This document shows, in pieces, positions 1 to 64,000 of a stretch of DNA of 64,000 nucleotides. Every line of letters begins with the position of its first letter. Positions within the stretch are counted from its first letter, which is position 1. The stretch covers positions 1,920,001 through 1,984,000 of the forward strand of contig CBDAOB010000005.1 of the NCBI GenBank assembly GCA_965197905.1. Direction: 5' to 3'. This DNA is from Candidatus Latescibacterota bacterium. Lineage in GTDB: Bacteria; Latescibacterota; UBA2968; UBA8231. Under the pieces are notes generated by a model. That model was not told the DNA's origin. It saw only the letters and a list, made by a program, of their open reading frames with translations, and searched no databases. Position numbers and translations under genes: made by a program.

Positions 1-1587
1 GCTCATGGCCAGGTTTGCGGACGTAGTGCTTTTACCTTCCTGATTCGTCGAACTGGTGATCATCAAACACTTCGCCCCCTTTTCGACGGTCACGAAGTCG
101 ATATTCGTGCGCAGAATGCGATAACTCTCGGCGAGCGTCGACTGGGGGTCGAAGTAGGCTACAAGCTGCGCTTTGCGTTGGACAGTGCGCTCGTCTTCTA
201 CCTTCCCGCCACGTCGCTCCAAGGAACTCCGTACGTCTTCAACGTTGATGTACGGAATCAGACCCACTACCTGAGTTCCGGTGTATTCCTGCACGTCTTC
301 TATGGTGCCAATAGAGGTGTCGAGGGTCTCGGCGACAACTGCAAAGACAACGCCGAGTATCAAACCGAGCATGATGCCGATGACGCCGCGCCGTATCATG
401 GGCATCGGGTTGATAGGTTGGCTGGGGGTGATCGCGGCCTGAAGAATCGCCACATCCTGCACTCGATCCGCTTCCCGGATAAGGGCGGTCTGATACTGCT
501 CCTCGAGAATCGTGACGATCTCCTGGTGCATGTCCACTTCGCGTTCGAGGCGTGAGAGTACAAGACCCTTCGAGGGCAGCTCGTTGTACTCGATGCGGAG
601 CTTCTCGAGATGACCTCGCTCGCTGACCAGGGATCGCTGAATTACCTCCTGCCGTTGTCGCAGCTCGGTTACGAGGTGGCGACCCAATTGATCGATCTTC
701 GCCTGCACCTCTTTCACGGTGGGATGACCCTCGGTGTATTTGACCAACAGACCGTCGCGCTGGAGCTGAAGGCTATTGAGCTGGGCGTTGAGACGCATGA
801 ACACCTCCCCCACCAGCGGCCGTGAAGCCCCCTTCAGTGCACTCTCGGACAACACCTCATTCTTGGAAATTTCGGCGAGCATTGCGCCGATATCGCGAAG
901 GTTCTGCTCGAACCGTTGCACTGCGCGATCGGCCTCAGTGATAGCAGAGAGGACCACACTCGTCTGCGAGGACAACGATATCAGATTGGTTTTCTCGCGA
1001 TATCATTTGACGTCCTCTTCCGCCTCTTCCAGCATCGGTCTGGCGCTGTCTCGTTGTCCCTGGACAAAGGATCTGTGTTTTACCGCCTGTTCGTTTTTTA
1101 TGTCGGAGTCATATTTCTGGAAGACCATGGACAGCGTATTGGCGATGTCCCGAGCGAAGTACGGATCGGGATCCGTAGCCTCGATCGCAATGATATTGGT
1201 ATAGCCTTCCTGTGCAGCATTGATCTGCCCCTGGAGAGCTAGTACGACCAAGGCCGTATCCTCGATCGTCTCCGTCTCGCCGAAGAGTTCCAGCTCGCGG
1301 GCAGCCTCCTTCAATACCGGGAAGCTGGTAATAATGGCCAACTGGGTTTCGATCAAGTCGCTGGACTCTGAGTAGGAAGACAGAGCTAGCTGAGCGAGGG
1401 CGTTGCTGGAAGCTTGTTGAGAGTTCAGCTGGATTTTCGCGGCAGCCCGGTACATGGGTACCGGTTTCCAGATCGTAGCGATAACCAGGCTGAAGAATCC
1501 GAGCACGAATGCCGTGAAGAGAACAATTCCCTTCCGGCGTCGTAGAATACGCCAATAATCTCGGAGAGTTACATCATACTGAGCCAT
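1..1587 (-). pseudogene. Wzc/GumC-like polysaccharide chain-length determinant / BY-kinase, interrupted by an in-frame TGA at 1003-1005; 3' end lies beyond the window edge
   Basis: Wzz-type N-terminus (TLRDYWRILRRRKGIV, TM helix, P.Y.A). Reading past the TGA in the same frame gives YREKTNLISLSSQT..., and the window edge reads ITSSTNQEGKSTTSANLAMS (BY-kinase Walker A) in that frame. Confidence 0.8.
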
Positions 1588-1662
1588 AGATCACCTGCTC
1601 GTCATCCTGACTCGATCGTTATCTCAGGGAGCAGAATGAACGTCGCGTTTGGCCCCCACCCG

Positions 1663-2289
1663 CTATCGTCGCCTGGTTGCTTTGCGGGGTCTTCGGCCGT
1701 ATGCCGCCGACGATTTGTCGGCCGAATCGTTAACGGAGACCGCTGGGCCCGGATCCCCATGCTCGATGTTGCTGATAAATTGTGAAGGTATGTCGCGACA
1801 CAAAACGATCTCGCCCCTGGGGTAGAACTCAACCCCGCCTTCGTGCGCATCGCGCGCCGCAATCACCGCCAGACATGGGAGCTCGACGCGGCGATTCCTG
1901 GCTTCGGCAGCTTCCCTACTGATGGACAGATGAATATACGACCTGTCTACCGGACGTATCCCCTTGTCGGAATAGGTCGCGGCTTGTTCTTGCGTACACC
2001 CGATGTAGAGGTGTTCGGGCGGCTCCTCGGGCTCATCCATTTCGACAAAGAAGCTGTGACCGTACTTGGCCCGCACGCCTTTCTCGTTCAATTCGAATCT
2101 GCGTTGATCGGGGGCATTCAGCATCTCCAACAAGATATCGTCGGTGATATCGTCAATCTTGGTTCCGAGGGCTTCTACCACATCTTCAACCGGCGCATAT
2201 CCGTATTCGTCGACGTTGAGGCCGAATTCGTCCGGTCGGTGCCGAAGCATAAGGGAAAGCAGTTTCGAGATTCGCTTAAAATCACTCAC
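1663..2289 (-). CDS. kptA: RNA 2'-phosphotransferase (Tpt1/KptA family)
   Basis: ISKLLSLMLRHRP, QRRFEL, VRAKYGHS, GIRPVDRSYIHLS motifs. Confidence 0.85.
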   Translation of the reverse strand: MSDFKRISKLLSLMLRHRPDEFGLNVDEYGYAPVEDVVEALGTKIDDITDDILLEMLNAPDQRRFELNEKGVRAKYGHSFFVEMDEPEEPPEHLYIGCTQEQAATYSDKGIRPVDRSYIHLSISREAAEARNRRVELPCLAVIAARDAHEGGVEFYPRGEIVLCRDIPSQFISNIEHGDPGPAVSVNDSADKSSAAYGRRPRKATRRR

Positions 2290-2328
2290 GTATACACGTA
2301 TCCTTTGAAGTTGACATTAGCACCATGA

Positions 2329-2781
2329 TCAGTTCCACTTTTCGCGATACGACTTTATGGCATCGGCTATTTCCGGCTGCCCCAACGCGATAATCTCGGC
2401 GGCAAGCATGGCCGCGTTTCGAGCGTTGTCGATACCGACGGTGGCCACGGGAATGCCGGGCGGCATCTGGACAATAGCGTAGAGCGCGTCGACGCCATTG
2501 AGGGCTCCAGTGGCGATAGGGACACCAACTATGGGAAGGGTCGTGTGTGCTGCCAAAACGCCCGGCAATGCAGCCGCCAATCCTGCCCCCGCGATGATGA
2601 CCTTCAAACCCCTCTCGGCCGCACTGCGCGCATACGCTGCCGTTTTTTCCGGATTTCGGTGAGCTGAGCATACGACCGCTTCATAACCAATGCCAAGCTC
2701 ATCCAGCACGTCGGTACCTTTGCGCATCACTTCCTCATCCGACTTGCTTCCCATAATGACGCCGATCTGAATCGCTGACAT
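2329..2781 (-). CDS. purE: N5-carboxyaminoimidazole ribonucleotide mutase
   Basis: IMGSKSD, SAHRNPE, IAGAGLAAALPG, IVQMPPGIPVATVGI. Confidence 0.97.
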   Translation of the reverse strand: MSAIQIGVIMGSKSDEEVMRKGTDVLDELGIGYEAVVCSAHRNPEKTAAYARSAAERGLKVIIAGAGLAAALPGVLAAHTTLPIVGVPIATGALNGVDALYAIVQMPPGIPVATVGIDNARNAAMLAAEIIALGQPEIADAIKSYREKWN

Positions 2782-2828
2782 GTGTTGACTGTTCTTCCGT
2801 AAGCCCTAAATGGATCAGGTATTTATGA

Positions 2829-2857
2829 AATATAATGCCAGCGCCCGAACGATTCAA
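2829..2857 (-). promoter_or_regulatory. putative sigma70 promoter for purE
   Basis: TTGAAT-N17-TATATT on the minus strand between the ftsZ stop and purE. Confidence 0.55.
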
Positions 2858-2860
2858 GAA

Positions 2861-4012
2861 TCAACACATTTTGCGCCGCAGGAACGTGGGGTAGTCGAGG
2901 CTCTCGGGAGCGCTGGCCGGCTCTTCCGATTCCGCGACCGCACCAGCCGTCAGTTCTCGCGAACCTCGCCGAATGAACGCGGGGATCTTCAACTCTTCGG
3001 GCTCGTCGTCCATCCGAGATCCCTCGACCGCTTCCGGCTCGAAGCGGGATTCGTCCTTCACGTTGAATCCTGTGGCGATAACAGTAACCCTGATCTCGTC
3101 CACCAAACTGTTGTCGATCACGGTGCCGAAGATGATGTTGGCCTCCATACCGGCCGCCTGCTGGATGATCGAAGTTGCCTCGTTGACCTCAAACAACGTC
3201 AGGTTCGCGTCGGCGGCGATATTGATCAGGAGCCCCTTAGCGCCGTCGATGGAAACGTCTTCGAGAAGCGGAGATTGAATCGCTTTGCGAGCGGCTTCCT
3301 GGGCGCGGTTCTCGCCCTTTTGAATTCCCACGCCCATAATGGCGTCGCCGCCCTCGGAGATTATGGTTTTGACGTCATTGAAGTCTAGATTGATCATGCC
3401 CGGAATCGTGATGAGATCAGCGATTCCACGAACGGCTTGCATCAAGACCTCATCCGCCTTGACGAAGGCATCTTCAAGCGTGGTATCCCGGTCGCAAATC
3501 GACAGCAGACGTTGGTTCTTGATGGTGATGAGGGTGTCGACCTGGCCTTGGAGCTCACTCAACCCATCCATTGCATTTCGCATTCTCGGGAGCCCCTCGA
3601 ACTGAAATGGCTCCGTCACGATGCCCACCGAGAGAGCGCCCAGTTCCTTGGCGATCTCGGCGACGACCGGCGCTGCCCCGGTGCCCGTTCCGCCCCCCAT
3701 GCCGGCGGTGATGAATACCAAATCGGAGTCCTGCAGCTTCTCCGCAACGCTCTCCCGGTCCTCCATCACCGCCTGGCGTCCAAGCTCGGGCATCGCGCCG
3801 GCGCCCAGACCTCTGGTGACATCGTCACCGATACAGATACAAGCGTCGGCGGCACAGTTTTCCAATGCTTGAGAGTCCGTATTGACAGCGATAAACTCGA
3901 CCCCGTGCATACCCGAGCTTATCATCCTGTTAATCGCATTGCCGCCGGCTCCGCCCACGCCGATCACCTTGATTCTAGCTTTTTGCTCGTTGCTTATGAT
4001 CCTAAATGTCAT
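2861..4012 (-). CDS. ftsZ: cell division protein FtsZ
   Basis: IKVIGVGGAGGNA, tubulin signature GMGGGTGTG, INLDFNDV. Confidence 0.99.
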   Translation of the reverse strand: MTFRIISNEQKARIKVIGVGGAGGNAINRMISSGMHGVEFIAVNTDSQALENCAADACICIGDDVTRGLGAGAMPELGRQAVMEDRESVAEKLQDSDLVFITAGMGGGTGTGAAPVVAEIAKELGALSVGIVTEPFQFEGLPRMRNAMDGLSELQGQVDTLITIKNQRLLSICDRDTTLEDAFVKADEVLMQAVRGIADLITIPGMINLDFNDVKTIISEGGDAIMGVGIQKGENRAQEAARKAIQSPLLEDVSIDGAKGLLINIAADANLTLFEVNEATSIIQQAAGMEANIIFGTVIDNSLVDEIRVTVIATGFNVKDESRFEPEAVEGSRMDDEPEELKIPAFIRRGSRELTAGAVAESEEPASAPESLDYPTFLRRKMC

Positions 4013-4042
4013 CGTGCCCTCTCTTCCGAAATGTCTGGAAAA

Positions 4043-5308
4043 CTATATGGACTGTTGAAACCAAGACTTCAAACGACCGCACAAGACCTCGAGCCTTCCC
4101 TCGGAAAAACCGGCAGTACGACGCGCCGGCTGAAACTGGTTGGATTCCAAGCTCTTCACTCCGTGGTGGACGAGGCCCAGTACCGTGGCGTACACCGGAC
4201 TGGCGACCCGCTCTCCCATTCCCGCCAATCGGCGGGGGATGCCCATGCGAACCGGGAGGTTTAAAACCTCTTCCGCCAGTTGCGCCGAACCGTTCAACAA
4301 TACACCGCCTCCTGTCAAGACAACCCCGGCCGGCAGCGCATCCGCGTCAAAATCGTTGATCCGACGTTTCACCATGGCGAAAATCTCCTCCATCCGCGCC
4401 TGAATAATCGTACTCAGCTGTGCGGCGGGGATTTCCCGATTAGGTCGGCCGGCGACTCCGGGCAGGGTCAGGAATGTGTTGGCTGACTCGGGATTTTGGA
4501 AGCAGTGCCCATGGGCGCATTTTATCGTCTCGGCTTGGGGCCAGGAAGCACGCAATCCGATGGCAATGTCGCTCGTTACGTTCTGTCCGCCCAACCCAAT
4601 GACCGCGGTATGGCGCACGCTTCCATTGTCGAAAATCGCCAGATCCGTCGTCCCGCCGCCGATGTCGACGACGCACGCTCCCATCGCGCGTTCATCCTCC
4701 TCGAGCACGGCGTAGGCGGAGGCCAGAGGCTCGAGAACGATGCCTCGGATCTCATAACCCGAGCGCAGTATACACTTGCAAACATTTTGCGTAGAGGTTA
4801 CTGCCGCCGTTACGAGATGGACGTCCGCTTCCAACCTCACGCCCACCATTCCCACCGGATCCCTGATACCCATCTGTCCATCTACACCGAAATCCTGCTC
4901 CAAGACGTGAATAATTTCGCGGTCTGTTGGCACGGAGACCGTGCTGGCAGTCTCTATTACTCGATCCTTGTCGGAGCGCCCGATCGCCCCGCTGCTAGAC
5001 GCGGTGGCAATCGCTCCGTGGCTGTTCAGACTGCGTATATGATCTCCAGCTATGCCGGCGTAGACCGCCGTCGCCTTGACACCCGCCATCAACTCTGCTT
5101 TGGCCACCGCGCTCTCGATCGATCGAATCGTCTTTTCCACGTCGACGACCACTCCGCGCCGCATGCCCCGGGAGGGAGTGCTCCCAAATCCCATAATCTT
5201 GAGGTGCCCACGCGAGAACTCTCCAATCACCGCGCACACTTTCGTCGTGCCCATGTCGAGCCCCACGATGGTTCCGCCCGTAGGTTTGATGACGACATCC
5301 GCTCTCAT
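4043..5308 (-). CDS. ftsA: cell division protein FtsA
   Basis: GLDMGTTKV, VDIGGGTTD, GVVLTGGG; directly upstream of ftsZ. Confidence 0.97.
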   Translation of the reverse strand: MRADVVIKPTGGTIVGLDMGTTKVCAVIGEFSRGHLKIMGFGSTPSRGMRRGVVVDVEKTIRSIESAVAKAELMAGVKATAVYAGIAGDHIRSLNSHGAIATASSSGAIGRSDKDRVIETASTVSVPTDREIIHVLEQDFGVDGQMGIRDPVGMVGVRLEADVHLVTAAVTSTQNVCKCILRSGYEIRGIVLEPLASAYAVLEEDERAMGACVVDIGGGTTDLAIFDNGSVRHTAVIGLGGQNVTSDIAIGLRASWPQAETIKCAHGHCFQNPESANTFLTLPGVAGRPNREIPAAQLSTIIQARMEEIFAMVKRRINDFDADALPAGVVLTGGGVLLNGSAQLAEEVLNLPVRMGIPRRLAGMGERVASPVYATVLGLVHHGVKSLESNQFQPARRTAGFSEGRLEVLCGRLKSWFQQSI

Positions 5309-6153
5309 CAGGAGGTCCCATCCTTACTGCCGACCACCACTTGCCGGGAAAATCGCAGATCGACGTAGGCCGGTTCCGGGCACTCCGTGTAGATCCGTGG
5401 CATGGCTGTTCGAAGTACCTGCAACCGATCCCTGACTCTGTCGAATGGCATCCGGATCTCGAGCCCGTCGCCTACCAGAAGGATACGCATCGCTCCATCC
5501 CTCATGGGCATAATCTCCGATATGTTCATACAGAAATCCCGATCAGCGGTGTTGGCTTCTCGCAACCAACCGAGGATGCGGGCTAAGGAAGAGTCGGTAA
5601 CCACTTCGCCGACGCGGAGGATATCGAGGTTGACATCAATTCCGGCGATTACGGGCAGATCCAGGTTCGCGACTGAGTCGTCAGGGCCAACGTCCGGAAG
5701 CAATACTCCGTTGGCATCCACGGTCCGCAGGGCGTTGGCGTCGATCCACGCCGATCTCTGTCGTTCAACCAGAGAGACGACCAGGCGATCTGGAGGTTTT
5801 CGAACGATGACCACTCGCTCGACCCAAGGGATCGCCTCGATCCGGTCCTGCACCACCTGCAGATCAAGATCGAGAATATTGTCTCCCACTGTGAGCCCGC
5901 TGGCCGACATGATCTGGCGCCCTTCGAGTCGATCCAGACCTTCAATTTCCAAAGCTGCCAGAATGAAACGTGGTGAGTCGGCCGAACTTTCCGCCAGCTG
6001 CGATCCGGCAAACACCGCCGATGTCGCGGCCAAAACGCAAACCACAAATACGAGCTTGCGCCGAGATCTCCCCTCGCGCGGACCGTTGCCACGGGCGCCA
6101 ACCGGAACCGCCTGCGAACTTTTTTGAGACATCAATTTAGTTCTGCGTCGCAT
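5308..6153 (-). CDS. ftsQ: cell division protein FtsQ/DivIB (alternative start 6132)
   Basis: One TM helix, POTRA-like segment (IPWVERVVIVRKPPDRLVVSLVER), C-terminal YVDLRF; position before ftsA. Confidence 0.9.
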   Translation of the reverse strand: MRRRTKLMSQKSSQAVPVGARGNGPREGRSRRKLVFVVCVLAATSAVFAGSQLAESSADSPRFILAALEIEGLDRLEGRQIMSASGLTVGDNILDLDLQVVQDRIEAIPWVERVVIVRKPPDRLVVSLVERQRSAWIDANALRTVDANGVLLPDVGPDDSVANLDLPVIAGIDVNLDILRVGEVVTDSSLARILGWLREANTADRDFCMNISEIMPMRDGAMRILLVGDGLEIRMPFDRVRDRLQVLRTAMPRIYTECPEPAYVDLRFSRQVVVGSKDGTS

Positions 6154-7537
6154 CTTTCAGCTTTCCAGCATCGAGGGCGTGCACCAATTGCGTGGCTACT
6201 CGACCGATGTCCCCAGCTCCCATGGTCAGCACCAAATCACCACCGCGGCAACGTTCGACTACCCGACCTACTAAGCGGGTGGAATCTCTCTCCAATTCGA
6301 CCGCCGCGAAACCGTTGGCGCGCATTTCCTCCACGATCATGTCGCTCTTAATTCCGGCAATTGGGACCTCCCGCGCCGGGTATATATCCGTAATGAACAC
6401 CTGATCGGCGGCGGTTAGAGCGGCCCCGAACTCGCGAAAGAAATCCCGTGTGCGCGAATAGAGATGGGGTTGAAAAATGGCAGTGACGCGGCGCCCGAAA
6501 CTCCGCGCCGTGGCCAGCGCGGCTTCCACCTCCGCCGGATGGTGAGCGTAGTCGTCCACGATCAGCACATCTCTCACTTGGCCTTTGCACTCGAACCTCC
6601 GATCCAAACCAGGGAAATTGCTAAGCCCCTCGACGATATGGTTCATGCTGACTCCGAGTAGCCGCGTCATGCCGGCCGCGCCGACGGCGTTCAAGAGGTT
6701 GTGTCCACCTGGCACGTTGAGCTCGACAGCGCCCAGGAGTTTGTCCTCGTCGAACAGCTCGAACTCCGATCCCCACGCGCGCGACCTAGCGTTTCGTGGA
6801 TGAAAACGGTTGCTAGCTTCGACACCGTAGGTCGAATAACGGCGAGATAGATGAGGCATGATCTCGCGCACCCCCTGGCTTTCACCGGCCAACAAGGTCT
6901 GACCATAGAAAGGCAAGCGACGGAGAAAATCGAGGAATCCTGCCTGCACACCCGCCTCATCGCCATAGCAGTCGAGATGCTCCGCATCGATGGAGGTAAC
7001 TACAGCCGCGTTGGGATACATCTTCAGGAAGCTCCTATCGAACTCATCTGCCTCTACGACGAAATAACCGCCATCCGTCCACCGGCCCTGGACCTTTCCT
7101 CTCACATACCCCCCAATCGCGACCGCAGGTTCAAGACCTGCAGCATCGAGCACGCTGGCCAACATTGCCGACGTGGTCGTCTTACCGTGGGTGCCCGCCA
7201 CTGCGATCGTAAACGAGGTCCGAGCGATTTCGCCCAGTAGTTCCGCCCGGCCGACTACATCGATTCCCCGACGCCTGGCAACCTCCAACTCTTCGTTCGA
7301 AGACGGGACCGCTGCCGAATACACCACCAGATCGACATCGCCAACGCTTTCGGCTCGGTGCCCGATGTGGACGTCGAAGCCATCCCGCTCCAGCGCATCA
7401 GTCGCGTCGGACCTGGTGCTGTCCGTGCCGGTTATGCGGCATCCCCTAGCGGAGAGAATACGAGCGAGTCCTTCCATGCCAGCACCAGCGATACCCACCA
7501 TGTGAACGCGGTCGTACTTGTGAAACAGGGTTTTCAT
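6137..7537 (-). CDS. murC: UDP-N-acetylmuramate--L-alanine ligase
   Basis: HMVGIAGAGM, AGTHGKTTT, EADEFDRSF, DDYAHHP; start overlaps the ftsW stop (ATGA). Confidence 0.97.
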   Translation of the reverse strand: MKTLFHKYDRVHMVGIAGAGMEGLARILSARGCRITGTDSTRSDATDALERDGFDVHIGHRAESVGDVDLVVYSAAVPSSNEELEVARRRGIDVVGRAELLGEIARTSFTIAVAGTHGKTTTSAMLASVLDAAGLEPAVAIGGYVRGKVQGRWTDGGYFVVEADEFDRSFLKMYPNAAVVTSIDAEHLDCYGDEAGVQAGFLDFLRRLPFYGQTLLAGESQGVREIMPHLSRRYSTYGVEASNRFHPRNARSRAWGSEFELFDEDKLLGAVELNVPGGHNLLNAVGAAGMTRLLGVSMNHIVEGLSNFPGLDRRFECKGQVRDVLIVDDYAHHPAEVEAALATARSFGRRVTAIFQPHLYSRTRDFFREFGAALTAADQVFITDIYPAREVPIAGIKSDMIVEEMRANGFAAVELERDSTRLVGRVVERCRGGDLVLTMGAGDIGRVATQLVHALDAGKLKDATQN

Positions 7538-8706
7538 GCTGCATTTTTCGCCCAACGACTTGCACCGGCCGAGCTTGATCGCAGCTTGGTCGCCCTTCCG
7601 CTGTCCCTGGCCACACCTATCAAGACGCCGACTCCCGCCAGATTCCACACCAACGAGGATCCACCATAGCTTATGAACGGGAGGGGTAAACCAGTGGTCG
7701 GAAGAACACCCGTGGCCACGCCGATGTTCAACATTGCGTAGATTGAAATCATCACGGTTATCCCCGTTGCCACCAGGAATCCATAGTACGAGGGCGTTTG
7801 CCGCGAGATTTTCAGGCCGTGGATAGCTAGCGCGGCGAACAGGCCGATAATGCTCAAGGTCCCCGCCAATCCAAGCTCTTCACCGATGAACGAGAAAACG
7901 AAGTCGGTATGCGGCGCCGGCAGAAACTGTTGCTTCTGCATGCTGTTTCCCAACCCCACACCCAGGAACCCGCCGCTCCCCAACGCCAGCAATGACTGGG
8001 TAATTTGGTAGCTCGAACCCTGAGTATCGGCGGTCTCCAGAAAGCTCACGATGCGACGCATCTGATACGGTGAAGCGTACAGCGACCAAGCCACCACGGG
8101 CAGAACCACGAGGACACTGGCGATCAGGTGCAAACTTCTGGCCCCCGCCACCCACAACATAGCCAAGGCAATCAATGCTACGGCGATGGCGGTTCCTAGA
8201 TCTGGTTGAATCGCGATGAGCCCTACTACGGCGCCGACTACCAGGATGCGGGGCAGAAATCCGCGTTTGAAATCGCACAGTTGGCTCCGTTTGCGCACGA
8301 GCACGTCGGACAGGTAGAGTACCAGGGCAAGCTTTACGAACTCGGATGGCTGCACGTTGATCCCGGACAACGCAGCCGGAAGCGGCAACCACCGCTGGGC
8401 CGGCCCCTGCCCCTTCAACAGCACCAACACCAACGACACAACTCCCGCAATCAGCAGGAGCTTCGCGGCCCGGGCCCAAAACGCCAGCGGCACCTGAGCG
8501 ATCAGCAACATTATTGCGATTCCGAATAGCGCGCGAACCACTTGGCGCTCCAGAAAGAAGCTGCTGTCGGAGTGGCGCACACTGGCGAGAACGGAGCTCG
8601 AGCTAAACACCATCACCACGCCCACTCCTACTAGGACCAGGGCGATTAGAAAGACGTGCAAGCTGGCCCTCGGGGCGTGCTGTGCGTGACTTCGGCGTCT
8701 TGACAA
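7534..8706 (-). CDS. ftsW: peptidoglycan glycosyltransferase FtsW
   Basis: Multi-TM SEDS protein with QPSEFVK, QPDLGT, HTDFVF, TGLPLPFISYGGSS. Confidence 0.95.
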   Translation of the reverse strand: MSRRRSHAQHAPRASLHVFLIALVLVGVGVVMVFSSSSVLASVRHSDSSFFLERQVVRALFGIAIMLLIAQVPLAFWARAAKLLLIAGVVSLVLVLLKGQGPAQRWLPLPAALSGINVQPSEFVKLALVLYLSDVLVRKRSQLCDFKRGFLPRILVVGAVVGLIAIQPDLGTAIAVALIALAMLWVAGARSLHLIASVLVVLPVVAWSLYASPYQMRRIVSFLETADTQGSSYQITQSLLALGSGGFLGVGLGNSMQKQQFLPAPHTDFVFSFIGEELGLAGTLSIIGLFAALAIHGLKISRQTPSYYGFLVATGITVMISIYAMLNIGVATGVLPTTGLPLPFISYGGSSLVWNLAGVGVLIGVARDSGRATKLRSSSAGASRWAKNAA

Positions 8707-8924
8707 AGAGACTCAGCTTCCCGGCGATTGGCGATGGGTCGGCTCCAGATCGGCTGGCCACGGGACAGCCGTATCCTCCAGCCGGTGCAACCACCGCCGC
8801 GACCTTTGAGAGCGACTACTTCTGTAAGGGATAATGGGAAGGGAGATGCTACTCCATGATACGTGGCTTTGGGGAAAGCCCGGAGCAGGAACAGTTTAAG
8901 TCGTTCACCCGTTCAATGTGTCAA

Positions 8925-10301
8925 TCAGTTGAGAAGTGCTTCTGCTATATGCTCTAGCTCCATGCCTCGTGACCCTTTGATGAGCACCAAGTCCGCATCG
9001 CCGAGGCAACCCGACAGGGAATCTCGCAACTCCAAGCGCGAACCGAAATGGCGCACGTTGGCGGGCTCCATTCCCGATTCCAAAGCCGCTGCGATGGTCT
9101 GACGCGTCATCTGGCCTGTACAAAACAACATGTCGATACCGATTTCCGCGACAAAGCGGCCGATGTCGGCGTGGAGCTCAGCACTTTGACTTCCCAATTC
9201 GAGCATATCGCCCAGCACCGCTATCTTACGCCCAGTCGACCCCATGTCACGCAGTAGTGTCAATGCCGCACGCATCGACTCCGGATTGGCGTTGTAGCTG
9301 TCGTTTATGATCCGCTTCTCCCCCTTGCGAAGGACCTGGGTACGCATGTCTACATGATTAAAGGCGCCAATCGCTGCGCCAATATCATCCCAATCGACCC
9401 CGAATTCCCGGCCGAGCGCCGCAGCAACCAGCGCATTGTAGACGTTGTGCCGCCCCGCAACCCCCACCTCGATATCGTAGTTCTGTAGAGAGAAGTGGCC
9501 GCGGCCCTCCCGGTCAAGGATGAGTCCCTCCCCACGAAATTGGCTCTCACGATCGATGCTGAAGCCAAGGAGTCTCCCCTTTGTCCTCATAGCCTCCCCG
9601 GCCGCGACACAGTCATCAACGTTTACGAGAGTCAACGAAGACTCATCCAGATAATCCAGGAGCTCCCCTTTGGCTTTGGCCACTCCCTCTACAGATTCAA
9701 AGAACTCCAAATGCGCTCTGCCAATGTTCAGCAGCACACCCACCGTGGGCTGTGCGAGGGAGCAAAGGTAGGCGATATCGCCAAATTTCCTCGTTCCCAG
9801 CTCAAGAACAGCCACCTCGTGATGTTCTGAGAGGCGCAGCAGTGCCGTTGGAATCCCGATTTCATTGTTTTCGTTGTCAACCGATTTGAGCACGCAGTAA
9901 CGTCTACCGAGTACTGCTGCGGCGAGCTCCTTTGCGGTCGTCTTTCCAGAACTTCCAACGATCGCAATGATCGGAATGTCAAACCGCTTGCGATAGTTGC
10001 GAGCCAGCGCTCCCAGTGCGTGCAAAACCGAATCCACGACAAACAACGGGCCAGAAGCAGTGCCACCATCTCGCTGTTGCCATTGGCGTTCAACAACAGC
10101 GGCAACAGCCCCGTTGGCGAACGCTTTCTCGACGTACTCGTGGCCATCGAATCTCGGTCCTTGCAGAGCGAGAAACAGATCGCCATTCGCTATGGTTCTC
10201 GTATCACTGGAAATTCCGGCAGGTTGCCGCCCTGAGTCAAAGATACCAACAAGCTCAGCTTCCGTCCACTGGAGAATTTGTTCAAATGACACTCCATTCA
10301 C
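8925..10301 (-). CDS. murF: UDP-MurNAc-tripeptide--D-Ala-D-Ala ligase
   Basis: SDTRTI, FDGHEY, GSSGKTT, INDSYNANPESM, LGDMLELG, KGSRGM. Confidence 0.97.
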   Translation of the reverse strand: MNGVSFEQILQWTEAELVGIFDSGRQPAGISSDTRTIANGDLFLALQGPRFDGHEYVEKAFANGAVAAVVERQWQQRDGGTASGPLFVVDSVLHALGALARNYRKRFDIPIIAIVGSSGKTTAKELAAAVLGRRYCVLKSVDNENNEIGIPTALLRLSEHHEVAVLELGTRKFGDIAYLCSLAQPTVGVLLNIGRAHLEFFESVEGVAKAKGELLDYLDESSLTLVNVDDCVAAGEAMRTKGRLLGFSIDRESQFRGEGLILDREGRGHFSLQNYDIEVGVAGRHNVYNALVAAALGREFGVDWDDIGAAIGAFNHVDMRTQVLRKGEKRIINDSYNANPESMRAALTLLRDMGSTGRKIAVLGDMLELGSQSAELHADIGRFVAEIGIDMLFCTGQMTRQTIAAALESGMEPANVRHFGSRLELRDSLSGCLGDADLVLIKGSRGMELEHIAEALLN

Positions 10302-11812
10302 GTCGCGTGAACCTCCGCCGAGTCGTTGCCAAAACCTAACTCGCGAAGGGTCGACCTGACCACCTGTCGATCGTCAAAGGCGAGAACCTGCTCACCAACG
10401 ATCTGCTCCGCCTCGTGGCCTTTTCCGGCGACAATAACCAGATCTCCCTCACCCGCCTCCGCCAGGGCCTCACGCACCGCTTCCAATCGGTCAGAGCGTC
10501 TGACCACGTCGAAGTCAGCAGCTATACCGGTGATTATCTCATCAATGATGTCGTCAGGACTTTCGGATCGCGGATTGTCCGAGGTCACGTAGACTTTGTC
10601 AGCCAAGGCCGACGCGATACGGCCCATTTGAGGCCGCTTGCCCCGGTCCCGATCACCCCCACACCCAAATACACACAAGATTCTGCCTGCGGTCAGACCG
10701 CGCCCCGCCTTCAACACTCTCTCCAACGCATCCGGCGTGTGGGCGTAGTCGACAATCACGGTAAAATCCTGACCAAGTTCGATTCGCTCGAACCGCCCCG
10801 GAATGTTGTCGACCGCCTCTATCCCCGTGCAAATCTGCTCCAGTTCCAACCCTAGCGCAACGCCAGTCGCGAGAGCCGCCATTACGTTATAGCAATTGAA
10901 GTAACCCGTCAATCGAGCATTCAGGGTAGTGTTTCCCAGAGGTGTCTCCAGCTCGATTCGCGTTCCCCGTTCGGAAAGATCAGTGTCGACGACCCGCACA
11001 TCAGCGTCGTCACCGTAACCGTATTTGACCGCAGGAACATTCAGGTCATCCAGTATGAGGCTCGCCGTGGGATCGTCCGAATTGATGGCAGCTCGGCCGT
11101 TCGCGAATTCCGGTCGATCTTGGAACAGTCGAAGTTTCGCCGCCAGATATTGCCCTTCGGTTTCATGAAAGTCGAGATGGTCGCGCGTAAAGTTAGTAAA
11201 CACCGCGACGTCGAAATGGAGGCCGGCAACGCGGTCCAAAGCCAGGGCGTGGCTTGAGACCTCCAGTACCGCGGCACGTTTACCGGCAGCGACCATCCGA
11301 TAGAGCAACTCCTGAAGCTCGGCAGATTCGGGTGTGGTGTTGCGTCCCCTTTCGATCTCCTCGTCGATCTGGTAACCGAGCGTACCGATGTAACCGCACC
11401 TCTCACCGGCGCGCTCAAGGACGCTGCGCACAATGAGCGCTGTGGTAGTTTTACCATTTGTACCGGTAATCCCCACAAGTCGCAGAGACCGATCCGGATA
11501 TCCGAAATAACGGCCCGCCAGGCGTGCCAAGGCCGATCGGCAGTTGTCGACCAGGATAAGTGGCGTGTCGCCGGTGGGAACATTACGTTCGGCAACGATC
11601 GCACTTGCGCCTCGCGCCAGCACCTGGGGGATGAACTCGTGACGGTCCGCTTCCTCACCGCCATTTATAGCTACGAAGAGATCGCCCGCTTCCACTCGAC
11701 GGGAGTCGCATTCAATCTTCCCCACATATGCTGGCGGTTCCCCGATGACTTCGGCAGCGGGCAGGACCTGAAGCAGGTCGCCGAAGGAGCACTTTTCCAG
11801 CGTCGTCACCAT
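10298..11812 (-). CDS. murE: UDP-MurNAc-dipeptide--meso-DAP ligase
   Basis: GITGTNGKTT, EVSSHAL, DYAHTPD, FGCGGDRD, DNPR (DAP specificity); start overlaps the ftsI stop (TAATG). Confidence 0.97.
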   Translation of the reverse strand: MVTTLEKCSFGDLLQVLPAAEVIGEPPAYVGKIECDSRRVEAGDLFVAINGGEEADRHEFIPQVLARGASAIVAERNVPTGDTPLILVDNCRSALARLAGRYFGYPDRSLRLVGITGTNGKTTTALIVRSVLERAGERCGYIGTLGYQIDEEIERGRNTTPESAELQELLYRMVAAGKRAAVLEVSSHALALDRVAGLHFDVAVFTNFTRDHLDFHETEGQYLAAKLRLFQDRPEFANGRAAINSDDPTASLILDDLNVPAVKYGYGDDADVRVVDTDLSERGTRIELETPLGNTTLNARLTGYFNCYNVMAALATGVALGLELEQICTGIEAVDNIPGRFERIELGQDFTVIVDYAHTPDALERVLKAGRGLTAGRILCVFGCGGDRDRGKRPQMGRIASALADKVYVTSDNPRSESPDDIIDEIITGIAADFDVVRRSDRLEAVREALAEAGEGDLVIVAGKGHEAEQIVGEQVLAFDDRQVVRSTLRELGFGNDSAEVHAT

Positions 11813-13797
11813 TATAGCCTTTTGATCGCCGATGTCCTGGTTAGGCTGTACAACAACGCGGCTTGCCGACTCGGGGTGGTGTCGTTCAACACTATTCCCG
11901 GTCCAGGCGAGCCCAGTTGGCATAGAATCGTCTTCACCGCGGTCAGCGACGTCCCCGCCGCGGGTTCTTGGCGGACGACGAGCTCTCCCTTGCCGGAAAA
12001 TATGACCGGCGTTCCCCGCAATCCAGCCTGGTATTTCGCAACGCTGCGGCGCATACCACGTAGATCCGGAGCCCTGGGGCCGCCGGTTTGGCTAACGTCA
12101 AAGTTTGCGGCGAGGTCGTGATCGTCCGATTGATAGATGATACGCTCAATTACCCTTTTGAAGACGGGAGCCGCGATCGTGCCGCCCCAACCTTCCTCAC
12201 CCGGGTTTGTCACCGCGATGAGGCAGAGAAACTGCGGATTTTCCGCTGGGGCGAAGCCGACGAAGGAAGCGACCGTGCGGTCCGGGTCGTATCCGGCGCC
12301 GTCCCCGGCCGCTTGTTGAGCCGTCCCCGTCTTGCCTGCCACCTGGACGCCCTCAATGGAAGCTCGATGGCCCGTTCCGCGGCTCACGACGGCAGACAAC
12401 ATCGCCTTGACCTTGGAGGCTGTCTTCTTCGAGATAACCCGGCGGATCCGGCGGGGCTGCATCTGTTCGACTACCGTTCCCTCAGCATCGAGGACCGATC
12501 TGAGGATCTGCGGCGACATCAGGTCACCCCCGTTCGCCACGGCGCCAAACGCCTGCGCCAGCTGCAGGGCGGTTACTCCGATCTCCTGCCCAATGGCGAT
12601 GGTCTCCAGCGAGCGCTCGGACCATTTCCCCACGTGCTGCAGGATACCGGCGCTCTCGGCCGGCAAATCGATCCCACTTCTGGTACCAAAACCGAAGTTT
12701 CTGATGAACTCGTAAAGCCTCTTGGGTTTCAATCGTCTTGCGATCTTGATAGTTCCTATGTTGCTCGAGCGCTCGATGACCTGCGCGAAGGTCAGCATGT
12801 CATACGGAGCATGATCGCGGATAATGTCGCCGTTTTCCAACTCCAGCTCCCCGCGATCGCAGAAAATCTGCTCGTCGAGCTGCCCCAGCTCATCCTCCAG
12901 AACTGCCGCCGTGGCGATGATCTTGAAAGTGGATCCAGGCTCGAACGAATCCGTTACAACCCGATTCCGCCGCATGGTCGCCCCGACACCGCCGGCATGG
13001 TTGGGGTCGTAACGCGGCACGTTCGCCATGGCGAGCACGGCGCCGGTCTCCGGTTCCGTTATGATTCCCATGGCCGATTCAGCACCCGCCTGCTCAACCG
13101 ACCTGATCAGCTCCTCTTCGAGAATGCTCTGGAATTCAGCATCGATGGTAAGGACGACTGACTGGCCTTCGCGAGGAGTCGAATGTTCGCGCAGAAGACC
13201 GGGCACCCGTTGGCCGAAAGCGTCCACGAAACAGAGGGCCAGTCCGTTTTCCTCGCTCAGGTCGCCGTTGAACGACCGTTCAACCCCCTCACTCCCCATG
13301 TTGTCGATGTCGGTGTATCCCACGAGCTGCCCGCCCAGAGGTCCGTAGGGGTAGTACCGGCGAGTCTCCCGGTTCTCGAAGACGCCCGCGAATGCTTTCT
13401 GCCGGATTCGAGACGCGGCGGAATCGTCGAGCTGGCGAGCCAGATAGACAAACCGTCGGCCGCTTCTTAGCTGATTTCTGAGATGGTCGCCATCGTAGCT
13501 GGAATAGGCGGCAAAGTGGCTGGCAACCTCTTCGGGATTTCGCAGCAGCTTGGGATCAGCATAGAATGAGACCGAGTTGACATCGACGGCGAGCTCCCGT
13601 CCATTCCGGTCGTATATGGCGCCACGATTTGCCTTCAAATCGATCGTCCGCTGGTGCTGCTCCTTCGCCCGCGACGCAAACTGGGAATACTGCAACGCCT
13701 GAACCTGCACCAGGCGGCCCGCGAGCACCAACCACAGGACCCCGCCAATCCACATCAGGGTATCCAAACGGCGGTGATTTTTTTCGCCTTGCGGCAT
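11812..13797 (-). CDS. ftsI: class B penicillin-binding protein (PBP3) with C-terminal PASTA-like domain
   Basis: RGAIYDRNG, EPGSTFK (SxxK), SSN, KTGTAQ. Confidence 0.96.
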   Translation of the reverse strand: MPQGEKNHRRLDTLMWIGGVLWLVLAGRLVQVQALQYSQFASRAKEQHQRTIDLKANRGAIYDRNGRELAVDVNSVSFYADPKLLRNPEEVASHFAAYSSYDGDHLRNQLRSGRRFVYLARQLDDSAASRIRQKAFAGVFENRETRRYYPYGPLGGQLVGYTDIDNMGSEGVERSFNGDLSEENGLALCFVDAFGQRVPGLLREHSTPREGQSVVLTIDAEFQSILEEELIRSVEQAGAESAMGIITEPETGAVLAMANVPRYDPNHAGGVGATMRRNRVVTDSFEPGSTFKIIATAAVLEDELGQLDEQIFCDRGELELENGDIIRDHAPYDMLTFAQVIERSSNIGTIKIARRLKPKRLYEFIRNFGFGTRSGIDLPAESAGILQHVGKWSERSLETIAIGQEIGVTALQLAQAFGAVANGGDLMSPQILRSVLDAEGTVVEQMQPRRIRRVISKKTASKVKAMLSAVVSRGTGHRASIEGVQVAGKTGTAQQAAGDGAGYDPDRTVASFVGFAPAENPQFLCLIAVTNPGEEGWGGTIAAPVFKRVIERIIYQSDDHDLAANFDVSQTGGPRAPDLRGMRRSVAKYQAGLRGTPVIFSGKGELVVRQEPAAGTSLTAVKTILCQLGSPGPGIVLNDTTPSRQAALLYSLTRTSAIKRL

Positions 13798-14108
13798 TAT
13801 CTGCGATTCTGTGGTTCAGATGGGTGGTAAAACGCGACGATCAGGTGCGCCAACCGACCTTTCGGGAGGCTCATTCCGAGCTGGCCCTTGGCGATACGCT
13901 TGACGACTCCCTCTTTCTTCTTTTGCACCACGGTAGCCGTGAGCCGCGAACGCTCCCGCTCGAGGTCGGTGACCAATTGGTGCAATTCTCTGAGCTTTCC
14001 CGTTCGCTGATTGATCTCCACTTTTTGCCAAAGGTAGAGCGTAGTCATTGTAGCAGCGCACACGACCAAGGCAATGAACTTCAAGTAGGCGGCTCTGGTT
14101 ACAAGCAT
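13797..14108 (-). CDS. ftsL: cell division protein FtsL
   Basis: Short TM plus coiled coil, IAKGQLGM, between rsmH and ftsI. Confidence 0.75.
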   Translation of the reverse strand: MLVTRAAYLKFIALVVCAATMTTLYLWQKVEINQRTGKLRELHQLVTDLERERSRLTATVVQKKKEGVVKRIAKGQLGMSLPKGRLAHLIVAFYHPSEPQNRR

Positions 14109-14139
14109 CGCATTCTTCTAGGTCCGCTAGCAGGCAGCG

Positions 14140-15063
14140 TCAAACGCGCTCGAAAACGCGCATGATAGCGCTGCGAGCTCGCGGATTTCGTTGGATTTCC
14201 TCGGACTGCGGGCGGCAACGGAGAATCTTCGAAAACTCCGGTTTTTGACCGCACACGCAGACGGGCAGCCGCGGCGGACAAATACAGCCTTTGACCAGGG
14301 GTTGGAAAAACGACTTGACCAGACGGTCTTCGAGGGAATGGTAGGCGATGACGGCGACCCTCCCTCTTGTTGCCAGCAGCTGGGTTGACGCAGACAGGCC
14401 AAGCTCCAGTTCCTGCAGTTCCTCGTTGACCCATATGCGAAACGCCTGGAAAACCCGAGCAACGGTCTTCGTCGGCATTTTGGGTGAGGTAGCTTCCACC
14501 GCCTGACGGAGATCTGAGGTTGTTCTGACGGGACTCTTTCTGCCGTGCGCGCATATCGATCTGGCTATCTTCTTCGCCCCTCGTTCCTCTCCAAACTCCT
14601 TTATGATAGCTGCCAATCTCAACTCGGAAGCGCCTGCTATCAGCTCTGCGGCCGTTTGGCCGGAACCCGGATTCATACGCATGTCCAGCGGCCCGTCCGT
14701 TTGGTAGCTGAAACCGCGGTGAGCCGTGTCGATTTGATAGGAAGACATGCCCAGGTCGAACAGTATTCCGTCCAGTTGCGGCCATTCTCCCTCTGTGGCC
14801 AATTGCACCAGATGCGAAAACCTTTCGGAAAAGGTTCTGATGCGATCGGAATCGGCGGTTGCCGCCGCGGTCTGGGACACCGCCTCGTTGTCCCGGTCCA
14901 CGGCGTACAACCTGCCCGCGGGAGCAAGTGCTCCCAAAATCGCGCTGCAATGTCCCCCTCCTCCCGAGGTGGCATCCAAGTAGGCTCCCGAGCTGGTTGT
15001 TACCAGCCAATCCACAACCTCTTCTGCAAGTACAGGAACGTGATAGGCCACGGTCTCGCTCAA
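14140..15063 (-). CDS. rsmH: 16S rRNA m4C1402 methyltransferase
   Basis: HVPVL, DATSGGGGH, DLGMSS, GPLDMRM, HSLEDR, NPRARSA. Confidence 0.98.
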   Translation of the reverse strand: MSETVAYHVPVLAEEVVDWLVTTSSGAYLDATSGGGGHCSAILGALAPAGRLYAVDRDNEAVSQTAAATADSDRIRTFSERFSHLVQLATEGEWPQLDGILFDLGMSSYQIDTAHRGFSYQTDGPLDMRMNPGSGQTAAELIAGASELRLAAIIKEFGEERGAKKIARSICAHGRKSPVRTTSDLRQAVEATSPKMPTKTVARVFQAFRIWVNEELQELELGLSASTQLLATRGRVAVIAYHSLEDRLVKSFFQPLVKGCICPPRLPVCVCGQKPEFSKILRCRPQSEEIQRNPRARSAIMRVFERV

Positions 15064-15500
15064 AGCGCCAGTTGTTCCGCGACCTCCTCCAGCGCCGGGT
15101 CAGCCTCTTCCATGAATTGAACCCATTCCGCAGGGTTCCAGAATTCGAGCTTGTCCAGAGCTCCTATTACGATCATGCGGTCACTAATGCCTACCCTCTC
15201 CAACAGCTTCCTCGGGATGTTGGCGCGCCCCTGCCGATCCAGCCGGGCTTCCGCGGCCTGAGAAAGCACGCCACGAACGAAAAGGCGAACCTTGCGGTCG
15301 GTCTGGGGAAGCTCCAGCATCTTCCGGGCGGTCGATTCCCACGTGCTCTGAGGATAGGCGGAAAGGCAACGGTCGTAACCGCGCACGACCACCAGGGTGT
15401 CACCCGCTTCACTTGGGAGTTTGCGGCGGAACTCCGCTGGGACAAAAATCCTCCCTTTTTCATCCACGGGAACTTCGTGCTCACCCAGAAACTGGGTCAT
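15060..15500 (-). CDS. mraZ: transcriptional regulator MraZ
   Basis: FLGEH..VDEKGR and LDRQGR DxxxR motifs; first gene of the dcw cluster. Confidence 0.96.
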   Translation of the reverse strand: MTQFLGEHEVPVDEKGRIFVPAEFRRKLPSEAGDTLVVVRGYDRCLSAYPQSTWESTARKMLELPQTDRKVRLFVRGVLSQAAEARLDRQGRANIPRKLLERVGISDRMIVIGALDKLEFWNPAEWVQFMEEADPALEEVAEQLAL

Positions 15501-15515
15501 CTTGCGACGTTACCC

Positions 15516-15569
15516 CCACTATTTTCCATTTTCATCCATCAAACGCCATTTTACACCATTTTCCACCAC
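15516..15569 (-). promoter_or_regulatory. array of six MraZ-binding-type repeats (RTGG, 10-bp period)
   Basis: Plus strand has CCAC/CCAT at 15516, 15526, 15536, 15546, 15556 and 15566, between the promoter and the mraZ start. Confidence 0.85.
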
Positions 15570-15576
15570 AATCATT

Positions 15577-15606
15577 ATAATAGATTTTTCTGTGGCTACT
15601 TGTCAA
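15577..15606 (-). promoter_or_regulatory. sigma70 promoter of the dcw cluster
   Basis: TTGACA-N18-TATTAT, with an overlapping TATAAT. Confidence 0.75.
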
Positions 15607-15690
15607 GAAAAAACTCGACGGAGAGAATTTTCGGCCGAGAAAACTGCTCATTTGCATAGATGTTCTGGCGCCGGAATCAACGGAGGTGGG

Positions 15691-16296
15691 TTACCTGCTT
15701 GATTTCGCGAACACCCGTCTGTGAATCGGTTTGCCCAGGGCGAGGTATTTGGTCTCGTAGTTCGTGGCTATCTCTGGCCAGAGGTCATGGACCTCCGCCA
15801 AGTCTTTCGAGGCCTCGGTGGCGGCAATCATGACCTCGAAATATTCGAGATGATCTGTCGCCAGCCACAGCTTTCCATCTTCTGCAAGGGTTCGCTCCAC
15901 TTCAGCCACAAATGGAGGGTCCAGGAGCCGCCGTTTGTGGTGTCGTTTCTTGGGCCACGGATCGGGGAAATAGATGTGGTAGGCGGCGATGGATGATGCG
16001 GGGACGAAGAATTCGACGAACTCCTTCGCGTCGGTGCACACGAAACGAACGTTGCCCAATCCGCGCTTCAGGCTGCGATCCCGGGCGATCCGCAGATATT
16101 TGGAAGCCCATTCAATGCCTAAAAAATTCACCGCGGGGAATCTCTGCGCCGACTCTATCAGGAATCGTCCCTTGCCTATTCCGATTTCGACCTGCACGGG
16201 ATTCCCGTTGCCGAACACCTGGTCCCAACTCAGAAAGGTTTCCAGGTCTTCGGAGTCATCTAGCTGTAAGAGAAGATCGTCAGGGTGGATTGCCAT
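15691..16296 (-). CDS. trmB: tRNA (guanine-N7)-methyltransferase
   Basis: VEIGIGKG, FPDPWPKKRHHKRRL, ATD, TNYETK. Confidence 0.96.
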   Translation of the reverse strand: MAIHPDDLLLQLDDSEDLETFLSWDQVFGNGNPVQVEIGIGKGRFLIESAQRFPAVNFLGIEWASKYLRIARDRSLKRGLGNVRFVCTDAKEFVEFFVPASSIAAYHIYFPDPWPKKRHHKRRLLDPPFVAEVERTLAEDGKLWLATDHLEYFEVMIAATEASKDLAEVHDLWPEIATNYETKYLALGKPIHRRVFAKSSR

Positions 16297-16301
16297 GAAA
16301 C

Positions 16302-16336
16302 AAAAAACGGACGCCGACCTTATGGATCAGCGTCCG
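16302..16336 (-). terminator. intrinsic terminator after moeB
   Basis: CGGACGCTGAT-loop-GGTCGGCGTCCG followed by TTTTTT on the minus strand. Confidence 0.7.
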
Positions 16337-16359
16337 CACTCGTCAATAGATGCTCAGCC

Positions 16360-17550
16360 TCAGCCGGCGGCTTCGCTCTCGATGGAAGGCAGACCGCAAA
16401 ATTGCTCGTAATCGATCAGCTCGGTAATGGTGGGAACTTCCCCACACACGGGGCATTCCGGATTGCGTCGCAACTTCAACGTGCGAAACTTCATTTCCAG
16501 GGCGTCGTACAGCACCATGCGACCGATCAGCGGTTCGCCAATGCCGGCGAGCAACTTCACCACCTCGGTCGCCTGGAGAACGCCAACCATCCCAGGCAGC
16601 ACGCCAAGCACTCCGCCTTCAGCGCAACTCGGAACCTCGCCGGGAGGCGGCGGCTCGGGATAAAGGCACCGATAGCAAGGACCCTCGCCAGGAAGGTAGA
16701 CCGTGGACTGCCCCTCAAAGCGGAATATACTCCCGTCCACCACCGGTTTTCCAGCGAGAACGGCGGCATCGTTGACCAGATACCGGGTCGGGAAGTTGTC
16801 ACAACCGTTCACTATGATGTCGTAGTCCGCAATCAGATCCATCGCGTTGTGCGAGGTCAGCAACTCAAAATGCGTGCGTACGGAAATCCCGGAATTCATC
16901 GCCTCGAGCTTCTCTTTCGCCGCTTCGACCTTCGGCCGCCCCACATCTGCCTCCGAAAAGAGCACCTGCCGCTGCAGATTCGACTTGTCTACCACGTCGG
17001 CATCCACCAGACCGATCTCGCCTACGCCCGCCGCAGCCAGGTAGAGGGCAGCGGGACAACCTAGCCCTCCAGAGCCTACAAGCAACACCTTGCCTTTCAA
17101 CAGCTTCTGCTGTCCTGCCTCACCCACTTCAGGAAGTATTAGATGGCGGGAATATCGGCGCATGTCATCTTCCGAAAGGAGCCCATCCTGTTCGATGGGA
17201 AACCCCGCATCCTTCCAGGCCTTGAAGCCGCCCGTCATGGAGCTCACCCGGGTATACCCCATCTCCATCAAATCCCGCGCAGCCAGGGCGGATCGGTTGC
17301 CGCCGGCACAATAAAGCACGATCGGCGCGTCCCGATCTATCGTGACGTCATCTTCAATATTGAGCTCCAGGAAACCACGGGGAATCAGCTCGGCCGCGGG
17401 AATGTAGCCGTCCAGGACCTCGTCTCTTTCCCTCACGTCGATGAGATGCAGGCGGTCTCCAGCATGTATTTCCCGGTTAACCTGGTCGGCTGAGACCTCC
17501 GCGATCTCCTGTTTGACCTTGTCGAGCAACTGGCTTGATGTTAAACGCAT
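16360..17550 (-). CDS. moeB: rhodanese-MoeB/ThiF fusion (sulfur-carrier adenylyltransferase/sulfurtransferase)
   Basis: N-terminal rhodanese (IDVRE, YCAGGNRS); RYSRH, GSGGLG, SNLQRQ, CYRC and CPVC Zn sites. Confidence 0.92.
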   Translation of the reverse strand: MRLTSSQLLDKVKQEIAEVSADQVNREIHAGDRLHLIDVRERDEVLDGYIPAAELIPRGFLELNIEDDVTIDRDAPIVLYCAGGNRSALAARDLMEMGYTRVSSMTGGFKAWKDAGFPIEQDGLLSEDDMRRYSRHLILPEVGEAGQQKLLKGKVLLVGSGGLGCPAALYLAAAGVGEIGLVDADVVDKSNLQRQVLFSEADVGRPKVEAAKEKLEAMNSGISVRTHFELLTSHNAMDLIADYDIIVNGCDNFPTRYLVNDAAVLAGKPVVDGSIFRFEGQSTVYLPGEGPCYRCLYPEPPPPGEVPSCAEGGVLGVLPGMVGVLQATEVVKLLAGIGEPLIGRMVLYDALEMKFRTLKLRRNPECPVCGEVPTITELIDYEQFCGLPSIESEAAG

Positions 17551-17571
17551 CAAAATCCTCCTGGAACCTTT

Positions 17572-18780
17572 CTAAGTCAGCGACCCTACGGTTTCGTGGG
17601 GCAATTCCCTTGTGGACAGGGAGCCGACCTCACGTATCCGATCTACTCTTCGGGCGATACAGCTTGCGGCAAAATCGATCTCGTCTTGCGTGTTGAAGCG
17701 ACCGATGCCGATACGCAACGAAGCGGTCGCGGCTTTGTCCGACCTACCCATAGCCTTGAGGACGTGGGAGGGTTCGTTCCCTCCTGAACTGCATGCCGCC
17801 GCAGACGCCACGGCCACCTCCTGCATGGCGGGAATCAGTTCGGAACTATCCACGCCGTCGATCTCGAGATTGACGCAACCTGGAATACAACTAGTTGGAT
17901 GCCCGTTCAGTCGAATGGATTCGACCCGCTCTCCGAGCTCCTTGAGCAGTCGCTGTCGCAGCTGTTCCACCATTCGGGTTGCGGCGTCGCGCTCCGCGTG
18001 CAGCAGGCGCGCGGCTTCTCCCAATCCGACGATTCCTGGAACGTTCAACGTTCCCGCTCTGAGCCCGCGCTCGTGACCACCCCCCACCATCTGGGGAACC
18101 AACCTCACCCGGGGATCGCGCGAACGGATGTAGAGGGCTCCGACGCCTTTGGGTCCGTATATCTTGTGAGCAGAGAAGGAGAGCAGATCGGCACCGACAG
18201 CGACGGCCGAAATCGGGATCTTGCCGACGGCTTGGGCGGCATCGCAGTGCCAGATAACGCCGCGTCGTTTCGCCAGAGCACCGATCTCTTCAAATTGCTG
18301 CACGGTCCCCGTCTCGTTATTTGCCGCCATGATCGAAATGAGAATGGGCTGCGTTTCAATCTCTTCGGCCAGGCGATCCAAGTCGACGATGCCGGTTGCG
18401 TCCACGGGCAGGTATACGACCTCGTACCCAGACATCTCCAGCTGGCGCAGACAGTTCAGTACCGAGACATGTTCGGTTTTACAGGAGACGATCTTATTGC
18501 CACGGGGCCGTAGCTGCTCCGCCGCGCCCTTCAGGGCCAGGTTGTTGGACTCGGTGGTGCCGCTGGTAAATACGATTTCCCGCGGGCTGGACGCCCCCAC
18601 GAACTCGGCCACGGCGCTCCGCGCTGCCTCGACCGCCTCTGCCGCTTTGCAGCCGAAGGGGTGTAGCTTGCTTGCGGGATTGCCGAAATGTTCGGTGTAA
18701 AAGGGAAGCATGGCCTCCAAAACCCGTGGATCCATCGGGGTTGTGGCCATGTTGTCCAGGTATACTGGCGAACGTGCCAT
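17572..18780 (-). CDS. iscS: cysteine desulfurase (IscS/NifS type)
   Basis: YLDNMATTP, FGNPAS, FTSGTTESNN, SAHK PLP lysine, SAAACSS catalytic Cys. Confidence 0.93.
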   Translation of the reverse strand: MARSPVYLDNMATTPMDPRVLEAMLPFYTEHFGNPASKLHPFGCKAAEAVEAARSAVAEFVGASSPREIVFTSGTTESNNLALKGAAEQLRPRGNKIVSCKTEHVSVLNCLRQLEMSGYEVVYLPVDATGIVDLDRLAEEIETQPILISIMAANNETGTVQQFEEIGALAKRRGVIWHCDAAQAVGKIPISAVAVGADLLSFSAHKIYGPKGVGALYIRSRDPRVRLVPQMVGGGHERGLRAGTLNVPGIVGLGEAARLLHAERDAATRMVEQLRQRLLKELGERVESIRLNGHPTSCIPGCVNLEIDGVDSSELIPAMQEVAVASAAACSSGGNEPSHVLKAMGRSDKAATASLRIGIGRFNTQDEIDFAASCIARRVDRIREVGSLSTRELPHETVGSLT

Positions 18781-18788
18781 CGTTGGAG

Positions 18789-19112
18789 TCAGACGCCGAA
18801 CGACTCCCCGCAACCGCATGTGGTGCGCGCGTTGGGATTCTCGATCTTGAATCCGGCGCCCATCAGCCCGTCGTTGTAGTCCAGGATTACGCCGTTCAGA
18901 TAAAGACAGCTCTTGGGATCGACAAACACCCTGACCCCTTGAGTTTCGATCGTTTGGTCCATCTCAGCGGGTGATTCCTCGAATTCGAGTTTGTACTGGA
19001 ATCCCGAGCAACCGCCACCTACGACAGCGACCCGAAGCCCGTATTCCGGCTGTCCCTGATCGTCGAGCATCGTTTTGATCTTGTTTGCCGCTGAATCCGT
19101 TACGTTGATCAT
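18789..19112 (-). CDS. A-type Fe-S carrier (HesB/IscA/ErpA family)
   Basis: GGGCSGFQY and NPNARTTCGCGESF. Confidence 0.95.
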   Translation of the reverse strand: MINVTDSAANKIKTMLDDQGQPEYGLRVAVVGGGCSGFQYKLEFEESPAEMDQTIETQGVRVFVDPKSCLYLNGVILDYNDGLMGAGFKIENPNARTTCGCGESFGV

Positions 19113-19133
19113 CGTCTGCTACCTCTTGTATGG

Positions 19134-19604
19134 TCAAACCTGGTATATTGAACACTCAATCAGATCGGGAATCGACTCGTGCCCTTGATAGATCTCGCAG
19201 TTGTGACAGTCCCTTGCGAATACATCGACCGAACAACAAAGGCACTCCCCTAGCACCTCGATCGCCTGAGCATTGCGTTCCTTCATATCAGCGTAGTACT
19301 CGAGTTTGTGGTCGATCTCGTTCTGCTGCTCGCGAATGTGGTTGATCAACTCGCCCGCAAGCATTCCGCCCGTCTTGCAATCCGCCTTGATGGTGAACAG
19401 CTCTCGTATCCGCTCAAGATCGAACCCGAGCATCTTGAGTCCCTGAACGATGTTCAGACGCCGGAGTTGATTCTCGGAGTACAATCTGAAACCACCGGCA
19501 GTGCGTTCGTCGGGAGCAATAATTCCGACCTCTTCATAGTATCGGATCGTTCGCGGCGTTACACCAGCACGGGAAGCGAGATCTCCAATCTGCATCATCG
19601 ACAT
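19134..19604 (-). CDS. MerR-family transcriptional regulator with Cys-rich C-terminus
   Basis: IGDLASRAGVTPRTIRYYEEVGII..RTAGGFRLY HTH; tail ECLCC-x8-CHNC...EC. Confidence 0.9.
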   Translation of the reverse strand: MSMMQIGDLASRAGVTPRTIRYYEEVGIIAPDERTAGGFRLYSENQLRRLNIVQGLKMLGFDLERIRELFTIKADCKTGGMLAGELINHIREQQNEIDHKLEYYADMKERNAQAIEVLGECLCCSVDVFARDCHNCEIYQGHESIPDLIECSIYQV

Positions 19605-19648
19605 TGCGGCGAATCTTTAATAAACAACAACATAGAGGACATTTGGAG

Positions 19649-19677
19649 AATATACTGAGCCCCAGAGGGCGTGTCAA
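19649..19677 (-). promoter_or_regulatory. sigma70 promoter of merR-iscA-iscS-moeB
   Basis: TTGACA-N17-TATATT. Confidence 0.7.
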
Positions 19678-19724
19678 CGAATGGGAAATCGATGAGACGA
19701 GCCAAACCCCACGGACAGTTGGGC

Positions 19725-20654
19725 TTAGGCTCCACCAAAACCTTCGACGCTGAAGTAGCGAAAGCCGGTATCACAGAGGAGGGTTACGATGCGGCTCAGA
19801 TCCGGGTTCTCGGCCCCATATCTCAGAGCCGCCGCAACGTTGGCACCGGCTGACGGTCCAACAAGGATCCCTTCTTCCCGCGCCAGGCGCCGCATGGTGG
19901 AAAACGCCTCCTCGTCTTCTACGGAGATGATCTCGTCCACCAGGTCGAAGTCCATGACCTCGGGAACGAACCCAGCACCAATACCTTGAATACCGTGCAA
20001 CCCAGGCTTTCCTCCCGCAAGCACCGGAGACCGCGACGGTTCGACGGCAACAATTCGCAGCTCGGGTATTCCGGCCTTCAGTACCTGACCGGCACCGGTG
20101 ATGGTTCCGCCAGTACCGACACCGACCACAAACGCGTCCAGCTTCCCTCCTGTTGCGGCGAGAATCTCTGGTCCGGTCGCATCGCGATGCGCCTGGGGAT
20201 TAGCGGGATTGCTGAACTGTTGAGGCATGTAGACCGACTCCGGAGTCGCGGCTTTGATTTCCTCGGCCCGCTTGATCGCGCCCTGCATATCATCGGCAGC
20301 GGGCGTGAGTTCGATTTCCGCACCGTAGCTTGCCATCACCGATCGGCGCTCGACACTCATGCTGGTGGGCATGGTGAGGATCAATCGATAGCCAAGAGCT
20401 GCAGCAGCCATGGCCAGCGCGATGCCCGTATTGCCGCTGGTCGGCTCGACGATCGTCATCCCCTTTCGCAGGTAGCCGGCAGACTCGGCTGCTCGGATCA
20501 TACTGAGGCCGATGCGATCTTTGACGCTGCCTGTGGGGTTGACCGCTTCGAGTTTGCCTAGAATCTCCGGTCCGTCTCCAGAGATTTTCTTCAGCTGGAT
20601 CAGCGGCGTGCCACCGATTGTATCGAGGATGGAGTTGGCCGTCGCTTCAGGCAT
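19725..20654 (-). CDS. cysK: cysteine synthase A
   Basis: NPTGSVKDRIG, EPTSGNTGI, GVGTGGT, HGIQGIGAGF. Confidence 0.95.
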   Translation of the reverse strand: MPEATANSILDTIGGTPLIQLKKISGDGPEILGKLEAVNPTGSVKDRIGLSMIRAAESAGYLRKGMTIVEPTSGNTGIALAMAAAALGYRLILTMPTSMSVERRSVMASYGAEIELTPAADDMQGAIKRAEEIKAATPESVYMPQQFSNPANPQAHRDATGPEILAATGGKLDAFVVGVGTGGTITGAGQVLKAGIPELRIVAVEPSRSPVLAGGKPGLHGIQGIGAGFVPEVMDFDLVDEIISVEDEEAFSTMRRLAREEGILVGPSAGANVAAALRYGAENPDLSRIVTLLCDTGFRYFSVEGFGGA

Positions 20655-20657
20655 ACC

Positions 20658-21824
20658 CTACTCAGCTGAGTCGCTCTCCCCATGGCTCTCTTCCTCCTCG
20701 TCTTCGGAAGAAACCGGCTTGGCGCTTGCGGTGCCGGGTAAGGCGCGGGTAAACTCGGAGGTACCCGTTGGAGGTTCGCCGGTATCCACCCGCAACCCAC
20801 CACCGGTGGTGTAGAGATCGCGATAGGTGGCCGGCAGAAGCAACACGCTCAACAGCGGCTCCACCTTCGCCAGGACGTCGTTCACATCTCCCATGAAGCT
20901 GCGCGGAACGTAGACGATATCTGAGTTTCTCAGCGCGACATTCTGCTTCAAGTCGGCATCGCGGGTGATGCGTTTGAAGCTGACCCCAAACATCTCGGGT
21001 CCCTCGGTGCCGGAGCGGATAATGCGTATGTCGTCCTGCAACGCGCTCTCCGTCAGACCTCCTGCCCGACTCAGGGCTTCCAGCAGGCTTACGTCGTCTG
21101 GAAACATGTAGACGCTGGGAGCTTCTACCTCTCCAAGCACCACGATCTTCTTGCTCAGCTGATTCGTGCCCGGCACTATGAGCACATCATCGCCCTGGAG
21201 CAGCAGGTTGTGGGACTGCTCGCCCGTAGCCAAGACGTGCTGGATATTGAGAGTAAATGATCTGTCGCCCCTGATCAGCTTCACCCTATCCAGCTGCGCC
21301 TCGGGAAGCGGACCACCCGCTTCCAAGATCAGCTCGAGAACCGTCGTTTTGCCTTGCAAGGCGTAACGCCCCTGGCCGCTTTTTATGGGGCGGTTTCCGC
21401 CCCCTGACTGGATGATCTGAATCGCTCCCAACAGGTTGACGATCTTGCTACGGTGCTCCTTTACCGCGAGGTCGATCTTGGGATCGCGCAGAAACCTTGA
21501 CAGCTCCGCCGTTAGTACCTCGTCCAGCTGGGTCGGGGTGAGTCCGGCCGCCTGCAGGTCCTCCACCAGCGCATAGGAGATGCGGCCGTCCGGGCGAACC
21601 TCCACTTCCTCGATCTTCGATTCCTCAGCGAGTAGCGTGATCTCAAGAACATCGCGTGGACCGATCAGATACTCCGGGAAGCCGCTTATTTCGGTAAACG
21701 ACCGCTTGGACGGAGACAGCGGGGGCTGCTCGATATCGGCATAACCTTCGCCTCGATGCTCCGGTGGAGGAACAAGCTTTATATCAGGCGGCCCTCCGCA
21801 CGAGGCCAGGAGGAATATGGCCAC
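20658..21824 (-). CDS. polysaccharide export lipoprotein (Wza/Poly_export plus SLBB repeats); the ancestral start is probably 21863, blocked by TGA at 21852-21854
   Basis: Lipobox LASC, EYLIGPRDVLEI, VRPDGRISY, SLBB repeats (VLGEV..P, SLLEALSRAGG). Confidence 0.88.
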   Translation of the reverse strand: MAIFLLASCGGPPDIKLVPPPEHRGEGYADIEQPPLSPSKRSFTEISGFPEYLIGPRDVLEITLLAEESKIEEVEVRPDGRISYALVEDLQAAGLTPTQLDEVLTAELSRFLRDPKIDLAVKEHRSKIVNLLGAIQIIQSGGGNRPIKSGQGRYALQGKTTVLELILEAGGPLPEAQLDRVKLIRGDRSFTLNIQHVLATGEQSHNLLLQGDDVLIVPGTNQLSKKIVVLGEVEAPSVYMFPDDVSLLEALSRAGGLTESALQDDIRIIRSGTEGPEMFGVSFKRITRDADLKQNVALRNSDIVYVPRSFMGDVNDVLAKVEPLLSVLLLPATYRDLYTTGGGLRVDTGEPPTGTSEFTRALPGTASAKPVSSEDEEEESHGESDSAE

Positions 21825-21859
21825 CGCCGCTGCGGCAAGCAGCTGACCTGCTCAACTGT

Positions 21860-22975
21860 TCATTTCGGAGCGGGCTTTCCTTTCCGCGGCAACAAGCTCA
21901 ATCCGTGATCGAAGCCGCGCTGCAACACCTGCAGAATGCGAAGCGGATAGACTGCCGGGTAGAAAGCCCTCGGCAAGAATGGAAAAACCTGCAGCATCAC
22001 TTCGGGCGCTGGAAAAAAGGTTTCTCCAAGGAACCGAAGCTTCTTGGGGATCCCCGAAACGTTGAACGACCACAGTAGGTCGCCCCAGTTTCGCAGGTTG
22101 CGATCGGCAAAGGCGCTACGCAGGATTCGAGACTCCAGAGACCCGATCTCCTGGCGATCGATAAACGTGCACACTTCCCTTGGCAGATGACCCCACGAGG
22201 AAGGATCCAGAAAACGAATGGCATAGGCCAGCGGACGCTGTAAACGGTATCGCGAAGCCTTGTTTTGTAACCGGTCCCAATCGAGACCGGTAGACAGCAG
22301 GAGCAGCAAATCCACAAACCATGTACACCGGCTGAAGCCGTGGCGAAGCGCGTGAACGGCCGTGAACAGCGTCTCATCCTCTGCACACATGCGGAGAACG
22401 CAATCCTCGTCCACTTGCCCGGCCACTGCGTCTTTCCACACTTCCCGCAGATCCATCCAGCCGGCATACTGCCTGGATCTGATCCTGGAGCTATTCGACA
22501 GGTCCCGATGTAAATCGATGGTCAATCGCTCGTTTGAGAAGAGATCCGCATACCGCGGCTGGGGTGACAGACCCACGTCCATGAGCGCTTCCACCACCCT
22601 CTCATGATCCTCCGGTCTCACCAAGATATCGATATCGTCCATCGGGCGGCAACCGAGGTCGGGATATGCTCCAAGCAGGGAAGCACCCGGCAACACCATC
22701 ACCTCCAGCTCGCGGTCTCGCAGAACGCCGACGAATTCCATGAATTCGTGTAGCTGTACGACATTGGATTCCGCCGTTGCCCGGTAGTCTTCCATGAGCT
22801 CCACCCTGATCTCCGCAGGCAGATCGGAGGCTACCGTCTTGTGGTACATCAGCCCGCGCAGATCCTCAGCTCGAGCGCATGCCGCCAGACCGTTCCAGTA
22901 CTCCGCGTCCGGTTGGGTGGGCAGGCCCTCCGTGCCAGCGGCCAGCGCAAACAAGGTATGCAGCTCCCTATTCAT
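21860..22975 (-). CDS. uncharacterised nucleotidyltransferase family protein (NTP_transf_5-like)
   Basis: LPGASL...Y....CRPMDDIDILV, IDLH, WFVDL. Confidence 0.8.
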   Translation of the reverse strand: MNRELHTLFALAAGTEGLPTQPDAEYWNGLAACARAEDLRGLMYHKTVASDLPAEIRVELMEDYRATAESNVVQLHEFMEFVGVLRDRELEVMVLPGASLLGAYPDLGCRPMDDIDILVRPEDHERVVEALMDVGLSPQPRYADLFSNERLTIDLHRDLSNSSRIRSRQYAGWMDLREVWKDAVAGQVDEDCVLRMCAEDETLFTAVHALRHGFSRCTWFVDLLLLLSTGLDWDRLQNKASRYRLQRPLAYAIRFLDPSSWGHLPREVCTFIDRQEIGSLESRILRSAFADRNLRNWGDLLWSFNVSGIPKKLRFLGETFFPAPEVMLQVFPFLPRAFYPAVYPLRILQVLQRGFDHGLSLLPRKGKPAPK

Positions 22976-23249
22976 CCTCGAAGAGACCTGCCTCCGAAAA
23001 ATCGCGCAGAATCGCTTTCACGTCGTCGCGAGCCAGTTTCGTTTTCACCTCAAACGTACTAGACATGTGCTCGACAATCTCCGAGAAATCCTTGCCCTTT
23101 TGACACTCCTCGAATACGAAAGCGGCGGTCGCGTTCAGGTGGTGAACCTGACGGCTCTTTCCATCGTACAGAATTCCGCCATCGGCGAGCTTCCTGTAAG
23201 ATAGGCGATCCTTTAGCCTGAACCTAGTACTATTGTTGAATCGTCCCAA
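22968..23249 (-). CDS. PqqD-family peptide chaperone (RiPP recognition element fold)
   Basis: 93 aa; ILYD....VHHLNATAAFVFE...IVEHM..F.V....ARDDV..IL..FSEAGL. Confidence 0.85.
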   Translation of the reverse strand: MGRFNNSTRFRLKDRLSYRKLADGGILYDGKSRQVHHLNATAAFVFEECQKGKDFSEIVEHMSSTFEVKTKLARDDVKAILRDFSEAGLFEDE

Positions 23250-23257
23250 CGCCGTCT

Positions 23258-25342
23258 CTATCGAGATTGATTTGGGTTACGTGCAAGTAGTTCCATCAGG
23301 TCCCCGGCGGTCGAAAGGGGAGCGGAGCAGGTCTGATTGCGACACACGAACGCCGCAACTACGGCGTCGTTTCCCACCCCTTTGTCCCGCAGAAGCGGAA
23401 TGGCTTCGCAGCTGCCGCCGGAACTGAGGGCGTCATCGGTCACGATGATCTTGTTGGGGATAAAACGCTGGTGAATCGCAGCCAACATCTCCTTCTTTCC
23501 GTCCGACTCTCCGACGATGGCGATTTCGGTAGCGGACTCCTGCAGCAGCTCTAAGGCGCCGATCATATGCGGACAGGCGGTCGGCGATTCTCTTAGCAGT
23601 TTTCCAAAGGCACCCAAGGTTTGCTCTGCTTTGTCGCGCAACGAACGGTCCCCTGTCAAAGCGGCGAGACGCAACAGACCAAACAACGCGGTAGAGTTTC
23701 CCGAAGGGACCGCGTTGTCAAACATGCTTTTTGTGCGCACGATCAGGTCAGCTTGACCCGCTTCGGAAAAATAGAAACCTCCATCGCGCTCATCCCAGAA
23801 CCGTTCAACCATGAGGCCAGTCCAACGGGCGGCGGCGTCAAGCCAGCGAAAATCGAAGTCTGACTCGAACAGGTCTAACAGACCAACTACGAAACAACTA
23901 TAGTCGTCCTGAAATCCCCGCACGCGCGCCAGGCCATCCTTGTAGACATGAAGCAGCCGATCTTCTTCCACCATGCGCTGGAGAATAAATTCTGCCGCCT
24001 TTCTCGCCGCATCGAGAAACTCGTCCCGTCCCGAGATTTGGTACGCCTTCGCCATGGAAGTAATCATCAAGCCGTTCCAGGATGTTATCACCTTCTTGTC
24101 CAGGAACGGAGCGGGTCGAAGTTGACGCCGTTCGAACAGAGCGGAACGCGACCGCTTGACGATCTCCAGCACATCTGTCTCGTCAAGCTGGAGGAAACGC
24201 GCCGCATTTTCGAATTCGTTCGGCACGTGTAGAATGCTGTTGCCGTCCTCAAAGTTCCCCTCGGGCGTTACATCAAAGCAGCGCATGAAGATGGAAGCGT
24301 CCGGCTCACCCAGCACCTCCTGCACCTGCGCGGGAGTCCAGACGAAGAATTTCCCTTCTACCCCTTCGCTGTCAGCATCCTGAGTCGAATAGAATCCTCC
24401 CTCGGGTTGTGTCATTTCCCGCAACACGTAGTCGAGAACCTCCTCGACCACGTGAAGATAGAATTGATTTCCAGTCGCCTGATAAGCTTCGCCATAGATC
24501 GAACTGAGCAACGCGTTGTCGTAAAGCATCTTCTCGAAATGCGGCACGAGCCAGCGATCGTCGACGCTGTAGCGGTGAAAACCGCCGCCCAGTTGATCGT
24601 AGACGCCCCCGCGGGCCATTCTGTTCAAGGTCAGATCGACCATCTCCAGGGCGGAAGCATTGCCCCTGGATCGGTGATATCGCAGGAGAAGAGAAAGGGC
24701 CATGCTGGAAGGAAATTTTGGTGCGCTGCCGAAACCTCCGTAGGTCCCATCGAACGCTGTCTCGTAGCTTTGAAGCGCGGCGTCGATGATTCCATCGTCG
24801 AGGGCTGACTTGCCCCCAACAAGATCACTTGCTGGATTGAGCGAGGTCGAGATCCGCGCCGCATTCTCCTCGACCACATCCCGTTGGCCCCGGTAGGCAT
24901 CGGCCAGGGACTCGAGAATTCGCGGAAACCCGGGTCGACCATGCCTGTCATCGGGGGGGAAGTAGGTTCCCCCGTAGAAAGGCCGGAGATCGGGTAGAAG
25001 AAACACCGTCATCGGCCAACCTCCCGAACCGGTGAGGAGTTGGACCGCGGTCATGTAGATTTCGTCCAGATCGGGACGCTCTTCCCGGTCCACCTTGATC
25101 GACACGTAGTGCCGGTTCATGATCTCTGCAATAGCTGCGTTCTCGAACGACTCCTGCTCCATCACGTGGCACCAATGACACGCCGCGTAGCCAATCGAGA
25201 GGAGAATGGGCCGATCCGTAGAACGCGCCTGCTCAAACGCTGCATCACCCCACGGATACCAATCGACCGGATTCGTGGCATGCTGACGCAGATATGGACT
25301 CGACTCGGACGCCAATCTGTTTTGGAAAGAATGTGTGGACAT
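23258..25342 (-). CDS. thioredoxin domain-containing protein (YyaL/SSP411/DUF255 family)
   Basis: NRLASESSPYLRQHATNPVDWYPW, CHWCHVM, KVDREERPD, PHFEKMLYD. Confidence 0.93.
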   Translation of the reverse strand: MSTHSFQNRLASESSPYLRQHATNPVDWYPWGDAAFEQARSTDRPILLSIGYAACHWCHVMEQESFENAAIAEIMNRHYVSIKVDREERPDLDEIYMTAVQLLTGSGGWPMTVFLLPDLRPFYGGTYFPPDDRHGRPGFPRILESLADAYRGQRDVVEENAARISTSLNPASDLVGGKSALDDGIIDAALQSYETAFDGTYGGFGSAPKFPSSMALSLLLRYHRSRGNASALEMVDLTLNRMARGGVYDQLGGGFHRYSVDDRWLVPHFEKMLYDNALLSSIYGEAYQATGNQFYLHVVEEVLDYVLREMTQPEGGFYSTQDADSEGVEGKFFVWTPAQVQEVLGEPDASIFMRCFDVTPEGNFEDGNSILHVPNEFENAARFLQLDETDVLEIVKRSRSALFERRQLRPAPFLDKKVITSWNGLMITSMAKAYQISGRDEFLDAARKAAEFILQRMVEEDRLLHVYKDGLARVRGFQDDYSCFVVGLLDLFESDFDFRWLDAAARWTGLMVERFWDERDGGFYFSEAGQADLIVRTKSMFDNAVPSGNSTALFGLLRLAALTGDRSLRDKAEQTLGAFGKLLRESPTACPHMIGALELLQESATEIAIVGESDGKKEMLAAIHQRFIPNKIIVTDDALSSGGSCEAIPLLRDKGVGNDAVVAAFVCRNQTCSAPLSTAGDLMELLARNPNQSR

Positions 25343-25402
25343 TGCCTGCCGATGTGGTTGATGCTCGAGTTTCACTAGCTCAATTTCGAGGCAAGTGCGG
25401 CG

Positions 25403-26932
25403 TCAGCGCAACCAGGCGCTGACGCCTTTGACAAGCTCGCTGAACCGGCGATCGCATTCCACCCCTTTCGCTGCATCGTCTTCCCGCTCACGGTGCAGCG
25501 GCAACACCCGGTCCCGGTACTCCTCTTCCACCTGACCTTGACAATCCTCCGATACCAGTGCCACCTGCAAAGCGCGAATCTCGCTGAAATTGATGTTCGG
25601 CGTTCCTACGCCGTTGATCACTGCCGCGATCTGTTGCAAACCAGGGTCCGTTTTGAAATAGAGCCACACGTAAAAGGGATTGACCCCCTCCAGCCGAACG
25701 ATGTCGACGAAACATCCCACGTTGGCGCGGGCGTCATCGCAGTAGACTGCCATGCGATTGCGGCCCAAGGTACCGACGCCGGATCTGGGAAGTAGCAGAT
25801 CCCGTTTCCTAACTCGGCTTCGCGGCGGATCGAATTCCGAATCCGGCAGGACGCACAGTGGATCGCTCAAGGATATGCCAGTTTCGGTTACGTTTCCCTG
25901 ATAGATCACTGGCACGCCACCGTCGTGGTGGCCGGGTTTTCGTCCGGTCACGATCGGTCCGTAGGTCAGATGAGTTATGAATTCCCCCAGGGGTAAAACC
26001 GGAAGCCTGCAATGATGCCGGTGTCTCCTCTTTTCGCGCCAGTACGCGGCGTCCCAGCGATCGCCGGCCAGCTCGCTCTCCGCGGATAGGTTCGCGTTCG
26101 AAATTCCCGCGACTGTCCTTCCACCGGCATGGACTCGCACCGCGCGGCTCGCCGCGTCCAGGTACTCGGCCAGCGACTCGTATCCCACTGCGTCGAAGAG
26201 CAGCGACGAAAGAGAATCCCGATCTGAATCGGTCTTGCTCAGAAACAATATCCCGGTCATCGCGTTGAGACCCGGCTTCCGGAAAGCCTCTTCCGGCAAA
26301 TCGATGACGGCACGTACCTGCGCTTGTGTCGTCACCCAATCCCGTACGGGCTGCAGGCGCTGATTGGTGAAGAATCCCTGGGGCAGAATCAGGGAGATGA
26401 TGCCGCCGGGTCTTGCCAGCTCTAGTGCCCGTTCCAGGAACAGGAGCTCCAACGGCATCTTCTCAGGTTTGCCGCCAACAAGCGTCTGCAACGGGGATGG
26501 GCGCTTCATATCGCCGGGGCTTATGGATCCACCGAGCCCACACGCCAGATGCGCCCCCAACCGGCCGAATGGCGGATTACCAATTACGACATCAAAGGAA
26601 CCGTTCCAGATCTTCTCCCCTTCATACTGCAGACCGTTGCCATGGTGAATCTGTGTGCCGGCACGGGACAAGGGCTGGTCGGTCCCCAACTCCAAGGTCA
26701 GCGCGCCGTCGAGCTCGACGCCATGCAGGTCAATCGGTTCGATCGTTCGCGAATGTATTACAGCCCGTAAGAAGGCGCCGTCCCCTGCGGCTGGATCAAT
26801 CACCCGAATCCCGCGTTCGCGGCAGGTGTATTCTCGCACCGACTCCCACATGAACTCAGCGATCCTCGGCGGTGTAAAATATTGTGCCATCGCCGCTACG
26901 TTCGGTCGCGAAATGTCCCCTTCAGTTCGCAC
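25403..26932 (-). CDS. amino (N6-adenine-type) DNA methyltransferase with C-terminal target-recognition-like domain
   Basis: QYFTPP, IDPAAGDGAFL (motif I), FDVVIGNPPF (motif IV); C-terminus resembles an HsdS half (LPLGEF, DLLLPRSG.GTLG, NPFYVWLYF, TPNINFSEI). Confidence 0.85.
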   Translation of the reverse strand: MRTEGDISRPNVAAMAQYFTPPRIAEFMWESVREYTCRERGIRVIDPAAGDGAFLRAVIHSRTIEPIDLHGVELDGALTLELGTDQPLSRAGTQIHHGNGLQYEGEKIWNGSFDVVIGNPPFGRLGAHLACGLGGSISPGDMKRPSPLQTLVGGKPEKMPLELLFLERALELARPGGIISLILPQGFFTNQRLQPVRDWVTTQAQVRAVIDLPEEAFRKPGLNAMTGILFLSKTDSDRDSLSSLLFDAVGYESLAEYLDAASRAVRVHAGGRTVAGISNANLSAESELAGDRWDAAYWREKRRHRHHCRLPVLPLGEFITHLTYGPIVTGRKPGHHDGGVPVIYQGNVTETGISLSDPLCVLPDSEFDPPRSRVRKRDLLLPRSGVGTLGRNRMAVYCDDARANVGCFVDIVRLEGVNPFYVWLYFKTDPGLQQIAAVINGVGTPNINFSEIRALQVALVSEDCQGQVEEEYRDRVLPLHREREDDAAKGVECDRRFSELVKGVSAWLR

Positions 26933-27005
26933 TATTGGCTCTCTATTCGGACCTGTTGCATCCGTCTGCCCGACCTGAAAGGCACAAAAGCGAGAGGTCC
27001 GGAAG

Positions 27006-27021
27006 TGGCATGAATACTGCT
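27006..27021 (+). promoter_or_regulatory. putative sigma54 (-24/-12) promoter upstream of ssb
   Basis: TGGCATG-AATA-CTGCT fits TGGCACG-N4-TTGCW with correct GG-N10-GC spacing. Confidence 0.55.
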
Positions 27022-27098
27022 TGAGTCGAGATGGCGCATGCAGCCGAGCTCGTTTTTGGTCGCTTCCCTCATAACTTTCAAACGCGGAGATTCAGAAG

Positions 27099-27506
27099 AT
27101 GTCCGAACTCAAAATGCCGACCATTAATCAGGTGGCGGTGAGTGGCCGCCTCGTACAAGACCCCGAGTTCCGTATCACGGAGCACGGGTCGGCGCGACTG
27201 AGCGCCCGCCTGGCCTGCAACAGGTCTTACCGCGACCGTGCCGGCCAGTGGCAGGAGGAAGCCTCTTTCTTCAATGTCGTCGTTTGGCAAAAACTGGCCG
27301 AGTATTATGCCGATCGATTGAAGAAAGGAAGTCCAATATTTGTCGTCGGCCGGCTTCGCAGCCACAGCTGGAGGGACGACGACGACACGCCGCACTCGAT
27401 TGTGGAGATTCAGGTTCGCAGTCTCCAACTCTTGGAAAAGAGCCAGAATACCGTCGATCCCGAAGAATCCTCGGAGACCGAAATGGAACTCGAACTGGCA
27501 AACTGA
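27099..27506 (+). CDS. ssb: single-stranded DNA-binding protein (lacks the DDDIPF-type tail)
   Basis: INQVAVSGRLVQDPEFR, FFNVVVW, LKKGSPIFVVGRLRSHSW. Confidence 0.92.
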   Translation: MSELKMPTINQVAVSGRLVQDPEFRITEHGSARLSARLACNRSYRDRAGQWQEEASFFNVVVWQKLAEYYADRLKKGSPIFVVGRLRSHSWRDDDDTPHSIVEIQVRSLQLLEKSQNTVDPEESSETEMELELAN

Positions 27507-27510
27507 CCTT

Positions 27511-27543
27511 GTTTGAGGGGCTGTCCAAGGCAGCCCTTCAAAC
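27511..27543 (+). terminator. hairpin after ssb, possible terminator
   Basis: GTTTGAGGGGCTG...CAGCCCTTCAAAC inverted repeat; no clear U-tract. Confidence 0.45.
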
Positions 27544-27568
27544 GTAGACCGGTGCCCGGGCACGCTGA

Positions 27569-27597
27569 TTGACGGAGTTCTTGGCAATCGCTATTTT
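27569..27597 (+). promoter_or_regulatory. putative sigma70 promoter for the small ORF and tRNA-Ala
   Basis: TTGACG-N17-TATTTT. Confidence 0.55.
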
Positions 27598-27633
27598 TGC
27601 TCACACACGATCGAGACAGCGTAAGAGGAACGG

Positions 27634-27861
27634 ATGGCGTGGGCGAAAAGCCGATTTTTCCTTGAGAAAGTCCAACTTTTCAGCATAATTCTGTACCTGG
27701 TCTGCCTGGGTGGATACACGATTTCGGCCGTCGGCGAGTTTTATGACAGCATTCGCGCCGATATATTCGGTTTCACCTTCTTCTCCTTGTTCATCGCTTC
27801 CACGATTCTGCTGAGTCTCGAGAAAGATGGAGCTTCGGAAGAAAACCAGGAGGGTGATTAG
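27634..27861 (+). CDS. small two-TM hypothetical membrane protein
   Basis: ATG with AGAGGA RBS, two hydrophobic stretches, acidic tail; stop overlaps the first tRNA base. Confidence 0.55.
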   Translation: MAWAKSRFFLEKVQLFSIILYLVCLGGYTISAVGEFYDSIRADIFGFTFFSLFIASTILLSLEKDGASEENQEGD

Positions 27862-27936
27862 GGGCAGTAGCTCAGCTGGGAGAGCGCGGGCTTTGCAAGC
27901 CTGAGGTCGGCGGTTCGAACCCGCTCTGCTCCACCA
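27861..27936 (+). tRNA. tRNA-Ala (TGC)
   Basis: 76-nt cloverleaf GGGGCAG...CTGCTCCACCA, anticodon TGC, G3:U70, GGTTCGAAC T-loop, encoded CCA. Confidence 0.98.
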
Positions 27937-27944
27937 TCCAGTCT

Positions 27945-27990
27945 AACCTCCAGATCTCGATTCCGCCACCGATCTGGAGGTTTTTTCTTT
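27945..27990 (+). terminator. intrinsic terminator after tRNA-Ala
   Basis: Perfect 12-bp stem AACCTCCAGATC/GATCTGGAGGTT followed by a T-run. Confidence 0.85.
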
Positions 27991-28179
27991 CTGCTTTGAG
28001 GTGATGATCAACTACTGCCAATACCCAACGCGACTTGCTCCTCCCAATCTGGAGTGTACGTTACTCTTGGTTCAATCGCCGATCATTCAGAGCGATCGTT
28101 TGCGCACGTGTGCCATACGACTCGGCAAGGTCACCAGCAAATTCCGACACTCTGCACTTATTCCTGGGAACGAGCGAAA

Positions 28180-29079
28180 ATGTGTGGCATAGCGGGAATC
28201 TTCTATAAACAAGACAGATCTCGGGACGTTGGCGGAGCATTAATCGAGATGCTCTACGGATGCCAGCATCGCGGGCAAGATTCCACCGGATTCGCTCTTT
28301 ATGGTGAACCGAACCCCGACCAACTAGTGCTCCGTTTCCTTGTAGAAGGGGCGGAGGCGAACGGCGCGATCGATCGCATTCACCAGGTCCTCGAGAAATT
28401 TGGCGCCACCCTGGTGGAGGCAGATCGCATTGGCAGCAACTACCGCGCCCGGGTGATTTTCACCGGCGACATCCGGGAATTGGCCTACGCGTTGGAAGAG
28501 GCCGCAAAAGTAATCTCCGTCGGAAAATGCCTCGATATCGTCAAAGACGTAGGAGATGCACACGAGGTGGATCGGCAGTACCAAGTACGGGGGTCGTACG
28601 GATCCCATGGAATCGGCCACGTTCGCCTCGCGACTGAGTCGGACGTCAAACCCGAAGCAGCCCATCCCTTCTGGGCAACCGGCTTCGCCGATATCGCCAT
28701 CGTGCACAACGGTCAGATAACCAACTATTGGAAGATGCGCCGGGCCCTGGAAAGCAAGGGGTACGAATTCCGCACCGAGAACGACAGCGAGCTGATTGCC
28801 GTTTTCCTGGCGGAGCGATTAAATCGAGGCATCGACCTCCACGACGTTCTGGCACAGAGTATCGAGGAACTCGATGGCACCTTCTCGTTTCTGGTGTCGA
28901 CCGACACAGAGCTTGGTTACGCCAAGGACAACCTCGCGGCAAAACCGATGGTCATGTTGGAGACGGACAGTCTCGTCGCCATAGCTTCCGAAGAGGTCTC
29001 GTTGAATCGGCTCTTCCCCGGTGAAACCATAGATACCACCGAACCTCTACCGGGCACCTACTTCACATGGTCCAAATAG
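28180..29079 (+). CDS. class II glutamine amidotransferase (GlxB/MgsA-like)
   Basis: N-terminal MCGIAG, HRGQDSTG, GHVRLATES, AHPF, VHNGQITNY, NDSELIA. Confidence 0.9.
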   Translation: MCGIAGIFYKQDRSRDVGGALIEMLYGCQHRGQDSTGFALYGEPNPDQLVLRFLVEGAEANGAIDRIHQVLEKFGATLVEADRIGSNYRARVIFTGDIRELAYALEEAAKVISVGKCLDIVKDVGDAHEVDRQYQVRGSYGSHGIGHVRLATESDVKPEAAHPFWATGFADIAIVHNGQITNYWKMRRALESKGYEFRTENDSELIAVFLAERLNRGIDLHDVLAQSIEELDGTFSFLVSTDTELGYAKDNLAAKPMVMLETDSLVAIASEEVSLNRLFPGETIDTTEPLPGTYFTWSK

Positions 29080-31043
29080 ATCTGGCTCGACTTTCCATCA
29101 CCGAGGCCAACCGCCAGATGAAAGCGATGGCCGCGGAGGGACAGGATATCGAGGTGCTGAATCCGGATGCTCGCCATCACATCGGGGTTGGGTTGGTCGC
29201 GCCCGTCACCGTGCGAGTGCGCGGATCTGCGGGCTATTTCTGCGCCGGGTTGGCCGATGGCGCACGCTTCGAGGTCGAAGGCAATGCAGGATGGGGCCTG
29301 GCGGACAACATGTACAACGGCACCGTGTCGGTCAGCGGGAATGCCAGCACCATAGCCGGAGTGGCGATTCGCGGCGCCGAAGTGGTCGTGAAGGGAAACC
29401 TGGGATCTCGAGCCGGGCAGGTCATGAAGGCGGGCACCCTCTGTTGCGCCGGAAACGCCAGCTTCATGGCTGGGTATATGATGTACGGGGGGCGCATCAT
29501 TGTCCTGGGTGACTCCGGCGAAAAGGTTGGTGAGGATATGATCGGCGGGGAGATTTTCGTTGGCGGCAAGCTGCAATCGCTGGGATCGGATGCCCGAGAG
29601 TTGGATGTTTCAGGCGCCGAGTCCTCCGCGGTTGCAGAATTCCTCGACAGACATCGCGTCTCCCATTCCGGCCGCTTCAGGAAGGTGGGCAACGCCGGCA
29701 CTAAACTGCGCTACAAAGGCGAGGAAGAGAGGATTCGGCCGATACCCTTTTTCAACTTTTCGGGTGATGCGCCGTACTGGAATCGCAAGGTTCAAGAAGA
29801 CATCTTCGTCAAATCCAAGATTGGCCGCTACCGAATCCGCGGGTACGGGGCGGCGCGGCGGCTTCCGCATTTTTCGGACATCGGCTTCAGGTCAGATCTC
29901 TCCGCAACCGTCGACAATGAGAACCTGCTGGAGAAAGTCAAGCTCGACCTGCGGATCGGCGACAAGAGCGGTGCAGACCCATTGGAGCTGAGCATGCCGG
30001 TCATGGTCGCGGCCATGAGCTACGGAGCCCTTAGCAAGTCGACCAAGATCGCCTTGTCGATCGCTTCTCGCCTCTCCGGGATATCGGAAAACACCGGTGA
30101 AGGCGGATTGACGGACGAGCAGCGACAAGAGGCCGACCAGGTGATCATGCAATGCCTCGGCGGCCGACTGGGGTGGAACATTCACGACATGCTGCGCGCC
30201 AACGCACTGGAAATATACATCTCCCAGGGAGCAAAACCGGGCTTCGGGGGCCAGCTGCTGGCGAAGAAGGTCACTCGCGAGCTTGCCGAGATTCGCGGCA
30301 TTCCAGAAGGGATCGATCTGAAATCTCCTTCTCGCCACCCGGACATCCTCGGCGCCGACGATCTGGTTATCAAGATACAGGAGTTGAGAGAAGCGACCGA
30401 CTACCGCCTTCCGGTCAGCCTGAAGCTCGGCGCCGGTCGCGTTCGGGACGATATCAAGATCGCACTTAAGTCGACGGCGGATTTCGTCGAGCTGGACGGG
30501 TCCCAAGGTTCGACGGGAGCTTCCAGCTCCGAGGTGCTGGAGTACGTCGGCATACCCACCCTGGCCGCTATTCAGGAAGCGATGGATGCGTTGGCGGAGA
30601 TCGGGCGGTCGGGCGAATTGCCCGTCGTTTTGATGGGTGGTATCAAAGATGGCGTCGACGTCGCCAAAGCCCTGGCGCTGGGTGCCTCCGCCACAGCCAT
30701 GGGAACGGCGCTGATAATCGCCGGCGGATGTATATCCTGCATGCAGTGTCATGCGGGAACCTGTGTCGTGGGGATCGCCACCCAGGACGCGATCCACGAG
30801 AGCAGGTACGACGTTCCGGCAGAGGCCAGAAACATCCACCACTTTCTCGAACATGTGCGCTGGCAACTGGCATCTATAGTTCATCGGCTCGGTTATGATG
30901 ACTTTCGTCAGCTTTCCAGGAGCGATCTCGTGGCCCTGACACCGGAAGCCGCGGCGATAACACGGTTGCCCTACGCACCGGAGTATCGCCGTCTGCCCAC
31001 CCCCTTCTCCCAGGTCAAGCCGCTGCTAGCCGAGAGGTTCTGA
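29067..31043 (+). CDS. fusion of a GXGXG beta-helix (GlxC-like) and an FMN-binding glutamate synthase domain (GlxD-like)
   Basis: Gly-rich repeats in the first ~200 aa; AMSYGALS, NTGEGG, SQGAKPGFGG, CISCMQCHAGTCVVGIATQ. Confidence 0.88.
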   Translation: MVQIDLARLSITEANRQMKAMAAEGQDIEVLNPDARHHIGVGLVAPVTVRVRGSAGYFCAGLADGARFEVEGNAGWGLADNMYNGTVSVSGNASTIAGVAIRGAEVVVKGNLGSRAGQVMKAGTLCCAGNASFMAGYMMYGGRIIVLGDSGEKVGEDMIGGEIFVGGKLQSLGSDARELDVSGAESSAVAEFLDRHRVSHSGRFRKVGNAGTKLRYKGEEERIRPIPFFNFSGDAPYWNRKVQEDIFVKSKIGRYRIRGYGAARRLPHFSDIGFRSDLSATVDNENLLEKVKLDLRIGDKSGADPLELSMPVMVAAMSYGALSKSTKIALSIASRLSGISENTGEGGLTDEQRQEADQVIMQCLGGRLGWNIHDMLRANALEIYISQGAKPGFGGQLLAKKVTRELAEIRGIPEGIDLKSPSRHPDILGADDLVIKIQELREATDYRLPVSLKLGAGRVRDDIKIALKSTADFVELDGSQGSTGASSSEVLEYVGIPTLAAIQEAMDALAEIGRSGELPVVLMGGIKDGVDVAKALALGASATAMGTALIIAGGCISCMQCHAGTCVVGIATQDAIHESRYDVPAEARNIHHFLEHVRWQLASIVHRLGYDDFRQLSRSDLVALTPEAAAITRLPYAPEYRRLPTPFSQVKPLLAERF

Positions 31044-33556
31044 TGACCAGCAGCTGCTCGCTCGACGAGACCGTTCCGCTGGAGCTCGTCGACGATACCA
31101 ACGACACCCACTTCGTGCCGGCTCCCTGCCAGGTTGCGTGCCCCATTGGCACCGACGCTCCCTCCTACATCGGCTACATCTGGGAGGGAAACCTGGAAGG
31201 AGCATTGGAAGCGATCAGTGCAACCAATCCGTTCAGCTCTATCTGCGGACGAGTGTGCGACGCCCCCTGCGAGCCGGCCTGCCGTCGGGCCGATAGCGAC
31301 GGCCCGATCGCCATCCGCAATCTGAAGCGGTATGTAATGGACCGTTTGGGACCCTCCTTCTCCCTGCCACTCGCCGCAGTTTCCAGAAAACAGTCGGTCG
31401 CCATCGTCGGCGGAGGCCCATCCGGACTAACTGCCGCCCAGGATTTGGCCGAAGCCGGCTACTCGGTCGACCTCTACGAGATGTCGGACCGCCTGGGGGG
31501 CATGATGGTATGGGGCATTCCAGCCTTCCGGCTGCCCCCTGCCGTAATTCAAGAGGATATCGATCGAATCCTGAACCATTGCCCCGGCATTGACGTTCAC
31601 CTCGAGCACCGCCTGGGCCACGAGGTAACGCTGGAGGCACTAAAGTCGACCCACGACGCAGTGATCCTTGCCATAGGCGCCTGGTGGGGCAAAAAGATGG
31701 GACTGCCGGGAGAAGACAGCGAACTGGTAGTGGACGGTGTGAGTTTTCTCCGTCGCGTCAACGGGGGCGAGCGGCCCGAGATGCCCCCCAGTGTGCTCGT
31801 AATCGGCGGCGGCGACGTGGCCATGGACGCCTGCCGCGTCGTCAAACGGCTTCCCGGCTGCCGCGAGGTAACGGTCGTCTACCGCCGCGGACCCCACGAG
31901 ATTCCGGCACGCCGGGACGAGCTTGAAGGCGCGATCAAAGAATCGGTTGCGTTCGTCTACAATACCCAACCGGTGGAATTCGTAACCTCCCGCGCTGGCG
32001 TAAAGGTGCGATGCCTGCGGACGGAGTTGGGCGAACCGGATCCTGATGGACGGCGGCGACCGCTGCCGATTCCAGGTTCCGATCACGAAATCGAATGCGG
32101 TCTGGTGATTGCTGCCGTCGGCCAACGTACCGAATGTGTCGAATTGGAACGCACCGGCTTGATGACGGGCGACCAGATTAAGGCAAACGCTGTTACAACC
32201 TCTACTTCGAGCGCCAAGGTCTTTGCTACCGGCGACGGAGCGTTTGGTCCATCCACGTTGGTAAACGCGATGTACCTAGGTCATCGAACTGCCTATTACG
32301 TCAAGTCCTTCTTGGAGGGCCACAGGGACCCCCTTCCTTATGCGACCCCGTACCGGACGAGGCGAGTCCCCGTTTCCCAGGATCCACGCTGGGAGATCAT
32401 CAACCGCATCGACCAGCCGTTCCACGGAACTGGAAGCTCGCCGATCGATTTTCCCGAAATCGAATCCACCTACACGCCAGAACAAGCTAAGGACGAAGCA
32501 GCTCGATGTTATCGGTGCGACGTGGAAAACGGCACTAGCGAGTACTCTGTCATCGCCCGTGAAGACATCTTTATCATGACCCGCACCGGCGATGCCCAAC
32601 ACTCGGTGCGTGAGTCGATGCTGCAGCGTCGTCTACGCAGCGAAGAAAACCCTTTCCATCCGGAGCGACCTCCAACCCTGGACGATATCCATATTCTTCC
32701 CGCGAATCTCTCGCGTCTCGTCATTGATCCGTATCGTGAAGACTGCCGCATGCGAACGATCATCGGATCGGAAATGCGACTCGAGATCCCGTTTTTAGTC
32801 GGCGGATTTGACCAGGCCCCAGAACAGATCAAAAACGGACTTGGCCAGGCGCTCGCAACGAACGGGTGCGCCTATCTGGGCGAGGGGCCGCTGCTCCCAG
32901 GGATACCGTGGCTTCAACTGCTGACACCTGGCAGCGATCCCCGCGACGATGCTGCCGGCATCGTCGGCAACCCGGAGCAGATCAGTGCTCGGCGACGTCC
33001 CGAAGGACAGTTGCTGGGAATGTGGGTCCACGTCGGCGACGTGCCAGCAGCCGTTGCTACGGCGCTCGAGGCGAAGTGCGATTTCTTGCTGCTGGACGCA
33101 ACATCCGGCATCTCAACCCCTTGGCCAGAACTCAGCTCGACTTCCGACCTGGAGGTCTTACGCGATGCCATCACCCTCCTTCGCAAGGCGAAGAGAGAGG
33201 AGGAGATCGACGTCCTCTATTTCGGCGGGATCCGTTCAGGAACCGACGCCGCAAAAGCCATCGCCCTGGGCAGCGAGGCGGTTGTCCTGGGCGTCGCGGT
33301 CGCCCTGGCGATGGGGGGAACGCTCACCTCCGCAGGAGAATGTCTGTTTCCAACCGCGAATGCCATCGACCAGTATGCCGAACACGCCTCGAACTTTCTC
33401 CAGGCCTGCGCCGGCGAAGCTTCGATGATGGCACGAAGTACCGGAAAGACGAAGGTGCACAGCCTCGAACCGGAAGATCTGAAAGCCATCACGATTGCTA
33501 CTGCAACCGCGGCCGGCATTCCTCTCATCGGAACCCGGTCGGCACCTTCCGATTGA
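31043..33556 (+). CDS. GltD-like Fe-S/FAD/NAD(P)H oxidoreductase fused to a degenerate glutamate synthase FMN barrel
   Basis: PCQVACP, CGRVCDAPCEPAC, GGGPSG, GGGDVAMD, EAARCYRC; C-terminal GGIRSGTDAAKAIALG and LEPEDL. Confidence 0.85.
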   Translation: MTSSCSLDETVPLELVDDTNDTHFVPAPCQVACPIGTDAPSYIGYIWEGNLEGALEAISATNPFSSICGRVCDAPCEPACRRADSDGPIAIRNLKRYVMDRLGPSFSLPLAAVSRKQSVAIVGGGPSGLTAAQDLAEAGYSVDLYEMSDRLGGMMVWGIPAFRLPPAVIQEDIDRILNHCPGIDVHLEHRLGHEVTLEALKSTHDAVILAIGAWWGKKMGLPGEDSELVVDGVSFLRRVNGGERPEMPPSVLVIGGGDVAMDACRVVKRLPGCREVTVVYRRGPHEIPARRDELEGAIKESVAFVYNTQPVEFVTSRAGVKVRCLRTELGEPDPDGRRRPLPIPGSDHEIECGLVIAAVGQRTECVELERTGLMTGDQIKANAVTTSTSSAKVFATGDGAFGPSTLVNAMYLGHRTAYYVKSFLEGHRDPLPYATPYRTRRVPVSQDPRWEIINRIDQPFHGTGSSPIDFPEIESTYTPEQAKDEAARCYRCDVENGTSEYSVIAREDIFIMTRTGDAQHSVRESMLQRRLRSEENPFHPERPPTLDDIHILPANLSRLVIDPYREDCRMRTIIGSEMRLEIPFLVGGFDQAPEQIKNGLGQALATNGCAYLGEGPLLPGIPWLQLLTPGSDPRDDAAGIVGNPEQISARRRPEGQLLGMWVHVGDVPAAVATALEAKCDFLLLDATSGISTPWPELSSTSDLEVLRDAITLLRKAKREEEIDVLYFGGIRSGTDAAKAIALGSEAVVLGVAVALAMGGTLTSAGECLFPTANAIDQYAEHASNFLQACAGEASMMARSTGKTKVHSLEPEDLKAITIATATAAGIPLIGTRSAPSD

Positions 33557-33596
33557 AGCAACGGCCAGAGCCTCCTCCTAATCGGTTCGTCGTCGG

Positions 33597-34469
33597 CTAG
33601 GGCAACCCGTACAACCCCCCCAGACTCGCTAACAGCCATAGGAGAAGCGTCACTTGCAACGGACGGTCGGTCCATATCACGGCCGTCGGGTTGTCCCCTT
33701 CACCCTCCTGGTAAACCAGGTACAGATATCGTAGAAGCCCGTAGAGCACAAATGGAATCGTCCATTGCATTTGCCGAGAGGCCTGGACTCCCTCCCCAAC
33801 CCCCATGGCATACAACGCATAGCAGACCAGTGTCGCGGAAGTCAATATGGAGATGATCTGATCGAGGTACGGGACACTGTATTCGGCCAGTATCGATCTG
33901 GAGGTGGCGGCAACGCCAGCTTGACCCGAGAGTTCCTGGCGGCGTTTCGTCACCGCGAGAAACAGCGCCAGGGTGAAGGAACAAAGGATGAACCATGTCG
34001 ATATGTACACCTCTATGATGAGGCCGCCGCCCAGGGCGCGAAGCAGATAGCCGGAAGCCACGATCAGGACATCGAGCAATACGACCTGTTTCAACTTCCA
34101 CGAATAGAGCGCGTTCAGCACCGTGTAGATCAGTACCACCCACCCGAATTCGCGGTTGAGATACCACGCCCATGTCATGCCTATAATTGCCAGGATCACC
34201 GAGAAGATCGCGGCGCTATAAACGCTGATCCTACCTGCTGCGAGCGGCCGTTGCGACTTGGTCGGGTGTCGCCTGTCGAATTCCCGGTCCGAAATATCGT
34301 TGACCAAATAGATGGCGCTGCTGGCAAACACGAAACATGCCACTCCGGCCAGTGCGGCGCCGGCAAACGACCAGTCGAAGATATGCTTGGAAAAGATCAG
34401 CGCGGGAAGGACGAACAGATTTTTTACCCACTGCCGGGGGCGAAGCGACAGCAGGATCTGCAGGAGCAT
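33597..34469 (-). CDS. UbiA-family decaprenyl-phosphate phosphoribosyltransferase-like protein
   Basis: LRPRQWVKNLFV, YLVNDISDREFDRRHPTKSQRPLAAG, KRRQEL. Confidence 0.9.
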   Translation of the reverse strand: MLLQILLSLRPRQWVKNLFVLPALIFSKHIFDWSFAGAALAGVACFVFASSAIYLVNDISDREFDRRHPTKSQRPLAAGRISVYSAAIFSVILAIIGMTWAWYLNREFGWVVLIYTVLNALYSWKLKQVVLLDVLIVASGYLLRALGGGLIIEVYISTWFILCSFTLALFLAVTKRRQELSGQAGVAATSRSILAEYSVPYLDQIISILTSATLVCYALYAMGVGEGVQASRQMQWTIPFVLYGLLRYLYLVYQEGEGDNPTAVIWTDRPLQVTLLLWLLASLGGLYGLP

Positions 34470-34551
34470 CTAGCCAACGAAGGCGCGGTGCTCAGGTGTG
34501 CGCGGCGAAGCTGGCAGTTGTCCAGAAGTGGCGTGTGCTAATGCAGCGAGG

Positions 34552-35196
34552 TCAGAAATGGGAATCCGCGTCCTCGATCGAGCGATCGCCCCCTTGTTGT
34601 TTGGCGTCATCGAGAGCTATCGCCAACTTCCGCAAGAAAGCTTCGGTCACATCCTTTACGCTGATCTCATCCCCTTCGCCACTGGGCACCCTGGAAACGA
34701 TGCCCATGCTAAGGGTTAGCGACATGGGGTTGCCCTCAACCTCGAAGCGTTGGGAGACGATCTTTGCGCGTAGCGTCAAGCTTCTTCGCTTCGCCCGATC
34801 GCGATCTGTTTTCGGCATGACGATGATGAAATTCGAACCGTCGCTGTGAACCAGTCGCTCACCCTTGTCCAGGTTCTGTTTCATGAACTCCGCGACCGCT
34901 TTAATGATCTGATCGCCCCCCTTGCGCCCGAATTTCTGGTTGACCTCTCCCAATCCATCGGGAGCCAACATGATGCACGCCAATGATTGTCCCTCCACGT
35001 TGGCGGAGCTAACTAGCTGCGGAAAGAGGGCGGTGGAGAAATAGACCTTGTTCGGCAGACCCGTAAGATCCTCAGTGCCAGCAATGCGCATCCAACGCCG
35101 GTTGCTGGCCTTGAGCCGGGAGTTCTCTTCCTTTAGCCGGGCAATCTCAGCTTCCGGCTCGCCGATATTGCCGGCACCTGTCGTTTCTTCAGCCAT
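34552..35196 (-). CDS. coiled coil plus degenerate GGDEF domain protein
   Basis: DLTGLPNK, EVNQKFGRKGGDQII, TLSMGI, AKQQGGD; signature reads DGSNF. Confidence 0.8.
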   Translation of the reverse strand: MAEETTGAGNIGEPEAEIARLKEENSRLKASNRRWMRIAGTEDLTGLPNKVYFSTALFPQLVSSANVEGQSLACIMLAPDGLGEVNQKFGRKGGDQIIKAVAEFMKQNLDKGERLVHSDGSNFIIVMPKTDRDRAKRRSLTLRAKIVSQRFEVEGNPMSLTLSMGIVSRVPSGEGDEISVKDVTEAFLRKLAIALDDAKQQGGDRSIEDADSHF

Positions 35197-35329
35197 CGAT
35201 TTTCAGGGGTAATCGGAACCGCAGAGGGGCATGTTATGCTTGCCGCCCCAATATTTCATACATAAATTAATTTCATTCAAGACCTTCCCGCAAGTCTCAT
35301 GATTTCCCGCCGAACATTGCGAGCCCACT

Positions 35330-35815
35330 GTGCTTTCTACCGACGTCGTTCTCTTTGGTCTTCCCGCAGTAGGAGTTGTGCTCGGGGCCCTGTCAGTTCT
35401 TACTTATCTGAGGAGAAAAAAGCAACGAAGGCGAGATCTGCGGCTGGTCGCGGGCCAATCCAGATTGCTTGGTGATCAGATTTCGGAACGCTTGAGTCTG
35501 CTGGATCAGTACCAACCCGCGCTTCGGGCGGAGGCTGAGCATTCGTTGGACATGTTACAGGTCGGGCTGATCGATCGACAGGCGCATTTACTGAACTTCG
35601 AAGATCTTGCCATGTTGCAACGGTACAAACTCGAGATACAGGAGTCCACGGCGCGCGACTGTGCAGCCCAACCTTCGGTCCGGCCACCCGCACCCCCCAA
35701 GGAAAAAGAGATCCCAACTCCTCCGGTGACTCGAACAGAGCTTGAAGACCAGCTCTTGGAAAAGATCAATCAGCTCAATAGCTCACCGAAGAAACCGCGA
35801 CGACCCCGGAGATAA
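35330..35815 (+). CDS. hypothetical protein with N-terminal membrane anchor
   Basis: Fills the gap between the GGDEF gene and frr; TM helix followed by RRKKQRRR, helical region, Pro-rich linker. Confidence 0.6.
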   Translation: MLSTDVVLFGLPAVGVVLGALSVLTYLRRKKQRRRDLRLVAGQSRLLGDQISERLSLLDQYQPALRAEAEHSLDMLQVGLIDRQAHLLNFEDLAMLQRYKLEIQESTARDCAAQPSVRPPAPPKEKEIPTPPVTRTELEDQLLEKINQLNSSPKKPRRPRR

Positions 35816-35864
35816 ATTTAAGCGGATCACGACTGGCGAAGTCCGCGGGGCTGTCGTTCCGCCC

Positions 35865-36425
35865 CTAAACCTCCATAATCTCCCTTTCCTTCGCCGCAAT
35901 AAAACCATCCACCTGCCCGATGAAATCGTCCGTGATTTTCTGTATGTCATCCTGGGCATGCCGCGCTTCGTCCTCGGAGACCTCGCCCTCTTTCTTGGCA
36001 TCCGCCAACAGATCGAGTCCGTCGCGACGTCCGTGGCGAACCGCAACCCGCCCCTCTTCAGCTCGGTGGCGGGCCACCTTGGTTATCTCCCGCCGGCGTT
36101 CCTCGGTCAGTTCCGGAATTGGAACGCGGATCACCGTACCGTCGTTGCCGGGATTCAGCCCCAGGGAGGCCTCAGAACGAATCGCCTTTTCGATGCCTGG
36201 TATCAGGTTTTGCTCCCAGGGTTTTATGAGTATCAGGCGCGGCTCGGGCACACTGAGATTGGCGACCTGATTCAGGGGCGTCTGCGTTCCATAATAGTCA
36301 ATGCGGATGCCGTCCAATAGATTGACCGACGCTCGTCCGGTTCGTATGGCCGCCAGGTCGCGTCGCAAGGCCTCCATTGAAAGCTCCATATGCTCGCGAG
36401 TTTCTGCAATAATCTCGTCAATCAT
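35865..36425 (-). CDS. frr: ribosome recycling factor
   Basis: IRTGRAS, DYYGTQTPLNQVA, PELTEERR, KEREIMEV. Confidence 0.97.
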   Translation of the reverse strand: MIDEIIAETREHMELSMEALRRDLAAIRTGRASVNLLDGIRIDYYGTQTPLNQVANLSVPEPRLILIKPWEQNLIPGIEKAIRSEASLGLNPGNDGTVIRVPIPELTEERRREITKVARHRAEEGRVAVRHGRRDGLDLLADAKKEGEVSEDEARHAQDDIQKITDDFIGQVDGFIAAKEREIMEV

Positions 36426-36537
36426 TGCCAACCCCACTCTGAAGATCGAAGTGTTGCCAGACGCCCAAGGGATCCTGGGTCTCGCGCCAGGCGAAAGCTC
36501 GAACAGCGTCCGTTGCCGGATCGAACGCCGGGAGGCC

Positions 36538-37140
36538 TTAGTCTTCCTCTCCTAGGCGGTAACAGGCGAACCGCCGGACCGATAACTTCTCGCCTATCTT
36601 TGCGGTCATTTCGGCGATCAAGTCGGCGATCGTTTGGTCCTGATTCTTTACGAAAGATTGTTCCATCAGGCAAACCTCTTGATAGTACTTTTCCAGGCGA
36701 CCGGAGACGATCTTTTCCGCAATGTGATCCGGTTTTCCCTCGTTTTCGGCCTGTTCCGCGTAGATATCCTGTTCCTTCTGAATAACCGCGCCGTCGATTC
36801 CGCCGCGATCAACCGCGATAGGTCTCGAAGCCGCAATATGCATTGCCAGATCCTTTGAGAGCTGTTGAAAATCGTCTGTCCGCGCGACAAAATCGGTTTC
36901 GCAATTCACCTCCACGAGAACCCCCAACCGGCTGCCCGGGTGGATGTAGGATGCGACTACGCCTTCGCTGGCTTCCCGACCCGCTCGTTTCTCCACCGCG
37001 GCCATACCTTTCTTGCGCAAATACTCAACTGCTTTCTCGGAGTCCCCGTCTGTCTCCTGCAATGCCTTTTTGCAGTCCATCATTCCGAGACCGGTTCTTT
37101 CCCGCAACTCCTTCACCAGTTTCGCCGTTATTTCTGCCAT
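36538..37140 (-). CDS. tsf: elongation factor Ts (short form)
   Basis: VKELRERTGLGMMDCKKAL, VEVNCETDFVA. Confidence 0.98.
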   Translation of the reverse strand: MAEITAKLVKELRERTGLGMMDCKKALQETDGDSEKAVEYLRKKGMAAVEKRAGREASEGVVASYIHPGSRLGVLVEVNCETDFVARTDDFQQLSKDLAMHIAASRPIAVDRGGIDGAVIQKEQDIYAEQAENEGKPDHIAEKIVSGRLEKYYQEVCLMEQSFVKNQDQTIADLIAEMTAKIGEKLSVRRFACYRLGEED

Positions 37141-37176
37141 GTCTTGATCCAGTCGTTCTTCCCGCGCCGCCGCGCC

Positions 37177-37959
37177 TTAGGTTGCCACCGCATCTTGGGG
37201 TTGTGTTTGAGCCTCGCGCCCGCCATCGACCGCTCCCTCCTCACTCGCTTCAGCAGCTTCTTTGTCTGCTGCTTCCTTGGTCGCCCGGCCTTCGATCGCA
37301 GCATCGGCAATAATTCTTGTGATGACACTGATCGAACGCAGCGCGTCATCGTTGCCCGGAATGGGACAGGTCACCGAATCGGGATCGCAGTTGGTATCGA
37401 CTATCGCCACCGAGGGCACGCCCAGCTTTTGCGCCTCTTGGACCGCGATATGTTCCTTCTTCACGTCGACGACAAAGACGAGTCCCGGCAGACCGGTTAA
37501 TTGTCGAATGCCCGAAAGCGTCTTCAATAGCCTGCCCCGCTCCTTCTCTAACAGCAGCACTTCCTTCTTTTTCAGCTTTTCGTAAGTGCCGTCAGTGGAA
37601 ATTCGATCCAGGTAATCCAGATGTCTTATGCTCTGGCGGATCGTCTGCCAGTTGGTCAACATGCCCCCTAACCAGCGTTCGGTCACGTAAAACATGCCGC
37701 TGCGCTCGGCTTCTTGGCGGACGATGTCCACGGCTTGTTTCTTGGTGCCCACGAATAAGACCGGTTTGCCCGCCCTCACCGTGTTCATTACGAACTCGTA
37801 GGCCTCCCGCAGCTTGTCGAGGGTTTTTTGCAAGTCGATGATATGGATTCCGTTTCGTTCCGTGAAGATATATGGGTCCATTTTCGGATTCCATCGGCGG
37901 GTCTGGTGACCAAAGTGAGTCCCAGCTTCAAGAAGTTCGCGAATATCGAATTCGGCCAT
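37177..37959 (-). CDS. rpsB: 30S ribosomal protein S2
   Basis: LLEAGTHFGHQTRRWNPKM, RWLGGMLTN, DTNCDP, PGNDDA. Confidence 0.99.
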   Translation of the reverse strand: MAEFDIRELLEAGTHFGHQTRRWNPKMDPYIFTERNGIHIIDLQKTLDKLREAYEFVMNTVRAGKPVLFVGTKKQAVDIVRQEAERSGMFYVTERWLGGMLTNWQTIRQSIRHLDYLDRISTDGTYEKLKKKEVLLLEKERGRLLKTLSGIRQLTGLPGLVFVVDVKKEHIAVQEAQKLGVPSVAIVDTNCDPDSVTCPIPGNDDALRSISVITRIIADAAIEGRATKEAADKEAAEASEEGAVDGGREAQTQPQDAVAT

Positions 37960-38097
37960 CTAGTTCCTCTCTTCAGATATGCCAGTCTCCGCGATCCAGT
38001 TCAGATTCACCGGAGCGACAGTACTATCCAAAACGATGGTGTTGTCAGGAATATAGACGCGCCTTGCGCCCAAACCGGAAGGAAACTGTCGACTGCT

Positions 38098-38175
38098 GTT
38101 CATCCTCCGCCTCTGTCGCCTAGCCGCGGAATTCCCATGGGGAACACAACCACGGCCATCGAAAGGCGTGTGTAT
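38098..38175 (-). promoter_or_regulatory. putative rpsB (S2) autoregulatory leader
   Basis: ACACACGCC...long stem...GGCGGAGG layout resembling rpsB leaders. Confidence 0.5.
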
Positions 38176-38190
38176 TTATTCGGATCGACT

Positions 38191-38583
38191 TTAGCGCTTG
38201 GAAAACTGGAAGCGCTTGCGAGCACCTGCGAGCCCGTATTTCTTGCGCTCTTTCTCTCGCGAATCCCGCGTTAGAAAACCAGATTTCTTCAGTGTTGCGC
38301 GCAAGCTCGGGTCGTATTTGACCAAAGCCCGGGCGATGCCCAGGCAAGCAGCTCCTGCTTGACCTTTGAGGCCACCGCCGTTGGTAGAAATGTGGATGTC
38401 GAACCGATCCCGGGTTTCGGTAAGCTCGAGTGGTTGAAGCATGATCATCTGCAACGCATCGCGTCGGAGATACTCATCCACCACCCGGCCGTTAATGCTG
38501 ATCGTTCCCGAACCCGGTCGCATCCTGACACGAGCCACCGCCGTTTTTCTACGGCCGGTAGAATCGTACTGTTCCTCAGCCAT
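38191..38583 (-). CDS. rpsI: 30S ribosomal protein S9
   Basis: [40 protein letters not shown]. Confidence 0.99.
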
Positions 38584-38606
38584 GGCTTATTTCCTGCGTC
38601 GACGAA

Positions 38607-39050
38607 TCAACCGAATTCCAGGGCCACGGGTTTCTGCGCCTGGTGTCGGTGTTCGGGGCCGGCATACACCCGAAGTTTCTTGAACATCTGGCGCCCCAGG
38701 GTGTTGTGGGGCAACATGCCGCGAACCGCTTTCTGCACAATTCTTTCCGGATGTTTCTCGAGCACTTCCTTGTATTCCTCGACTCGTATCCCGCCTGGAT
38801 ACCCGGTATGCCTGTAGTACCGTTTTTGTTCACTCTTCTTCCCTGTCACCCGTATCTTTTCGGCGTTTATGACTACCACGTGATCGCCCGTATCGATAAA
38901 TGGCGCATACTCCGGTTTGTGTTTTCCGCGCAAAATCCGCGCGATCTCCGTCGCCAGTCGCCCGAGCACCCTGTCGGTAGCATCGACCACGAACCAGGCG
39001 CGGTTAATCTCTTTTCCTTTGGGTGCAAAGGTCTTTTCAGGCGTCGTCAT
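38607..39050 (-). CDS. rplM: 50S ribosomal protein L13
   Basis: WFVVDA...[36 protein letters not shown]. Confidence 0.99.
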
Positions 39051-39106
39051 CGATCCAACCTACGTCGAGGTAAAAAATGTGAAATTAAGCCCACTAGTGG
39101 GGCTTG

Positions 39107-39730
39107 TCAAGAACAGCGCTGCTGCCGGTTTCGTAGCAACCTTCTGAAAATCCAGACGGCGGCCGCGAATCCGCTGAGGCCGAGCAACATCCAGTTGTAG
39201 TTGCTCAGATAAACCAGAATCTGACGCCAGTTTTGGCCGACGAGGATACCTGCCCACAGTAGAAGGGCGTTCCAAAGCGCCACGCTCGCCAAGCCCCAGA
39301 CAAAAACCCGGCTGCCTTTCATCCCAGCGAGACCCGCCGAGATTGCAATGACCGAGCGTATTCCGCTGAGAAAGCGATTGGCCAAAACCAGGAGAATGCC
39401 CCACCGGGCCAACCAGGCTTCTGCTCGCTCTACACGCTCCTCGCTGAAATAACGGCGACCTGGACCTTCGAGAAGCGCGCGGCCTTTCGTTAACCCAAGG
39501 TAATACATGACCATAAAGCCAGATATGCCGCCAAAACAGTTGGCCAGGTAGACCGGCAGGAACTCCAGGCTGCCGCGGCCCACCAGATAGGCGCTAAATA
39601 CAACTACCGTGTCTCCCGGCACGGGAGGAATGACGTTTTCGAGGAATGCGCTGACGACCAGAACTCCATAGGTCCATAGCGGATTGAGTTCTGCCAGAGA
39701 GTAAACAATTTCATCTACGAACGCTTCCAT
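39107..39730 (-). CDS. DedA family membrane protein
   Basis: FLENVIPPVPGD, RFLSGIRSVI..SAG. Confidence 0.9.
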   Translation of the reverse strand: MEAFVDEIVYSLAELNPLWTYGVLVVSAFLENVIPPVPGDTVVVFSAYLVGRGSLEFLPVYLANCFGGISGFMVMYYLGLTKGRALLEGPGRRYFSEERVERAEAWLARWGILLVLANRFLSGIRSVIAISAGLAGMKGSRVFVWGLASVALWNALLLWAGILVGQNWRQILVYLSNYNWMLLGLSGFAAAVWIFRRLLRNRQQRCS

Positions 39731-39737
39731 TTTAGTA

Positions 39738-40913
39738 TTAAATCAAGAGCACAACCGACTGTGCGGCAATACCTTCGCGCCTACCGACGAATCCGAGTCC
39801 CTCAGTGGTTGTGGCTTTTACGGAAACCAATTCCCTGGGTACGTTGAGGGTCGCTGCCAGCGTTTCCTCCATGTCGGAAATATAGGCTGCAAGCTTGGGC
39901 TGCTCCGCCATGACGGTGGCATCGAGATTGGCGATTCGCAGCCCCCGTTCCACGAGGCGCTGGCGGACGCGTGCGAGCAATATAAGACTGGAAATCCCCG
40001 AGAACTTCGCATCAGTGTCTGGGAAAAGGCGACCGATATCCCCTAGGCTGGCGGCTCCAAGGAGCGCATCGATAATCGCGTGGGTCAGCACGTCTGCGTC
40101 GGAGTGACCTGCTAGACCCTCGTCCCAAGGGATATGAACCCCGCCCAACATCAGTTTCCTGCCGCCAGCGAAACGGTGAACATCATATCCGGTGCCAACT
40201 CGCAAGCCGTTGGGCATCAACGATTTATTATCCTTTTGCTGCATCGACCATTCCGCCCATTGCATGTCCGCCTGTGTAGTGATTTTGATGTTTGTGTCCT
40301 CCCCTTGGACAATCCGCACCGGGACCCCCAGTTGCTCTACCAGCATCGACTCGTCGGTGGGGATAAACAGGGGGTCAGGAATAGACCTGGCCTCGACCAG
40401 AAGCTGCCGCCGGAATCCCTGCGGGGTTTGGGCACACCAGAGGGTTTCACGATTCGGAGTTGAGATGACGAAGCTGCTATCAACGACCTTTATGGTCTCT
40501 TTCGCCGGGGTCGCGGCGATCGCGGCGCCATGGGCAACGGTTTCCATCAGAACACGTTTGATGAGATCTGCCGAAACGAACGGTCGTGCCCCATCGTGAA
40601 CGAGTATGTACTCCGCTCCCTCATCGGTGGCTTCGAGGCCGGCTGCCACCGACTGGTGCCGTTCCTCACCCGCCGCCACGATCCTCCCCAGCTTGGGGAA
40701 TTCACTTCCGAACCGCTGTTGACAATACTCTATATCTGTTTCTGGCACAACGAGTATGATGCGGTCTATAAAGGCGGATTTTGAGAACCTATCCAGGGTG
40801 TGCCAAAGCATAGATCGGCCGGCAAGAGGGACGAACTGCTTGGGCTGGGTACCCCCTGCGCGAAGGCCTTTCCCGCCGGCGGCGATAATTGCGGTTGCTG
40901 TTGGATCGCCCAT
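39738..40913 (-). CDS. ispDF: bifunctional IspD/IspF
   Basis: AAGGKGLR..PKQF, VHDGARP, AQTPQGF, IKITT; then GYDVH, GHSDADV, DIGRLFPD, KATTTEGLG. Confidence 0.95.
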   Translation of the reverse strand: MGDPTATAIIAAGGKGLRAGGTQPKQFVPLAGRSMLWHTLDRFSKSAFIDRIILVVPETDIEYCQQRFGSEFPKLGRIVAAGEERHQSVAAGLEATDEGAEYILVHDGARPFVSADLIKRVLMETVAHGAAIAATPAKETIKVVDSSFVISTPNRETLWCAQTPQGFRRQLLVEARSIPDPLFIPTDESMLVEQLGVPVRIVQGEDTNIKITTQADMQWAEWSMQQKDNKSLMPNGLRVGTGYDVHRFAGGRKLMLGGVHIPWDEGLAGHSDADVLTHAIIDALLGAASLGDIGRLFPDTDAKFSGISSLILLARVRQRLVERGLRIANLDATVMAEQPKLAAYISDMEETLAATLNVPRELVSVKATTTEGLGFVGRREGIAAQSVVLLI

Positions 40914-40918
40914 AACAG

Positions 40919-41944
40919 TCAGAGGATTAACATGGCGTCGCCATAGCTGTAGAATCTGTACTCGCTTTTCACGGCTATGTGGTATGCCTCGAGCACGCAA
41001 TGGGTGCCGGCGAATGCCGCCACCATCATCAGCAACGTTGAGCAGGGCAAGTGGAAATTAGTCACGAGGGCGTCAACCGCGCGAAAACGGTAGGGTGGAT
41101 GGATAAGCTTATCCGTCCAACCGGTGCCGCCAGATACTCGCCCCGACTCCTCCGCCCCGGTTTCCAGGACGCGGACCACGGTCGTACCTACGGCGACGAT
41201 GCGACCTCTTTCCTCTCTGCATTGGTTCAAATCGCCGGCCGTGCCTGCGTCGATCTCGAAGTATTCGGGTTCCAGCACGTGCTGTCGCGGATCCGAGACC
41301 CTTACTGGCTCGAAGCTACCTGGTCCAACGTGCAGGAGCACGGAAGCCAAATTGACCCCTGATTCCACAAGCCGCTGGAGAAGACCCTCGGTAAAATGCA
41401 GCCCGGCCGTGGGTGCCGCAATCGCCCCTGGGTCCTTGGCGTAGACCGTTTGGTAGCGGCTCTTGTCCTGTTCGTCAGGGCTTCGACGGATGTAGGGGGG
41501 CAGGGGCACTTCCCCAATCTTACAAAGGGAAGCGGCCATATCGTCACGACCGAACCTGACGATATAGCGGCCGGCATCGGTCCTTTCGAGGACCTCCCCC
41601 GAGACCTCATCGGCGAAAGAGAGTTGAGCACCGGCGATCAGTCTCTTGGCGGGACGTCCCATAGCCAACCACTCTCCGTCTCCTCGATCACGGATCAACA
41701 GGAGTTCGATCTTGCCCCCGGTGGCGATCGATCGACCCCGCAGGCGAGCTGGAATCACACGGGTTCGATTCAGCACCAGGGTATCACCCGAACTGAGAAA
41801 TTGACCGATCTCGGAAAATTGGTGATGGTCGATAGACCCGGTGGAACGGTTGACGACCATCAGCCTAGACTCGTCCCTCCCCGCTGGCGGGTACTGGGCG
41901 ATCAAACGCTCGGGCAGATCGTAGCGGAACTCATCTATGTGCAT
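40919..41944 (-). CDS. queA: SAM:tRNA ribosyltransferase-isomerase
   Basis: LPERLIAQYP, PLPPYI, AAPTAGLHF, TNFHLP, YRFYSYGDAM. Confidence 0.98.
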   Translation of the reverse strand: MHIDEFRYDLPERLIAQYPPAGRDESRLMVVNRSTGSIDHHQFSEIGQFLSSGDTLVLNRTRVIPARLRGRSIATGGKIELLLIRDRGDGEWLAMGRPAKRLIAGAQLSFADEVSGEVLERTDAGRYIVRFGRDDMAASLCKIGEVPLPPYIRRSPDEQDKSRYQTVYAKDPGAIAAPTAGLHFTEGLLQRLVESGVNLASVLLHVGPGSFEPVRVSDPRQHVLEPEYFEIDAGTAGDLNQCREERGRIVAVGTTVVRVLETGAEESGRVSGGTGWTDKLIHPPYRFRAVDALVTNFHLPCSTLLMMVAAFAGTHCVLEAYHIAVKSEYRFYSYGDAMLIL

Positions 41945-42002
41945 TGGGAATAAGAACTTAGATGCGGCTCAGGCAAGCGTCAAGAACAGCGCTCCAGACC
42001 TA

Positions 42003-42038
42003 CAAAAAGGACCACCCCCGGGGGGACGGTCCCTTTTG
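42003..42038. terminator. intrinsic, probably bidirectional, terminator downstream of flagellin 1
   Basis: CAAAAAGGACC...GGTCCCTTTTG GC-rich hairpin flanked by A and T runs. Confidence 0.75.
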
Positions 42039-42065
42039 TCCTCGATACACTACGTTATGCGGATA

Positions 42066-43220
42066 TTACAGCAGCGACAGCGCTGAGACCTTGTTGACGT
42101 TGGCCTGCACCAACATGGCGTTACTGCTTTGGAGCAAGATCTGGTGCCGACTAAATTCGGTGACCTCGCGAGCCACGTCGGCATCGCGGATGCTGGCATC
42201 CGATGCTTGAATATTCTCGAACTCACTCTCCGTGTAAGCGATGGTGGAAGCCAGCCGATTCTGCACCGCTCCCAAGCTTCCGCGCTGGTTCGCAACGGTC
42301 TCTACCGCGCGGTCGATCGTTGCCAGCGATTGGCGCGCCGTGGAGATGCTGGCAATCGACAGGGACTGCAGGTTGAGGCTGGACCCGGAGGCCCTCAGAT
42401 CGGAGATACCGAGCTCGATTCGATTGATGAAACCATCTCGAGGGCCGACTTGAAACACCCCCCCAGTGCCTTCTGTAACAACGATTTGCGCGCCGTTAAG
42501 ATCGCCGTCCACGTAATCCCCAGTAGCGCCAGCAACACCGACCCCCGCGAGAGAAACTTGAACTCCCAAGCGGTCGAAATTCGCGATCGAGGTGGTTCCC
42601 GTGGCAACACTGCCTCCGTCGAGCCGCGTGCCCAAATCGAGGGTCTGGCTCACGGTGCCATTGCCCAGGGTAATGTTCCCGTCCGCCGCAGTGTCCTCGA
42701 AGGTGTAGGTGCCTCCCTGTGCTGCGGAAAGCGAGACCTTCACCACTCCCGTCGTGTCGCTGGTGGTGATCGCGGAAGACGTGGCATCTACCTGATTTCC
42801 GAAGCCGGTCAGCAACGTACCATTATTATAGGTGGTCGCCTGGGCGATCCGGTCGATTTCCGACACCAGCTGATTGAACTCCGCCGAGAGTGACTCCCTG
42901 TTCGAGTCGTTGATCGTACTGTTTGAGGACTGCACCGACAGTTCGCGCATGCGCACGAGCACGTTGTTCACCACCTGCAACGACCCTTCCGCGACCTGCA
43001 GCAGGTTTGACGCCTGTTCGGCATTGCGAACATTCTGTCGCAATCCCGACAGTTCGCCCCGCATCCCTTCCGAAACAACGAGACCTGAAGCGTCGTCTGC
43101 CGCCCGATTTACCCGTAACCCGGACGACAGGCGCTCCAGTTGTCGTTGCATACCGGTATTGTTGCGGCCAATAGATCGTTGCGCATTTATGGCCGAAATG
43201 TTGTTGTTCACCCTAAGCAT
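42066..43220 (-). CDS. fliC: flagellin (paralogue 1, canonical termini)
   Basis: MLRVNNNISAINAQR, ERLSSGLRVNRAADDASGL, RMRELSVQ, LGAVQNRL, IRDADVA. Confidence 0.95.
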   Translation of the reverse strand: MLRVNNNISAINAQRSIGRNNTGMQRQLERLSSGLRVNRAADDASGLVVSEGMRGELSGLRQNVRNAEQASNLLQVAEGSLQVVNNVLVRMRELSVQSSNSTINDSNRESLSAEFNQLVSEIDRIAQATTYNNGTLLTGFGNQVDATSSAITTSDTTGVVKVSLSAAQGGTYTFEDTAADGNITLGNGTVSQTLDLGTRLDGGSVATGTTSIANFDRLGVQVSLAGVGVAGATGDYVDGDLNGAQIVVTEGTGGVFQVGPRDGFINRIELGISDLRASGSSLNLQSLSIASISTARQSLATIDRAVETVANQRGSLGAVQNRLASTIAYTESEFENIQASDASIRDADVAREVTEFSRHQILLQSSNAMLVQANVNKVSALSLL

Positions 43221-43357
43221 GTTGAGTCTCCCTGGCGCAAAGCCAGATTGGGACTGCTAACTAACTATTAATACAAGTCTTTACATCTTAATCCCTTGTG
43301 CAGTGATCCCTACTTCACAAGAGGATTCCCAAGGATGGCAGTCGCTTCCTGTTCCGT

Positions 43358-43385
43358 TTATCGGTGGCACGTACCTCGTACTTTA
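43358..43385 (-). promoter_or_regulatory. sigma28 (FliA) promoter for flagellin 1
   Basis: TAAA-N16-ACCGATAA. Confidence 0.75.
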
Positions 43386-43434
43386 GCGGATTCTCGAAAA
43401 AAACCCGAAAATAGCTCGCCCCCACCAAAAAAAG

Positions 43435-43461
43435 TAAAGCTTGTCGACCTGGGGCCGATAT
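43435..43461 (+). promoter_or_regulatory. sigma28 (FliA) promoter for flagellin 2
   Basis: TAAA-N15-GCCGATAT. Confidence 0.85.
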
Positions 43462-43540
43462 CTACAACATGATACCAAGTTATATCACGTATTATCACTC
43501 GTGAAACAACTAGAATCATAAGCTTCCCACACGGAGGATT

Positions 43541-43560
43541 TTAGAACAAGGAGGTTCTAA
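43541..43560 (+). promoter_or_regulatory. Shine-Dalgarno hairpin with GGA hexaloop (CsrA-type site)
   Basis: TTAGAAC-AAGGAG-GTTCTAA, a perfect 7-bp stem ending 2 nt before the ATG. Confidence 0.65.
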
Positions 43561-43562
43561 TC

Positions 43563-44726
43563 ATGTCGGTTCATATAGGGCACAACTCCGCAGTTATCCG
43601 CGCCAACAACGCTTTTTCGAAAATAGAGCGTTCCGCTCAACCCCAGCGATCTATGCTTGCGTCCGGACTCGCCATAAACTCCGGGAAGGATGGTGGCGCC
43701 CGTCTCTCGGTTTCCGAAGGAATGCGCGCCGAAATCGGAGGGTTGACGGTGGGAACACGCAATGCGGAAAATGCTCTGGATCTTCTCAAGACAGCAGAGG
43801 GCGCGCTCAATGAGGTAAGTGCGATTCTCATTCGGATGCGGGAGTTGTCGACTGAATCCAGTACCGCCACGTTGAACGACAACAATCGAGCCGGCCTGGG
43901 GTCGGAGTTCAACCAGTTAAAGGAATACATCGATCGCATCGCCAAGCTGGCCAGCTACAACAACAAGCCGTTGTTGAACGGTTTTGGAAACGAAGCGAAC
44001 GCCGACCTCACTACGGCGTTGGTTCAGAACACAGATACCGGACTTCACAGCCTGACGGTTAGCGGTGCCGACGTCGGTACCTACACTTTTGTAGACGACG
44101 GCGCCGACAACACCCTGACCCTAGGAAATGGCGTCGTCACGCAGACGGTGAACTTCGGATCGCGAATGGTTGACGGCGCTGTTGCTGAGGGTACGACCTT
44201 GGCGCTTACCTTTGACCGGTTGGGCTTGGAGTTGGAATTATCCGGCGACAATGTGCAAAGCGCCGCAGGGTCGTATCGAGATGGTGATCTCGATGGGCAC
44301 AAGATTGTGATCGAAGAGGGAATCGGCAGCTTTCAACTGGGCAGCGATGCCGTACCCGCAGATCGCATCGACTACGACATTCCCGACATGACCGTCGGAG
44401 GAAAGTTTCTCGATCTGGGAGGCGTAAGCGTCGACACCCGCGACGCCTCTAGGCGAGCGCTCGTGCAGGTCGATCGAGCTATCGAAAAGGTGGCGAACGT
44501 GCGCGGGGAGATCGGAGCCCTTATCAATCGAATGGAGAACACGATCGATTTTACCACAAACTCCATCGAGAACCTGCATGCCTCGGAATCCACGGTGCGG
44601 GATGCGGACTACGCCCAGGCAACAACCAGTTTGGCGAAGAGCCAAATTCTGCGCGACATGACGACCAGCGTCATGGTTATGGCCCGCGTTCCGGTGAATA
44701 TGGTGATGAGCCTGCTCGCGTCGTAG
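43563..44726 (+). CDS. flagellin (paralogue 2, divergent termini)
   Basis: LASGLAINS, TAEGALNEV..ILIRMREL, EIGALINRM, VRDADYA. Confidence 0.9.
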   Translation: MSVHIGHNSAVIRANNAFSKIERSAQPQRSMLASGLAINSGKDGGARLSVSEGMRAEIGGLTVGTRNAENALDLLKTAEGALNEVSAILIRMRELSTESSTATLNDNNRAGLGSEFNQLKEYIDRIAKLASYNNKPLLNGFGNEANADLTTALVQNTDTGLHSLTVSGADVGTYTFVDDGADNTLTLGNGVVTQTVNFGSRMVDGAVAEGTTLALTFDRLGLELELSGDNVQSAAGSYRDGDLDGHKIVIEEGIGSFQLGSDAVPADRIDYDIPDMTVGGKFLDLGGVSVDTRDASRRALVQVDRAIEKVANVRGEIGALINRMENTIDFTTNSIENLHASESTVRDADYAQATTSLAKSQILRDMTTSVMVMARVPVNMVMSLLAS

Positions 44727-44740
44727 CGCGGAATCTCGCC

Positions 44741-46462
44741 TCAGATGAGACGGAACACCCGGATCCCACCCCCACGCGTACTCGGGCTGGCCTCGATGAC
44801 GAACTCCAGCTCAACGGTGGAGTTGCCGACGTTTAGCAGCTGCTCGAAATACGCCCGATTCTTCAGGTATCGGTACCGCGCCGCCCCCTGCCCGGGGGGT
44901 TCGTACTCTCCCAGGTAGCGCTGGTAGACGGCGGCAGGTAACACCATGTACTGTGCTCCCTTGATTTTGAGCTGCGATGGTGTCATCAAGGCCCGACGGA
45001 ACACCCGTTCGGTTTCGGCGTCGCTCAGGTCTACCTCGTCGCGCAGCGCTTCCGGCACCCACGGCTTCTTCAGCCACACCTCCATATTGACCAATCTGTA
45101 GGTCGGTTCCCCACGCCAGTCCTCTTTCAGACGTCGCTGCATTCGCTCGTCACTGGCGTAATAACGCAAGATCCCCGCCTGGGCATCCTGCAATCGCAGC
45201 CGCGGACAGTACGGCAGCCAGGTCATAGCGATTGTGGAACCGTTGGGTATGTTCGTCGTAATCCAGTTGGCGGCCAGTGCCCGTGTGTCGGTTAGACCGC
45301 GCTCCCAGTTCTGCTCGATTATCAGTGTTAGGTTGGGAGCGACGCACAACAAGGCTACCACCGGTAACAACCGATTCTGGCGCACCATCGGGGTAAAACG
45401 CTCAAGGAGCTGGTAGAGGATGCCTGCAGCTAGGATGCAAAAAAGCGGATAGAACTGAAGCACATAATGCAGACTCTCGCGGGTCCAGCTACCGATGTAG
45501 AGGAAGCTCGGCACCCACGCCGACAGGAAGATCAGATCCAGGGGAGTTCGGCGCACCACTGCCATTCCCCCTCCTACCACGATAAGCGATCCAAGAAGAT
45601 ATTCTAGTTGCACCAAATCGCGGATTATCCACCACCAGGGTGTCGTTTGGGAGAGGGAAAAGGCGAGGGCCGACACTTGGTACCGACCCAGCGCCAGGTA
45701 TTTCTCGTACGCCAAAAACAGATAGGGCGAGGCGACAAACAACGCCAGGAATGCTACCCCGACACACAGCCCGATCTTCCGCAATCCTTCCCCCGAGATC
45801 AGCTCGAGTCCCAACCTGCGACGGTGTAGCAGATGTGCCGCCACCAGGGACAGGGCGACGAGCCCGCCGTTGTATTTTGTCGCCACCAGCAAACCTGCTG
45901 CAATGCCGCCGAGAACGAACAGACCCGTGCTGCCGTTCTCGTAGATGCGCCAGGCAATGTAGAATGAGAGGGCCGCGAACAGAGCCATGGTACTGTCGGG
46001 GAGCGCCTGGTGGGCTTGCCCGACCGGCACCACCGAGGCTGCGGAAAATACCGTGGCTACCGACGCTACAGTCCGATGACAGGCGCGTTTCGCCAGCAGG
46101 TAGGTCACCAGCACGGTTGCGGTGGAGACCAGGGCGCTCAGGAATCTGCCTGTCAGGGCGGAGCGTGCCGGATCGACGAAGGAGGCGAACACCACCGAAT
46201 CCCACGCGTTGCCCACATCGGTCAACTGCCCGAGCCAGTAACTCATCCACAAGCCCGCCGCGTTCAGATAGGAATAGAATGCAGGATAAGTAAATTCGGT
46301 TGGTAGCAACGTCGCGCTGCGGTAGAAGTTCCACACGCTGGCGGCAACCCCCACCTCATCCACGTGGCCGTAGAAATCCGGATATCCCTGTTGGAATCCC
46401 CAGAGTCTGAGCACGAAGGCACAGAGGAGTCCGCCGGCAAGCAACAGATTAGCCCGGGTCAT
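44741..46462 (-). CDS. GT-C fold membrane glycosyltransferase (ArnT/PMT-2-like)
   Basis: LRLWG...HVDE, YPAFYSY, ATKYNG, many TM helices, DTRALAANWI. Confidence 0.8.
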   Translation of the reverse strand: MTRANLLLAGGLLCAFVLRLWGFQQGYPDFYGHVDEVGVAASVWNFYRSATLLPTEFTYPAFYSYLNAAGLWMSYWLGQLTDVGNAWDSVVFASFVDPARSALTGRFLSALVSTATVLVTYLLAKRACHRTVASVATVFSAASVVPVGQAHQALPDSTMALFAALSFYIAWRIYENGSTGLFVLGGIAAGLLVATKYNGGLVALSLVAAHLLHRRRLGLELISGEGLRKIGLCVGVAFLALFVASPYLFLAYEKYLALGRYQVSALAFSLSQTTPWWWIIRDLVQLEYLLGSLIVVGGGMAVVRRTPLDLIFLSAWVPSFLYIGSWTRESLHYVLQFYPLFCILAAGILYQLLERFTPMVRQNRLLPVVALLCVAPNLTLIIEQNWERGLTDTRALAANWITTNIPNGSTIAMTWLPYCPRLRLQDAQAGILRYYASDERMQRRLKEDWRGEPTYRLVNMEVWLKKPWVPEALRDEVDLSDAETERVFRRALMTPSQLKIKGAQYMVLPAAVYQRYLGEYEPPGQGAARYRYLKNRAYFEQLLNVGNSTVELEFVIEASPSTRGGGIRVFRLI

Positions 46463-46466
46463 CTTT

Positions 46467-47162
46467 CTATCTCGAGGACACCGCGTAACGAAAGATGGTC
46501 CACAAAATCTTGTATCCGGCCTTGATGGAGCCGATCACGGTACCGGAGATCTTTGAGACCCCGATCCGACGGCGATAGCTCACCGGAATCTCGCAACATC
46601 GCAACCCTCGTCGCGCCGCTTTCACTTGCATTTCCACGGTCCAGCCGTAGTCGCGATCTACCATGTCCAACTGCAGAAGTCGCTGGTAACGAATGGCTCT
46701 GAAAGGTCCAAGATCGGTAAACCGCACGCCGAACAGAGCCCGAATCAACACGGTGGCCAGGGCGTTTCCAAGCCGAGCCTGCGGAGTCAGGGCGCCCCTT
46801 TCCCGCCGGCCCAATACCCGTGATCCGATCGTCAGATCCGCTCGGTTCTCCGCAATGGGAGCAACCAGTTGGGGAAGCTCGTCCGGGTGATCGCTATAGT
46901 CTCCGTCCAAGAATACAACAACGTCTGGATTCTTGAGCGCTGCCATGCCTGCCAGGCAAGCCCTGCCGTATCCGCGCTCCGGTTCCAGCACGACGGTAGC
47001 CCCCAACTCTGCGGCAATCCCCCCCGTTTTATCCGTCGAGCCGTTGTCCACCACGATTAATTGCTGTACCCAAGTCACCGGAAGATCACCTATTACCGAC
47101 GCGATCGCCCGCTCCTCGTTGAGTGCGGGGATGATTACTGCAATGGAGACAGACCTATCCAT
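46467..47162 (-). CDS. glycosyltransferase family 2 (polyprenol-phosphate sugar synthase-like)
   Basis: IIPALNEE, VVDNGSTD, RGYGRAC, FLDGDYSD, YRRRIGVSKISG. Confidence 0.92.
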   Translation of the reverse strand: MDRSVSIAVIIPALNEERAIASVIGDLPVTWVQQLIVVDNGSTDKTGGIAAELGATVVLEPERGYGRACLAGMAALKNPDVVVFLDGDYSDHPDELPQLVAPIAENRADLTIGSRVLGRRERGALTPQARLGNALATVLIRALFGVRFTDLGPFRAIRYQRLLQLDMVDRDYGWTVEMQVKAARRGLRCCEIPVSYRRRIGVSKISGTVIGSIKAGYKILWTIFRYAVSSR

Positions 47163-47211
47163 TTCCCAAAGGGAGGAGGAATCTCGACTCGGAGAGCTGT
47201 TGGCGGAGTAC

Positions 47212-48051
47212 CTATTGAAGATGGCTTTCGAGCCACGCGAACAGCGACTCGGAAGCGGAAGGGATATTATTTAGAAGCGCAAGACCATGATCGCTGGCAC
47301 CGTCGAAAACGATCAGATTGGGATCCGTCGTTATGGTGGCCAACGAACCGGCGAATCCGGCATAGCTGAGCACCCTGCCGTCTTCGAGGGGCAGCACATC
47401 CGCACTACCGACCATGTAGAGGATCGAATGGGGGCCGAACGGATTGATGCCGGCGCCTATCACCGCGGGTAGGGCGTCCTGTCCCACCCAGATTCCGGGA
47501 GACAGAGCGACGGCTGCTTTGATTCGCTGAGGAATAGCACCCATTATGACGAAAGCGATATTGCCACCCACACCGTCTCCAATCACAGCCACCTTTCCGG
47601 CGTCGACTTCAGGACGATCCTGAAGCCAGCTTACCGCGGCACTGACGTCGAGATAGCTGATTTCGAGATCCTCCAAGGAAATTTGCAGGCGCCCGTCGGG
47701 AAGGGATGTACCGCCGTGTCCACGAAGATCAATAGCCAGGACGTTGTATCCGCCTTCCAAAAGATCCAGGAACAAAGAGGTGTTCTGCAACCACTGCTCC
47801 TTGCCAGTGCCCAATTCGTGAACGAGGATAACGGTACGGTTCTTGGTCACTCCCTCCAATACGCCGAACAACGCGCTGATCTGGATTCCGTCGATGGTGG
47901 GAAAGGAGACCTGCTCGACATCGTAGACACGGCCCGTCCCGACCTCGAACCCCGGACCAGTAATGGCGCCGTCGGAGTCGCCGTCACCACAGCCCGAAAT
48001 CCCCATCGAAAACAGGATGAGGAGTAGTGGCCAACGAATGTTTCGCATCAC
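47212..48051 (-). CDS. lipoprotein with alpha/beta hydrolase fold, nucleophile Ser absent
   Basis: Lipobox ISGC, ILVHELG, LAIDLRGHGGT, VIGDGVGG, GSAD, DHG. Confidence 0.8.
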   Translation of the reverse strand: MMRNIRWPLLLILFSMGISGCGDGDSDGAITGPGFEVGTGRVYDVEQVSFPTIDGIQISALFGVLEGVTKNRTVILVHELGTGKEQWLQNTSLFLDLLEGGYNVLAIDLRGHGGTSLPDGRLQISLEDLEISYLDVSAAVSWLQDRPEVDAGKVAVIGDGVGGNIAFVIMGAIPQRIKAAVALSPGIWVGQDALPAVIGAGINPFGPHSILYMVGSADVLPLEDGRVLSYAGFAGSLATITTDPNLIVFDGASDHGLALLNNIPSASESLFAWLESHLQ

Positions 48052-48145
48052 CTGTTTTTTCCGCCTGCCGCGTTAAGGTTGTTCCGGTTCTGAGACTTCG
48101 ACGACAGGTTGTTCTATTGCTAAATAAAGCCCCGTCCCGTGCGAA

Positions 48146-48167
48146 AGTCAATCAGTGCTGATTGACT
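48146..48167. promoter_or_regulatory. perfect inverted repeat carrying back-to-back TTGACT -35 boxes
   Basis: AGTCAATCAG-TG-CTGATTGACT; the plus strand continues TTGACT-N17-TATCGT. Confidence 0.6.
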
Positions 48168-48209
48168 GAATACCAGCGCAGACCTATCGTAAATCGAGAG
48201 TTTTGCTTC

Positions 48210-49940
48210 ATGATCCTGGCGGAAAATCTCACCTACTCACATCCTGGAAACATACCCGGAATAACGGGCGTCAGCATAGAAATCTCTGCGGGTTCGCGGG
48301 TTGCCATACTGGGCGCCAATGGTTCTGGCAAGAGCACACTCGCGCGCTGTCTGAACGGGATCCACGTACCGCAATCCGGACGTGTTCTCGTAGATGGTCT
48401 CAACGTTGGAGATCCCGCAGCGACCTACGAGATCCGGCGGCGGGTCGGCATGGTGTTCCAGAATCCCGACGATCAGCTGGTCTCCACCTCGGTGGAGACT
48501 GAGATCGCCTTTGGATTGGAAAACATTTCCGTGCCGACAACGGAGATGCGGAATCGCGTTGACGAGACTCTCGAAACCTTCCACCTCACTCAATACCGCA
48601 AACGCCATCCACACAACCTGTCAGGAGGCGAGAAACAGAGGGTAGCTATTGCGGCCGTCGTCGCGCTGCAACCCCAGTACCTGATATTAGATGAGCCAAC
48701 ATCGCTGTTGGATCCAAAAGCGAAACGAGATATCAACGATCTGCTAACGAGATTGACGTCCGAGTTCGGCATCGCCTGTGTTCAGATCACGCAGGATCCA
48801 GAAGAGATTGTCAGCGCTGACTGCACGCTGGTGTTGGATCGGGGTCGATTGGCCCATAGCGGCCGACCCGAACAGGTCTTTGCAAACCCGGACGTATTGC
48901 GCGACATCGGCCTCGACGTTCCTTTTGCCGCTGCCGTCGGCGCACGCCTCGCCCACCTGCTCCCGTCCAGTCGGGGTCCCTATTTAAGTCTGCAAGATCT
49001 CGTTACCGACCTGGCACCGGTATGCCCAACCGACGCAGATCAGCCTACCCGCTGTGAAGATGGCGGACGCGAGAATGCTGTGTTGCGAACCGAAGCACTC
49101 TGTCACAAGTACGACGTGGGATTGCCCTCCGAACATCTGGCAATTGACGACATATCGATTGAGATTCCACGCGGGTCGATCCTGGCGTTGGTCGGACCGA
49201 GCGGTTCCGGCAAGACGACCCTGGCCCAACACTTCAACGCCCTGCTGGAACCCTCGAGTGGTCGTGTGGTTCTGGACGAAACGGATGTCTGGGGCGCGGG
49301 CTTGGACAAGGTCGAGGTTCGACGCCGTGTGGGATTTGCCTTTCAGTTCCCAGAGCTTCAACTGTTCGACGAAACGGTTTTGAGCGACGTGGCATTTGGC
49401 CCCACGAACCTAGGCTTTTCCGAGGACGAAGCGAACCGGGCGGCGGAGAACGCGCTCGATTCAGTGGGGTTGCCGGCATCGGTATTCGGCGAACGCTCTC
49501 CCTTCTCGCTGAGCGGCGGAGAGATGCGACGGGTTGCCCTGGCCGGCATCTTGGCTATGGCCCCCGACGTGCTTGTGCTGGACGAACCCACAGCCGGTCT
49601 GGATCCGCAGGGGGCGGATCAGATTTGCAATATCCTGGTGGAGCTGCGCGAAAGGGGCCACACGGTGGTTTTGATCGCGCACGACATGGACCTGGTGAGC
49701 CGTTTGGCCGACGAAATGATTCTGCTGAATCATTCGCGTCTTGAGCTACAAGGGATTACGCGTTCTATCGTTTCGAACATCGAGCTGCTGCAGGAAAACG
49801 GCCTTGAGGCACCCAACCCGGCAAAGCTTACCCATGCTCTTGGCGAGGCTGGCTGTAAGGTTCCCACCGGGCTTCTCACGATCGACGACATAGTGGATTA
49901 CTTCGAGGAGACAAATGACAGCGGGCACCTGGCAGGCTGA
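48210..49940 (+). CDS. fused ECF transporter ATPase (EcfA1-EcfA2)
   Basis: Two ABC domains: GANGSGKS/VFQNPDDQL/LSGGEKQR and GPSGSGKT/FQFPELQLF/LSGGEMRR. Confidence 0.9.
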   Translation: MILAENLTYSHPGNIPGITGVSIEISAGSRVAILGANGSGKSTLARCLNGIHVPQSGRVLVDGLNVGDPAATYEIRRRVGMVFQNPDDQLVSTSVETEIAFGLENISVPTTEMRNRVDETLETFHLTQYRKRHPHNLSGGEKQRVAIAAVVALQPQYLILDEPTSLLDPKAKRDINDLLTRLTSEFGIACVQITQDPEEIVSADCTLVLDRGRLAHSGRPEQVFANPDVLRDIGLDVPFAAAVGARLAHLLPSSRGPYLSLQDLVTDLAPVCPTDADQPTRCEDGGRENAVLRTEALCHKYDVGLPSEHLAIDDISIEIPRGSILALVGPSGSGKTTLAQHFNALLEPSSGRVVLDETDVWGAGLDKVEVRRRVGFAFQFPELQLFDETVLSDVAFGPTNLGFSEDEANRAAENALDSVGLPASVFGERSPFSLSGGEMRRVALAGILAMAPDVLVLDEPTAGLDPQGADQICNILVELRERGHTVVLIAHDMDLVSRLADEMILLNHSRLELQGITRSIVSNIELLQENGLEAPNPAKLTHALGEAGCKVPTGLLTIDDIVDYFEETNDSGHLAG

Positions 49941-51219
49941 CATACTTGTCAAGGCGGGCAGGGTCATCGACCCTGCCAATGGTCGCGATGGCGTTGCCGA
50001 CGTTCTGGTAAGGAGTGGCAAGATTGCGCAGGTAGGGTCTGATATTCGAAACGCGGACGGAACACGAGAAATCGACGCCCGAGGTTTGGTCGTCACTCCC
50101 GGATTGATCGATGTCCACGTTCACCTGCGCGAGCCGGGGTACGAACACAAAGAGACCATCGCCTCCGGATCCCGAGCGGCCGCTGCTGGAGGTTTCACCT
50201 CGGTGGCGGCCATGCCCAATACCGACCCCCCTTTGGATACCCCCGACAGACTGAGTGATTTCCACCAGCGCGTCAAAACAACCTCGCTCGTGCGCGCCTA
50301 CCCCATCGCCTGCATAACCAAGGGACGCGAGGGTCAGGAGTTAGCTCCTCTAGAGCTGCTCGCGGCGGCGGGAGCTGTCGCTTTTTCGGATGACGGCGAT
50401 CCTGTCGAAGATGAAGAACTCATGCGGACCGCGCTGAGTGCGGCTTCGCGGCTGGACAAGCCGATCTTTCCCCATGAGGAGGTCAAACAGCTGACCGCTG
50501 GAGGTTGCATGCATGAGGGAGAGGTTTCCGCACGCCTCGGCGTCAAAGGTATGCCGGCGGCGGCCGAGGAAGCCATGATCGCGCGCGACATACGTCTGGT
50601 TCGAGACACCGGAGGCCCTCTCCATGTTGCTCACATCAGCACTACCGGAAGTGTCGAGCTGGTGCGCGCCGCCAAATTGGAAGGGTTGCCCGTAACCTGT
50701 GAAGTGCTTCCCCACCATTTCGTCTTGACCGACGAGGAGGTTGCGTGTCAGGGAACGGCTGCGAAGATGAGTCCACCTCTACGGGCCCGCACCGATGTGG
50801 AGGCCATGTTCGCCGGGTTAGCGGATGGCACGATCGACCTGATTTCCACCGATCACGCACCTCACACCGCCGCAGAAAAGAAGCAGTCGCTCGAGCAGGC
50901 GCCGTTCGGGATCGTCGGATTAGAAACCGCGGTCGGGTTGACCCTAACCTATCTGGTGAATGCAGGCGTGCTAGACCTGGTATCGGCGATCGACAAATGG
51001 ACCTGGAGTGCGGCTCGGGCCCTGCGTTTGCCCGGTGGCCGACTCAGTTCCGGAGACCCTGGTGATCTGACTATCTTGGACACCGATGAATCGTGGCAGG
51101 TGGACGCAGGAAGCTTTCAATCAAATTCGAAAAACACCCCTTTCGATCGGTTGCGGCTTACTGGAAGGGCGGTGGCTTCGGTGGTCGGCGGAGACGTGGT
51201 GTTTTCCCGCCTGAGTTAG
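49915..51219 (+). CDS. pyrC: dihydroorotase (type I)
   Basis: PGLIDVHVHLREPG, MPNT, FSDDG, HIST, PPLR, TDHAPH, PFGIVGLET. Confidence 0.93.
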   Translation: MTAGTWQADILVKAGRVIDPANGRDGVADVLVRSGKIAQVGSDIRNADGTREIDARGLVVTPGLIDVHVHLREPGYEHKETIASGSRAAAAGGFTSVAAMPNTDPPLDTPDRLSDFHQRVKTTSLVRAYPIACITKGREGQELAPLELLAAAGAVAFSDDGDPVEDEELMRTALSAASRLDKPIFPHEEVKQLTAGGCMHEGEVSARLGVKGMPAAAEEAMIARDIRLVRDTGGPLHVAHISTTGSVELVRAAKLEGLPVTCEVLPHHFVLTDEEVACQGTAAKMSPPLRARTDVEAMFAGLADGTIDLISTDHAPHTAAEKKQSLEQAPFGIVGLETAVGLTLTYLVNAGVLDLVSAIDKWTWSAARALRLPGGRLSSGDPGDLTILDTDESWQVDAGSFQSNSKNTPFDRLRLTGRAVASVVGGDVVFSRLS

Positions 51220-51223
51220 GCGG

Positions 51224-52540
51224 CTAGTCTGCTTGAAATGCGTTCTCGAAATGGGTTATCTGCGGATCCTCCGCGCCTCCGATGATGGCCACGACGTCGA
51301 ACCTGAACTCGGAGTCGGCCGCTGCGTGTTGGATATAGTGCCGGGCGGCTCGCACCAGGTGCCTGCGTTTTTGGTGGCGCACCCGATCCTCTGGCGACCC
51401 CAGCGATCCCTCGCGGCTGGATTTCACCTCGACGAAAATGACTTCGTTTCCACGCCGAACCACCAGATCGATTTCGCCACCAGCGCCCCTGTAGTTGCGG
51501 GCTTCTACCGTGTAACCCTTTGATTTCAGGAATTGCGCCGTCAGCTCCTCACGACGGGCGCCAAGCCCGCCGAGCGCGCGGGCTCGCTTGCGGTAATCCC
51601 GTCGCAGAACCTCCAGTTCGACCGAGCTCATGTCCCCTGAGATACTCTTGATCTCGCCGGCGACCTCGGCCAACTCTTCCAGGGATGAGGAATTCGACAA
51701 GCACTTTGATAAGAATTCTACGCGACCTGCCTGATCTGAAGAAAAACAATCCGCTACGGGGGCAAATGATCGGCGATGAAGAACCGTCGGACCATGCTTT
51801 TCAAGCGCTCCCAAATGGGCTTCGGTACCGTATCCCTTGTGTTCTTCGAACCCGTATTGGGGGTATGCGTCGGCGTAACCCCCCATGATTGCGTCCCGAT
51901 GCACCTTGGCGACGACGGAGGCGGCGGCTATAGATATGGACCGACGATCGCCGTGCACCACCGTTTCTTCCGGGAATCCGGTGTTGGGCAGCATCTTTCC
52001 GTCCACCAGCACCCGCTGCGGTGCGGTTCCGAGCTGCTGCACCGCCATTCTCATGGCGAGAAGGGACGCCTGAAGAATGTTCAACCGATCTATTTGATCA
52101 GCTTCGACGCACCCAAAACCAACGGCCCGCGCGCAACGGTGGACAAGATCCGCGCAATGTTGCCGTTGCGCGCAAGTCAGCTTCTTGCTGTCGTCCAGCT
52201 CTTCGAGCTCAAAATCCCTGGGCAGTATTACGGCCGCTGCTACTACTGGGCCGGCGATACAACCACGCCCTACCTCGTCCACGCCGGCCAGCAGATCGAT
52301 GCTGCTCTGCCAATACCCGTCGTCCAGCGCCCGAAGGTCTCGTGCTTTCTGCCGCCGAGTTTCCTGGAATTGTTGTCGACGTTCGTGGCGCGCAACCAGG
52401 TTGCGTACCCCTAATCGCTTGTCGCGCTCCATATGAGCTAGAAGATGATCGTCGAGGCGCTGTTCGCAATCGACGATACCGCGCAGCTGCGCTACCGTCA
52501 TGCGTTTGACCTTCGCGCGGGTCCAATCTCGCTGAGTCAC
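51224..52540 (-). CDS. rnhB: ribonuclease HII fused to a YraN (UPF0102) domain
   Basis: AGVDEVGRG, DDSKKL, LVDG, SIAAASVVAKVHRD, HKGYGT; then GYTVEARNY..GGEIDLV..FVEVKS..RFDVV. Confidence 0.93.
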   Translation of the reverse strand: MTQRDWTRAKVKRMTVAQLRGIVDCEQRLDDHLLAHMERDKRLGVRNLVARHERRQQFQETRRQKARDLRALDDGYWQSSIDLLAGVDEVGRGCIAGPVVAAAVILPRDFELEELDDSKKLTCAQRQHCADLVHRCARAVGFGCVEADQIDRLNILQASLLAMRMAVQQLGTAPQRVLVDGKMLPNTGFPEETVVHGDRRSISIAAASVVAKVHRDAIMGGYADAYPQYGFEEHKGYGTEAHLGALEKHGPTVLHRRSFAPVADCFSSDQAGRVEFLSKCLSNSSSLEELAEVAGEIKSISGDMSSVELEVLRRDYRKRARALGGLGARREELTAQFLKSKGYTVEARNYRGAGGEIDLVVRRGNEVIFVEVKSSREGSLGSPEDRVRHQKRRHLVRAARHYIQHAAADSEFRFDVVAIIGGAEDPQITHFENAFQAD

Positions 52541-52542
52541 GA

Positions 52543-53937
52543 CTAGGTTCCGCGACGCAGCAAGCGAATCTCATCATTCATTGCTTCAATCTTCATATTC
52601 TGCAGCCGCACGAGATCGCCGTAGGTCTGGGCACGCTCATCCTGCATTTCCATCGCCTGCCGCAACACATCTAGATGTGCCACGAGCTGGTCGAGATGAT
52701 CATTCTCCGAACCTTCTCGGTTTGGCGCTGTCGAAACAGCTCCTGACAACAGCTCGTTTCCCTGCTTCAGCTCCTCCCACTTTTCCTTGATTCGGTGATC
52801 GATTTCGCTTTCGCTACCAGGTGCAATACGTCCCGCATCCTGCGCCGCGGATTCTTCCAGCTTGCGCGAGAACCGCTCTCCACTCTCCTTGGCTGGCGCT
52901 TTCTTGGCTGCGGCTTTCGCCTTCGGTTTCCTGGGGCGTCGCAGAAGCACTGCCGATAGAGCAACCAACGCCAGCGCGACGGCGCCGATACCGACGTAGA
53001 TCCAGCCCTGGTCGTCCTCGGGCTGTGGTTTGGGAATCTCCTTCTTCTGAACAAATTTCGGTTCGGGAATCCGGGATTCACCGCGGAAAAGCGCCTTATA
53101 TTTGCGCGTGCTGTCGGCAACCCCTTTGAGCCGATACACCTCGCCCAGTTCCAGCAGGATATCACGCCGACCGCTACTCTTGTCGCGGGCAAGATTCAGA
53201 TTCTCGACGGCCTCATCGTACGCACCCAATTGCTTGTAAGCCGTCGCCGCGTGCGCCAGCGCGCTGACATTGTCCGGATTCTCCTTCAACACCTCTTCGA
53301 ACTTCCCCAACGCCGACCTGTAGTCTCCCTTTTCTTCGAATTTCAGCCCCTCCGCGTAGGAGTTGGCGCGCAGGACAGTGGGTTTCGCCGCTTCGGCGAC
53401 CGGGATCGTCGGGACAGCCAGCGGTGTAGGTTCAGGCGCGGTCGATTTTGGTTGGGTTTTTTCGACGGCAGGCGAAACGACGGACGGAACGTCAAACGTA
53501 ACGGTCTTGTCGCGGACCAGCTTTTTCCATATCCAACCGGATTTCCCGTTCGGCAGGGAGACCTCTAGCCAGTTGCCCTGCTGTCTGAGCTTGGTCAATT
53601 CGGTCCCCTTGGACACCTGAGCCAAGGCAGGCGCCGCGGTGGACGCGGCCGCGCGAATCCGAACCCCTCTTCCCTCCACCGTCAGTCTCTGCTGCACCAA
53701 GGCGGAATGCACCCAACCATCGCGGCCGTCGCTCATCCGCACCTGAAGCCACTCGTTTTTCGAACCGACCTGCTCAACCTCCTCGCCATTCTTGAGCACG
53801 GCGATCCGCCCTGATTGCACTGTTGCGTCGGCGCGAACGTTTACCTGAGCCCGATTGACGCGCAATGCAGGTCCAGCGTCAACCTGGCTCAAGAGAGCAA
53901 AGCAGAGGCACGCCGCCGATACCGTTCGCCTAACCAC
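52543..53937 (-). CDS. membrane-anchored protein with two bacterial SH3 domains, TPRs, a TM helix and a coiled coil
   Basis: Signal peptide after a GGAGG RBS; VNVRA...WLQV..DGWVH twice; TPR-like helices; WIYVGIGAVALALVALSAVLL. Confidence 0.8.
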   Translation of the reverse strand: MVRRTVSAACLCFALLSQVDAGPALRVNRAQVNVRADATVQSGRIAVLKNGEEVEQVGSKNEWLQVRMSDGRDGWVHSALVQQRLTVEGRGVRIRAAASTAAPALAQVSKGTELTKLRQQGNWLEVSLPNGKSGWIWKKLVRDKTVTFDVPSVVSPAVEKTQPKSTAPEPTPLAVPTIPVAEAAKPTVLRANSYAEGLKFEEKGDYRSALGKFEEVLKENPDNVSALAHAATAYKQLGAYDEAVENLNLARDKSSGRRDILLELGEVYRLKGVADSTRKYKALFRGESRIPEPKFVQKKEIPKPQPEDDQGWIYVGIGAVALALVALSAVLLRRPRKPKAKAAAKKAPAKESGERFSRKLEESAAQDAGRIAPGSESEIDHRIKEKWEELKQGNELLSGAVSTAPNREGSENDHLDQLVAHLDVLRQAMEMQDERAQTYGDLVRLQNMKIEAMNDEIRLLRRGT

Positions 53938-53992
53938 CTGTTTTCCCCTCCAAATGAAGCAACGAAGTCCGCGTTCGCTATCGTCGGTCACA

Positions 53993-54739
53993 TCAACCTC
54001 CTCCACGAATTGACTCACCCTGGTGCAGAACGACCGCGGCCAAGACGATACTCGCCGTTTCCGCTCGCAAGGTTCGCGTTCCCCAGGAAAACGTGCGGAT
54101 TCCCAAAACTCCAGCTTTCTCTATCTCCTCCTGCGTGAAACCGCCTTCGGGACCGACGAGGAGACCCACCGCGGTCGGTGGGTCGCCCGCGAGAATGTTC
54201 TTCAGATCGCCTTCGGAACCCGAGCCGTCGGCGGTTGCCATCAGCACGCGTTCGCACGAGCGCAGCAATCGTTCCATGACTTCGTGTAGTGTTGCCGGCT
54301 CAAAGATCGGCGGTAGGCGAGATCTCCCACACTGTTTGGCGGCTGCCACAACCAGCCGTTCCCATCGATCCTGTCTTTGGGGCGAGCTATTCGACACCAC
54401 TGTTCGTTCACATGTGAAGGGAGAAAGGCTGGCTATGCCGACTTCCGTTCCCTTTTCGACGACGGCATCGAAGCGAGCTCCTTTGATCATGGAGGTGGCC
54501 AGATGCAAACGCACCTGGCTTTCACCCCCTTCTTCCGTGCAGTCGAGGATTCGGCAGCGCACCCTGTCCTCTTCTTCGGACAACACGCGGGCACGGAACA
54601 AACGACCGTTGCCGTCCAGCACATCGATCAGGTCTCCCTCTGCTCGCCGACGCACGCGCATCAAATGGTGAGCCTCGTCTGCCCTTAAGACCAGTTCGTT
54701 CCCGTTCACGTCTGCGGGCTTGACCAGAAAACCGGGCAT
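53993..54739 (-). CDS. rsmE: 16S rRNA m3U1498 methyltransferase
   Basis: HHLMRVRR, EKGTEVG, AAKQCGR, VGPEGGF, TLRAETA. Confidence 0.95.
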   Translation of the reverse strand: MPGFLVKPADVNGNELVLRADEAHHLMRVRRRAEGDLIDVLDGNGRLFRARVLSEEEDRVRCRILDCTEEGGESQVRLHLATSMIKGARFDAVVEKGTEVGIASLSPFTCERTVVSNSSPQRQDRWERLVVAAAKQCGRSRLPPIFEPATLHEVMERLLRSCERVLMATADGSGSEGDLKNILAGDPPTAVGLLVGPEGGFTQEEIEKAGVLGIRTFSWGTRTLRAETASIVLAAVVLHQGESIRGGG

Positions 54740-55609
54740 TCAGAGACCCCGCGCCACAGTCACGCAGATCCATTCATTCTCGCGGCTTATCGCCTGGACA
54801 CCAAATCCGGCTGCTTCCAACCTACCGGAGAAGTCCGACTCTTCCCGATCCAGCAAACCGGAAAAAATCGCTACACCATGTTCAGCGAGCCGGCGTCTGA
54901 CCAGCGGCAATATCGGTGCCAACACGCTGCTCTGAATGTTGGCCACGACGAGATCAAAGCCAATCTCTTGCGTCGCCTCCACGGTACCGTGTCGCAGCTC
55001 AGGTTGGACACGTCCCACCAGATTGCGGTCCAGGTTTTCTCGGGCGTTGTCGATGGCCTGTCGATCCGTATCGACCGCCAAGACGCGTGCGGCCCCCAGT
55101 AAAACGGCCGCAATGGAGAGGATTCCGCTGCCCGTTCCAATGTCCAGGCAGCTGCACCCAGCCGTAATTCGCTCCTCCATTGCCATGAGGCTAAGCCGTG
55201 TCGATTCGTGTCCCCCCGTTCCAAACGCCATTTGGGGGAGAATACAAATGGCAATCTCAGCGTCGGCGGGGATCCACGGGGGATGTACGACAATCCGAGT
55301 AGTGACCTGGATCGGCGTGAAGTACCGGCGCCACTCCACGTCCCAGTCACGGTCGGGTAAATATTGATATTCCAGGCGGGGAGATCCGCATCCCCGTTGC
55401 TCCAGGTGGTCACCGATGCCGGCAGAAAGCCGTGCGACATCAACAGCGGCAGGAAAATATGCTACGACCTCGACCGAACCCGACTCGTCTACCTCGCCCA
55501 CTTCAAGTCCACAGCTGCCGAGCTCGAAGCACAAGGTTGATAGGTCGTCGACCGCCGCTTCGGGAATGACCAAACTCAACGACTGCCATTCTTTGAGCTG
55601 GGGATTCAC
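54740..55609 (-). CDS. prmA: 50S ribosomal protein L11 methyltransferase
   Basis: PQMAFGTGGHEST, LDIGTGSGILSI, DLVVANI. Confidence 0.95.
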   Translation of the reverse strand: MNPQLKEWQSLSLVIPEAAVDDLSTLCFELGSCGLEVGEVDESGSVEVVAYFPAAVDVARLSAGIGDHLEQRGCGSPRLEYQYLPDRDWDVEWRRYFTPIQVTTRIVVHPPWIPADAEIAICILPQMAFGTGGHESTRLSLMAMEERITAGCSCLDIGTGSGILSIAAVLLGAARVLAVDTDRQAIDNARENLDRNLVGRVQPELRHGTVEATQEIGFDLVVANIQSSVLAPILPLVRRRLAEHGVAIFSGLLDREESDFSGRLEAAGFGVQAISRENEWICVTVARGL

Positions 55610-55679
55610 TGTGCCAAAGATAGCACGGTCATCGCTGCGTGAGCAAGCAGCGGTGACTACTGTGTTTGCCAGATGTGGT

Positions 55680-56192
55680 TCAGGTCGGTTGTTGGCGAGA
55701 GAAGGATCGATAAGGTGTTTTGCGAATATCTTGCTGTAGCGTGCGGACCGCCTCGATCAAGTCTTCGGGGCGGGGAGGACAACCTGCAACGCAGATGTCG
55801 ACGGGCAAGATCCGATCGATACCTTGGACGGTGGCGTAACTATTGAAAGCACCACCTGAGATGGCACACACTCCCATGGCTATCACCCACTTCGGTTCGG
55901 GGATCTGGGCGTAAACGTCCTTGAGGACGGGAACCATTTTTGCGCTGATGCGACCGGATACGATCACTAGATCGGCGTGGCGCGGGCTCACAACGGGAAG
56001 CCCGCCTGTTGCGTTGCCCAATTCGAAACGCCCCCCCATCGCCGCCAGCATTTCCAGGGAGCAGCACGCCGTCCCGAAAGAGAGAGGCCACAACGAGCGG
56101 CCGCGCGCCCAATTGGCGATTTTATCCCTGGTAGTGAGGGCGTAATCACTCGAACCCGAGAAGCGTGCCGCCGGCTTGTAACCATCAACCAC
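55680..56192 (-). CDS. nuoB: NADH-quinone oxidoreductase subunit B-like protein (stand-alone)
   Basis: SLWPLSFGTACCSLEM, SPRHAD, EPKWVIAMGVCA, AGCPPRPE. Confidence 0.88.
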   Translation of the reverse strand: MVDGYKPAARFSGSSDYALTTRDKIANWARGRSLWPLSFGTACCSLEMLAAMGGRFELGNATGGLPVVSPRHADLVIVSGRISAKMVPVLKDVYAQIPEPKWVIAMGVCAISGGAFNSYATVQGIDRILPVDICVAGCPPRPEDLIEAVRTLQQDIRKTPYRSFSRQQPT

Positions 56193-57016
56193 TAGCCGTC
56201 CTCCTCGAGTTTCACCAGCTCGCGCACCATGGACCTGCCGATTTCATTGAAGATTTCGCTGACGGGGCTCTCCGGTTGCTCGAGGACAATGGGTCTGCCG
56301 CGATCACCAGCAGCACAGATCCCACTTTCCAGAGGAATCTCTCCAAGGAAATTCAGGTCAAGGTTGGCAGCCAGATCTCTTCCGCCACCGGCGCTGAATA
56401 TCTCATGACGTTCACCGCAGTCTTCACAGACGAAGTAGCTCATGTTTTCGACGACCCCCAGGACATCCACTTCCACCCGCTCGAACATGGCGATCCCCCG
56501 TTTCACATCCTCTAGCGAAACCTGCTGCGGCGTAGTAACGATCAGCGCGCCGGATAGTCCAATGCTTTGACTCAAGGTGAGGGGGATGTCGCCTGTTCCT
56601 GGAGGCAGGTCGATGAGAAGATAGTCCAGCTCGCCCCACTCCACCTGATGCAGAAATTGCTGTACTGCCTGCCCCAGCAGCGGTCCACGCCAGATCACCG
56701 GCGTCTCCTCGCCGGCAATGAAACCGACGGACATCATCGATATCCCGTGGGCTCGGACCGGAACCATCTTGTTTTGCGGGGTCAGCTCGGGCTCGCCGCT
56801 GGCGCCCATCAGAATCGGCAGACTGGGGCCATAGATATCCGCATCGAGCAGCCCGACCTTCGCCCCAGACAGGACCAGACTCAACGCGAGGTTGGTCGTA
56901 ACGGTCGATTTGCCAACGCCTCCCTTGGCGCTGGCGATCGCAACTGCATTGCTTACCGACGGCAGCGCACTCTGGGCGTCCTGGAGTGTACGTGGGACCT
57001 GTGTCTCGTTCCCCAT
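56192..57016 (-). CDS. Mrp/NBP35 (ApbC) Fe-S cluster carrier ATPase
   Basis: SAKGGVGKST, DADIYGPS, WRGP, DLPPGTGD, ENMSYFVCEDC. Confidence 0.94.
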   Translation of the reverse strand: MGNETQVPRTLQDAQSALPSVSNAVAIASAKGGVGKSTVTTNLALSLVLSGAKVGLLDADIYGPSLPILMGASGEPELTPQNKMVPVRAHGISMMSVGFIAGEETPVIWRGPLLGQAVQQFLHQVEWGELDYLLIDLPPGTGDIPLTLSQSIGLSGALIVTTPQQVSLEDVKRGIAMFERVEVDVLGVVENMSYFVCEDCGERHEIFSAGGGRDLAANLDLNFLGEIPLESGICAAGDRGRPIVLEQPESPVSEIFNEIGRSMVRELVKLEEDG

Positions 57017-57073
57017 CAGATCGTTTGACTAAGAGCTGAGGGTCGGATCGTCAAGCTTGCGTTCCAAGCGCGA

Positions 57074-58228
57074 TCATGCACCAAATGCCTGGCGCATCTT
57101 TTCGAAGAGCCCCTTGCCTTCGCTGTCGGCTCGATTGCGTTCGCACTGACGGATCTCCTCGAACAGCTCGCGCTCCCGGGTGCTCAGGCGATCAGGCGTC
57201 CAGAGAAGCACCTGGACTAGCTCATCGCCCACCCCTCTGCCGTTGACATCTGGGATCCCCTTGCCGCGGAGGCGAAACACCTTCCCAGACTGCGTTCCAG
57301 CGGGGACCTTCATCTTTGCCTTGCCGCTCAAGGTTGGCACCTCAACCTCATCACCAAGCGCCGCCTGAGCCAGACCCAGGGGTTGGCGGTAGACGATATC
57401 ATTGCCGTCGCGGACGAAGAGATCGTGTTCTATCTCCTCGATGAAGACGAGGGTGTCTCCAGGCTGCCCACCTCGGGGGCCGGCGTCTCCCTGGCCACGC
57501 AGGGGAATGTAGTTGCCGGTACTCACCCCCGCGGGGATCTTGACGGTCAAGGTTTTCTTGCCACGCACCACACCTTCGCCGCGGCAGTCGTAGCAGGGAG
57601 TGCCGATGATGGTGCCTTCGCCGTGGCAGTTCGGACAGGCTGTAATGGTCACGGATTGACCGAAGAGGGATCTGGAAACCTGTTGCACCTGTCCAGCGCC
57701 ACCGCAAGTCCCGCAGGTTTCACGCGAGCTCCCTCGATCTGCCCCCGACCCGCCACAGGTATCGCATGCCTGTTGACAGTTTATGTTGAGTGTTTTTTCA
57801 GTGCCGGTGGCAACCTCTTCGAGCGTCAGTTCGAGCTTGACCTTAAGATCGCGGCCGCGGGGCGGTCCTGTTTGTCCGCCGCGGGAGCGGCCCGACCCGA
57901 AACCTCCTCCGAAAAAATTCTCGAAGATATCGCCGAAGATGTCCTGAAAATCGCCGGCGTGGGAGAAATCGGACCACTGAAAACCGCCGCTGCCAAAGCT
58001 GCTTTCGACGCCGGCGTGGCCGAACTGATCGTATCGCGATTTCTTGTCGGCATCACTGAGGACCTCGTACGCCTCCGATGCTTCCCTGAACTTCTCTTCC
58101 GCTTCGGCGTTGTCGGGATTGCGGTCGGGATGGTATTTGAGAGCTAGTTTGCGATAGGCCGTCTTGATATCGCCATCCCCGGCGTCCCGGCCGAGACCCA
58201 GCACCTCGTAATAATCCCGTTTCGCCAA
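57074..58228 (-). CDS. dnaJ: chaperone DnaJ
   Basis: J domain with HPD, G/F region, four CxxCxGxG repeats. Confidence 0.98.
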
Positions 58229-58231
58229 GGG

Positions 58232-60169
58232 TTATTTTTCGTCCTTCTTCTTGTCGTCGACGACCTCGAAGTCGGCATCGACCGCCCCGTCGTCCTGCGG
58301 GGGTGGAGCTGCGTCGTCGGGGTTGGGGGGCGCCCCTTGATCGCCGCCCGGGGGGGGCTGTTGCGCCTGGGCTTCCTGGTAGAGGATCTCGGCGAGTTTG
58401 TGCGACGCCTCGGTGAGACGCTCCACGACCGCCGTCAAGCCGTCGTCGTCGTTTTCTTCCAACGCTTTCTTCACCGCCGCAATGGCCTCCTCCACCGCGG
58501 TGCGCTCCGCCGCTTCGAGCTTGTCCCCGTGCTCGGTCAGCGATTTCTCGGTGGCGTAGACCAGTTGATCAGCTTCGTTGCGTTTGTCCACCTGCGCCCG
58601 CCGTTGCTGGTCGTCCTCGGCATGGCTCTCGGCTTCCTCCTGCATCCGCGACACCTCCTCCTCCGACAGGCCGGTGGAGGCTTCGATGCGGATGCTCTGC
58701 TCCTTGTTGGTGCCTTTGTCCTTGGCCCCCACGTGCAGAATGCCGTTGGCGTCGATGTCGAAGGTCACCTCCACCTGCGGCATGCCCCGCGGCGCCGGCG
58801 GAATCCCGTCCAGGTGAAAACGCCCCAGGGTGCGGTTGTCGTTGGCAAACTCGCGCTCCCCCTGCAAAACGTGCACCTCCACCGACGGCTGGTTGTCCGC
58901 CGCGGTCGAGAAAATCTGGCTCTTCTTCGTCGGAATCGTGGTGTTGCGCTCGATCAGCTTGGTCATCACCCCACCCAAGGTCTCGATCCCCAACGACAAC
59001 GGCGTCACATCCAGCAACAGCACGTCCTCCACGTCCCCCGCCAAAACCCCCGCCTGGATCGCCGCCCCCAACGCCACCACCTCGTCCGGATTCACCCCCT
59101 TGTGCGGCTCGCGCCCAAACAGTCCCTGCACCCGTTCCTGCACCTTGGGAATACGCGTCGAACCGCCCACCAGAATCACCTCGTCGATCTCAGACGCCGC
59201 CAAACCCGCGTCCTTGAGCGCCTGCTGGCACGGACCCTCGGTGCGCGCGATCAAAGGGTCCACCAGACGCTCGAACTGCGCCCGACTCAGGCTCTTCTGC
59301 ACATGCTTGGGACCGCTCTGGTCGGCGGTGATAAACGGCAGGTTGATCTCGGTCTGATTGGCCGAGGAAAGCTCGCACTTGGCTTTCTCCGCCGCCTCCT
59401 TCAAACGCTGCAACGCCATCGGGTCCTGGCGCAGGTCGATGCCTTGCTCTTGTTGAAACTCGTCCGCCAGAAAATCGATCAGCGCCTGATCGAAATCGTC
59501 GCCCCCCAAGTGGGTGTCGCCGTTGGTCGACTTGACCTCGAACACTCCGTCCCCCAACTCCAGAATCGACACATCGAAGGTCCCCCCACCCAGATCATAC
59601 ACCGCGATCTTCTCACTCTTACCCGGTTTGTCCAGCCCATACGCCAACGCCGCCGCCGTCGGCTCGTTGACGATGCGCAACACCTCCAACCCGGCAATCG
59701 CACCGGCATCCTTGGTCGCCTGCCGCTGCGCGTCGTTGAAATACGCCGGCACCGTGATCACCGCCTGCTGCACCTCCTCGCCCAGATAATCCTCCGCCGT
59801 CTGACGCATCTTCTGCAGCACCATCGCCGACAGCTCCGGAGGGCTATACGACTTTGCCCCCGCCTCCACCACCGCCATATCACGAGCCCCTTTCACCACC
59901 GCATACGGCACCTCGGTGATCTCCGTGCCCACCTCTTGGTGACGCCGACCCATGAAACGTTTGATCGAAAACACTGTGTTTTGCGGGTTGGTTACCGCCT
60001 GGCGTTTGGCCGTCTGACCCACCAAACGCTCCCCATCCGTAGAAAAGGCCACCATCGAGGGCGTCGTACGACCCCCCTCCGCATTGGCGATCACCTCCGG
60101 CTCCTTGCCTTCGATTACCGCCACACACGAATTCGTCGTGCCCAAATCGATACCGATTACCTTAGCCAT
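58232..60169 (-). CDS. dnaK: chaperone DnaK
   Basis: [36 protein letters not shown]. Confidence 0.99.
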
Positions 60170-60788
60170 TAACCCCTCCAGCTTTGCTTACCACAACCCG
60201 AGCCGGCCGCACAACCTTGCCGCCAAACAGATACCCGCGGTCCAGTTCCTCCACCACCGTGCCGGGATCGTGTTCCTCCGATTCCACTTCCATCATCGCC
60301 TCGTGTACGTTTGGATCGAACGGCTTGCCCACGGCATCTATCACCTCGAGACCGTACCCTTTGAGACCTTCCTCGATCTGTCCACAAATCAGCTCAATGC
60401 CTTCCTTGAGAACGACTGCATCGTCGGTTTTCTGACCGACTGCTCGCCGCAGATTGTCGAAGATCGGCGCCAATCCCAAAAGCAGGTCCCGCAAGGTTTC
60501 CTCCCGCACCTCGACCCGAATCTTCGCTGTTCTCTTGCGATAGTTGTCGAGTTCAGCTTTGGCACGCAAAAACTTGTCGTAGTTGTCCGCCGCTTCAGCC
60601 TTGGCATTTTCCAATGCCCGGGCCGCAGCTTCTTCGGGCCCCAGTTCTTCGGGCTCGTCTTGCCCGCCTTCGACCGCTTCCGAAGAAGCGCTCGCACCGT
60701 GTTTTACCTCGGCGTCGAGCTCTGCTTCCGAGGTCTCCCGTTGAGCTTCATCTTCCTCTGTTACCGGCTCTCTGTCTACTTCGCTCAT
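60162..60788 (-). CDS. grpE: nucleotide exchange factor GrpE (alternative start 60800)
   Basis: [23 protein letters not shown]...[11 protein letters not shown]. Confidence 0.96.
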
Positions 60789-60822
60789 GCCTTCGATCAA
60801 ATCTCCTTGCTGGCAGGATATC

Positions 60823-61848
60823 CTAGTTTACCATGCCGGCGGCGCGCCAGGCGGCATAGCTGACCAGAGTCACAACCTCCTCGTAGGGCATTCTAGTGGG
60901 ACCGATGACGCCGATTATACCCATGGCCCCGTTTACGCGATAGCTCGAGGTCACCACGCTGCAACCGCGCATCGCTTCCGGCGCGTTTTCATCTCCTATG
61001 GTCACGACGACGCCCTGTCGATCCATCAAAAAGCGAGCCAGGTATTCCTTCTCCTCTACCAGATCCATCAAATCTGCCACGGTGGATGGATCGTGAAATT
61101 CAGGTTTGAGACAGATGTTGCGAGTGCCTGCGACGTAGAGATCGCTGCCGCTGGGACCGGTTAGTCGTTTGATCTGCTCAGCCACCAGCCGAATCAATTG
61201 AGGGCTTCCAGATTCGATGGAAAGCAGGCGGTCTTCTACCGAGCTCCGGATCTCCGCCATCGTCAATCCGCCGAGACGCTCGTTGAGCAGACGGTTGGTC
61301 GTCTCCAGCTGCTCCCTGGAAATCCTAGCACCGATCTCGATGGTCATGCTGCGCACCAAGCCCTGTTCGATCGAAATCACCAGAAGGATGCGGTCGGCAG
61401 CCAATTGCACCAGTTCCAGGCGTTCGAACACCCCTTGCTCGAACCGCGGCGCCATCACCAATCCCAGCTGCTCTGAAATGTCCCCGATCGCTCGAGCCAA
61501 TTGGCCCACGATTTCGTCGAGGTTCTGTTCCCGAAGCTCGACTTCGAGCCGTTCCTTCAGCTTGTCGCCTACGTGGGAATCCCACATGCCCGTAGCCATG
61601 GCGTTCTCCACGAAAAAACGATAACCGCTGTCGGTGGGCACGCGACCGGCCGAAGTATGGGGTTGTCGTACGTATCCCCGCTCCTCCAGGCTCGCAAGGG
61701 TATTCCGGATAGTTGCCGAGCTGATGCCCAGATCCTCTCGTCGCGAGAGCATTCTAGAGCCGATAGGATCGCCGATCGAGACATAGGTCTCCACAACGGC
61801 CCGCAGAACCAGGCGTTCGCGATCAGATAACGCGGTGTTCTCCACCAT
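60823..61848 (-). CDS. hrcA: heat-inducible transcription repressor HrcA
   Basis: PIGSR, SSATIRN, QPHTSAGRVPTDSGYR, GVIGPTRMPY. Confidence 0.97.
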   Translation of the reverse strand: MVENTALSDRERLVLRAVVETYVSIGDPIGSRMLSRREDLGISSATIRNTLASLEERGYVRQPHTSAGRVPTDSGYRFFVENAMATGMWDSHVGDKLKERLEVELREQNLDEIVGQLARAIGDISEQLGLVMAPRFEQGVFERLELVQLAADRILLVISIEQGLVRSMTIEIGARISREQLETTNRLLNERLGGLTMAEIRSSVEDRLLSIESGSPQLIRLVAEQIKRLTGPSGSDLYVAGTRNICLKPEFHDPSTVADLMDLVEEKEYLARFLMDRQGVVVTIGDENAPEAMRGCSVVTSSYRVNGAMGIIGVIGPTRMPYEEVVTLVSYAAWRAAGMVN

Positions 61849-61972
61849 CTGTCAAACTGCCGTTAAGGTTTTGATAGTAAGGGAGTTGCGCAGGATCATT
61901 CTCGGTTTTGCGTAAGCCCTAGAATAAACAGGATCCCTCCGAGGATTGTCAAGTCGCCGCTTTAGCGCAGCG

Positions 61973-62935
61973 CTAATCCATTTCGCCTCCGATCCCTGCC
62001 CCGACGAGGACGAGATTCTCGATTATGCTAAATGGGTCGAATGCAGGTATGTCGCCCCCCACCATCAGCACCGCGCCCAACGCGGGGGGCAGCAGTGGGT
62101 TACGCCGGTGGAGAGTGGCGCCGGTCGGACCGACGGGAGCGGCCAGACTGGGCCACAAGAGATCGATTTCGCGGAAGACTCCCCCAACACAGGTCAGTGG
62201 AACAGAACCGCTCATTCCCAGCGAGCGAATCACGGCGGCAACCTGGTTGCCGAGGGCAGCTCCGGCCTTTTCTACTATGTCCACCGCAACCGGGTCGCCT
62301 TCCTTGGCTGCGGCAAAAACGACGGGGCACAAGGCCGCAATCTCCTGCCGCGAAATCGCCCCCGTTTGAACGGCGGGTATGAGTTGCTCCCAGTCTTTGA
62401 GATTGACCGCGCCGAGTAGGGAGCGGCTCAACACGGTCGCCGGTCCGTTGCCGTCCAGCGTTCCCAACACCGCTCGAAGGGCGCCCAACGCAATATCATA
62501 TCCGCTGCCGTCGTCACCGAGAACCGGTCCCCATCCACCCGCCCTCGCTTCCCTGCCGCTGGCGTCGCGACCCAGGACGATCGAACCCGTGCCGGAAATA
62601 GCGATCAAGCCCGCTCCACCCCCATGAGCCCCCACAAGGGCGACCTGGGCGTCGGTTGCGACGATCGTGCTCTTGAAACCGAACCGTTCTCTAACCATCC
62701 CGAGGATACCTTCGCGTTCAGCCGCCCGTCCGGCTCCGGCTAGGCCCAAGCCCAGATAGTCCGCGGAGACTCCGAGCTTACCGATAATCTCGGCGATCAA
62801 GCTTGCAAGTCGCTCGAGACCGATGATTTGATAGTTGCCGCACCCCGCTCGAGCCGTTGCCCGGAGGTTTCCGTCACCGTCTACCGCAACAGCCCTTGTG
62901 TGGCTTCCACCTCCGTCAACGCCTAGCAGGATCAC
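61973..62935 (-). CDS. BadF/BadG/BcrA/BcrD-type N-acetylglucosamine/MurNAc kinase
   Basis: GVDGGGSHT, GLAGAG, TDAQVAL, ISGTGS, RAGGWG..LGDDGSG; start trimmed to GTG 62935 because the longer ORF overlaps glnA antisense. Confidence 0.88.
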   Translation of the reverse strand: MILLGVDGGGSHTRAVAVDGDGNLRATARAGCGNYQIIGLERLASLIAEIIGKLGVSADYLGLGLAGAGRAAEREGILGMVRERFGFKSTIVATDAQVALVGAHGGGAGLIAISGTGSIVLGRDASGREARAGGWGPVLGDDGSGYDIALGALRAVLGTLDGNGPATVLSRSLLGAVNLKDWEQLIPAVQTGAISRQEIAALCPVVFAAAKEGDPVAVDIVEKAGAALGNQVAAVIRSLGMSGSVPLTCVGGVFREIDLLWPSLAAPVGPTGATLHRRNPLLPPALGAVLMVGGDIPAFDPFSIIENLVLVGAGIGGEMD

Positions 62936-62966
62936 GTGTTGCCTTCCTGGCAAACCCTCCGAATTC

Positions 62967-62996
62967 TTGACATGATAGTCTAGGTGATTATATACT
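62967..62996 (+). promoter_or_regulatory. sigma70 promoter of glnA
   Basis: TTGACA-N18-TATACT. Confidence 0.7.
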
Positions 62997-63079
62997 GACC
63001 CGTTGTTTTGCAAAGATAGCGACCAGACTCCATTCCGAATAATCGGTCCCTCTACATTTCTCCACGAAAGGAGTTCCAG

Positions 63080-64000
63080 ATGGCGAAATCCAAAGCCAAG
63101 GCAAAGTCGACCTCCTCCAGGGCAACGCCGCAGACGGTGCTGGCGATGGCGCGGCAGCAAGGCGCCCAGATGGTCGATTTTAAGTTTGTCGACTTTCCGG
63201 GAACGTGGCAACATTTCTCGATTCCCGCGAGCGAGCTGGAAGCGGACATGTTTAGCGACGGACTCGGATTCGACGGTTCCTCGATCCGCGGATGGAAATC
63301 GATTCACGAGAGTGACATGCTGGTAATGCCGGATCCGGCGACGGCGTTCATGGACCCGTTCACGGAGATGCCTACCCTCTCGCTGATCTGCGATATCGTC
63401 GATCCTATCACCCGCGAGGATTATGGCCGCGACCCACGTGCGGTAGCGCGGCGCGCGGAGACCTACATCAAATCCACCGGCGTAGCGGATACGGCTTTTT
63501 GCGGACCGGAAGCGGAATTCTTCGTCTTCGACGACGTGCGTTTCGACCAAAATTCACATGAAGGTTATTACCACGTCAACTCGGTCGAGGGCCGCTGGAA
63601 CAGCGGCGCTGAAGAAAACCCGAACCTCGGCTACAAACCGGATTACAAAGGGGGGTACTTCCCGGTTGCGCCCCACGATACCTTGCAAGACATGCGGTCC
63701 GAGATGGTCATGACGATGATGCAAGCCGGCGTCGAGGTCGAGGTGCACCACCACGAGGTGGGCACCGCCGGTCAGTGCGAGATCGACATTCGGTTCTGCC
63801 CGCTGGTCGTCTGTGGCGATCGCATGATGTTATATAAATATATCGTGAAGAACGTGGCCCGACGGCACAACAAAACGGCGACGTTCATGCCCAAACCGCT
63901 GTTCGAAGACAACGGCACCGGCATGCACACCCACCAGAGCTTGTGGAAGGGAGGGAAGCCGCTTTTCGCCGGATCGGGCTACGCCGGCTTGAGCGATATG
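63080..64000 (+). CDS. glnA: type I glutamine synthetase (partial, runs off the window; absent from the ORF track)
   Basis: Manual translation: [73 protein letters not shown]. Confidence 0.97.

Follow-up and report, generated by a model that had tools for sequence, protein, structure and literature searches.

Gene organization

We identified three coupled genes, all on the forward strand, in the window, the 64,000-nucleotide stretch of a Candidatus Latescibacterota genome that was analysed. The first (28180..29079) encodes a 299-aa class II glutamine amidotransferase (GATase) resembling MgsA/GlxB (GATase_6, E 4e-20), which starts Met-Cys and has its catalytic cysteine straight after the methionine. 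The second (29067..31043, 658 aa) is an MgsB-MgsC-like fusion that joins a GXGXG beta-helix to a catalytic, or "live", FMN barrel. The third (31043..33556, 837 aa) fuses a GltD-like Fe-S/FAD/NAD(P)H reductase to a degenerate, or "dead", barrel. Genes 1 and 2 overlap by 13 bp and genes 2 and 3 by 1 bp (TGA/ATG). The initial annotation had read the trio as a GATase II, a GXGXG-FMN fusion and a GltD-like protein with an extra C-terminus, and the domain matches at these positions bear it out.

The layout is not a product of chance, since 673 proteins match the C-terminal tail of gene 3 at E<=0.001 (7999 scored) and 531 of 565 candidate stretches of the variant were confirmed in GTDB genomes. Both fusions recur across phyla, ruling out a frameshift or assembly artefact as their source. 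Nor is the locus a recent mobile insertion at the tRNA-Ala that lies upstream of it: the tRNA and its neighbourhood recur in three of the six loci compared (L024, L025 and L029), and the GC content is that of the genome. A search for the dead barrel among plasmids returned no match, and scans for promoters (2 vs 1.8) and terminators (7 vs 5.2) were at chance level.

In our tree, the gene 1 GATase groups with MgsA-type GATases and is distant from the GATase domain of GltB. The variant GATases also show a loose grouping (82-88) with paralogues that adjoin a different GS-like protein.

The live barrel and the reductase

Within gene 2, the GXGXG domain (29097..29567) spans residues 11-167 (PF01493, E 1.2e-15) and the live barrel (29955..30896) residues 297-610 (PF01645, Glu_synthase, E 1.9e-91). 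The barrel keeps the MSYG (residue 317), NTGEGG (342), QGAKPG (GAKPG at 388), loop-4, DGxxG and Cys motifs, and the motif test scores the N-terminal SRxxxxxYRE motif as lost. The CxxCxxCxxxxC motif (30729..30764, residues 555-566), predicted to bind a [3Fe-4S] or [4Fe-4S] cluster, is present in 70/70 live barrels and 82/82 single-chain fusions. Loop 4, HPDILGADD (30336..30362), has the G-x-D of MgsC-type barrels where GltB has S-I-E. All 70 live barrels have GAD here, 24 of 28 stand-alone barrels GPD and 87 of 88 single-chain forms GGD, and the organism's own GltB and L178 have SIE; this signature derives from the present sequence comparison.

The initial annotation had proposed a phylogeny of the barrels. 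In a 35-row tree the live barrels form a separate clade (support 100/100) outside the MgsC-type clade (100/99) and not nested within it; support for a sister relationship between the two is just 85/63. The earliest branches of the live-barrel clade are unfused live barrels without GltD. Identity to the MgsC-type proteins of annotated plasmids is about 40%.

Gene 3 has a Fer4_20 domain (residues 27-101), a Pyr_redox_2 domain (118-411) and then about 337 additional C-terminal residues. Its GltD-like module (31121..32518) is circularly permuted: the RCxxC segment that begins GltD is placed behind the FAD/NAD(P)H domains. Residues 26-51 of the organism's own GltD align to residues 469-494 of gene 3, an alignment that is weak alone (E 0.035). 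The module carries GxGxxA and YRR motifs and eight cysteines (29, 33, 68, 72, 76, 80, 489 and 492), all invariant in 104/104 sequences, and is predicted to bind FAD, NAD(P)H and two Fe-S clusters. It scores below the gltD cut-offs. The best NCBIfam matches of residues 27-496 are PRK12771 (E 3e-114) and PRK12814 (E 3e-112), both under cut-off. GltD-like modules work with several unrelated enzymes, according to the text available from PMC8097209.

The dead barrel

The dead barrel (32540..33553, residues 500-837) is 28% identical to the neighbouring live barrel (E 5e-16; profile-profile probability 98.5%). The initial annotation suggested that these C-terminal residues, about 330 of them, form a second FMN-type barrel lacking NTGEGG, GAKPG and the Cys cluster. 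Both points hold: the predicted model is a TIM barrel of the FMN-oxidoreductase type (pLDDT 88.3, pTM 0.86), matching flavocytochrome b2 (Z 22.2, rmsd 3.1, 249 aligned) and GltB residues 785-1189 (Z 18.8, rmsd 3.7, 277 aligned), and the three motifs are absent. All eight strands are kept, and the helices after strands 2 and 3 are missing.

The two barrels split between them the motifs of ancestral MgsC. In the motif test, the five catalytic motifs score in 70/70 live and 0/80 dead barrels, and the N-terminal IDPYRE motif in 0/70 live and 80/80 dead barrels. Here this motif is LPANLSRLVIDPYRE (32696..32740), which the dead barrel alone keeps, and A554-R565 are invariant in 104/104 sequences. 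It aligns with SRYPLEGYRE of MgsC and, via stand-alone GltB2, with QVTNPPIDPIRE of the GltB central domain. The dead barrel also keeps a putative phosphate-binding motif, FGGIRSGTD (33221..33247), which scores in 80/80 dead barrels, with G728, G729, R731, S732, G733, T734 and D735 invariant.

The dead barrel occurs without GltD, as a stand-alone gene in 7 of 79 metagenome loci and joined to the live barrel in a single chain in 84 of 120 among the proteins listed, which makes the live barrel its partner. Docking of the reductase, the role that the initial annotation had assigned to it by analogy with the GltB central domain, is therefore rejected as the primary one. The analogy survives as a parallel: the dead barrel is likely a structural half comparable to that domain. 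It is not the same domain. A PF04898 search with the dead barrel found no match at E<=10, whereas L178 and P0244 do match; the direct profile-profile similarity is weak (E 0.005, probability 7%; motif score 0.1 bit), all eight strands and the phosphate motif are kept, which sets it apart from the central domain, and the structure is nearer the FMN domain.

The Thr-Asn residues of the central domain may have a tunnel role, for which the papers searched gave no statement. An argument from the Met479 equivalent was ambiguous and was dropped. Across 82 fusions, the mutual information of the two barrels peaked at z 7.4, under three shuffled controls (8.2-8.7).

Alternatively, the dead barrel might be a regulatory or electron-relay domain that binds FMN or another phosphorylated ligand, and not purely a structural half. 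The invariant GGxRxGTD motif, the full set of strands and a half-decayed relative in which the Cys cluster is still there (P0187) would fit such a role. We consider it unlikely, given that none of the 80 dead barrels scores for the MS(Y/F)G, TG(D/E)GG, GAKPG, loop-4 or Cys motif, the ring-binding ones included, and that the most conserved stretch, the N-terminal motif, lies outside the flavin site. The structural and the ligand or relay roles are not mutually exclusive.

Distribution and genomic context

The genome encodes an ordinary GltB (1530 aa) and GltD at C4:1.85 Mb, separate from the trio, which answers the initial annotation's question about canonical gltBD. That annotation also saw no gmaS or mgd genes adjacent. 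There are none at the locus, but the absence is just local: gmaS and mgdABCD-like genes lie together about 370 kb away on the same contig, and in relatives they are adjacent. The GmaS exceeds the TIGR03105 cut-off and matches Rhodovulum GmaS at 8 of 9 residues checked, the exception being Gln175 of the amine pocket, which is Ala. No mgsABC was found in the genome, where the trio is the sole Mgs-type set found. Searches of this genome, run without positive controls, matched neither the methylamine dehydrogenase heavy chain nor a neighbouring OYE-family flavoenzyme.

Of 168 genomes of the phylum, 89 have a GmaS match and 21 of these carry the dead barrel or trio, which is absent from all 79 without such a match; the 21 cases all fall in one family and are therefore not independent. 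Exactly one barrel match, the variant, was found in 19 of these carriers, and none in the two fragmentary ones. None of the 72 phylum genomes with a 39-44% stand-alone barrel carries the variant. One genus has the variant in six genomes and ordinary mgsABC in four, and the variant-free genomes L162, L164, L167 and L168 have the same GmaS orthologue inside mgsABC-mgdABCD-gmaS clusters. GltB is retained in 21/21 phylum variant genomes and in 46 of 50 further variant genomes.

In other phyla, 23 of the 70 variant loci that extend far enough have gmaS no more than 1.2 kb downstream, and 27 of 80 have it anywhere in the locus; for metagenome loci, many of them near-identical, the count is 44 of 79. 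The 50 further variant genomes were chosen for the absence of an adjacent gmaS, and 43 of them exceed the TIGR03105 cut-off, compared with 1 of 14 controls. All nine GmaS residues checked are conserved in the GS-like proteins encoded immediately after the variant in other phyla, and the neighbouring GmaS lacks the Asp with which GS binds ammonium. The neighbours that recur belong to C1 metabolism: mgdABCD, an Amt transporter, FolD and Fhs.

The variant does not replace mgsABC everywhere. A 39-45% stand-alone barrel accompanies the variant in 35 of 50 and in 18 of 28 genomes from outside the phylum; in 9 of the 50 this barrel adjoins gmaS, with the variant located elsewhere. The variant and ordinary mgsABC-gmaS occur together in at least 10 genomes; of 10 genomes checked outside the phylum, 8 have a coexisting ordinary MgsC that lacks the Fe-S cysteines. 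Cultured carriers include Aestuariivirga litoralis, with the full trio and ordinary mgsABC-gmaS, and Desulfococcus multivorans, Desulfosarcina variabilis and Desulfobacter curvatus, with the single-chain form. The single-chain forms of the sulfate reducers may be unrelated to methylamine.

Proposed function

The trio is probably an NADPH-driven, reductive variant of N-methylglutamate synthase, kin to MgsABC. We infer the substrate, the reaction direction, the use of NADPH over NADH and what the dead barrel does; seen directly were the domain and motif content, how the motifs are shared out between the barrels, and which genes occur together. The initial annotation had proposed an NAD(P)H-coupled amine/2-oxoglutarate enzyme, possibly for methylamine, a proposal that the domains and the co-occurrence with gmaS and mgd support, with methylamine as the likely amine.

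GmaS, encoded elsewhere in the genome, would produce gamma-glutamylmethylamide, which the GATase subunit would hydrolyse, passing methylamine to the live FMN barrel. There the methylamine would add to 2-oxoglutarate and FMNH2 would reduce the imine. Electrons from NAD(P)H would cross the GltD-like module by way of its FAD and two Fe-S clusters and then pass through the Fe-S cluster of the live barrel. N-methylglutamate could then be oxidised by MgdABCD, giving glutamate and a C1 unit bound to folate. The dead barrel would pair with the live one and supply in trans its lost structural motif, as the central domain does within GltB, and fusion of the reductase to the dead barrel would be a later event that tethers the electron donor.

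A broader reading, which we put forward tentatively, is that a self-sufficient, NAD(P)H-driven N-methylglutamate synthase has here replayed the origin of the glutamate synthase central domain, an MgsC/GltB2 homodimer having become a live/dead heterodimer by duplication. In the ancestral homodimer, one barrel would have lent its N-terminal motif to the other. Every stage of such a series would be extant: four separate genes, the single-chain two-barrel form of cultured sulfate reducers, the reductase-fused form and full fusions of 1500 residues. On this reading ordinary MgsC would have to be an obligate homodimer, and the name "MgsABC" would span two chemistries, a reductive one with the Fe-S cysteines and a redox-neutral exchange without them.

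The same reductive chemistry and architecture could serve another amine, such as ethylamine or another small amine supplied as its gamma-glutamyl amide, or the amine could depend on the branch. The Ala at Gln175 in the organism's own GmaS makes another amine possible; GmaS takes several amines, according to the accessible text of PMC7948447, and both the coexistence with ordinary mgsABC-gmaS and the loose grouping of the GATase with paralogues beside a different GS-like protein point the same way. We nevertheless think this rather improbable, since the downstream GS-like proteins of other phyla have the full set of GmaS residues, the variant in this phylum occupies the mgsABC slot beside a mgdABCD-gmaS cluster, and the recurring neighbours are those of C1 metabolism.

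It appears improbable indeed that the trio is an additional, rearranged glutamate synthase (GOGAT) that depends on glutamine and serves to assimilate ammonium, even though every GOGAT module is present, the Cys motif agrees with archaeal-type GltB2 and source annotation names some members "glutamate synthase". Retention of GltB in nearly all variant genomes, the absence of variants from the 79 phylum genomes without GmaS, the G-x-D in place of S-I-E and a neighbour that lacks the ammonium-binding Asp all speak against it. We hold out very little likelihood for a mainly oxidative or nitrogen-releasing enzyme, in which FMN would oxidise glutamate or N-methylglutamate and the electrons would leave through the GltD-like module to NAD(P)+. 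The versatility of GltD-like modules would allow it, but N-methylglutamate oxidation is already done by MgdABCD, and an intact Cys1 amidotransferase and an ATP-consuming GmaS suit the GS/GOGAT-like direction proposed for GMAS/NMGS in the available text of PMC6237917.

If the trio is the reductive N-methylglutamate synthase that we propose, it would reveal the electron donor that a common methylamine pathway has been missing; the available text of PMC6237917 describes the redox cofactor of N-methylglutamate synthase as unidentified. Its own NAD(P)H module would permit a direct spectrophotometric assay of the GS/GOGAT-like step, and the variant could improve N-methylglutamate production. A survey for mgsABC would count genomes like this one as negative, so methylamine use is probably being missed in marine and other uncultured lineages, the variant having 531 confirmed stretches in GTDB genomes. 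A 2021 review (PMC8097209, in the text available) does not decide whether the GltB central domain came from barrel duplication, and the variant would be a second, better-preserved case, intermediates included.

Comparison with known systems

The trio is an undescribed relative of glutamate synthase with a duplicated barrel; our literature search, which covered mostly openly available main texts, found no paper describing its architecture. It shares with MgsABC (GlxBCD, EC 2.1.1.21; Methyloversatilis universalis, Methylobacterium extorquens, SAR11) the order GATase, GXGXG, FMN barrel, a stand-alone Cys1 GATase, the G-x-D loop 4 and an association with gmaS and mgdABCD. Annotated plasmid homologues beside glnT (L104, L105) represented the characterised proteins in this comparison. 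Whereas MgsABC has three separate subunits, a single barrel and no reductase, the variant has MgsB and MgsC fused, a duplicated barrel with the motifs divided between the copies, a GltD-like module, an insert-free Cys motif and a separate live-barrel clade.

GltB/GltD (EC 1.4.1.13; Azospirillum brasilense 1EA0, 6S6S) has the same parts, listed in section 6.1 of PMC8097209: a GATase, catalytic and degenerate barrels, GXGXG and a GltD-like reductase. The variant differs in their order and split, in its permuted reductase, in GAD instead of SIE, in the separate GltBD of its genome and in a dead barrel outside PF04898 that is structurally nearer the FMN domain. GltB is a single GATase-central-FMN-GXGXG chain, and the variant fails its model NF008730 (157.9 bits vs a cut-off of 1047).

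With the split GltB1/GltB2/GltB3, which we labelled archaeal-type from domain content, the variant has in common split genes, CxxCxxCxxxxC and the N-terminal motif, there found in a stand-alone barrel (L178, P0244). In that type, however, one barrel has all the motifs, usually with added N-terminal ferredoxin domains, and L178 has S-I-E and a locus without gmaS. The PRK12771/PRK12814 GltD-like oxidoreductases are the best matches to the reductase, but their profiles stop short of the C-terminal barrel. Finally, the dead barrel is predicted to share the (beta/alpha)8-type fold and phosphate motif of FMN-linked oxidoreductase TIM barrels, minus two helices.

Organization of the operon

ORF and domain searches bore out the three-gene layout proposed in the initial annotation, with the genes tightly coupled on the forward strand. 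The first encodes a class II amidotransferase of 299 aa with a Met-Cys start (28180-29079), the second a 658-aa protein with a GXGXG domain and the catalytic FMN barrel (the live barrel; 29067-31043), and the third an 837-aa GltD-like reductase with a degenerate C-terminal barrel (the dead barrel; 31043-33556). The closest named relative is from Candidatus Latescibacterota (91% identity). Eight cysteines of the reductase are invariant in 104/104 sequences. The genome's own GltD begins with an RCxxC segment whose counterpart in the reductase falls at residues 469-494 (a match that is weak alone, E 0.035); the reductase thus appears to be circularly permuted relative to GltD. Its GxGxxA and YRR motifs suggest NADPH as the cofactor, under a preference rule that we assume to apply to this protein.

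A tRNA-Ala(TGC) gene lies immediately upstream of the operon (27861-27936) and is syntenic in three relatives. In genome G104, part of a further dead-barrel copy, corresponding to its 3' end, lies some 5 kb beyond the operon on the downstream side (L183:13420-13737). The reverse strand of the window carries a PqqD-family protein by an NTP_transf_5 nucleotidyltransferase and a polysaccharide export protein (21860-23249), an Eco57I-like N-6 DNA methylase (25403-26932) and an IspD-IspF fusion (39738-41000). The methylase gene adjoins an SSB-family gene (27099-27506).

The live and dead barrels

The last 337 residues of the reductase are 28% identical to the neighboring barrel (E 5e-16), and profile comparison of the dead and live barrels gave a probability of 98.5%. 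An AlphaFold2 model of the dead barrel from an 80-sequence alignment (pLDDT 88.3, pTM 0.86) shows, as read by eye from the DSSP list, eight strands in the barrel, with helices missing behind strands 2 and 3. The top-scoring structures in a comparison with this model were FMN-linked TIM barrels (Z 22.2, rmsd 3.1, 249 aligned), and within GltB the alignment falls on residues 785-1189, the FMN domain (Z 18.8, rmsd 3.7, 277 aligned). The predicted structure thus agrees with the earlier reading of this region as an FMN-type TIM barrel.

Nine motif profiles were trained on 28 stand-alone barrels (unfused FMN barrels), with both variant barrels kept out of training, and were scored on 70 live and 80 dead barrels. 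Five catalytic motifs (MSFG, TGDGG, GAKPG, loop-4 and DGxxGGT) and the Cys cluster were found in 70/70 live and 0/80 dead barrels, and the N-terminal motif in 0/70 live and 80/80 dead barrels. The phosphate and C-terminal motifs score in both, the latter more strongly in the dead barrel (median 51 vs 28 bits). Judged by these profiles, the motifs of one putative ancestral barrel are cleanly divided between the two copies. The half-decayed stand-alone barrel P0187, which has kept the Cys cluster and lost GAKPG, is sister to the dead barrels in a quick tree.

Genomic company

A check for canonical gltBD, proposed at the outset, found GltB (1530 aa) and GltD on another contig of the same genome. 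Four mgdABCD/soxBDAG-like genes, some 370 kb away from the window and not accompanied by mgsABC, are followed by a gene for a GS-type protein that scores above the TIGR03105 cut-off (592 vs 470 bits). Compared with Rhodovulum GmaS (PDB 7CQL; PMC7948447), this GmaS keeps Lys30, Ala48, Tyr147, Asp177, Glu186, Asn188, Trp300 and Arg312 and has Ala in place of Gln175. Two further Glu_synthase loci in the genome have no GATase partner: a Rieske-Glu_synthase fusion (L021:7122-8807) and an FMN-binding glutamate synthase family gene split in two pieces (L022:5698-7292).

Within the phylum, the dead barrel occurs in 21/168 genomes, all of the window's family, and in 21 of the 89 with a GmaS match vs none of the 79 without; related genomes are non-independent and many incomplete, and these phylum counts are given without a P value. 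The live barrel matched 91 phylum genomes, 19 with the variant (67-100% identity, one match apiece) and 72 with stand-alone barrels (39-44%), none of which has a dead barrel; the stand-alone barrels of two of the 72 (G013 and G033) are not Mgs-type. One genus includes six genomes with the variant and four with ordinary mgsABC adjoining gmaS. In genomes free of the variant (L162, L164, L167, L168), the orthologue of the genome's own GmaS belongs to mgsABC-mgdABCD-gmaS clusters, and variant genomes L170-L173 have mgd-gmaS without mgs.

Of the 531 stretches confirmed across phyla, the best 80 include 65 complete trios, the remainder being cut by contig ends. gmaS is present in 27 of these 80 loci; of the 70 with room, 23 have it no more than 1.2 kb downstream. 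Among 50 variant genomes selected for having no adjacent gmaS (four repeat phylum genomes), 43 have a protein over the TIGR03105 cut-off vs 1/14 controls. Genes that recur nearby encode an XRE-cupin regulator (18 loci), an Amt-family transporter (17), FolD (8) and Fhs (4).

Proposed reaction

From the observed parts, motifs, motif partition and genomic company, we infer that the trio is probably an NAD(P)H-driven N-methylglutamate synthase, which would convert gamma-glutamylmethylamide, 2-oxoglutarate and NAD(P)H to N-methylglutamate and glutamate. This reaction was proposed for N-methylglutamate synthase in PMC6237917, which describes the enzyme's redox cofactor as unidentified. An enzyme of the same kind acting on an amine other than methylamine is an unlikely reading. 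A GltB central domain is present in 21/21 phylum variant genomes and in 46/50 of those selected for having no adjacent gmaS, and we regard a second GOGAT as improbable; operation in the oxidative direction seems more improbable again.

Findings outside the phylum speak against simple replacement of mgsABC by the variant: a stand-alone barrel (39-45% identity) is also present there in 35/50 variant genomes and in 18 of a further 28 (2 of the 80 loci fell outside both searches). In 9/50 this barrel neighbors gmaS and the variant is found at another site in the genome. The 20 stand-alone loci that we compared comprise 17 of variant genomes and three of variant-free phylum genomes. In ten variant genomes with ordinary mgsABC-gmaS, the Fe-S-motif cysteines are absent from MgsC in eight, seven of them close kin (six with Aestuariivirga-type titles or near-identical proteins), and kept in two. 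These Cys-less proteins (8/10), set against the CxxCxxCxxxxC kept in 70/70 variant live barrels, suggest that labor may be divided, with one enzyme performing redox-neutral exchange and the other, the variant, acting reductively. Pollock and Hersh are reportedly linked with an exchange mechanism of N-methylglutamate synthase. Among ordinary MgsC proteins beside gmaS (L296, L297, L300-L305, L311-L313, L104, L165, L174, L175), many have lost every Fe-S-motif cysteine and others have kept them, a difference that suggests two chemistries under the MgsC name.

Another glxBCD-like set, accompanied by a divergent GS-like protein of its own, forms a separate clade (phylum relatives L161, L166, L180, L181, L185; also L041, L042, L068, L179, L182). 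The GS-like protein is 28-30% identical to GmaS, below the TIGR03105 cut-off. The set adjoins a trimethylamine N-oxide demethylase in several genomes (the L161 copy is over the NF053776 cut-off) and may provide a route through glutamate for dimethylamine or some other amine.

Gene arrangements and phylogeny

In six of 79 metagenome loci (L189, L192, L197, L200, L201, L212; L192 and L197 are short), the dead barrel is encoded on its own behind an unfused live barrel, and nothing there matches GltD. In one locus (L195) it comes after a GXGXG-FMN fusion, and in three it is joined to a GltD of a more distant type. Downstream gmaS genes occur in L189, L195, L201, L190 and L198. Both barrels share one chain in 88 among the 120 proteins listed (84 without GltD, four with it), and the named carriers are sulfate reducers. 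GXGXG-live barrel-dead barrel chains of about 1020 aa without GltD (P0129, P0274-P0362) occur in Desulfococcus, Desulfosarcina, Desulfobacter, Desulfospira and Desulforhabdus.

In a tree of 35 rows, in which two long branches meet near the root, the live barrels form a clade by themselves (100/100), and the MgsC-type clade (100/99) is placed weakly as its sister (85/63). The earliest branches among the live barrels are the unfused forms, so barrel duplication likely preceded reductase fusion. The GATase groups among MgsA-type proteins without a resolved sister in a quick tree that omits two rows having no start motif. Judging by context the variant would work like MgsABC, yet because of these two placements it is not assigned as a member.

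Comparison with known systems

SAR11 glxBCD is a three-gene operon (PMC3160333); no description of a fused or two-barrel form was found in the limited part of the literature that was searched. In Methyloversatilis universalis grown on methylamine, transcript levels of mgsC reach some 2.4-2.7-fold the levels of mgsA and mgsB (PMC5023235), a faint hint of an MgsC dimer. For the variant, we infer a live-dead barrel pairing.

In GltB, the FMN domain and the central domain together line the ammonia tunnel, and the central domain is described as a truncated barrel for which duplication or independent origin are both possible (PMC8097209); another review has it duplicated with three beta/alpha units lost (PMC5011417). 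The archaeal-type stand-alone barrel of L178 matches the central-domain profile PF04898 (E 4.9e-15) over a region covering VTNPSIDPLRE; the corresponding segments are SRYPLEGYRE in MgsC and SRLVIDPYRE in the dead barrel (profile alignment E 0.049). The Thr-Asn of this N-terminal motif and an S-I-E loop presumably gate the GltB tunnel, a role not found in the literature searched; if it holds, the smaller G-x-D loop would suit methylamine. Although direct similarity between the GltB central domain and the dead barrel is weak, the two are linked through a chain of homologies, and this alignment together with the PF04898 match suggests that in both enzymes it was the non-catalytic copy that retained the N-terminal motif.
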